DNA of 32,000 nt from Candidatus Saccharimonadota bacterium (lineage in GTDB: Bacteria; Pseudomonadota; Gammaproteobacteria; Enterobacterales; Enterobacteriaceae), in the NCBI RefSeq assembly GCF_000185985.2, contig NC_014909.2:420001-452000 (forward strand). The letters are read 5' to 3'. The translations under genes and the position numbers were made by a program. Of this stretch, positions 1 through 32,000 are shown one piece after another. The notes under the pieces are model-generated. The model made no database searches. It was given only the letters and a program-made list of their open reading frames with translations, and was not told where the DNA came from. Positions within the stretch are counted from its first letter, which is position 1; each line of letters starts with the position of its first letter.

Positions 1-9975: not shown

Positions 9976-10072
9976 AATAATATGTTTAATACATCTCTAC
10001 TAATCTATAAAATAAAAATTTAATAAAACTTTTATAATAGTACCCTATTTTATTGTTTCTATTTAATCAAAG

Positions 10073-11398
10073 TTATTGCTGTGTATTACTAATTTTAAAA
10101 AATTGATTAAAAAAATCTGGAAAAGTCTTACAAATACATTGTGGATTATCAATAATTACAGATACACCGGATAAAGCAATTAAAGAAAAACACATTGCTA
10201 TACGATGATCATGATAAGTATTAATATAAGCTGATTGTATTTTTTGTGGAGCAAAAATGTATAAATAATCATACCCTTCTATTACTTTTGCTCCTACCTT
10301 TCTTAATTCAGTAGCCATTGCATATAATCGATCACTTTCTTTAACTCTCCAATTATAAATATTACGTAGTATCATAGGAATTTTTTTTTCTATCGTAAAT
10401 AATGCAATAATAGCAAGAGTCATTGCTGCATCAGGCATATGGTTTACATCAATATCAATAGAAGCATTGAGAGTAGTTCCACGGGTACATTCGATATAAT
10501 TATCTCCCCAGGAAACAAAAGCTCCCATCCTATTTAATATGTCAGAAAAATATACATCCCCCTGCTTACTATGTTTATCTATTCCTAATACCTTGACAGT
10601 ACCTCCTTTTATAGCCGATGCTGCTAAAAAATAAGAAGCACTAGAAGCATCCCCTTCAATGATATATTCCTTTGGAGATACATATAACCTATTCCCTTCA
10701 CAATAAAAAATTTTATAATCTTGATGTTGTATTGTAATACCAAAAATTTTCATAATTGATAAAGTCAAATCAATATATGGTTTAGACACTAATTTTCCAT
10801 CCACTTTAATACATGTATTTTCCGGAGCTAATGGAATCATCATTAATATAGAAGATAAAAATTGACTAGAAATATTTCCTTGAATAATTATTGTTCCTCC
10901 ACGATAACCTCCATTTAAACACACAGGAACATGATATTCTTTTTTCAAGTAATTTATTTGACTACCACCTTGTCTTAAGGCATGTATTAAATGATGAATA
11001 GGTCTTTCTTGCATTCTTACATCACCAGTTAACATAATATTTTGTGAAGTTACAATAGATAAAGCTGCAATTAAAGGTCTCACAACAGTGCCAGCATTTC
11101 CTAAAAATAAAGTTAATTGGGGATGAAGACTACTTTTATTTTGAAATTGCAATGGACCTCCTATTCCATCGATCTCACAAATTTTACGATCAGAAGACAA
11201 CTTATATTGTATTCCTAATTTATACAGTGCATTTAGCATGTATTGTACGTCATCACTATCGAGTAAATTAATTAACCGAGTAGTTCCAACAGATTGAGCT
11301 GCTAATAATAATGCTCGATTTGATATACTTTTCGATCCAGGAAGAGATACAGTCCCATTGACTTTATATATAGGATCCAATTTAATAAAATTATTCAT
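10073..11398 (-). CDS. aroA: 3-phosphoshikimate 1-carboxyvinyltransferase (EPSP synthase)
   Basis: [31 protein letters not shown] and the C-terminal [13 protein letters not shown] are canonical AroA motifs. The serC-aroA arrangement matches E. coli. Confidence 0.97.
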
Positions 11399-11508
11399 CT
11401 ATATTAACTCTGTTTAACAAATTAAACCACCTATGATTATGAAAGTAATTCTATAAAATAATTTATATAATTTTTTGCATATGTATAATACAAACTATAT
11501 TTTCTATT

Positions 11509-12612
11509 TCAACTACATTGTCTTGAAAAAAAATTCATAAACTTAATTAAATTAAGTACTCCTTCTAAAGTCATAGCATTATATATAGATGCTCTAATTC
11601 CTCCATGAATTTTATGTCCTTTTAATCCATATAATCCAAAAAATTTAGATTCTTCTAAAAACAAATAAGTCAATTTTTCCCTCTTTAAAAAAAAAGGAAC
11701 ATTCATTATAGAGCGATATTTATAGTTAATATTATTATAATAACAATCACTATCATCTATAGCTTTATATAATAAAGCTGATTTCTTTTTATTAAATTCA
11801 TTAATTTTACTTAATCCTCCTAATTTTTTTAGCCATTCTAAAACTAAGTTAGCAATATACCAAGATATAGTAACTGGGGTATTAAACATAGAATTATTAC
11901 TTAAAAGAATTTCATAATCTAAAATAGCTGGTATTTTTTTATAATTAGATACGGTATTAAAAATTAAATCGTTTCGAATGATAACTACTGTTAAACCAGG
12001 TACACCAATATTTTTCTGAGCTGATGCGTAAATAATGCCAAAACGATTAATATCTATAGGTTGAGATAACAACATTGAAGAACAATCAGCAATTAAAATT
12101 TTTGTTTCAGAAAAAATTGGAATATCATTAATAGATATGCCAGAAATTGTCTCATTAGGACAATAATGAATATAAAGACTATCTTTAGAAATGTTCCATT
12201 CATTAATGGGTTTTATAAAATAAAACCCATTAATATCTTTATCAAGAACATTGACAATATTGACATTACAAAATTTTTGAGCTTCTATTGCGGCTCTATA
12301 TCCCCAATATCCAGTATTTATATAATCAATATTACCTGTAGGTTTCTTTAATAAATTCATAGGAATTGCTGAAAATTGAGCACGTGCCCCTCCTTGACAA
12401 AAAAGAATAGTATAATTACTGGGCACATCTAAAAGAATTCTTAAATTTCTTTGTGTCTTTTGGGCCAACTCTTCAAATTCAGAACTACGGTGACTAATTT
12501 CCATAACAGATATGCCAAGATTATTCCAATTTAATAATTCTTCTTTTATTTGGTTTAAAACCGATTCTGGCAACATTGATGGACCAGCACTAAAATTAAA
12601 TTTTTTTTTCAT
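11509..12612 (-). CDS. serC: Phosphoserine aminotransferase
   Basis: [15 protein letters not shown]...[10 protein letters not shown] matches the E. coli SerC N-terminus (FNFSSGPAMLPAEVL..MEVSHRGKEF). The ORF-track start at 12642 is TTG and adds 10 non-conserved residues. I place the start at the ATG at comp(12610..12612) ([11 protein letters not shown]). Confidence 0.94.
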
Positions 12613-12783
12613 ATAACTTTTGTGTTCAAATAATGTTAACAATCAATTATATCAATTAATACAATACAATAACAATATACGAAAAATTATCTCATGCAAT
12701 TACCAGTAAACCAACTAAAAACACATGCATTAATTTCTAACTATTTAATTCATAAAATTCTCATACACCATTCAGTATAAATA

Positions 12784-14112
12784 TTAATAATGAATATGAG
12801 TAATGCCATGCATATATGAATGTAATACCTTAGGTATTTTAATGCATCTATCTTTTTGTAATTGACAATTCTCTAGAATTGCTACTAATGTTCTACCTAC
12901 AGCCAATCCAGATGCATTTAATGTATGTAATAACATTGTTTTTTTATAAATTTTATTTCTAAAACGAGCTTTTATACGGCGTGCTTGAAAATCTTTTACA
13001 TTTGAACAAGAAGCGATTTCACAATAAGAATTATGAGTAGGTAACCAAACTTCTAAGTCATACGTTTTACATGAAGAAAAACTAATATTTCCTGCACATA
13101 ATAACGTTTTTCTATACGGTAATTCAAGTAATTGTAATACTTGTTCTGAATGATTAGTTATTTCTTCTAATGCCTGAGTAGATTTATTTGGATGAACCAT
13201 TTGCACTAATTCAACCTTATCAAATTGATGAGTTCGAATTAATCCATGTGTACGATAACCGTATGTGCCGGCTTCCAATCGAAAACATGGAGTATGAGCC
13301 ACCATTTTAATAGGTAATTCATCTTCATTAACAATGATGTCTCTCATTAAATTAATCAACGGTACTTCTCCTGTCGGTATTAATGTATATGATTTATTTT
13401 TGATTTTACTACAATTGATATCAACGATAGACTGAGTATGAAACAAATCTTTATAAAATTTAGGCAATTGACCTGCTCCATATAACGAATCTGTATTTAC
13501 TAAATAAGGTACATAATATTCTTGATATCCGTGATTTTTAATATGTGTATCCATCATAAATTGAGATAATGCCCTATATAAACGGGCTATTTTTCCTTTT
13601 AACACAATAAAACGACTGCCAGCAATTTTTGATGCACTCGATAAATCTATTTCCCCTATTAATTTACCTAATGTTACATGATCAATTGGCTTAAAATCAT
13701 CGTATCTATTTAAATTCCCCCAACGCATAATCTCCACATTATCCTGCTCTGTAGTGCCATTAGGAATATTATCATCAGGGATATTAGGTAAGGATAATTG
13801 ATATTGTTTTATTTTTTTTTGCAAAACCTTAATTTTGAATTTAATTGAGGTTAGCTGATCATTCAATAAATTAGCTTGTTTACACAAAGATTGAATATCT
13901 TCCTGTTGAGATTTAATTTTCCCAATAATTTTAGAAATAGATTTTTTATCAGATTGTATTTTTTCTATTTTTTTTTGCAAAACCTTACGTAAATTATTTT
14001 GTTGTCTTAATTCACTTGTATTTAATAAAAATTGCTTACGAGCTAATCTTTTATAAACCCAATCTGTATTATTATATAATAGTTTAGGATCTAACATATA
14101 TAAAAATCCCAT
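12784..14112 (-). CDS. serS: Seryl-tRNA synthetase
   Basis: Class II aaRS with an N-terminal coiled-coil arm. HTPCFRLEAGTYG, GLIRTHQFDKVE and LNASGLAVGRTLVAILEN are collinear with E. coli SerRS. The conserved N-terminus MLDPKLL begins at the second ATG (14097), which may be the true start. Confidence 0.96.
   Translation of the reverse strand: MGFLYMLDPKLLYNNTDWVYKRLARKQFLLNTSELRQQNNLRKVLQKKIEKIQSDKKSISKIIGKIKSQQEDIQSLCKQANLLNDQLTSIKFKIKVLQKKIKQYQLSLPNIPDDNIPNGTTEQDNVEIMRWGNLNRYDDFKPIDHVTLGKLIGEIDLSSASKIAGSRFIVLKGKIARLYRALSQFMMDTHIKNHGYQEYYVPYLVNTDSLYGAGQLPKFYKDLFHTQSIVDINCSKIKNKSYTLIPTGEVPLINLMRDIIVNEDELPIKMVAHTPCFRLEAGTYGYRTHGLIRTHQFDKVELVQMVHPNKSTQALEEITNHSEQVLQLLELPYRKTLLCAGNISFSSCKTYDLEVWLPTHNSYCEIASCSNVKDFQARRIKARFRNKIYKKTMLLHTLNASGLAVGRTLVAILENCQLQKDRCIKIPKVLHSYMHGITHIHY
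13810..13987 (-). repeat. Two perfect in-frame copies of a 22-nt sequence inside the serS coiled-coil arm (13810-13831 and 13966-13987; + strand TATTTTTTTTTGCAAAACCTTA)
   Basis: Read directly from the sequence. The copies are 156 nt (52 codons) apart. Each encodes KVLQKKI, giving protein ..LRKVLQKKIEK.. and ..KIKVLQKKIKQ... Confidence 0.8.
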
Positions 14113-14692
14113 CTTTTATGTTATATAAAAATTATCTATATAAACATCATGTGATTATTATTGATAATAATCATAATATCTTGTACTAAAAATTAAAAAT
14201 TTTCTTACATATTCGAATACTATTGATAATTATCAATCACAAATCTCAGTTTAAACCAACGTCTACTTCATTGGTATTCTACAAATAATAATGCATATAA
14301 GAATATATGCCTAAAATTTTGTCATTATTAAATTTAAATTAAACATACTATACAAAAACTCCCTAAAAATACAATCACTATTAATCATAGCTAACTCTAG
14401 CAACTATTAAATAACCAACTGTATACTGCGTAATTATATTGCGTAACATCAAATTCATATTTGAAATATTTACTCATATAATGAATATATATCCTAACAT
14501 ATTTAATCAAAAATAAAAAATCACATAAAAACTAAATACAGTCAAATTTAATTTCACAATATCTAGAACAATATGCCTTTCTGGATATTGCATAATATCA
14601 TGATTATTCTCTAAATAAATTAATTCAATATAATACTTCCCCTATGGTACATATTAAACATTATTGAAAATTCATTAATTCAAAAAATATTT

Positions 14693-15385
14693 TTATCTTC
14701 TTTGATCATCTAATTGCATATCTTTAGAAATAAAAAAATTAAATTTATCTTTATCAATAAAATTAACGCACTGATTGGATAAATAATAATTAACACGTTG
14801 TCCATTTTCTTCCTCAACATTAATCTGATTAATGACTCCATCTTTATTAATTTGTATTGCACACTCTTTTATATGAAGAGAATTATCATGCATTGATTTT
14901 AAATAAAACCAATCTTCTTTCTGAAGAATAATATAATTTTGATATACAAATAAATTAGAACTGAATAGTAACTCTAAAAAAATATTTCCAGCAATTTGAT
15001 TTTTTAAACAATATGCTACAACTTGTTTAAGTTTTGGCACATAAAACCAAACTGTCTGACCATCAGAGACCAAAACAAACTCCTCTGGATCAGTGAAATG
15101 CCAACGAAAAAGATTAGGTCGTTTTACCCATAATTCACCTCGAGCTATTTCTATATTTTCTTCATAATCAAAAAAATAAACTTTTTGAATAAAATTAACA
15201 TAAAATTTATTTACTAAATTTAATCTATTTTGTAAAACAGAAGACGATGAAATAACTTGAGTTTGTATTGACTGTAACATGAACATGCTAAAACAAATAT
15301 GTACTATTAACTTCCCTATACCATGGAATTTATTTGTCACCATGCCCCATACATATCTAAAATAAAAATCACTAAACATAATCAC
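14693..15385 (-). CDS. lolA: Outer-membrane lipoprotein carrier protein LolA
   Basis: [35 protein letters not shown] compares with E. coli [35 protein letters not shown]. The start at 15385 is GTG. ATG alternatives lie at 15379 and 15343 (MVTNKF...), and the latter gives a more conventional signal peptide. Confidence 0.9.
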   Translation of the reverse strand: [230 protein letters not shown]

Positions 15386-15391
15386 AATAAA

Positions 15392-17806
15392 TTAATAGTG
15401 CTTCTGAGTTGTCCAAAATTTAACTACTGAACATATTTCTTCATCTTGTACACATGCGCCATGTATTCTAACAAGCATAGAAGAATTAGCGGGTAAGTAT
15501 AACATATCTCCTTTTCCCAATAAAGACTCAGCTCCAGATTGCCCAAGAATAGTACGAGAATCTATTTTACTAGATACGGTAAACGCTATACGAGCTGGAA
15601 TATTTGCTTTAATCAATCCAGTTATGACATTTACTGATGGTCTTTGTGTAGACAAAATCAAATGGATACCAGCTGCACGTGCTTTTTGAGTTAATCTAGT
15701 AATTAATACTTCTATTTTTTTATCAGTTAAAATCATCAAATCAGATAATTCATCTATAATAATGACAATATAAGGCAATTTTTTAGTTATCTCAAAACAA
15801 AATACATTATTCTCAATAGTATCTTGAGTAAAAATAGACTGTTCTACTTGATTATTGTAATTTTCTAAATTACGTACGTTTAATATAGACATCAATTTAT
15901 ATCGACGTTCCATTTCTATAATACATAATTGTAATATAGACTCAACATCGTTCACATCAGTAATTACTTTTTTTAAAAGATGAGGAATATTTGAATATAC
16001 TGATAATTCTAGAATTTTAGGATCAATCATAATAAAACGTACCTCTTCTGGAGTAGATTTATACAGCATACTAATAATCATGGAATTAATTCCCATAGAT
16101 TTTCCAGAACCAGTAGTACCTGAAACTAACAAATGAGGCATATTCCTCAAATCAGCAATCACAGGTATACCACAAATATCCTTACCTAGTGCTAATGCTA
16201 ATGGAGAATTCATATTCCGAAAGTTCTCTGAACTAATTATTTCTTCTAAAAATACTATATCTCGATTTTTATTAGGAATTTCTAAACCAATATAAGGTGT
16301 TTCAGGAATTACCTCGATTACTCGAACAGCTCTAACAGATAAAGAACGAGCCAAATCTAATGATAAACCAGAAATTTTAGATGATTTTATTCCAGCAGAT
16401 AAATTTAATGCAAATAAAGTAACTACTGGACCTGAAGTAATTTGCATCACCTTAGCTTTAATACGATACTCTAATAATTTACTTTCTATTAATTCAGCAT
16501 CTTGTTCAAATTTAAAACTGTTTATCGATTTTTTTTTAACATTTGATATTAAAAGATTTTTGTTAGGTAAACCTAAGTTGATAGTATCATTATATTTCTT
16601 TTTAGGCACAATAATGGAATGATAATGGTTCATGTTATTTTGAGGTAATGTTTTTTTTTGTAAATTTGACTTGATAAATTTTGTTTTATCTCGATTTTTA
16701 CGATTATGAAAAATACTATCAGACTTATGATTCATAAATTTGAATAAAGTATGATTGCGATTTACATTATTATTAAAAAGCATAAACATATTTTTAGAAA
16801 AAATTTTTTTTGAATAGCAATTAGATTTTTCATCAACATTTTTATTACTATAATTAATACGATCGAGTGTATTTATAAATTTAATACGATTGCTACAATA
16901 ATATTGATTATTACCATCAACATTTAATTTAAATTGATCTGATTTAGGTATATTAATATGTTGTTGTTGATCTCTATTATTTAACCAATTCCATTCTACA
17001 CACCCAAAGTTCATTGCTGAAGGTAATGATGAAATAATATTATTACAGATTGGAGAGTTAGTAAAACTAACAAACTGAGTACTTTTATCACAATTCTTGA
17101 TTAAAAGTTTACTTATTTTACTCTGTCGATTAAAAAATTTTTTATACACAACATATTTTTTTTTAAAATAAATAGATGACATTATACTAGAACAACAAAA
17201 AACTTTCTGAACATAATAATTTAGTTTACTAATACTTGTTAGTGACTTACCAAAAATAATATGCAAAATATATATTATTTTTTTATATATTTTTGCTATT
17301 AAATTTAAAAAATTTTGATTAAAAAAATACATACAACCGATAATACTAATTGAAATTAAATTCATGATAATATAGTATAAAAAATATTGGGGAACTTTAA
17401 TGATATTAAGTAATATACTACCTATAATTCCTCCAGGAGCAAAATAAAAAATATCATTCATAATTGATTGAGCACATACACAACATATGAGTAAAAATAT
17501 AAATATTGCTATTAATTCTAAAAAAAAGATAAAAACAGGTCTGTTATTTTTATTTAAAAAAAATTTCCACAAGTAGAATAATATAAATAATGGCATAATA
17601 TAAGCTACTACCCCAAATGAAAAAAATAAAAAATCAGCAATTCTAGCACCTACCTTACCTCCTATGTTACTACACATTAATTCATTGTAACCGATGTGTT
17701 GCATCCATCCAGGGTCTGCTGGATCAAAACTAAATAATATCATTACTATATATACAAATATAAAACCGAGTATAATAATACGTATCAATATCAAGTTTAT
17801 CTCCAA
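15392..17806 (-). CDS. ftsK: DNA translocase FtsK: N-terminal membrane domain, Asn/Lys-rich linker and alpha/beta motor; no gamma domain
   Basis: N-terminal [10 protein letters not shown] matches E. coli LSFNPSDPSW. Multiple TM helices are present. The motor has Walker [19 protein letters not shown] and LILSTQRPS. The protein ends ..[26 protein letters not shown], corresponding to E. coli ..[28 protein letters not shown]. The ORF-track start at 17806 is TTG, and there is no upstream in-frame ATG. Confidence 0.93.
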
Positions 17807-18156
17807 AAATTATTTTTAATTAAATTGATATATTAATATCCAAATAAAAATTAATAAGCATTTTAACAAACTCTATACTACATTCATACATACGATCTTA
17901 TAAAAATAAGAACATTATTATATCAATTCTTATTGTAAAATTACAAAATCTATGCTTTAAGCTCTAAGCAACTTATTATTGCAATATCAAATTTGGTTCA
18001 ATCACAATAAATTATATATATAAACAATATTAAACAATATTTTTTTTATTAATGCTCATAAATTATTGATGCAATATACTGCCTATGCCATCAAATAAAA
18101 CATAAATATATTTATGTACTATTACTATAAAAAATTATAAAATTTTAATTATATAA

Positions 18157-19161
<1,005 letters not shown>

Positions 19162-19299
19162 AACAATTACCACTATATTAGCAATTATAACTATATGTTA
19201 TAATATAACACATAATATAATAAAAATTAAATTATTAAATAATAATCATGATGAGACCCGATATAAAGTTACTCTACGTCTTATAATAAGAGATGTCAT

Positions 19300-19518
19300 A
19301 TGATAAAAGAAGAAAATATTGAAATGAACGGTATAGTATTAGACACTTTGCCTAATACTATGTTCAGAGTGCGTTTAGAAAACGGACATATAATTATGGC
19401 GCATATTTCCGGAAAAATTAGAAAAAATTACATTAGAATTTTAACAGGAGATAAAGTCACTGTAGAACTAACCCCATATGATTTGAGCAAGGGACGAATT
19501 ATTTTTCGAAGCAGATAA
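19300..19518 (+). CDS. infA: Translation initiation factor IF-1
   Basis: The 72-aa product is nearly identical in pattern to E. coli IF-1 (..[56 protein letters not shown]). Confidence 0.98.
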
Positions 19519-19532
19519 AATAAATATAATAC

Positions 19533-19571
19533 TTCACAATAAGAGATATAGCTGCAGCAAGTTATTGTGAA
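19533..19571. terminator. Candidate bidirectional intrinsic terminator between convergent infA and the TonB-dependent receptor gene
   Basis: Perfect 10-bp inverted repeat: TTCACAATAA (19533-19542) and TTATTGTGAA (19562-19571). The 19-nt loop itself contains the palindrome GCTGCAGC. A/T-rich runs flank both sides. Confidence 0.5.
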
Positions 19572-19595
19572 ATTGTTATATTTTAACTTTATTGC

Positions 19596-21788
19596 TTATA
19601 ATATAATTTCTGCTTTAATCCACCATGTTCGACCTGATTCATAAATAAGTTTTTTTGAGTTATATTGAGTTACATCATAATTATTTAAAAAATTATTTAC
19701 ATGTTCTCTATAAGTTTTATTCAAAATATTATCAATACCAACAGTATATGTATAATAATTAGGAATTCTCCATGCTAAATATGCGGATATTACCCCAAAA
19801 CCTGGCGTATGCAATATATCTTGTGTATATTTTTTAAATAAAAAATTATAGGAACAAAAAGTAGATAAAAACTTTTCTATATATTGCGATGATGAGACCA
19901 ATCTCCATAATATTCCTAAATTATAATTTTGTTTTTTAAATTGACATGTAAATTTCCCTTCTAAAGGAGGGATAGTAGGTAATATACATTGATTATCCTT
20001 ATTTATACCCCAAGCCCATGATATATTACTTTTACCAAGCCAATAATCATTTAATTTATAACTTACACCCATTTCAGTCCCACATATATTAGCATTCGAA
20101 TTCTTCATACAATCAACAATATTGTCCTGTATCAAATTACTATCAACATTATTGTTATATTTATAACAAATAAAATCTTTTATATACCCTATATAAGACG
20201 TTATCCATCCATCTATTTTTGTTTTTTTTAAATGAGCCCCCATATCTATCTGAATAGTTTTTTCAGGCTTTAATTGAAAAATTAGATTCTTACTTTTTAT
20301 ATTGTCATTAAACCTATTTAATATCAATTCCCAATAATCAGGCAAACGTTGACATACACCTACTCCAAGATAATATAAAAATTCCGGATAAATAACACCT
20401 TCATATCTCATAAACCCAGCTGGATATGTCACATCTCTATAATACACAGCATAACAATCATCGTGTATATCAACAACACTATGTTCTATTCTAATTCCTC
20501 CGATAATTTTTTTATTTGGTAACATATTAAAAATAAATTCATTAAATATTCCTGAATCTAAAGAATAATTATGTATTTTAGAATCACACATCAATTGAGT
20601 ATTTTTTCTATATTGATTAATTTGAATATCAATGCCGCTATAAAACTGAAAATTTTCCCATTGACATGTAATAAAGCCTCGAGACCCCCATAAAGACCGT
20701 TCTACATCATTAACATTAGTTTTACATTGAGTAGAACAACAATAATATTGTTTTGGAATCAATGTCGATGATAAATTTTTAACAAAAGATACCGTAGAAT
20801 CAATCATGATATGATGTATATGATGATACCAGGATTGAATTTCAATTGAATTTAAAACATCATTAATACCTGGGGTTTCTATTCTAAATCCATAACTTTC
20901 TCTAGCAAAACATAATCCATCCATACCTGTAACTGCATAATTTACTCTAGAATTCCCTTGACCTAAATTAATATCTATAAATGTATTAGATCTAAAATTA
21001 AATGATAAAATAGCATCTGCACTCCACTTGTACCACGCAGAATGCACTGGGTGATTATTGCCATCATAATAATTTCCAGAGTAATTACAATTACCTATCA
21101 ATCTAATATAGCCATATTTGTTACCTAATATACTGTCTATATTTCTATATATGCTATCATTCGATCCAACAATCATACTACTACAAGTTTTGATTTGTGG
21201 TGAATTAAAATGGGGATGATAACGCCGAAATTGTAAAATACCTCCTGAAGTTACTGGCCCCCATAACACCGTTTGAGGACCTTTAATTATATTTAAAATA
21301 TCAAAAGTCTCCGGAATAATATAAGCGGTAGCAGGATCCATGCCAGAACAACAAGCTCCAATTATTTCACCAGAATCCGCTAAAATACGTATTTTGGAAC
21401 TAGTTATTCCTCTTAATACAAAATTATTATTAGTCCCCCCATTACGAATCATAGAAAATCCTGGTATATTTTTCAAATAATCAACAGAATCAGTAATAAA
21501 TGAATAATGTTGTAATGATTTTATAGAATCAGACACAGAAATCAATGAAGTATTTACTTCAGCAATGATAGTAACAACTTTGTTATTTTTACTATCTTTA
21601 AATAACGGAGGAAATTTTTTACAAGTAAGCGTTGAAGACGTTTTATGTTGCAATGAACCAGATGATAAATAATCATCATTGGCGTAAATGTTATTAGTTA
21701 TGCATAAAATGCATATACATGTCGCTATATATAAAACAAAATAAATTACGCTTTTTAAAAAATCATTAGATACATATTTCAGTATCAC
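19596..21788 (-). CDS. TonB-dependent outer-membrane receptor, OprC/NosA-like (putative copper receptor)
   Basis: Signal peptide (..CITNNIYA), TonB-box-like KVVTIIAE, and plug domain (NIPGFSMIRNGG..FVLRGI.., IIKGPQTVLWGPVTSGGILQF). A long beta-barrel with an aromatic-rich C-terminus (GRTWWIKAEIIL) follows. The plug carries C146-C-S-G-M150 (comp 21339..21353, TGT TGT TCT GGC ATG). The barrel carries YHHIHH-I-M (H326-I-M328, comp 20805..20813). This is the CxxxM...HxM pattern reported for Pseudomonas OprC. GTG start preceded by a strong SD. Confidence 0.85.
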   Translation of the reverse strand: MILKYVSNDFLKSVIYFVLYIATCICILCITNNIYANDDYLSSGSLQHKTSSTLTCKKFPPLFKDSKNNKVVTIIAEVNTSLISVSDSIKSLQHYSFITDSVDYLKNIPGFSMIRNGGTNNNFVLRGITSSKIRILADSGEIIGACCSGMDPATAYIIPETFDILNIIKGPQTVLWGPVTSGGILQFRRYHPHFNSPQIKTCSSMIVGSNDSIYRNIDSILGNKYGYIRLIGNCNYSGNYYDGNNHPVHSAWYKWSADAILSFNFRSNTFIDINLGQGNSRVNYAVTGMDGLCFARESYGFRIETPGINDVLNSIEIQSWYHHIHHIMIDSTVSFVKNLSSTLIPKQYYCCSTQCKTNVNDVERSLWGSRGFITCQWENFQFYSGIDIQINQYRKNTQLMCDSKIHNYSLDSGIFNEFIFNMLPNKKIIGGIRIEHSVVDIHDDCYAVYYRDVTYPAGFMRYEGVIYPEFLYYLGVGVCQRLPDYWELILNRFNDNIKSKNLIFQLKPEKTIQIDMGAHLKKTKIDGWITSYIGYIKDFICYKYNNNVDSNLIQDNIVDCMKNSNANICGTEMGVSYKLNDYWLGKSNISWAWGINKDNQCILPTIPPLEGKFTCQFKKQNYNLGILWRLVSSSQYIEKFLSTFCSYNFLFKKYTQDILHTPGFGVISAYLAWRIPNYYTYTVGIDNILNKTYREHVNNFLNNYDVTQYNSKKLIYESGRTWWIKAEIIL

Positions 21789-21792
21789 TATA

Positions 21793-21799
21793 TCCTCTT
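21793..21799 (-). promoter_or_regulatory. Shine-Dalgarno sequence (AAGAGGA) for the TonB-dependent receptor gene
   Basis: The mRNA sense reads AAGAGGA-TATA-GTG. This is an unusually strong purine-rich SD for this AT-rich window and supports the GTG at 21788 as the start. Confidence 0.5.
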
Positions 21800-22135
21800 T
21801 TTTTATATAATTATCATTATTATACTTTCATATGACTAATAATTAGTTATATATTAAAAAATATTTATTTTTAACCCTTAATTATGTAAAACAATTTTTA
21901 TATATTATTCTGATTGTTATACTTTAATGTTATAATAACGTAACATACTTATAAGAGTCTATCAAAATATATAATATATACTAGATTTTTAAGATATCTT
22001 ATTGTATTCTTTTTAATTAATTAATAAGTAAATAACGGATACCTTAAGGGGCCGTATTTTAAAAGATATACATATGCTCTTTATATGACATATATATAAT
22101 TCTTAGTTTGTTTATGTGTAAATGGGAATTATTAA

Positions 22136-22777
22136 ATGCAATATATTATTCATTCGAATATAATTTTTGATACTACAGAATATATATTAAAATCATTACA
22201 CAATGACAACAATTTAATAAAATTATCTAATTCTTCTGGCCGAATTTTAGAAGAACTGATCAAACATCGTCATACCGGATCCCCAGTTACTCGAGAACAC
22301 TTATTTACAGTAGTGTGGAAATCCTACGGGTTAGAACCATCTCATGGAAACTTAAATCAACAAATTAGTTTAATAAGAAAAAATTTAGCCATTTTTGGAG
22401 TAGATTCATCTTCTATTCTAACTATTCCTAAACGAGGATTAAAATTAAATAATCAACTAACAATAAAACAAATAGAAAATGATCCCGAAAATAATTATAT
22501 TTCCCCGAATCAATATGCTCATGATTCTACCAAATCCAACATTGACAAAAACGACAATATTACATCACGTAACTCTAATCCGTTTCATACTCAAACCTAT
22601 ATAAAATACATTATTACCTTAATAATTACACTATTTTTTGTATTTACCATAGGTTTTATATATCTATACAATAAAACCAACAGTATCAAATTATACTGTT
22701 GTAAAGAAATCAATTCATGTAATATCTGTACTTTTCCTATTATATCAGAATTCGAGTTTCAAAACAATGAAACATAA
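22136..22777 (+). CDS. ToxR/CadC-like membrane-anchored transcriptional regulator: OmpR/PhoB-type winged-helix domain, one TM helix and a short Cys-rich periplasmic tail
   Basis: aa ~25-105 (LIKLSNSSGRILEELIKHRHTGSPVTREHLFTVVWKSYGLEPSHGNLNQQISLIRKNLAIFG...ILTIPKRGLKL) align with the CadC/ToxR DNA-binding domain (..LEPRLIDLLVFFAQHSGEVLSRDELIDNVWK....VVTQSISELRKSL...IATVPKRGYKL). There is a single hydrophobic helix, YIKYIITLIITLFFVFTIGFIYLY (nt ~22598-22669). The tail is 35 aa: NKTNSIKLYCCKEINSCNICTFPIISEFEFQNNET. GGGAA lies 8 nt upstream of the ATG. Confidence 0.75.
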   Translation: MQYIIHSNIIFDTTEYILKSLHNDNNLIKLSNSSGRILEELIKHRHTGSPVTREHLFTVVWKSYGLEPSHGNLNQQISLIRKNLAIFGVDSSSILTIPKRGLKLNNQLTIKQIENDPENNYISPNQYAHDSTKSNIDKNDNITSRNSNPFHTQTYIKYIITLIITLFFVFTIGFIYLYNKTNSIKLYCCKEINSCNICTFPIISEFEFQNNET

Positions 22778-23024
22778 TATCTTAAAACTATTTAAGTATA
22801 AATTAAAAATATAAAAACTATTATAATGCTACTCTGTATATAAAAACACGTATCATTTATATACATAAATCATTATTTCTCATACATATAAAGACAATTT
22901 TTTCTAATTTACTAAAATTATTATCATGGTGATTAATTAATAAATAACTTCATTAAATTATCTTCTATATACTTAATAGAAATTAATTTAAATATTCACT
23001 TGCATCACAATATTGTTCTATACA

Positions 23025-23705
23025 TCAATGTTTAGCATAATTTTTATTATTTAACATATACACAGAATTCACTTTAAATAAATAACGATACGCTTGAACA
23101 GAAGGATGATGATATTGAATATACTGGCAAAATTGTTTTGAATTAAGTTTATTAATTTTTTTTATAGCTTGGGTATGATCTAACGTAGAAAAAATTTTTA
23201 ACAATGCCCCCAGTCCATTCACATACGCCACTATCATAGCATATCGTCTAGTTTTCAAATTCATTATATCTGCTAGCTGGTTTTGTAATATATATAAATA
23301 AGCAGTACCTAATTCAATATTAGTGACTGCATTTTTTAATTCTGCAACACTAGGCTGTCCAAGCCGTCCTTTCAACCGATAAATATCTTTACCAGCAGTA
23401 TCTGCCTTTATTTGCATTAACCCAACAGCATTAGATTTACTAACTACGTTTGGATTATAATTAGATTCTACTTGAATAATAGATTTTATTAATAACGCAT
23501 CTACACCATATAATTTAGAGTAATAATTTATATGTTTATCATATGTTTCTGATAAACTAATTTGTTTTTTTGAATTAGAATAATTGTTTGTTTGTTGTTT
23601 TAAAAAACATAATGTTTCTTGATTGTTGTTCAAACGAGGTGAAATCATTATGCATCCCGGTATTATTATTATTAAAAAAATAATATATACTAAATAAAAT
23701 TTCAT
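23025..23705 (-). CDS. mltE: Endo-type membrane-bound lytic murein transglycosylase (MltE/EmtA-like lipoprotein)
   Basis: SLT catalytic region YGVDALLIKSIIQVESNYNPNVVSKSNAVGLMQIKADTAGKDIY compares with E. coli MltE [44 protein letters not shown]. Also ..VAYVNGLGALLKIFS.. and ..HHPSVQAYRYLFKV... The N-terminus is lipobox-like (IIIPGC). Confidence 0.9.
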   Translation of the reverse strand: MKFYLVYIIFLIIIIPGCIMISPRLNNNQETLCFLKQQTNNYSNSKKQISLSETYDKHINYYSKLYGVDALLIKSIIQVESNYNPNVVSKSNAVGLMQIKADTAGKDIYRLKGRLGQPSVAELKNAVTNIELGTAYLYILQNQLADIMNLKTRRYAMIVAYVNGLGALLKIFSTLDHTQAIKKINKLNSKQFCQYIQYHHPSVQAYRYLFKVNSVYMLNNKNYAKH

Positions 23706-24455
23706 TTAAATATTTGAATTAAAAATAATATTTTTCTATACTTACAATTGAAATTAAGATTATATTACGTATCATTATTAAAAAATAAATAACTTAACGA
23801 TCATTTTAAAATAAATATGTATTTCAATACAATTGAATATATATACTTCTCATGCATCAAACTAATATCAATAAATTTAATTCAATAATTTATTAAAAAT
23901 TTTCTATTTGTAGAAACGATTCAATGAGTATTAATCAATTAAGTAAAACATAACTATTATAGCCTATTCATAACTCATCTAATTTTTCATAACACATGAT
24001 ACAACTATTCACTAGAATAATGATATTATATCATTAATTTTTCGCATAACTTTAACTAATTAAATAGCCTTGTCATGTTTTTATAACACAAAATATTTAA
24101 AATAATATAAATACAAATTATGTAAAGAACATATAAACATTACGTCATAACCAATCATATCTATCATAATTATTTATACATATATATAAATTGATAATAA
24201 AATAACTTATAAATATAATATTTTATTATAAATATACAAATATATACATGTTAATATGTATTAATAAAACAATTTATTATATTATTATGTAAATATCTAA
24301 AATATTTACATTGTAAACAGAAAATTAATTTAAAAAAATAAATATATGTTACAGTACTTACTTAAAATAATTTAAAATATTTTATTTTTTATATGTGAGT
24401 TATTTAATAAAAATATTACAATTATGATTATATATACAATATTCCATATTAATTC

Positions 24456-25556
24456 ATGAAAAAAGTTATTGTAGGCATATCTGGAGGTGTAGATTCATCA
24501 GTGTCAGCGTGGTTATTAAAAAAAAGAGGATACAAAGTTGAAGGACTGTTTATGAAAAATTGGGAAAATGATGATACTCAAGAATTTTGTGCTTCAAAAT
24601 CTGATTTGATAGACGCATGTTCTGTTTGTAATACTCTTAAAATACCTCTACACACCGTCAATTTTTCACGAGAATATTGGAACAATGTTTTTAAAGTATT
24701 TTTAAAATTATATAATATTGGACTAACACCTAATCCTGACATTTTATGTAACAAAGAAATTAAATTTAAATATTTTTTAGAATTTGCTATTGAAGATTTA
24801 GGAGCAGATTTTATAGCTACAGGACATTACGTACGGCGCATAAATTTTAACAATAAAATTAGTCTCATACGGGGAATTGATCTTAATAAAGATCAAAGTT
24901 ATTTTTTATATACATTGAATCAGCAACAACTCAAACATTGTTTATTTCCTATAGGAAATTTTACTAAATTAAAAGTACGAAGTATTGCTAAAAAGTTGAA
25001 TTTAATTACAGCAAATAAAAAAGATTCAATGGGAATCTGTTTTATTGGAAAACGTAACTTTAAAAAATTTCTTAGCAATTACATACCAATACAACCAGGT
25101 CCAATAGTTAATGTACATGGTTATAAAATTGGCACGCATCAAGGTGTCCCTTTTTATACAATAGGACAAAGAAAGGGATTAAATATAGGAGGAATAAAAA
25201 ATAGTAACGGAAAACCATGGTATGTAGTAGATAAAAAAATTGAAAATAATTCACTAATTGTAGCCCAAGGGATTAATCATCCATGCCTGATGTCTAATCA
25301 ATTTGTTGTTCAACAAATATTTTGGATTGAAGAATGTATATTAACATCACCTTTACAATGTTCCGTCAAAACCCGATATCGACAACCAGACTCTAAATGT
25401 TATATATTTCCTATATCAAAAAATAACTTAAGAATCATTTTAAAATATCCCATAACAGCAATTACTCCCGGGCAATCAGCTGTTTTTTATTTAAACGAGC
25501 GTTGTTTAGGAGGGGGAATAATTACAAAACACTTTCCATTAATGAGCACACAATAA
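24456..25556 (+). CDS. mnmA: tRNA-specific 2-thiouridylase MnmA
   Basis: PP-loop [41 protein letters not shown] and ATGHY are canonical MnmA motifs. Confidence 0.96.
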
Positions 25557-25738
25557 ATTAAAATTAATTTTTTAACTATTATCTAAATAGTACTATGTTA
25601 TTAAACATAGAGATTTTTTATCTTTTTAGAAAAATTTTTAGATTAAAAATATGTTTTTAAGTATATTACCACAAAATAATCGTATAAAAATAAAATAAAT
25701 ATTTTATGAAATCATAAAATCAACTAAAAGGTACATAT

Positions 25739-27130
25739 GTGATCAAATACTCTCCTTTAACTGCAATATCTCCGATCGACGGACGTTATCATAATTATAC
25801 CCACTCATTAAGAAATATTTTCAGCGAATTTGGTTTTCTAAAATTTCGAGTACAAATTGAAATTTGTTGGTTGAAAAAAATATCCAATACACAAGAAATC
25901 ACGGAAGTTCCTATATTTACTGAAACTGAACATAATTTTCTTAACAACTTAGTCGATGACTTTAGCATAAAAGATGCAAAATACATAAAAAAAATAGAAC
26001 GCGTAACAAACCACGATGTCAAAGCTATAGAATATTTCCTAAAAGAAAAAATTAACGTAGTTCCTAGTTTAAAAAAGAAGATAAATGAATTCATTCATTT
26101 TGCTTGCACATCAGAAGATATTAATAACCTTGCATATGGATTAATGTTAATTCATACTAAAAACATAATTATATTACCGATATGGAGAAAAATTATTAAT
26201 TCAATTAAACAGTTAAGTATAAATTACAAAGAGATTCCAATACTTTCTAGAACCCACGGACAACCAGCTAGTCCATCTACTATGGGAAAAGAAATGGCTA
26301 ATGTTGCATATAGATTAATTCGACAATTTCATCATTTACAATTAATTAAAATTTTAGGTAAAATAAATGGAGCAGTTGGAAATTATAATGCTCATATTAT
26401 AGCATATCCACGTATAAACTGGAGAAAATTCGATGAAGAATTTGTTACGTCTTTAGGGATATCGTGGAATCCATATACAACTCAAATAGAACCACATGAC
26501 TATATAGCTGAAATATCCGATTGCATTGCTCGATTCAATACTATTTTAATAAATTTTAATCAAAATATATGGGGATATATTTCTTTAAATTATTTTACGC
26601 AAAAACATGAAAGTTATGAAATTGGCTCATCTACTATGCCTCATAAAATTAACCCTATAAATTTTGAAAATTCTGAGGGAAATTTAGGATTATCAAATGC
26701 TATTTTGAAGCATTTTTCTGAAAAATTACCAATATCTCGTTGGCAAAGAGATTTAAGTGATTCTACTGTTTTAAGAAATTTAGGAGTAGCTATAGGATAC
26801 TCTTTAATTTCTTATTATAATACCTTACAAGGAATAGACAAATTAATAATTAATGAAAAATATTTATCACAAGATTTAAATAAAAATTGGATGATATTAG
26901 GCGAAGCATTACAAACAGTAATGAAACGATACAATATCCATAATGCATATGAACGCACAAAAGATTTCATGTTTAATTATAGTAACAATATTAATGCAAA
27001 TTCAATAAAATCATTTATTGATTCATTACCGTTACCAACAATAGAAAAAAATAGGCTTAAAAAAATTACCCCATCTGATTACATTGGATTAGCATCTATT
27101 TTAGCATCAGATATAGAAAAAATAAAATAA
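25739..27130 (+). CDS. purB: Adenylosuccinate lyase
   Basis: SPLTAISPIDGRY compares with E. coli SSLTAVSPVDGRY. The fumarate-lyase signature GSSTMPHKINP is present. GTG start at 25739: the nearby ATG at 25737 is out of frame and immediately followed by TGA. AAAGG lies upstream. Confidence 0.96.
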   Translation: MIKYSPLTAISPIDGRYHNYTHSLRNIFSEFGFLKFRVQIEICWLKKISNTQEITEVPIFTETEHNFLNNLVDDFSIKDAKYIKKIERVTNHDVKAIEYFLKEKINVVPSLKKKINEFIHFACTSEDINNLAYGLMLIHTKNIIILPIWRKIINSIKQLSINYKEIPILSRTHGQPASPSTMGKEMANVAYRLIRQFHHLQLIKILGKINGAVGNYNAHIIAYPRINWRKFDEEFVTSLGISWNPYTTQIEPHDYIAEISDCIARFNTILINFNQNIWGYISLNYFTQKHESYEIGSSTMPHKINPINFENSEGNLGLSNAILKHFSEKLPISRWQRDLSDSTVLRNLGVAIGYSLISYYNTLQGIDKLIINEKYLSQDLNKNWMILGEALQTVMKRYNIHNAYERTKDFMFNYSNNINANSIKSFIDSLPLPTIEKNRLKKITPSDYIGLASILASDIEKIK

Positions 27131-27207
27131 AAATCAGCACTTACTTATGTTTTAATTTATACACATGCACATACATTATGTGTGTGTAATAACGATGATT
27201 AATTATG

Positions 27208-27232
27208 TCCCTTCTTAAAAAAAATGAAGGGA
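27208..27232. terminator. Candidate bidirectional terminator hairpin between convergent purB and lolE
   Basis: TCCCTTC (27208-27214) pairs with GAAGGGA (27226-27232) around an A-rich 11-nt loop. It is the most GC-rich stem in a 148-bp AT-rich convergent spacer. The flanking T-runs are weak. Confidence 0.4.
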
Positions 27233-27278
27233 GTTTAATCTACCACTGTAACACAGCTCAATAAAATATAATGGTAAT

Positions 27279-28523
27279 TTATCTTAATATTCGAAACAAA
27301 TTAATCTTTCGTACTTTTAATGATCCATACCAACTAATTAGAAAACCTAATAATAACACTACAATCAATAACAAATATATATCTAAGATATGCACTTGAA
27401 CTGGTAAAAAATCAATAAAATATACTGATTTAGCATCAAAATTAATTTTAAATAAATTAATATATCTAGCGCCAAAATTTTTTAAGATTAAAGAAACCAA
27501 TACTCCTAACCCAACACCAATTACACTAGAGACACAATAAATAAGAAATCCATACCATAAAAATATACGTTGAATTAATATAGCCTGAGCACCGATTGCT
27601 CTTAATACAGCGATATCATAATTTTTATGTTTTGTTAATAAAATTAACACTGTGATTACACTAAAACATGAAACCCCTATAATTAAAATTACAGATAAGT
27701 ATATAATTATACGAACTATTTGAATATCATGATAAATATATCCATACATATCTATCCAACTGCTTATTTTAATATTTTTATTAATCATAAATTTCATATT
27801 TTTAATTATTTTTTTTATATGAAAAACATTATTTACTGAAAATTCTATCCCGTCCACACCTAATCTATTATTGTAATAATTTTGAGCATCTAACAAAGAT
27901 ATAATGGCAAGGCTATTATCCAAATAGCTATGTAATTTTAATATTCCAGAAACTTGTAAGGATACTTGTTTAGTTAAGGCTAACCTATTATCTAAATTAA
28001 AATTATTAACTAAAAAAACAGTAATCCAATCACCTTCTTTAATATTTAAAGCTATTGATACTCCTTCCCCCAAAATAATTTGATTTTTATTTTCACAAAA
28101 ACGCTTCCAAGAATCTTTTTCTATAAAATTAGTTAATACATGATCATATATATTTACATTATTTAACAAATTTACACTTTTTATATAAACCAAGTGCCAT
28201 TTATTATGAAATTTAATAATACTAGAAAAATGAATATAAGGACTAGCATTAATAACCTGAGGGATTTTTATTACATATGTTAGTATTTCTTTCCAATTAA
28301 TTAATGGAATATTATTAACTGTAGTAATTTCTCCGTGTGGCACTATTGACAAAATACGCTTACTTAATTCATATTCAAAACCGTTTATTATACTGAAAAT
28401 AATTATAGATACAGCAATACCAACACCTATTACAATAACAGAAACCAAAGATATCAAAGAAGCCAAAATATTTCGTTTACCCCCTTGATAAAATCGTAAT
28501 GCAATCCTTAAAGATAAAAACAT
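27279..28523 (-). CDS. lolE: Lipoprotein-releasing system transmembrane subunit LolE
   Basis: MacB/FtsX-type permease topology: TM1, a large periplasmic domain, and three C-terminal TM helices. N-terminus ALRFYQGGKRN. 414 aa. Located downstream of lolD, as in the E. coli lolCDE operon. Confidence 0.9.
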   Translation of the reverse strand: MFLSLRIALRFYQGGKRNILASLISLVSVIVIGVGIAVSIIIFSIINGFEYELSKRILSIVPHGEITTVNNIPLINWKEILTYVIKIPQVINASPYIHFSSIIKFHNKWHLVYIKSVNLLNNVNIYDHVLTNFIEKDSWKRFCENKNQIILGEGVSIALNIKEGDWITVFLVNNFNLDNRLALTKQVSLQVSGILKLHSYLDNSLAIISLLDAQNYYNNRLGVDGIEFSVNNVFHIKKIIKNMKFMINKNIKISSWIDMYGYIYHDIQIVRIIIYLSVILIIGVSCFSVITVLILLTKHKNYDIAVLRAIGAQAILIQRIFLWYGFLIYCVSSVIGVGLGVLVSLILKNFGARYINLFKINFDAKSVYFIDFLPVQVHILDIYLLLIVVLLLGFLISWYGSLKVRKINLFRILR

Positions 28524-28540
28524 GATTTTAAAATATAATT

Positions 28541-29254
28541 CTAAAGATAATTATTTTGTATATTTTTCAATACTCCATTTGATAAAATAAAAATTTTATG
28601 GCACTTTCGAGCTAAATTTGGATCATGAGTTGCTATAACAAAAGTTGTATTATAACTTGAATTTATTTTTTTTAATAATTCAAAAAAATTATCTGAATTC
28701 TGTTCATCTAGATTTCCCGTTGGCTCATCTGCTAAAACTAAAGCAGGATTATTAATAATAGATCTAATAATTGCTATCCTTTGACTTTCTCCTCCAGATA
28801 ATTCATGAGGATGATGATTGCTTCGATCTTGCAATCCAATTAATTCTAATAAAATTTGAGCCTTTTTTTTTGCTATATTTAATTTCATTCCTCCAATTAA
28901 TAATGGCATTGCGACATTTTCTAAAACAGAAAAATCTGATAATAAATGATGAAACTGATATATAAACCCTATACGCTTATTTCGTATGAACGCGCAATTC
29001 TTATCAGATAATTTATTTAAAGCATATCCCTCAAAAAACACATCACCTGAATTTGGCTTATCTAAACCTCCCATTAAATGTAATAACGTGCTTTTTCCAG
29101 ATCCAGATGTTCCCATAATAGCAATAATCTCATTATATTGCACAGAAATAGTAATACAATTTAATACTTTTATTGAAAATTTAGGACATTCATAGTACTT
29201 TACTAATTGTATACAATTTAATAACACAGAATTAGTACGCTCTTTTTTAACCAT
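28541..29254 (-). CDS. lolD: Lipoprotein-releasing system ATP-binding protein LolD
   Basis: Walker [11 protein letters not shown]-loop, signature [11 protein letters not shown] and Walker [13 protein letters not shown]. Its ATG overlaps the lolC stop by 8 nt (ATGGTTAA, 29247-29254). Confidence 0.95.
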
Positions 29255-30458
29255 GACGCAGTATCTGGATTGCTCGAATAGACGACATCCTCCAAGCAGG
29301 AAATAATATAATCAATAAATTTAATACACAAATTATTATGATTATACTGAATATTTGAATATATTGTATTTCTACAGGAAAATATATTTTTTCTGAAGAA
29401 ATATTAAAAAATAATAATATTTGATTTAATTTTATAGAAAATAATAATCCTAAACCAATGCCTAATACTATTCCAATAATACTATTACTCATACCTTGCA
29501 TGATAAACAATATTAAAACTTGACTGCGATTAAATCCACATGTTTTTAATATTGCTATTTCTTTTTGTTTTTCTACTATCGATAAAACTAAAAAAGCAAC
29601 AATATTACATCCAGATATAATGATTATTAAAATAAATAATAAAAACATTATACTTTTTTCCATTTTTATAGCTTGAAATAATGATCCTTTATATTCACGC
29701 CAATCTTTCCAAATCCAATCTTTAGGAATATCTAAATAATCAAATTTATTAAGTTTAAAAGGTTCATGTACCCATATTCTCCAACCCGTGACGCACCGAT
29801 CAGGATAATGTAATAAAACCGCAGCATCGTCTTTATGCATTAATACCTGATTCGTATCAAACCCTCCGTTATTAGAAAAATAAATATCTGATATTGTAAA
29901 CAGTCGTTGACTAAAAAGACACCCAATAGGAGTAATTTGATTAACCGATGGAACAATAATACGAATTTGATCATTTATTTTTACTGATAATTTTTGAGCT
30001 AATTCTGATCCAATAATAATATTATACTCCCCTGATACTAACTTAGTTATATTATTATTTTGTTTTAAATATTTAGATAATGGCTCAAAATGGTTAGGAT
30101 CAATTCCTAATAGCATTCCTAAAGATATTTCTTTAAGGCCTTGCAATATAATATTAGAAATAACTAATGGTTTAAAATATGCTATGTTATCTGACATTTC
30201 GTGAAATAAAAAATTAGGAATATTGTTTACATGTGTATACCCTGAGGAAGAAGTAATTAAAATATGAGGGGTTAAATATAAAAGATTTTTTTTTAACTCA
30301 CTCTCAAATCCATTCATTACAGATAATATTATTATCATTACTGCTATACTAAGCATAATAAAAATGCTAGAAACCCAATAAATATATCGACTAAATTGAT
30401 TTATTGTTTTCCCAAAAATATACCGAAAAGCGATAAAACATACTACAGCAATATGCAT
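29247..30458 (-). CDS. lolC: Lipoprotein-releasing system transmembrane subunit LolC
   Basis: FtsX-type permease paralogous to the 27279-28523 product (AFRYIFGK.., C-terminal ..[16 protein letters not shown]). 403 aa. First gene of the lolCDE order. Confidence 0.9.
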
Positions 30459-30603
30459 ACTATTTTACTAAAAAATATTTAATTTTGAAAATATTGATCC
30501 AATTTTATTAAATAACTCTTTAAATATTAAGCATACGTAATCTAAAAACTATACTGCATTATTATTTAGTAATATAAAAAAAATATAATCAACATATTTT
30601 ACA

Positions 30604-31179
30604 TTACAATGACATATCATCATTACTTTTTATATTATTAACAACACGTAAAATTTCCCCAGTATTAGATGATAGCAATTGTAATTCTACATTAAATCCT
30701 TGCATATCTCCATCATAGATATTACCATAAATTATATAATCAGCTTTTAAATAATTCGCTACTTTCACAGAAAATTCATAAGAATTAACAACATCTTCAT
30801 AGGAAACTTCTAATTCTCGATATATATGATACAATTTATTTAAACTTATAATAGTATACGTATCATTATTATTTTCCAAAATCAAATTAATCAAAATATT
30901 TGTAATATTGATTGTTTGTACCACCCTACTGCTATTGTTTTTAAAAATATTTATTAACACAGAACTATTATAATTAATATTATCCTTAAAAAAGGATACA
31001 TCCTGTAACATTTTATACAAAATAATTTTCCAATTAACTACTATCATACTCTCAATAACATCATGCAATTCAGAATTTACTGTTTTAATAATAACTGCAA
31101 TCGCTATATTATCAACAATACACATGCCAATATTAATAAAAAAAACTATACTAAAAACTAATCCAGTATTTTTTCTCAT
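30604..31179 (-). CDS. lpoB: LpoB-like penicillin-binding protein 1B activator (divergent; short N-terminal linker)
   Basis: Sits between lolC and hinT, as E. coli lpoB (ycfM) does. The C-terminal domain resembles E. coli LpoB: NWKIILYKML vs WNGAMQPMVSKML; VLINIFKNNSS vs VLLVDSVNNRTN; KADYIIYGNIYDG..FNVELQLLSSNTGEIL vs GAHYVLYSSASGN..LQMQLMLVQTGEII. The identification rests on remembered sequence and has not been searched. Confidence 0.65.
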   Translation of the reverse strand: MRKNTGLVFSIVFFINIGMCIVDNIAIAVIIKTVNSELHDVIESMIVVNWKIILYKMLQDVSFFKDNINYNSSVLINIFKNNSSRVVQTINITNILINLILENNNDTYTIISLNKLYHIYRELEVSYEDVVNSYEFSVKVANYLKADYIIYGNIYDGDMQGFNVELQLLSSNTGEILRVVNNIKSNDDMSL

Positions 31180-31304
31180 ATCTACAACATAATAATATAC
31201 TACTTATCAAAGGATAAAATCCTGTTACATTTTTAAACTAAAATCATTGCAATGTAATGAAAAATAATTTTAAAAAAATATATAAATTAATTAAAACGAT
31301 ATGA

Positions 31305-31661
31305 TTAATAATCTTGATGTAATAATGGACCAAGTAATTTACCTCCTAATAAATGCATATGTAAATGATAAATTTCTTGACCAGAATTTTTATTACAATT
31401 CACTATTAATCTATAACCTGAAATATTTATATTTTTTTTAGCTGCTATTTTTGATGCTACTAAAAACAATCTCCCCAAAGTTATTTCATGTTCAACTTTT
31501 ACATCATTTACGGTAGGAATTAATATATTCGGCACAATTAAAATATGAATAGGAGCTTTCGGATACAAATCATAAAATGCAGTAACTAAATCATCTTGAT
31601 ATACGAGATCAATTTTTACCTTTTTTTGAATAATATCTATGAATGGATTATTTTTTTTCAT
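31305..31661 (-). CDS. hinT: HIT-family purine nucleoside phosphoramidase HinT
   Basis: Histidine-triad motif HLHMHLLGG. The upstream AFYDLYPKAPIHILIVP is typical of HinT/YcfF. Syntenic with lpoB and ycfH. Confidence 0.9.
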   Translation of the reverse strand: MKKNNPFIDIIQKKVKIDLVYQDDLVTAFYDLYPKAPIHILIVPNILIPTVNDVKVEHEITLGRLFLVASKIAAKKNINISGYRLIVNCNKNSGQEIYHLHMHLLGGKLLGPLLHQDY

Positions 31662-31721
31662 TAATTTCCTTTAAATAACAAACATTATTACACAACAACA
31701 ACTTACTATATAATTAATACA

Positions 31722-32000: not shown

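Follow-up and report, generated by a model that had tools for sequence, protein, structure and literature searches.

The window, that is the whole stretch of 32,000 nucleotides analysed here, comes from an ant endosymbiont of the genus Blochmannia (most likely B. vafer) and contains a divergent pair of genes, oprC and yqeI, which are the names that both genes already bear in Blochmannia annotation; in B. floridanus yqeI has been annotated as Bfl390 (PMC1360075). The locus was found to be laid out as follows:

19300-19518, plus strand: infA, with its open reading frame confirmed
19596-21788, minus strand: oprC, encoding an OprC-type TonB-dependent copper receptor of 730 aa (open reading frame, domains, family profile and structure match)
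21789-22135, no strand: the divergent oprC/yqeI spacer of 347 bp, G+C 17.6% (defined by the open reading frame bounds)
22136-22777, plus strand: yqeI, encoding a YqeI-like truncated ToxR-type transmembrane regulator of 213 aa (open reading frame, domains and structure model)
23025-23705, minus strand: emtA/mltE, with its open reading frame confirmed

The reading frames and the spacer length agreed exactly with those given in an earlier note on this DNA, and domain, profile and structure matches also confirmed the identities presumed there, an OprC-like receptor and a ToxR-like regulator. The gap between yqeI and emtA is only 247 bp. The gene order had been described as non-syntenic, which is correct in comparison with E. 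coli only, as it is the standard order in Camponotus-associated Blochmannia. Because gene order is frozen in this genus, adjacency within Blochmannia is in itself uninformative.

The oprC product, with a GTG start codon and AAGAGGA just before it, matched the Plug (PF07715, 35.7 bits) and barrel (PF00593, 58.4 bits) domains above their cut-offs, and its top family was TIGR01778, the TonB-dependent copper receptors, at 418.1 bits as compared with 55.7 bits for the runner-up. This score lies below the curated TIGR01778 equivalog cut-off of 472.45 bits, a shortfall plausibly due to AT-biased divergence. Residues 90-727 could be aligned with chain positions 87-720 of the P. aeruginosa OprC structure (6fok_A, E=3.4e-109), and the following motifs were identified:

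21558-21581, minus strand: TonB-box-like segment KVVTIIAE, residues 70-77, aligning with DVMIVTAP / DVITVTAP of enterobacterial OprC homologues
21339-21353, minus strand: CxxxM half of the OprC copper site, CCSGM (C146...M150), aligning with CPNRM of P. aeruginosa OprC
20805-20813, minus strand: HxM half of the OprC copper site, HIM (H326 and M328), aligning with the OprC motif

The CxxxM and HxM copper ligands were invariant in 21 homologues, including five from Blochmannia; the translations of both copper motifs, of the TonB-box-like segment and of the Cys cluster described below were verified. Some 33 unremarkable residues separate the signal peptide from the TonB-box-like segment, and the domain search, giving Plug and barrel only, revealed no STN signalling extension of the kind found in ECF-sigma-coupled transducers. 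The protein thus resembles OprC (PA3790) of P. aeruginosa and the TIGR01778 receptors in its alignable length, copper ligands, domains and TonB-box-like segment, but the DUF2946 gene that usually lies upstream as a partner of such receptors, for example in Serratia and B. tofi, is absent here. Published gene tables list tonB for the Camponotus Blochmannia as a group, with exbB and exbD listed for no Blochmannia. In P. aeruginosa copper homeostasis is governed by CueR and CopRS, with OprC repressed under copper stress (PMC10903467). CueR, CopRS and CusRS are all missing from the Blochmannia gene tables, which leaves these symbionts with no other evident copper regulator.

The regulator was analysed with regards to its domains, membrane topology and periplasmic part, which gave the following features:

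22136-22474, plus strand: winged-helix DNA-binding domain, residues 1-113 (Trans_reg_C, profile match and AlphaFold2)
22598-22669, plus strand: single transmembrane helix, about residues 155-178 (hydropathy and model)
22685-22729, plus strand: periplasmic Cys cluster IKLYCCKEINSCNIC, with C188, C189, C195 and C198 (conservation 0.89 in Blochmannia)

The Trans_reg_C profile (PF00486) was matched at 27.4 bits, the cut-off being 26.2, and AlphaFold2 modelled the winged helix (residues 1-115) with a pLDDT of about 95. The sole hydropathy peak, at residues 154-180 with a Kyte-Doolittle maximum of 2.63, coincided with a modelled helix at residues 150-181. Intact homologues were found genus-wide, 36 in all. 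Their DNA-binding residues are invariant, and column conservation rises from 0.37 in the linker through 0.80 in the winged helix to 0.89 in the Cys cluster, so that KLYCCKEINSCNIC is the best-conserved protein segment of yqeI among Blochmannia. The nearest full-length relatives of the product were YqeI proteins from Sodalis, Wigglesworthia, Acerihabitans and Biostraticola, with which it shares 35-47% identity and a collinear alignment that extends past the membrane helix to the end of the first periplasmic strand; judged from these alignments, yqeI is a descendant of the YqeI lineage of Sodalis-allied bacteria. Beyond that strand the protein has been shortened, ending about 35 residues past the membrane helix where relatives run for about 90, and thereby lacking some 60 C-terminal residues. 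The folded periplasmic alpha/beta domain with its C-terminal disulfide is consequently missing, and the remaining tail was modelled with a pLDDT below 50. No YqeJ co-sensor was detected by tblastn with the B. tofi and E. coli YqeJ sequences, either in the window or in any Blochmannia, Sodalis sp. Psp or Wigglesworthia locus, and the neighbouring GGDEF gene is also gone from the Blochmannia yqeI locus. Three of the cluster cysteines correspond to F, F and Y in the full-length relatives, a comparison by which the Cys cluster of Blochmannia yqeI is derived and not ancestral. What is new here is hence a Blochmannia yqeI without its co-sensor and most of its periplasmic domain, having instead a derived Cys cluster. 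According to the gene tables, no Blochmannia lacks dsbA or dsbB.

The earlier note knew of no described system coupling a TonB-dependent copper-type receptor to such a regulator. The regulator type itself, however, has been described: the protein falls among the ToxR-like 'co-component' regulators, in their YqeI/MarT/GrvA branch (PMC9214523). These VtrA/VtrC-type systems include YqeI/YqeJ of E. coli, MarT/FidL of Salmonella SPI-3 and GrvA/FidL (Kinch et al. 2022, PMC9214523), and members of the family often control a neighbouring surface-protein gene (PMC9214523). Like them, the regulator studied here starts with an OmpR/PhoB-type winged helix, crosses the membrane by one helix and ends on the periplasmic side; it differs in having no co-sensor gene, a periplasmic domain of only about 35 residues, and a compact CC-x5-C-x2-C cluster in place of two ancestral disulfide pairs. 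In the full-length YqeI loci of Sodalis, Biostraticola and Acerihabitans a FidL-like gene comes next, as in E. coli. The Blochmannia regulator itself is only 32% identical to E. coli YqeI, with the similarity confined to the winged helix. ToxR of Vibrio cholerae controls OmpU and OmpT, and its periplasmic cysteines govern stability and dimerisation. With ToxR/ToxS the protein shares membrane tethering and the DNA-binding domain, a family profile matching that of ToxR (8b4b) with E=4.7e-13, but it lacks both a ToxS-like partner and a folded periplasmic domain, and oprC, the candidate target, encodes an active transporter and not a porin. CadC of E. coli is a ToxR-like one-component regulator of its adjacent operon in which a periplasmic disulfide is part of the switch. 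Its DNA-binding domain (5ju7) gave a weak profile match (E=5e-5), and CadC differs through its large periplasmic sensor and its LysP partner; the CadC-family profile NF007540 scored 20 bits with the yqeI product, to be compared with a cut-off of 400. The regulon of WmpR includes a TonB-dependent receptor, and WmpR would then be an earlier example of a ToxR-type protein controlling a receptor of this kind. This protein of Pseudoalteromonas tunicata, cited in PMC2536512 as a ToxR-like regulator linked to iron uptake, is however full-length, not adjacent to the receptor and found in a free-living marine bacterium. In the literature searched, we found no report of a TonB-dependent receptor located beside a co-component-family regulator.

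A divergent oprC|yqeI pair was also found in B. floridanus, Blochmannia CP097759, Sodalis sp. Psp and the free-living Biostraticola tofi, and co-localisation in relatives, as proposed earlier for a gene-neighbourhood check, was thereby seen. The B. tofi locus still holds DUF2946 and yqeJ, and that of Sodalis sp. Psp adjoins trxB, as in Blochmannia; a common origin of the B. tofi, Psp and Blochmannia arrangements would depend on a neighbour-joining tree whose branches are long. The receptor gene is gone from the Blochmannia of Polyrhachis and of Colobopsis obliquus, with no remnant found by tblastn, but in both of these yqeI is intact, at the same place and with its Cys motif kept. This agrees with Table S3 of PMC4389277, which enters oprC and tonB under Camponotus alone, neither gene being given for B. 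obliquus or B. turneri, and yqeI in each of its three columns. Wigglesworthia has likewise kept a full-length yqeI, with no receptor within 8-10 kb. Free-living relatives have yqeI followed by the FidL-like yqeJ and then a GGDEF gene, and at 11 of 12 informative free-living loci this block adjoined hxlR, not a receptor; in Sodalis RH21 oprC lies about 1.9 Mb from yqeI. The idea of a 'minimal circuit' in which each gene depends on the other is not supported by these results, yqeI having outlived oprC in two Blochmannia lineages and being kept in Wigglesworthia with no receptor nearby.

We also analysed the shared spacer, in which three elements stood out:

21798-21831 and 21895-21928, plus strand: the two copies of a 34-nt direct repeat, 28 of 34 positions identical
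21979-22016, no strand: conserved non-coding block TACTAGATTTTTAAGATATCTTATTGTATTCTTTTTAA, 33 of 38 positions identical to positions 5812-5849 of the B. floridanus locus
22035-22055, no strand: GC island ACGGATACCTTAAGGGGCCGT, containing CCTTAAGG, a compositional outlier and the candidate operator of the earlier note

Compared with B. floridanus, the oprC/yqeI spacer was the only one of seven orthologous spacers to exceed the null (27 of 30 observed, the null reaching at most 25 in 200 trials), and the other six had not kept even a promoter-sized conserved block. The shared spacer does hence hold a conserved non-coding element, located at 21979-22016 and not in the GC island. Its core CTAGATTTTTA was found exactly in Blochmannia CP097759 (locus position 3782), where the block as a whole was only partly kept, and it was undetectable in the two Blochmannia lineages without oprC; since these are also the most divergent lineages, the co-occurrence of block and receptor is confounded. 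On conservation, the block is the best candidate for a cis-regulatory site, but it could be a plain core promoter instead of a site for the regulator. Its distances were 155, 187 and 219 bp to the yqeI ATG and about 191, 241 and 372 bp to the oprC start. The GC island, with 12 G/C in 21 nt, is the richest G+C 21-mer among all spacers of the window, a value matched in just 64 of 20,000 spacer shuffles. It had no counterpart in B. floridanus or CP097759, however, and folded no better than shuffled sequence (RNA fold z-score -0.5), so that what stands of the proposed operator is a true compositional outlier, neither conserved in these two genomes nor showing excess folding. A promoter scan gave 6 sites with 8.3 expected, being uninformative in DNA this AT-rich.

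The explanation we prefer, which we give about an even chance, is that oprC and yqeI are neighbours inherited from a Sodalis-allied ancestor and kept for separate reasons. As related symbionts dropped the receptor and retained the regulator, the pairing would be inherited and not a self-contained circuit, and as yqeI is kept in every sampled Blochmannia, even those lacking oprC, its main role could not be control of oprC alone. The oprC product would be a TonB-dependent outer-membrane importer of ionic copper with its metal-binding residues intact, encoded by a gene that is accessory in Blochmannia. The yqeI gene would be what remains of a 'co-component' ToxR-like system of the YqeI/YqeJ kind, having lost the lipocalin-like YqeJ and the downstream diguanylate cyclase and retaining the winged helix, the linker, one membrane helix and the conserved four-Cys cluster. 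DsbA/DsbB may oxidise these cysteines and so stabilise or dimerise the stub, and the membrane-tethered regulator might no longer need a ligand-sensing partner. It would presumably bind AT-rich DNA, with the block at 21979-22016 as the likeliest target nearby, from which it would act on its own promoter, that of oprC, or both. Precedents are the relative MarT, regulating the adjacent surface/outer-membrane gene misL (PMC9214523), and ToxR-ompU/ompT, as represented in the reference list of PMC10269533.

A stronger coupling along the lines of the earlier note, with the Cys-rich stub sensing envelope, copper or redox conditions and yqeI chiefly switching oprC through the shared spacer, is in our view unlikely. 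The divergent arrangement has been kept in three lineages, one of them free-living, the conserved block was detected solely in oprC-bearing genomes, the gene tables hold none of the three copper regulators, and CxxC-type Cys clusters are able to bind Cu(I), all of which would fit such a circuit; the intact regulator and Cys motif in two oprC-less Blochmannia lineages, the Wigglesworthia yqeI without a receptor nearby, the unpaired genes at 11 of 12 informative free-living loci, and the co-variation of oprC with tonB and not with yqeI do not. Still less probable is that the CC-x5-C-x2-C stub makes truncated yqeI a self-sufficient periplasmic copper or redox sensor, a single inner-membrane-spanning protein that would directly read Cu(I) or disulfide status in the periplasm and set transcription of the adjacent oprC and other genes, in a genome for which CueR, CopRS and CusRS are not listed.

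The opposite possibility, a purely historical neighbourhood in which yqeI controls distant genes or itself, oprC is constitutive and the block is the core promoter of one of them, we consider rather unlikely. It agrees with the frozen gene order of Blochmannia, with retention of the regulator independently of the receptor, and with the distance from the block varying less to the yqeI ATG than to the oprC start, but frozen synteny by itself hardly accounts for the juxtaposition in free-living B. tofi and in Sodalis sp. Psp and, since the other six spacers keep no promoter-sized block, constraint beyond that of an ordinary promoter seems present in this one. That truncated yqeI is a decaying, non-functional relic awaiting deletion is highly improbable: the lost C-terminal residues, yqeJ and GGDEF gene and a Pfam score scarcely above its cut-off would suggest so, but this is opposed by the 36 intact homologues with invariant DNA-binding residues and a Cys motif far better conserved than the linker, by the confidently modelled winged helix, and by the age of the symbiosis, about 40 My (PMC4389277), which is time enough for a useless gene to vanish as oprC did.

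The few DNA-binding regulators listed for Blochmannia are zur, mntR, slyA, cysB (in one lineage) and yqeI. Having shed its sensor partner, gained a Cys cluster and been kept in every sampled Blochmannia, and being full-length in Wigglesworthia, yqeI is a specific candidate, amenable to experiment, for what gene control such symbionts have left, with the block at 21979-22016 providing a defined DNA probe. Should the block prove to be the yqeI operator, the locus would offer a regulator-target pair that experiments can reach, which is rare for an uncultivable endosymbiont; otherwise it would show that divergent neighbours in a frozen genome say little about function, and the copper receptor would still be shown as accessory and lost together with TonB. 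Copper or redox sensing by the Cys stub, if true, would be a way of sensing new to ToxR-like regulators and would give Blochmannia its first defined regulator-target pair.

The 34-nt direct repeat of the spacer, finally, exceeded all 300 first-order Markov nulls (maximum 26) and was specific to the lineage of this genome.

Mapping of open reading frames agreed with the gene layout described in the earlier note, in which a receptor gene and a regulator gene diverge from a common spacer between infA and emtA:

19300–19518, plus strand: infA
19596–21788, minus strand: receptor (oprC), 730 aa
21789–22135: divergent spacer, 347 bp, 17.6% G+C
22136–22777, plus strand: regulator (yqeI), 213 aa
23025–23705, minus strand: emtA

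The nearest named homologues were the B. floridanus proteins, to which the regulator is 62% and the receptor 50% identical. The pair already carries the annotations oprC and yqeI in Blochmannia genomes, and its adjacency is already visible in a published gene-order table.

The receptor has a GTG start with AAGAGGA just before it, and consists of Plug and barrel domains; a domain search found no N-terminal signalling domain of the ECF-sigma-coupled type. Its best family was TIGR01778 (TonB-dependent copper receptor) at 418 bits, short of the curated cut-off of 472 bits, with the next family far lower, and its residues 90–727 aligned with the solved OprC of P. aeruginosa (E=3e-109). The copper-ligand motifs CxxxM (C146, M150) and HxM (H326, M328) were present, and these ligands were invariant among 21 aligned homologues, five of them from Blochmannia. 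The receptor also has a TonB-box-like KVVTIIAE, where enterobacterial homologues read DVITVTAP.

The regulator carries a Trans_reg_C winged helix (Pfam) and a single membrane segment, as judged by hydropathy. A profile built from the family matched the DNA-binding domain of V. cholerae ToxR (E=5e-13) and, more weakly, CadC. AlphaFold2, run with a 48-sequence alignment, modelled the winged helix at residues 1–115 with a pLDDT of about 95; beyond it come a disordered linker and a single long helix (150–181), with the tail (188–213) unmodelled at pLDDT <50. The nearest relatives outside Blochmannia are proteins of 267–291 aa from Sodalis, Wigglesworthia, Acerihabitans, Biostraticola and 'Martelella alba', several of which are annotated YqeI. 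Strict orthology to E. coli YqeI was rejected at an identity of just 25–32%, the 32% being restricted to the winged helix, so that 'YqeI-like' is the accurate and safer label. Downstream of yqeI, free-living relatives have a FidL-like gene (yqeJ) and then a GGDEF gene, and they thereby share the order of regulator and FidL-like gene with YqeI/YqeJ, MarT/FidL and GrvA/FidL, 'co-component' systems related to VtrA/VtrC and ToxR/ToxS (PMC9214523). The yqeI-yqeJ-GGDEF triad was common to free-living Sodalis-allied bacteria (compared loci L014–L017, L019–L024, L029 and L030), and the presence of a diguanylate cyclase in it points to c-di-GMP signalling as an output of the co-component system. In Acerihabitans sp. 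KWT182 (L024, 10001–10805) the yqeI matches were split over two frames and those of the upstream ketoacyl synthase fell into four pieces, so that both look like pseudogenes.

Comparison of gene neighbourhoods bore out the proposed co-occurrence in part. The two genes are divergent and adjacent in B. floridanus, in the Blochmannia genome CP097759, in Sodalis sp. Psp, with trxB again alongside, and in free-living Biostraticola tofi, where DUF2946 and oprC diverge from yqeI, yqeJ and the GGDEF gene. A tblastn search of the spacers for traces of the lost DUF2946 gene gave no credible match. The linkage did not hold, however, in eleven other loci of free-living type (Sodalis RH21, RH13 and dw_96, four Acerihabitans, one MAG, 'Martelella alba' and two metagenome contigs), where the upstream neighbours of yqeI are hxlR and a ketoacyl synthase; Sodalis RH21 has its oprC flanked by yfcL and mnmC, some 1.9 Mb away from yqeI. 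Serratia has oprC after DUF2946 with no such regulator near, and Wigglesworthia has yqeI between pgpA and rpoD. In a neighbour-joining tree, the oprC copies adjacent to yqeI (Blochmannia with Psp, then B. tofi) fell outside the group of Serratia and Sodalis RH21. This is compatible with one ancestral juxtaposition of oprC and yqeI, although the tree has long branches and the method is weak. In Sodalis sp. SoCistrobi (L012, 1–1505), the 1.5 kb upstream of yqeI-yqeJ-GGDEF runs to the contig end without an intact ORF.

The candidate two-gene circuit of the earlier note was not supported as a closed unit: in the Blochmannia symbionts of Polyrhachis (CP010048) and Colobopsis obliquus (CP010049), an intact yqeI directly follows infA and tblastn found no oprC remnant at E<1. 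A published pan-genome table (Table S3 of PMC4389277) likewise has oprC and tonB in the Camponotus column only and yqeI in all three columns. The receptor thus tracks TonB, as fits a TonB-dependent transporter, and the regulator persists whether or not the receptor does. Wigglesworthia glossinidia (L004, 8001–8804, BA000021.3; also L013) encodes a full-length YqeI of 267–271 aa with all four periplasmic Cys, and has no yqeJ, GGDEF gene or oprC nearby. Wigglesworthia became an endosymbiont independently and long ago, so that the regulator has survived genome reduction in two unrelated lineages.

Alignment showed that all Blochmannia regulators end about 35–50 residues past the membrane helix, whereas full-length relatives run about 90 residues past it with four periplasmic cysteines. 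Blochmannia has neither yqeJ nor a GGDEF gene at the locus. Where the full-length relatives read KLYFFxQINxCxVYTF, the Blochmannia equivalent is KLYCCKEINSCNICTF, three aromatics having become cysteines beside the one ancestral cysteine.

Column conservation along the regulator, computed over 36 Blochmannia homologues
Winged helix: 0.80
Linker: 0.37
Membrane helix: 0.62
Cys core, residues 184–198: 0.89
Tail: 0.49

Purifying selection clearly acts on the regulator, and its most constrained part is the small periplasmic stub, with C189, C195 and C198 found in at least 97% of the sequences. Early-branching lineages without oprC share the Cys core but lack one of its cysteines and have another further downstream. 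All Blochmannia retain dsbA and dsbB. We infer that disulfides stabilise or dimerise the stub, which, by analogy with ToxR, TcpP and CadC, would then stand in for the missing sensor domain and its partner. The literature searched gave no description of the loss of the co-sensor, of a shortened regulator whose derived Cys cluster is conserved, or of yqeI retention in every sampled Blochmannia.

The GC island at 22035–22055, which the earlier note had put forward as a candidate operator, proved to be a real compositional outlier but not a conserved site. With 12 G/C per 21 nt it is the G+C-richest 21-mer among all spacers of the window, and its richness was reached in just 64 of 20,000 spacer shuffles; it had no counterpart when the spacer was aligned with those of four other Blochmannia. 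That alignment was saturated in general, but a block at 21979–22016 shared 33 of its 38 nucleotides with B. floridanus, and its core, CTAGATTTTTA, has an exact, identically oriented copy ahead of yqeI in CP097759. When the best 30-nt windows of seven orthologous spacers were compared with B. floridanus against a null, the oprC/yqeI spacer alone exceeded it (27/30, with a null maximum of 25; 0/200 trials). Ordinary promoters are past recognition at this divergence, and the following six spacers gave no block distinguishable from random:

17807–18189: spacer
19162–19299: spacer
19519–19595: spacer
22778–23024: spacer
23706–24455: spacer
25557–25738: spacer

In the three genomes the distance from the block to the ATG of yqeI is 155–219 bp, and that to the oprC start is about 191–372 bp. 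On the minus strand the block reads TAAGA-N5-TAAAA, then ATCTAG, resembling the ToxR box, TNAAA-N5-TNAAA, a likeness that is no more than a lead. The block was not found in the two lineages lacking oprC, a pattern confounded by these also being the most divergent. We consider it the best candidate for a cis-element, either operator or promoter; no single conserved spacer block was described in the literature searched.

Other candidate elements fared less well. Neither the GC island nor the block behaved as an RNA hairpin (fold z-scores of −0.5 to +1.0), no known RNA family (Rfam) was found at gathering thresholds across the window, and a sub-threshold snoRNA match inside yqeI was spurious. Matches to sigma-70 promoters and terminators in the spacer were rarer than in shuffles and hence uninformative, and the repeated motif ATTRTTATACTTTMAT was rejected as a binding site (16 window matches, 21.8 expected). 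Upstream regions of 13 full-length relatives yielded no common YqeI box; what emerged was a TATAAT resembling a −10 box, together with one leader element and one on the hxlR side, and none of these is recognisable in Blochmannia. In the free-living Sodalis-allied loci (about 300 bp upstream of yqeI), the hxlR-side element is the 26-nt GTGTACGCTGAACAAGTCCGATCAGT, and the TATAAT-like box is accompanied by the leader element ATATTGGC. Just upstream of the oprC start, a 34-nt direct repeat (21798–21831 and 21895–21928; 28/34 identical, 97 bp apart) scored above every one of 300 first-order Markov nulls. The spacers of B. floridanus and CP097759 lack this repeat, which might have arisen by a recent duplication on the spot or might be a site present in two copies.

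Taken together, oprC and yqeI are real, functional-looking and anciently adjacent, and most likely represent an accessory copper importer beside a stripped-down ToxR-like regulator whose duties are broader or different; the conserved block might connect the two in regulation. Under those names, the pan-genome table (Table S3, PMC4389277) has no CueR, CopRS, CusRS or copper exporter, which leaves room for the Cys stub itself to sense copper or redox state, but we find this improbable, since lineages that have lost the receptor still conserve the stub.

No expression data for Blochmannia oprC or yqeI were found in the literature searched. Table S3 of PMC4389277 lists exbB/exbD for no Blochmannia, tonB with oprC for Camponotus symbionts, and tolQ-tolR-tolA-tolB-pal for all; if this listing is right, TolQR may supply the energy for TonB, or the receptor may not need the customary motor. 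In the present case tonB falls outside the window, and papers on B. vafer make no mention of it. Finally, in the 750-bp emtA-mnmA spacer (23706–24455), where other Blochmannia hold the manganese regulator gene mntR (L026, 9498–9968; L027, 6662–7126), the window and B. floridanus lack mntR and show no detectable remnant of it; the already very small set of regulators in this lineage is thus smaller by one.

What the first reader, a model, noticed from the sequence alone, without database searches (positions are those of the whole stretch)
19596..21788. TonB-dependent receptor carrying the OprC-type CxxxM...HxM copper-site signature
The plug and barrel architecture is clear. Beyond that, the plug contains C146-C-S-G-M150 and the barrel contains a His cluster ending H326-I-M328 (YHHIHHIM). 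I verified both at nucleotide level: comp 21339-21353 and comp 20805-20813.

A CxxxM-HxM site is what was described structurally for the Pseudomonas aeruginosa copper importer OprC. The ORF length (730 aa) and the relative spacing of the two half-sites are similar to what I recall for OprC.

The gene is not part of the E. coli-like synteny around it (infA ... mltE). It has a strong SD and a GTG start. An energy-dependent outer-membrane copper importer retained in a tiny genome would point to a specific metal-provisioning need or a host-imposed limitation.
Basis: partly seen in the sequence, partly recalled or inferred. Interest (0 to 1): 0.7.

Follow-up and report, generated by a model that had tools for sequence, protein, structure and literature searches.

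The report
Copper receptor OprC of ant endosymbiont

Summary
The ORF at 19596-21788 (-) is real: 730 aa, GTG start, AGAGGA Shine-Dalgarno, with CCSGM at 146-150 and HIM at 326-328. It is 100% identical to the protein NCBI names "TonB-dependent copper receptor" in Candidatus Blochmanniella vafra BVAF (oprC, BVAF_392).

It matches P. aeruginosa OprC structures at E=3e-109. C146, M150, H326 and M328 fall exactly on the OprC copper ligands C143, M147, H323 and M325. All four are invariant in 33 homologues. A predicted model hits OprC first (TM 0.76/0.85).

dN/dS between two close Blochmannia strains is 0.245, so it is not a relic. Published gene tables list tonB (BVAF_433), tolQRA and cyoABCDE in B. 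vafer, but no exbBD, copA, cueO, sodC or cydAB. oprC and tonB are both absent from B. obliquus and B. turneri.

Best reading: a working copper importer, probably feeding cytochrome bo3. TonB is probably powered by TolQR.

New here:
- The OprC "methionine track" is largely lost in Blochmannia.
- Clade-conserved cysteines stand nearby (C293, C350/351).
- The orthologues carry 10-22 Cys, against 1-3 in most free-living relatives (up to 7).

Verdict: observation confirmed, interpretation supported, already known, modest interest.

The parts
19596..21788 (-). oprC coding sequence (730 aa plus stop; GTG start). It equals BVAF_392 of Ca. Blochmanniella vafra BVAF.
   Evidence: ORF list. 100% identity and coverage to P0001, 'TonB-dependent copper receptor [Candidatus Blochmanniella vafra str. 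BVAF]'. Ortholog table of PMC3017870.
21793..21798 (-). Shine-Dalgarno AGAGGA, 4 nt before the GTG start.
   Evidence: Sequence read directly.
21681..21788 (-). Probable signal peptide, residues 1-36 (…NNIYA|NDD). The cleavage site is inferred, not tested.
   Evidence: Hydrophobic N-terminus, predicted as a helix at residues 2-40. The orthologues share the hydrophobic stretch followed by A/N.
21558..21581 (-). Ton-box-like segment K70-VVTIIA-E77.
   Evidence: It aligns with the enterobacterial 'EVITVTAP' segment. By the constant +3 numbering offset it corresponds to the OprC Ton box 68-PSVVTGV-75.
21237..21494 (-). Plug domain core (residues 99-184).
   Evidence: Pfam PF07715, 35.7 bits.
21339..21353 (-). 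Plug half of the copper site: C146-C-S-G-M150, equivalent to OprC C143/M147.
   Evidence: both residues are invariant in 33 homologues.
20805..20813 (-). Barrel half of the copper site: H326-I-M328, equivalent to OprC H323/M325. It sits at the outer end of predicted strand 312-329.
19599..21197 (-). Beta-barrel domain (residues about 198-730).
   Evidence: Pfam PF00593 at 238-688. Strands in the AlphaFold2 model. TM 0.76/0.85 to OprC 6FOK.
20910..20924 (-). M289 (equivalent to OprC track residue M286; kept in 17/20 Blochmannia orthologues) and C293 (Cys in 20/20 Blochmannia, mostly Gln in free-living relatives).
20736..20741 (-). Vicinal C350-C351 in the long loop after the HxM strand. This loop stands where OprC carries the Met cluster M338/339/341/343.
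   Evidence: Cys in 19/20 and 14/20 Blochmannia orthologues. The Met cluster is lost in all of them. The loop 331-357 has low model confidence.

Best explanation
This is the oprC gene of the carpenter-ant endosymbiont Candidatus Blochmannia (Blochmanniella) vafer. It encodes an orthologue of the OprC/NosA family of TonB-dependent outer-membrane copper transporters.

Shown:
- The protein has a signal peptide, a Ton-box-like segment, a plug and a beta-barrel.
- It keeps the complete CxxxM-HxM copper site of P. aeruginosa OprC (C146, M150, H326, M328).
- The gene is under purifying selection in close Blochmannia relatives.

Inferred:
- It captures ionic copper at the cell surface, which here faces the bacteriocyte interior.
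- It passes the copper to the periplasm when the plug is remodelled by TonB (BVAF_433).
- ExbB/ExbD are missing from the published gene tables, so TonB is most likely energised by the retained paralogues TolQ/TolR. This cross-talk is known from E. coli.
- The copper most likely serves the CuB centre of cytochrome bo3 (cyoABCDE). This is the only copper enzyme and the only terminal oxidase named in the published gene tables.
- The surface methionine track of OprC is largely gone. Clade-conserved cysteines stand in its place. They form either a Cu(I)-capturing thiol site or a loop-stabilising disulfide.
For: Identity: 100% match to NCBI's 'TonB-dependent copper receptor' of B. vafra BVAF. It is oprC = BVAF_392 in the published ortholog table.

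Family:
- TIGR01778 scores 418 bits over positions 14-634 of the 637-position model, against 56 bits for the next family.
- OprC structures match at E=3e-109 over residues 90-727; identity is 33.9%.
- The AlphaFold2 model has pTM 0.74. Its top 28 PDB matches are all OprC, at E about 5e-50 and TM 0.76/0.85. The next transporter, Fiu, is at 4e-27.

Site:
- The four ligands align with C143, M147, H323 and M325, which PMC8610252 defines as the copper ligands.
- They are invariant in 20 Blochmannia-type and 13 free-living homologues.

Selection:
- dN/dS is 0.245 at dS 0.21 between B. vicinus CP097756 and a close relative. This is similar to the neighbours trxB (0.18) and yqeI (0.23).
- Intact orthologues of 708-747 aa occur in all 20 Blochmannia-type sequences.

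Partners (published gene tables):
- tonB is present in B. vafer, B. floridanus and B. pennsylvanicus.
- tolQRA and cyoABCDE are present.
- fhuA, btuB and fepA do not appear, so no other common TonB-dependent receptor is listed.
- oprC and tonB are both absent from B. obliquus and B. turneri. The authors list both among parallel losses. This is the pattern expected if OprC is TonB's only client.
- TolQR/ExbBD cross-talk is documented (PMC3831626 citing Braun 1989).
Against: - exbB and exbD do not appear in the published Blochmannia gene tables. In E. coli, TolQR replaces ExbBD only partially (my recollection of the literature), so transport could be slow or absent.
- I could not obtain the tonB sequence, so its integrity rests on the published table. 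Its dN of 0.64-0.75 is very high, though tolA is similar at 0.50-0.58.
- oprC evolves fast (dN 0.38-0.42 between species).
- It scores below the curated TIGR01778 cut-off (418 against 472 bits).
- Two lineages live without oprC while keeping cyoABCDE, so OprC is not essential for supplying the oxidase. An OmpC porin is also retained.
- Most of the methionine track is lost.
- No metal binding, transport or expression data exist for this protein.
Confidence: 0.8

Rival explanations
1. Unenergised remnant. The gene is still intact and copper-binding, but it no longer transports because ExbBD are gone. It is on its way to loss, as already happened in B. obliquus and B. turneri.
For: No exbB/exbD appear in the gene tables. 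oprC and tonB are listed among genes lost in parallel. oprC dN is high at 0.38-0.42 and tonB dN at 0.64-0.75. The score is below the curated family cut-off.
Against: dN/dS is 0.245 at unsaturated dS. All four ligands are invariant, and 158 of 688 columns are identical in at least 19 of 20 Blochmannia orthologues despite 41-50% overall identity. tonB is retained only where oprC is retained, which implies both are still used. TolQR can energise TonB in E. coli.
Confidence: 0.1
2. The protein binds metal at the surface but serves another role. It could be a copper sink protecting a cell that has no copper efflux system. Or its specificity could have shifted, for example towards another thiophilic metal or a host copper chaperone, through the added cysteines.
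For: copA, cueO and cueR do not appear in the B. vafer table. OprC binding is described as near-irreversible (PMC8610252). The Blochmannia orthologues have 10-22 Cys against 1-3 in most free-living relatives (two have 5 and 7). Conserved new Cys lie next to the site.
Against: The principal site is unchanged. Stoichiometric binding cannot buffer much copper. Co-retention with tonB points to transport.
Confidence: 0.08
3. It is a siderophore, haem or B12 receptor that carries the motifs by chance.
For: Weak partial matches to haem and siderophore receptor families over the C-terminal barrel, 41-56 bits. Some homologues are named 'heme receptor' or 'CirA' by their sources.
Against: The copper family scores 418 bits against at most 56 bits for the others. 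OprC is the only strong PDB match. The ligands align exactly and are invariant.
Confidence: 0.01

Closest known systems
OprC (PA3790) of Pseudomonas aeruginosa; PDB 6FOK, 6FOM, 6Z8Q and others; PMC8610252
   Same: Both have the plug and barrel of a TonB-dependent transporter. Identity is 33.9% over 608 aligned residues. The CxxxM-HxM ligands and their 180-residue spacing are identical. The Ton box sits at the same position. Precursor lengths are similar (730 against 723 aa). Track residue M286 is kept as M289.
   Different: - The Met cluster 338-343 and M558/559 are lost. M573 is Cys here.
- Clade-specific cysteines are added: C147, C293 and C350/351, with 22 Cys in total.
- The host genome lists no ExbBD and no CopR/CueR-type regulators.
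- The setting is intracellular rather than free-living.
Enterobacterial TIGR01778 members (Serratia, Sodalis, Xenorhabdus, Providencia, Erwinia, Pectobacterium)
   Same: These are the closest free-living relatives, at 33-37% identity and about 90% coverage, with the same copper site. The similarity fits vertical inheritance from an enterobacterial ancestor. The authors of PMC4389277 also favour loss over horizontal transfer.
   Different: - These relatives have 1-3 Cys and a Met/His-rich loop after the HxM strand.
- Sodalis sp. RH21 is the exception: it has a 'CC' in that loop, like Blochmannia.
- The chromosomal location differs. In Sodalis the gene lies between yfcL and a gene with mnmC-like Pfam domains; here it lies between infA and yqeI.
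NosA of Pseudomonas stutzeri
   Same: It is an OprC orthologue with the same motif, according to PMC8610252.
   Different: NosA was linked to N2O reductase maturation. No denitrification genes appear in the Blochmannia gene tables I read, so the likely client here is cytochrome bo3.
CrtA/BfrG of Bordetella pertussis (PMC12914433)
   Same: It is a TonB-dependent copper importer dedicated to haem-copper respiratory oxidases. This is the same physiological logic proposed here.
   Different: It belongs to a different subfamily, imports chelated copper, and uses a different binding site with an invariant His. It does not appear among the sequence or fold matches here.
ZnuD of Neisseria meningitidis (PDB 4RDR)
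   Same: It is a metallophore-independent metal-ion TonB-dependent transporter. Its metal site lies about 2.8 A from the OprC site position.
   Different: It is zinc-specific. It gives only a weak partial match here (29.5 bits over the plug) and ranks 44th by fold with 12% identity.

Membership tests
OprC/NosA TonB-dependent copper receptor (NCBIfam TIGR01778) | N-terminal plug inside a 22-stranded beta-barrel (the fold of a TonB-dependent transporter) | tested here: met
   Pfam Plug and TonB_dep_Rec_b-barrel domains. AlphaFold2 model with pTM 0.74. Foldseek TM 0.76/0.85 to OprC 6FOK.
OprC/NosA TonB-dependent copper receptor (NCBIfam TIGR01778) | CxxxM in the plug plus HxM in the barrel wall, at the positions of OprC C143/M147/H323/M325 | tested here: met
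   C146, M150, H326 and M328 align exactly. They are invariant in 33 homologues. The ligand definition comes from PMC8610252.
OprC/NosA TonB-dependent copper receptor (NCBIfam TIGR01778) | Full-length best match to the family model, far above any other TonB-receptor family | tested here: met
   418 bits, E=7.5e-125, model positions 14-634 of 637. The next family scores 56 bits.
OprC/NosA TonB-dependent copper receptor (NCBIfam TIGR01778) | Score at or above the curated equivalog cut-off (472.45 bits) | tested here: not met
   The score is 418.1 bits. This is an annotation threshold rather than a biological feature. The shortfall fits the strong AT-driven divergence of this genome, about 26% GC. 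NCBI nevertheless names the protein 'TonB-dependent copper receptor'.
OprC/NosA TonB-dependent copper receptor (NCBIfam TIGR01778) | Ton box near the mature N-terminus | tested here: inconclusive
   K70-VVTIIA-E77 aligns with the enterobacterial 'EVITVTAP' segment and with the OprC position 68-75. The motif is short and degenerate across Blochmannia. Binding to TonB was not tested.
OprC/NosA TonB-dependent copper receptor (NCBIfam TIGR01778) | Surface methionine track for Cu(I) (11-12 Met in OprC) | tested here: not met
   Only M289 (equivalent to M286) is kept. M338/339/341/343 and M558/559 are lost, and M573 is Cys. PMC8610252 says only 'some' track residues are conserved even in NosA, so this is an accessory feature, not a defining one. 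It marks Blochmannia OprC as a variant.
OprC/NosA TonB-dependent copper receptor (NCBIfam TIGR01778) | TonB-ExbB-ExbD energising system in the same genome | not testable with these tools
   The window does not contain these genes, and the genome could not be fetched. Published tables list tonB as BVAF_433, no exbB/exbD, and tolQ/tolR as BVAF_337/338.
OprC/NosA TonB-dependent copper receptor (NCBIfam TIGR01778) | Specific copper binding and copper uptake | not testable with these tools
   This needs ICP-MS and uptake experiments. Only the ligand set is shown.

The most novel reading that the evidence does not exclude
Blochmannia OprC may be a host-interior-adapted variant of the copper receptor. 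The oxidation-tolerant methionine track of free-living OprC would have been replaced by conserved thiols: C293, C350/C351, and C147 next to the ligand Cys. These would take Cu(I) directly from the reducing interior of the bacteriocyte, for example from glutathione- or chaperone-bound copper. The receptor would be driven by an 'orphan' TonB whose only client is OprC and whose only possible motor is TolQR. That would be a natural case of a TonB system running without ExbBD. The twofold co-loss of oprC and tonB would then mark a self-contained two-gene copper-uptake module in a genome of about 720 kb.
Probability: 0.15. Interest if true: 0.6.

Novelty: already known. Interest (0 to 1): 0.3.

Why it matters
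The gene's identity adds nothing new. It is annotated as oprC / TonB-dependent copper receptor, and the family's copper site has been published.

It matters mildly for symbiosis biology for three reasons:
- A 722,585-bp endosymbiont genome keeps a dedicated, energy-coupled outer-membrane metal importer and a TonB that appears to have no other client. This suggests copper supply to its only named terminal oxidase, cytochrome bo3, is limiting inside Camponotus bacteriocytes, although two other host lineages do without it.
- It offers a natural test of whether TolQR alone can power TonB.
- The swap of methionines for conserved cysteines around an otherwise unchanged copper site is a ready-made comparison. 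It could show how surface metal-capture tracks adapt to a reducing intracellular environment.

Tried and rejected
- Scan of genome contigs with the protein itself, to fetch Blochmannia genomes and reach tonB. Six exact peptide patterns gave 46 pattern matches but no relative, so the B. vafer genome is apparently not readable there. I could not retrieve tonB or exbBD sequences and relied on published tables.
- I ran no further search on E. coli TonB. Blochmannia TonB is very divergent (dN 0.64-0.75) and would probably not share the 5-residue words the tool needs.
- Promoter and terminator scan of 19450-22200. It found 30 promoter-like sites against 25.5 +/- 5.9 expected from shuffles, and 0 terminators. 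This is uninformative in 26% GC DNA.
- Search for an mntR remnant in the 750-bp gap between emtA and mnmA. tblastn with the B. vicinus MntR gave no hit in the gap or anywhere in the window.
- Rejected the idea that the motif counts are significant by themselves. About 0.3 of each motif is expected by chance (my arithmetic from the residue counts), and a second CxxxM occurs at residue 569.
- Rejected a haem, siderophore or B12 receptor.
- Considered that the Cys excess is only a codon-bias effect. The other ORFs in the window average 1.54% Cys against 3.0% here, and another probable outer-membrane protein in the window has 1.6%. Several of the cysteines are conserved in 13-20 of 20 orthologues. 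Bias alone does not explain this, but I could not distinguish disulfides from metal ligands.
Full report
**1. The observation**

The window is AT-rich, at 21-32% GC per 1-kb window. The ORF at 19596..21788 on the minus strand encodes 730 aa from a GTG start. AGAGGA lies four bases upstream.

The reverse complement of 21339-21353 gives CCSGM (C146...M150). The reverse complement of 20805-20813 gives HIM (H326-M328), inside WYHHIHHIM. Pfam finds a Plug domain at 99-184 and a TonB-dependent receptor barrel at 238-688. No other ORF of 60 aa or more overlaps the gene.

The motifs alone are not beyond chance. About 0.3 of each is expected for this composition (my arithmetic from the counts), and an irrelevant second CxxxM sits at residue 569. 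The case therefore rests on homology.

**2. What it is**

The protein is 100% identical over its full length to the NCBI protein 'TonB-dependent copper receptor [Candidatus Blochmanniella vafra str. BVAF]', which sits on a 722,585-bp contig. In the published ortholog table of the B. vafer genome paper it is oprC = BVAF_392, with orthologues Bfl389 and BPEN_400. It lies between infA (BVAF_391) and yqeI (BVAF_393). This matches the gene order I find in the window: serS, lolA, ftsK, trxB, infA | oprC | yqeI-like, emtA, mnmA, purB, lolE.

Three lines of evidence place it in the OprC family:
- NCBIfam's TIGR01778 'TonB-copper' model matches end to end at 418 bits. No other TonB-receptor family exceeds 56 bits. 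The score is below the curated 472-bit equivalog cut-off.
- Against all PDB sequences, the only strong matches are the P. aeruginosa OprC entries (6FOK and others) at E=3e-109 over residues 90-727. The next hit is PhuR at 5e-07. Identity to OprC is 33.9%.
- An AlphaFold2 model built on 33 homologues has mean pLDDT 71.8 and pTM 0.74. Its top 28 PDB matches are all OprC chains, at E about 5e-50 and TM 0.76/0.85. The next transporter, Fiu, is at 4e-27 with 12% identity.

**3. The copper site**

[quoted passage not shown] It places the Ton box at 68-PSVVTGV-75 (PMC8610252).

The HMMER alignment runs with a constant +3 offset. C146, M150, H326 and M328 therefore sit exactly on those four residues, with the same 180-residue spacing. 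In an alignment of 20 Blochmannia-type orthologues and 13 free-living relatives, reaching down to 26% identity, all four are invariant. They stay invariant when the OprC sequence is added. K70-VVTIIA-E77 occupies the Ton-box position.

**4. Is it functional?**

All 20 Blochmannia-type orthologues are intact at 708-747 aa, although they are only 41-50% identical to the B. vafer protein.

I compared two close lineages: B. vicinus CP097756 and a Camponotus symbiont assembled from SRR19335426. Nei-Gojobori dN/dS for oprC is 0.245 at dS 0.21. The values for the flanking genes are:

| gene | dN/dS |
|---|---|
| oprC | 0.245 |
| yqeI | 0.23 |
| trxB | 0.18 |
| emtA | 0.12 |
| infA | 0.05 |

. This is purifying selection of ordinary strength for this genome.

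The published between-species dN for oprC is 0.38-0.42, which is on the high side.

**5.

The window does not reach tonB, and I could not fetch the genome. I therefore used published tables. 'Not listed' below means the gene name had zero occurrences in the supplementary tables searched.

The B. vafer ortholog table (PMC3017870) gives:

| Listed | Not listed |
|---|---|
| tonB = BVAF_433 (also Bfl432, BPEN_445) | exbB |
| tolQ, tolR, tolA = BVAF_337-339 | fhuA, btuB, fepA |
| cyoABCDE = BVAF_242-246 | sodC |
| cutA, dsbA, dsbB | copA, cueO, cueR |
| | cydA, cydB |

Table S3 of Williams & Wernegreen 2015 (PMC4389277) shows oprC and tonB only in the Camponotus-symbiont column. Both are absent from B. 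obliquus and B. turneri, which still have cyoABCDE, tolQRAB-pal and ompC. That table contains no exbB or exbD either. The authors' text lists ompA, oprC, secBDF and tonB among genes lost independently in several lineages.

This leads to four conclusions:
- tonB is present where oprC is present, and absent where oprC is absent. That fits OprC being TonB's only client.
- ExbBD are missing. The only available motor is TolQR, which cross-talks with TonB in E. coli (PMC3831626 citing Braun 1989).
- The only copper enzyme named in the tables is cytochrome bo3, which also appears to be the only terminal oxidase.
- OprC is not indispensable for that oxidase, since two lineages manage without it.

**6. 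How it most likely works**

Shown: an OprC orthologue with an intact ligand set, under selection.

Inferred:
- Copper is captured at the CxxxM-HxM site on the outer face.
- TonB engages the Ton box and remodels the plug, using proton-motive force harvested by TolQR.
- Copper reaches the periplasm and is used for the CuB site of cytochrome bo3.

I put membership in the family at above 0.95, present-day function at about 0.85, cytochrome bo3 as the main client at about 0.5, and the TolQR motor at about 0.4.

**7. A difference from known OprC**

OprC has a surface 'methionine track' of 11-12 Met that binds Cu(I)/Ag(I). The Ag sites are formed by M286, M339, M341 and M343. In Blochmannia:
- Only M286 survives, as M289, in 17 of 20 orthologues.
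- The 338-343 cluster and M558/559 are gone.
- M573 is Cys in 13 of 20.

Instead, the Blochmannia proteins carry 10-22 cysteines. The 13 free-living relatives carry 1-3, except two with 5 and 7. B. vafer OprC is 3.0% Cys, while the other ORFs of the window average 1.54%.

Several of these cysteines are conserved across the clade:

| Position | Cys in Blochmannia orthologues |
|---|---|
| C293 | 20/20 (mostly Gln in free-living relatives) |
| C350 | 19/20 |
| C351 | 14/20 |
| C601 | 16/20 |
| C615 | 16/20 |
| C147, next to the ligand Cys | 10/20 |

C293 is one of only 23 clade-specific near-fixed substitutions among 688 columns. Reading the model's strand order with the usual alternation of outer loops and periplasmic turns, C293 opens the strand that follows the M289 loop. 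C350/351 lie in the long loop after the HxM strand. Those are the two segments that form an Ag site in OprC.

I cannot tell whether these cysteines make a disulfide (dsbA and dsbB are retained) or a thiolate Cu(I) site. Sodalis sp. RH21 also has a 'CC' in this loop.

**8. Comparison and novelty**

The gene is a member of a known family and is already annotated as such. The conservation of the motif across Proteobacteria, including Enterobacteria that have OprC while E. coli lacks it, is published.

In the library I could search, the only Blochmannia paper mentioning oprC is PMC4389277. I found no paper that maps the site in Blochmannia, discusses the missing ExbBD, or describes the methionine-to-cysteine change. 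These are incremental points, so novelty is 'already known' and interest is modest.

Noticed in passing
window 22136-22777 (+): The divergent neighbour of oprC (213 aa, 'yqeI' = BVAF_393) has an N-terminal OmpR/PhoB-type winged-helix domain (Pfam Trans_reg_C, 27.4 bits, residues 28-102). It also has a hydrophobic C-terminal segment (YIKYIITLIITLFFVFTIGFIYLY). That makes it a ToxR/CadC-like membrane-anchored regulator, rare in so small a genome. It is under purifying selection (dN/dS 0.23). It is retained even in Blochmannia that lack oprC, so it is not simply an oprC regulator.
   Followed up: partly
window 19596-21788 (-), residues 147, 293, 350/351, 569, 601, 615: Blochmannia OprC orthologues carry 10-22 Cys, while free-living relatives carry 1-3 (two have 5 and 7). 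Several of these Cys are conserved across the clade. They sit where OprC has its methionine track, which is largely lost here.
   Followed up: partly
window 262-2511 (+): A 749-aa ORF gives only a weak match to the YchO/YchP invasin family (42 bits, residues 135-330). By position it probably corresponds to the conserved hypothetical gene beside ubiX in all Blochmannia (BCHRO640_396 / BOBLI757_377 / BTURN675_365). That would make it a possible inverse-autotransporter-type outer-membrane protein kept by an intracellular symbiont.
   Followed up: no
window 23706-24455: There is a 750-bp gap without an ORF between emtA and mnmA. B. pennsylvanicus and B. vicinus have the manganese repressor gene mntR at this position. 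B. vafer has no detectable remnant by tblastn, in agreement with the published table.
   Followed up: yes
window 14113-14692 and 17807-18189: These are non-coding gaps of about 580 bp (serS-lolA) and about 380 bp (ftsK-trxB). From my memory of the E. coli map, rarA and lrp lie at these positions there, so these may be eroded genes. I did not examine them.
   Followed up: no
L003 6001-7962 (Sodalis sp. RH21, CP178736.1): The free-living Sodalis orthologue lies at a different locus, between a YfcL-family gene and a gene with mnmC-like Pfam domains, with a ketoacyl synthase gene next. The infA-oprC-yqeI arrangement is therefore specific to Blochmannia. The Sodalis protein shares the 'CC' loop motif with Blochmannia.
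   Followed up: partly
Genome-contig collection: Six exact 8-residue peptide patterns taken from the protein itself found no relative in the species-representative genome collection. The B. vafer genome, and apparently close Blochmannia genomes, are not readable there.
   Followed up: no

Follow-up and report, generated by a model that had tools for sequence, protein, structure and literature searches.

A truncated, partnerless YqeI-family regulator with a genus-wide cysteine cluster in Blochmannia

Results

The locus and its features

The window, that is the whole stretch of 32,000 nucleotides analysed here, carries at positions 22136 to 22777 of the + strand an open reading frame of 213 aa that starts with ATG and has a GGGA motif 8 nt upstream. 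The encoded product is 100% identical to an annotated protein of Ca. Blochmanniella vafra BVAF, and yqeI and oprC, the genes described here, are both named in the tables of the B. vafer genome paper (PMC3017870). The features are listed by position, with the evidence for each in brackets.

19596..21788, - strand: oprC (BVAF_392), TonB-dependent copper receptor gene, divergent from yqeI and a candidate target (TIGR01778, PDB 6fok)
21980..22010, + strand: the sole conserved block between oprC and yqeI, a putative sigma-70 promoter for yqeI (alignment of six Blochmannia species)
22136..22777, + strand: yqeI-family gene BVAF_393, predicted to encode a membrane-tethered ToxR-type transcription regulator (open reading frame, 100% identity, gene list of PMC3017870, dN/dS)
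22136..22465, + strand: predicted cytoplasmic OmpR/PhoB-type winged helix-turn-helix, aa 1-110 (Pfam PF00486, ToxR profile match, AF2, Foldseek)
22466..22582, + strand: linker, aa 111-149, weakly conserved and modelled with low confidence (pLDDT, dN)
22583..22678, + strand: single transmembrane helix, aa 150-181 (AF2 helix; hydrophobic core aa 159-177)
22679..22774, + strand: residual tail, periplasmic by homology, aa 182-213 (alignments; AF2 of a long form and of the window protein)
22697..22729, + strand: CC-x5-C-xx-C cluster of C188, C189, C195 and C198 (column counts, codon comparison, dN/dS of the motif)
22775..22795, + strand: B. vafra-specific premature stop, relic codons YLKTI and ancestral stop, in frame (codon comparison with L008)

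BVAF_393 belongs to the YqeI/MarT/GrvA family

The nearest relatives of BVAF_393 are 35 further Blochmannia proteins of 197-229 aa, which together with it are called short forms in the following. Next come proteins of 267-291 aa, the long forms, from Sodalis, Wigglesworthia, Acerihabitans, Biostraticola and related Enterobacterales, which are called YqeI where they carry a name, as in Sodalis and Wigglesworthia. The alignment with the 'YqeI' of Sodalis sp. Psp (47% identity, 97% query coverage, E 7e-46) runs through the transmembrane (TM) helix and the hairpin that follows it; for the Sodalis 'YqeI' (E 1e-46) the homology spans winged helix, TM helix and first periplasmic hairpin, and the domain order is identical. 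Within the family, E. coli K-12 YqeI stands further away (32% identity over aa 1-111, E 1e-13), and BVAF_393 is probably not its 1:1 orthologue.

YqeI, MarT and GrvA have been grouped with VtrA/VtrC- and ToxR/ToxS-like co-component systems (Kinch et al. 2022, PMC9214523). Such systems combine a membrane-bound winged helix-turn-helix (wHTH) regulator, which has a bb-a-bbb periplasmic domain, with a lipocalin-like partner (PMC9214523). The C-terminal strand of the regulator docks on the YqeJ/FidL partner, which is encoded directly downstream, and the last two strands are joined by a conserved disulfide (PMC9214523). Known pairs are YqeI/YqeJ in the ETT2 region of E. coli, MarT/FidL in Salmonella SPI-3 and GrvA/FidL in EHEC. 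The AF2 model of the long form P0039 (pLDDT 76.8) shows the bb-a-bbb arrangement after the TM segment and matches the published YqeI fold, with TM 146-170, b1 178-183, b2 186-190, helix 196-210, b3 221-226, b4 244-250 and b5 256-266. Sequence comparison assigns BVAF_393 to the YqeI/MarT/GrvA branch of these ToxR/VtrA co-component regulators. It shares with YqeI, MarT and GrvA the invariant hairpin Cys (C195), but it has three new Cys in this hairpin and lacks the partner gene, the periplasmic helix, strands b3-b5, the docking strand and the last-strand disulfide.

The ToxR-like domain order that a sequence-only reading had proposed for this gene holds, as Pfam, profile, AF2 and Foldseek results agree on a wHTH, a linker, a single TM helix and a short C-terminal tail. 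The Pfam Trans_reg_C model (PF00486), which that reading had named for a search, matches aa 28-102 with 27.4 bits, narrowly over the cut-off of 26.2 bits. The family profile finds the DNA-binding domain of ToxR (8b4b, E 4.7e-14), with CadC as a weaker match (5ju7, E 7e-5). For the winged helix of the window protein AF2 gives a pLDDT of ~95. Foldseek, run with the AF2 model of a long-form relative, retrieves ToxR-DNA complexes (TM-score 0.89, relative to the target); all matches of this model are to DNA-binding domains, and its periplasmic fold is unmatched to VtrA or ToxR structures. The linker has pLDDT values <50 at aa 125-150 and the highest dN within the gene. There is one hydrophobic segment (Kyte-Doolittle 2.63 over 19 aa, core aa 159-177), and AF2 models it as part of a helix of aa 150-181 with pLDDT up to 97. 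The positive-inside count is ambiguous for the short forms, which have net +1.9 on each TM flank, basic residues adjoining the helix on the tail side too, while the long forms fit N-in. Homology, and the fact that the DNA-binding domain has to be cytoplasmic, point to an N-in/C-out topology.

CadC, the comparator chosen in the sequence-only reading, turned out to be the wrong one. The NCBIfam CadC model NF007540, which has a cut-off of 400 bits, gives 20.1 bits and covers the DNA-binding region only, and membership in the CadC family was rejected. The likeness to CadC consists of the N-terminal wHTH, the single TM helix and the weak match of the DNA-binding domain; the difference lies in a periplasmic sensor that the earlier reading put at several hundred residues, in line with the 516 positions of the NCBIfam model. 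CadC works with LysP and cadBA and its periplasmic disulfide (C208-C272) is a switch; LysP and cadBA have no counterpart at this locus. Since the periplasmic domain of the YqeI/MarT/GrvA family measures only ~100 aa, the reduction is one from ~100 to 32-42 aa and not, as had been stated, from several hundred to 35 aa. ToxR/ToxS and TcpP/TcpH of Vibrio cholerae also contain membrane-bound wHTH activators, and the DNA-binding domain of ToxR is the closest solved structure. ToxR and TcpP have a folded periplasmic domain of ~90 aa, the stability of which depends on ToxS or TcpH, and in both proteins folding, dimerisation and protease sensitivity are under the control of periplasmic Cys. In contrast, the Blochmannia proteins retain a stub of 32-42 aa and have no partner.

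Truncation and loss of the partner

In alignments, all 36 Blochmannia copies (197-229 aa) end ~55-60 residues before the long forms. The B. vafra tail comprises strands b1 and b2 only and stops where the periplasmic helix begins in the long-form model; most other Blochmannia copies end near the end of this helix. AF2 of the window protein gives a hairpin (186-191/194-198) with a pLDDT of ~55 and a DSSP register that is one residue off that of the long form. In B. vafra a premature TAA stop, found where B. floridanus has a TTA codon for Leu, has cost five further residues, and the relic YLKTI and the old stop can still be read in frame at 22778-22795.

A PF15941 FidL-like gene lies directly downstream of yqeI in every free-living locus. 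At eight Blochmannia loci, including the window, the partner gene (yqeJ/fidL) is absent without a tblastn remnant, and the gene lists published for three Blochmannia species do not contain yqeJ either. The remnant search by tblastn (word size 2, E up to 10) covered the missing C-terminal 75 aa and a downstream fidL in the window and seven further Blochmannia loci, and it returned nothing below E ~0.1 there. The only fidL relic that it found is that of Sodalis sp. Psp, in which the regulator is full-length, fidL is decayed and the Cys pair of the last-strand disulfide is lost (C248S, C259Y). Wigglesworthia has a full-length regulator and no partner. Taken together, the sequence comparisons place the orphaning and miniaturisation of the regulator at the base of the Blochmannia lineage.

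A conserved cluster of old and new cysteines

The tail quoted in the sequence-only reading, NKTNSIKLYCCKEINSCNICTFPIISEFEFQNNET, occurs exactly in the translation, and the four Cys that it had placed within 11 residues are indeed found at aa 188, 189, 195 and 198, with codons at 22697-22702, 22718-22720 and 22727-22729. All four Cys of the protein are located in this tail of 32 aa. Cys makes up 1.66% of the proteins of the window, and any given stretch of 11 residues has a probability of 2.3e-5 of containing at least four. In 117 of 2000 shuffles a cluster of this kind appears somewhere in the 9,003 aa of the window, and it is thus only marginally unusual within one genome. The cluster gains its significance from conservation across orthologues: among the Blochmannia copies, C195 and C198 are present in 36/36, C189 in 35/36 and C188 in 33/36.

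Four is also the number of conserved periplasmic Cys in the long forms (P0039 186, 217, 248 and 259, in 13 of 14 sequences), and exactly four tail Cys are found in 115 of the 128 representative homologues that have a TM segment. C195 is the surviving ancestral Cys, present in all 36 short and all 14 long forms, whereas the truncation in Blochmannia took the other three ancestral Cys (columns C217, C248 and C259). At the sites of C188, C189 and C198 the long forms have F (14/14), F/L/M and Y (14/14), respectively, all within the first beta-hairpin. The family count of four has therefore been regained through non-homologous Cys, and each gain is a single-base change (TTY/TTY/TAY to TGY). Of the 36 short forms, 23 have four tail Cys, 5 have five, 7 have seven and 1 has three, and synonymous TGT/TGC differences between species occur at all four Cys codons. 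C189 and C198 are present in every lineage, the early-branching ones included, and position 188 is F or L in the early-branching Colobopsis and Polyrhachis symbionts, so that C189 and C198 came first. These two correspond to F180 and Y189 of the long form, which would be cross-strand partners in the model if residues 184-185 form the turn. Among 150 representative homologues we found none with a compact Cys-cluster tail like that of Blochmannia; a tail of <=65 aa is present in 11 of the 150, most of them fragment-like with 0-2 Cys, and P0169 has four dispersed Cys in a tail of 61 aa.

Selection on the truncated gene

Selection was estimated by the Nei-Gojobori method for Blochmannia pairs that are unsaturated at synonymous sites. 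Whole-gene dN/dS values are 0.21 (L024/L025), 0.135 (L026/L027), 0.135 and 0.265, and those of residues 185-200 are 0, 0, 0.03 and 0.08; by this measure, constraint on the Cys motif equals or exceeds that on the DNA-binding domain. Between the same species, the flanking intergenic DNA can hardly be aligned. These data bear on the reading that the open reading frame is a decaying remnant, either a pseudogene or a functionless leftover, and its Cys cluster an accident of composition. In favour of decay, the gene is truncated compared to its free-living relatives, a private nonsense mutation in B. vafra has shortened it again, and Blochmannia envelope proteins are in general enriched in Cys, as seen with OprC, which has 10-22 Cys against 3-5 in its relatives. 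However, the open reading frame is intact in 36/36 Blochmannia copies, in a genus that according to PMC4389277 has co-diversified with its hosts for ~40 million years. Likewise, dN/dS stays at 0.13-0.27 overall and at 0-0.08 in the motif while the Cys codons turn over synonymously, and the Shine-Dalgarno sequence and an upstream block are conserved next to flanking DNA that can barely be aligned. The sequence-only reading had considered that the gene might be truncated relative to intact orthologues and hence a pseudogene remnant. The truncation is real; the second part does not stand, because the short form is common to all 36 copies and under purifying selection. The dN/dS values and the genus-wide conservation rule out a pseudogene, and decay in any form appears very improbable to us. 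As judged from these comparisons, yqeI is a truncated but functional gene.

The oprC neighbour and the region between the two genes

The product of oprC scores 418 bits with TIGR01778, below the cut-off of 472, and matches the OprC structure in the PDB (6fok) with E 3e-109, the CxxxM and HxM copper ligands being aligned. These ligands are kept in all Blochmannia, Sodalis and Biostraticola OprC copies, and Blochmannia OprC has gained a conserved CC ~25 residues after HxM. We observed the divergent oprC-yqeI pair in six Blochmannia. The pair occurs in three flanking contexts, namely in Biostraticola tofi, in Sodalis-like contigs with fidL, and next to trxB in Sodalis sp. Psp and Blochmannia, which indicates that it is ancestral and older than the Cys gains. 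In the symbionts of Polyrhachis (L028) and Colobopsis obliquus (L029) tblastn finds no match to oprC and yqeI is retained. Hence, OprC cannot be the sole target, and a dedicated role of yqeI as an oprC-only regulator was rejected. Parallel and repeated loss of oprC and tonB within the genus has been described (PMC4389277).

The search for an operator in the oprC-yqeI region returned a single conserved block, at -156 to -236 relative to the ATG (-156 in the window), which is promoter-like rather than composed of ToxR-type direct repeats, and no convincing operator. Its hexamers, TAGATT and TATTCT with a spacer of 17 nt, were read by eye and are not listed by the consensus promoter scan, which finds sites no more numerous than in shuffled sequence. 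The 12-mer of the block occurs once in the window, no more than expected by chance. A 34-nt direct repeat at 21798/21895 was discarded as an operator; it is not conserved in other species.

According to its gene lists B. vafra retains tonB, tolQR, rseP, dsbA (BVAF_621), dsbB (BVAF_439) and cyoABCDE; exbB, exbD, copA and yqeJ do not appear in the gene lists checked. B. floridanus has no dsbA and keeps the Cys motif. The deletion of the global regulator genes lrp and ihfB, claimed in the sequence-only reading, was borne out: lrp is missing between ftsK and trxB when compared with Sodalis sp. Psp, and no ihfB-like open reading frame was detected next to rpsA.

Discussion

Neither the gene nor its wHTH and TM helix are new. 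The B. floridanus protein Bfl390 (yqeI) was described in 2006 with a wHTH at aa 27-104 and a TM helix at aa 149-171, and a response to membrane signals was suggested (PMC1360075). Bfl390 is the orthologue of BVAF_393, with 62% identity, and its description (PMC1360075) makes no mention of its being shorter than its counterparts in free-living relatives, of the missing partner, of the Cys cluster or of OprC as a neighbour. In the literature on Bfl390, BPEN_401 and BVAF_393 we found no expression, functional, target or binding-site data, and no report of a truncation, a lost partner or a lineage-specific Cys cluster. The sequence-only reading had noticed neither the loss of the lipocalin partner nor the OprC copper receptor.

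A small domain that has lost its hydrophobic core will generally depend on disulfides or metal to remain folded. The explanation that we favour, and hold with about even confidence, is that the Blochmannia protein acts as a partner-independent regulator, the stub of which is cross-linked through its thiols and in this way substitutes for YqeJ in stability and/or dimerisation. The cross-links would most likely be two disulfides, made by the retained DsbA/DsbB system. C189 and C198, cross-strand neighbours by their position in the long-form model, are a candidate pair, and the remaining C188 and C195 might pair within the chain or between two protomers. Such cross-links would replace the lost hydrophobic core and the partner and keep the stub folded and/or dimeric, and the regulator would thereby be stable and active without YqeJ. 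Its output, if dependent on anything, would follow the thiol-redox or thiophilic-metal state of the periplasm and not a lipocalin-bound ligand. The winged helix would bind promoters from the membrane, as ToxR does, with oprC as a candidate target but not the only one. We regard cross-linking as most economical because three core aromatics have been changed to Cys, the count of four has been restored and DsbA/DsbB are present. In 12 of the 36 orthologues the tail has 5 or 7 Cys, and such odd numbers speak against fixed disulfides. As far as sequences can tell, these odd counts and the dsbA-less B. floridanus would be better in line with free thiolates, metal or intermolecular bonds than with fixed intramolecular disulfides. 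Blochmannia lives in the host cytosol, and for this reason its periplasm may be comparatively reducing.

The same thiols could serve a different purpose, in that four thiolates bind Cu(I) or Zn imported by OprC in the periplasm and occupancy alters dimerisation or stability of the regulator, so that feedback on oprC would form a minimal copper-homeostasis circuit. Such a metal sensor would find a fitting neighbour in the adjoining OprC homologue, with its copper site intact and its newly gained CC, and the divergent gene pair has been conserved through different flanks. However, the pairing predates the Cys gains, and long forms encoded beside oprC have F, F and Y in place of the new Cys. Retention of tonB and of the copper enzyme genes cyoABCDE, with no copA string found, also fits a role in copper handling, but oprC and tonB have been lost repeatedly in the genus (PMC4389277), and the Polyrhachis and Colobopsis obliquus symbionts that have no oprC retain a yqeI that encodes one other Cys in addition to three of the four. 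The tails themselves resemble metal-binding peptides in their variable, often odd number of Cys (4, 5 or 7) and a Cys content of up to ~17%, and the motif persists in B. floridanus in the absence of dsbA. In B. vafra, on the other hand, periplasmic DsbA would tend to oxidise the thiols, and C188 and C189 face opposite ways in a canonical hairpin, so that a single four-Cys site needs a dimer or another fold. The odd Cys counts in a third of the orthologues, a motif that persists in B. floridanus without dsbA, and the adjacent copper receptor keep this reading alive, although we consider it unlikely.

A bolder version, in which a metal-sensing module of ~30 residues arose de novo after the loss of the lipocalin and at least four thiolates on a membrane-proximal hairpin bind Cu(I) delivered by OprC, tuning copper import and other envelope genes, is to our mind a long shot. 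We are similarly sceptical about a reversible thiol-disulfide switch, by which the cluster would report the redox state of the periplasm or of the host cytosol, as in CadC, ToxR and TcpP. For these three proteins it is established that activity, dimerisation or proteolysis depends on Cys. A CxxC motif is present in the tail, DsbA/DsbB and RseP are retained, and constraint is tighter on the tail motif than elsewhere in the gene, all of which would suit a switch. However, a static structural cross-link fits the same data, and the motif is no less conserved in the absence of dsbA. A thiol-cross-linked stub that has become independent of YqeJ remains our preferred reading.

Blochmannia genomes encode very few regulators and no two-component systems (PMC1360075). 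As a membrane-tethered factor that persists in all 36 Blochmannia copies recovered, YqeI would be one of the few places at which these symbionts could still sense. The family also offers a natural series of decay and re-engineering of a co-component system. The pair is intact in free-living Sodalis and Acerihabitans, the partner is decaying and the docking-strand disulfide lost in Sodalis sp. Psp, the regulator is full-length and partnerless in Wigglesworthia, and the series ends with the truncated regulator and its compensatory Cys in Blochmannia. If stability or dimerisation needs no more than the Cys stub, the stub marks the minimum that this class of regulators requires in the periplasm; if it binds metal or senses redox, it would be a newly evolved sensor. 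Should the de novo metal module prove true, BVAF_393 would be among the last transcription factors with which an endosymbiont of 0.7 Mb genome size responds to signals.

OprC cysteines and energisation of TonB

19596-21788, minus strand: oprC, compared with OprC of B. floridanus (L008) and of the Blochmannia loci L024-L027

Comparison of the TonB-dependent copper receptor OprC from B. vafra, L008 and L024-L027 revealed that Blochmannia OprC retains the CxxxM/HxM copper site and that all these proteins share a gained vicinal CC about 25 residues C-terminal of HxM, which lies within YYCCSTQC in B. vafra. A conserved cysteine in MDGLCF is a second gain, and in total Blochmannia OprC proteins hold 10-22 cysteines each, compared to 3-5 in those of Sodalis and Biostraticola. 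According to published gene tables, B. vafra has kept both oprC and tonB (PMC3017870). Neither exbB nor exbD occurs as a string in the whole-genome gene tables of that study, tolQ and tolR are among the genes retained (PMC3017870), and these two might supply TonB with energy.

Neighboring loci

23706-24455: site near emtA-mnmA at which presence or absence of mntR was compared across Blochmannia loci
21798-21831 and 21895-21928: 34-nt direct repeat, oprC-proximal half of the oprC-yqeI intergenic region
7095-7397, minus strand: 100-aa ORF with GTG start, between rpsA and msbA

The gene order emtA-mntR-mnmA is found in L024-L027, and mntR also lies downstream of emtA in the Colobopsis obliquus symbiont (L029), while neither the gene nor a tblastn remnant was detected in B. 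vafra, B. floridanus (L008) or the Polyrhachis symbiont (L028). This pattern agrees with the published gene table, in which mntR is given only for B. pennsylvanicus (PMC3017870).

The copies of the direct repeat are 82% identical and 97 nt apart. No conservation was found in other Blochmannia intergenic regions, and the repeat is therefore probably an AT-rich chance match. The ORF between rpsA and msbA runs over the start of msbA and had no match in an NCBIfam search; in E. coli the equivalent position is that of ihfB. The ORF may be spurious or a relic.

Truncation of yqeI and decay of fidL

22775-22795: nonsense mutation TTA>TAA specific to B. vafra, yqeI 3' end
22678-22701, minus strand: terminator-like hairpin with a stem of 9 bp and a T-run behind it, within yqeI over codons 182-189
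L001 (Sodalis sp. Psp locus) 8856-9092: decayed fidL remnant after full-length yqeI

Through this private change the YqeI tail of B. vafra is five residues shorter, and the codons for YLKTI and the former stop, both ancestral, still follow in frame. The scan gave one such hairpin, with 0.0 expected, and it could terminate the convergent emtA transcript; by eye, no such inverted repeat was seen in the matching B. floridanus sequence.

In the reduced symbiont Sodalis sp. Psp, yqeI is full-length and the fidL gene behind it is a decayed remnant. Its YqeI (P0036) has lost both cysteines of the last-strand disulfide (C248S and C259Y, numbered as in the long form P0039). Sodalis sp. Psp is an intermediate stage in the yqeI/fidL decay series that also includes Blochmannia.
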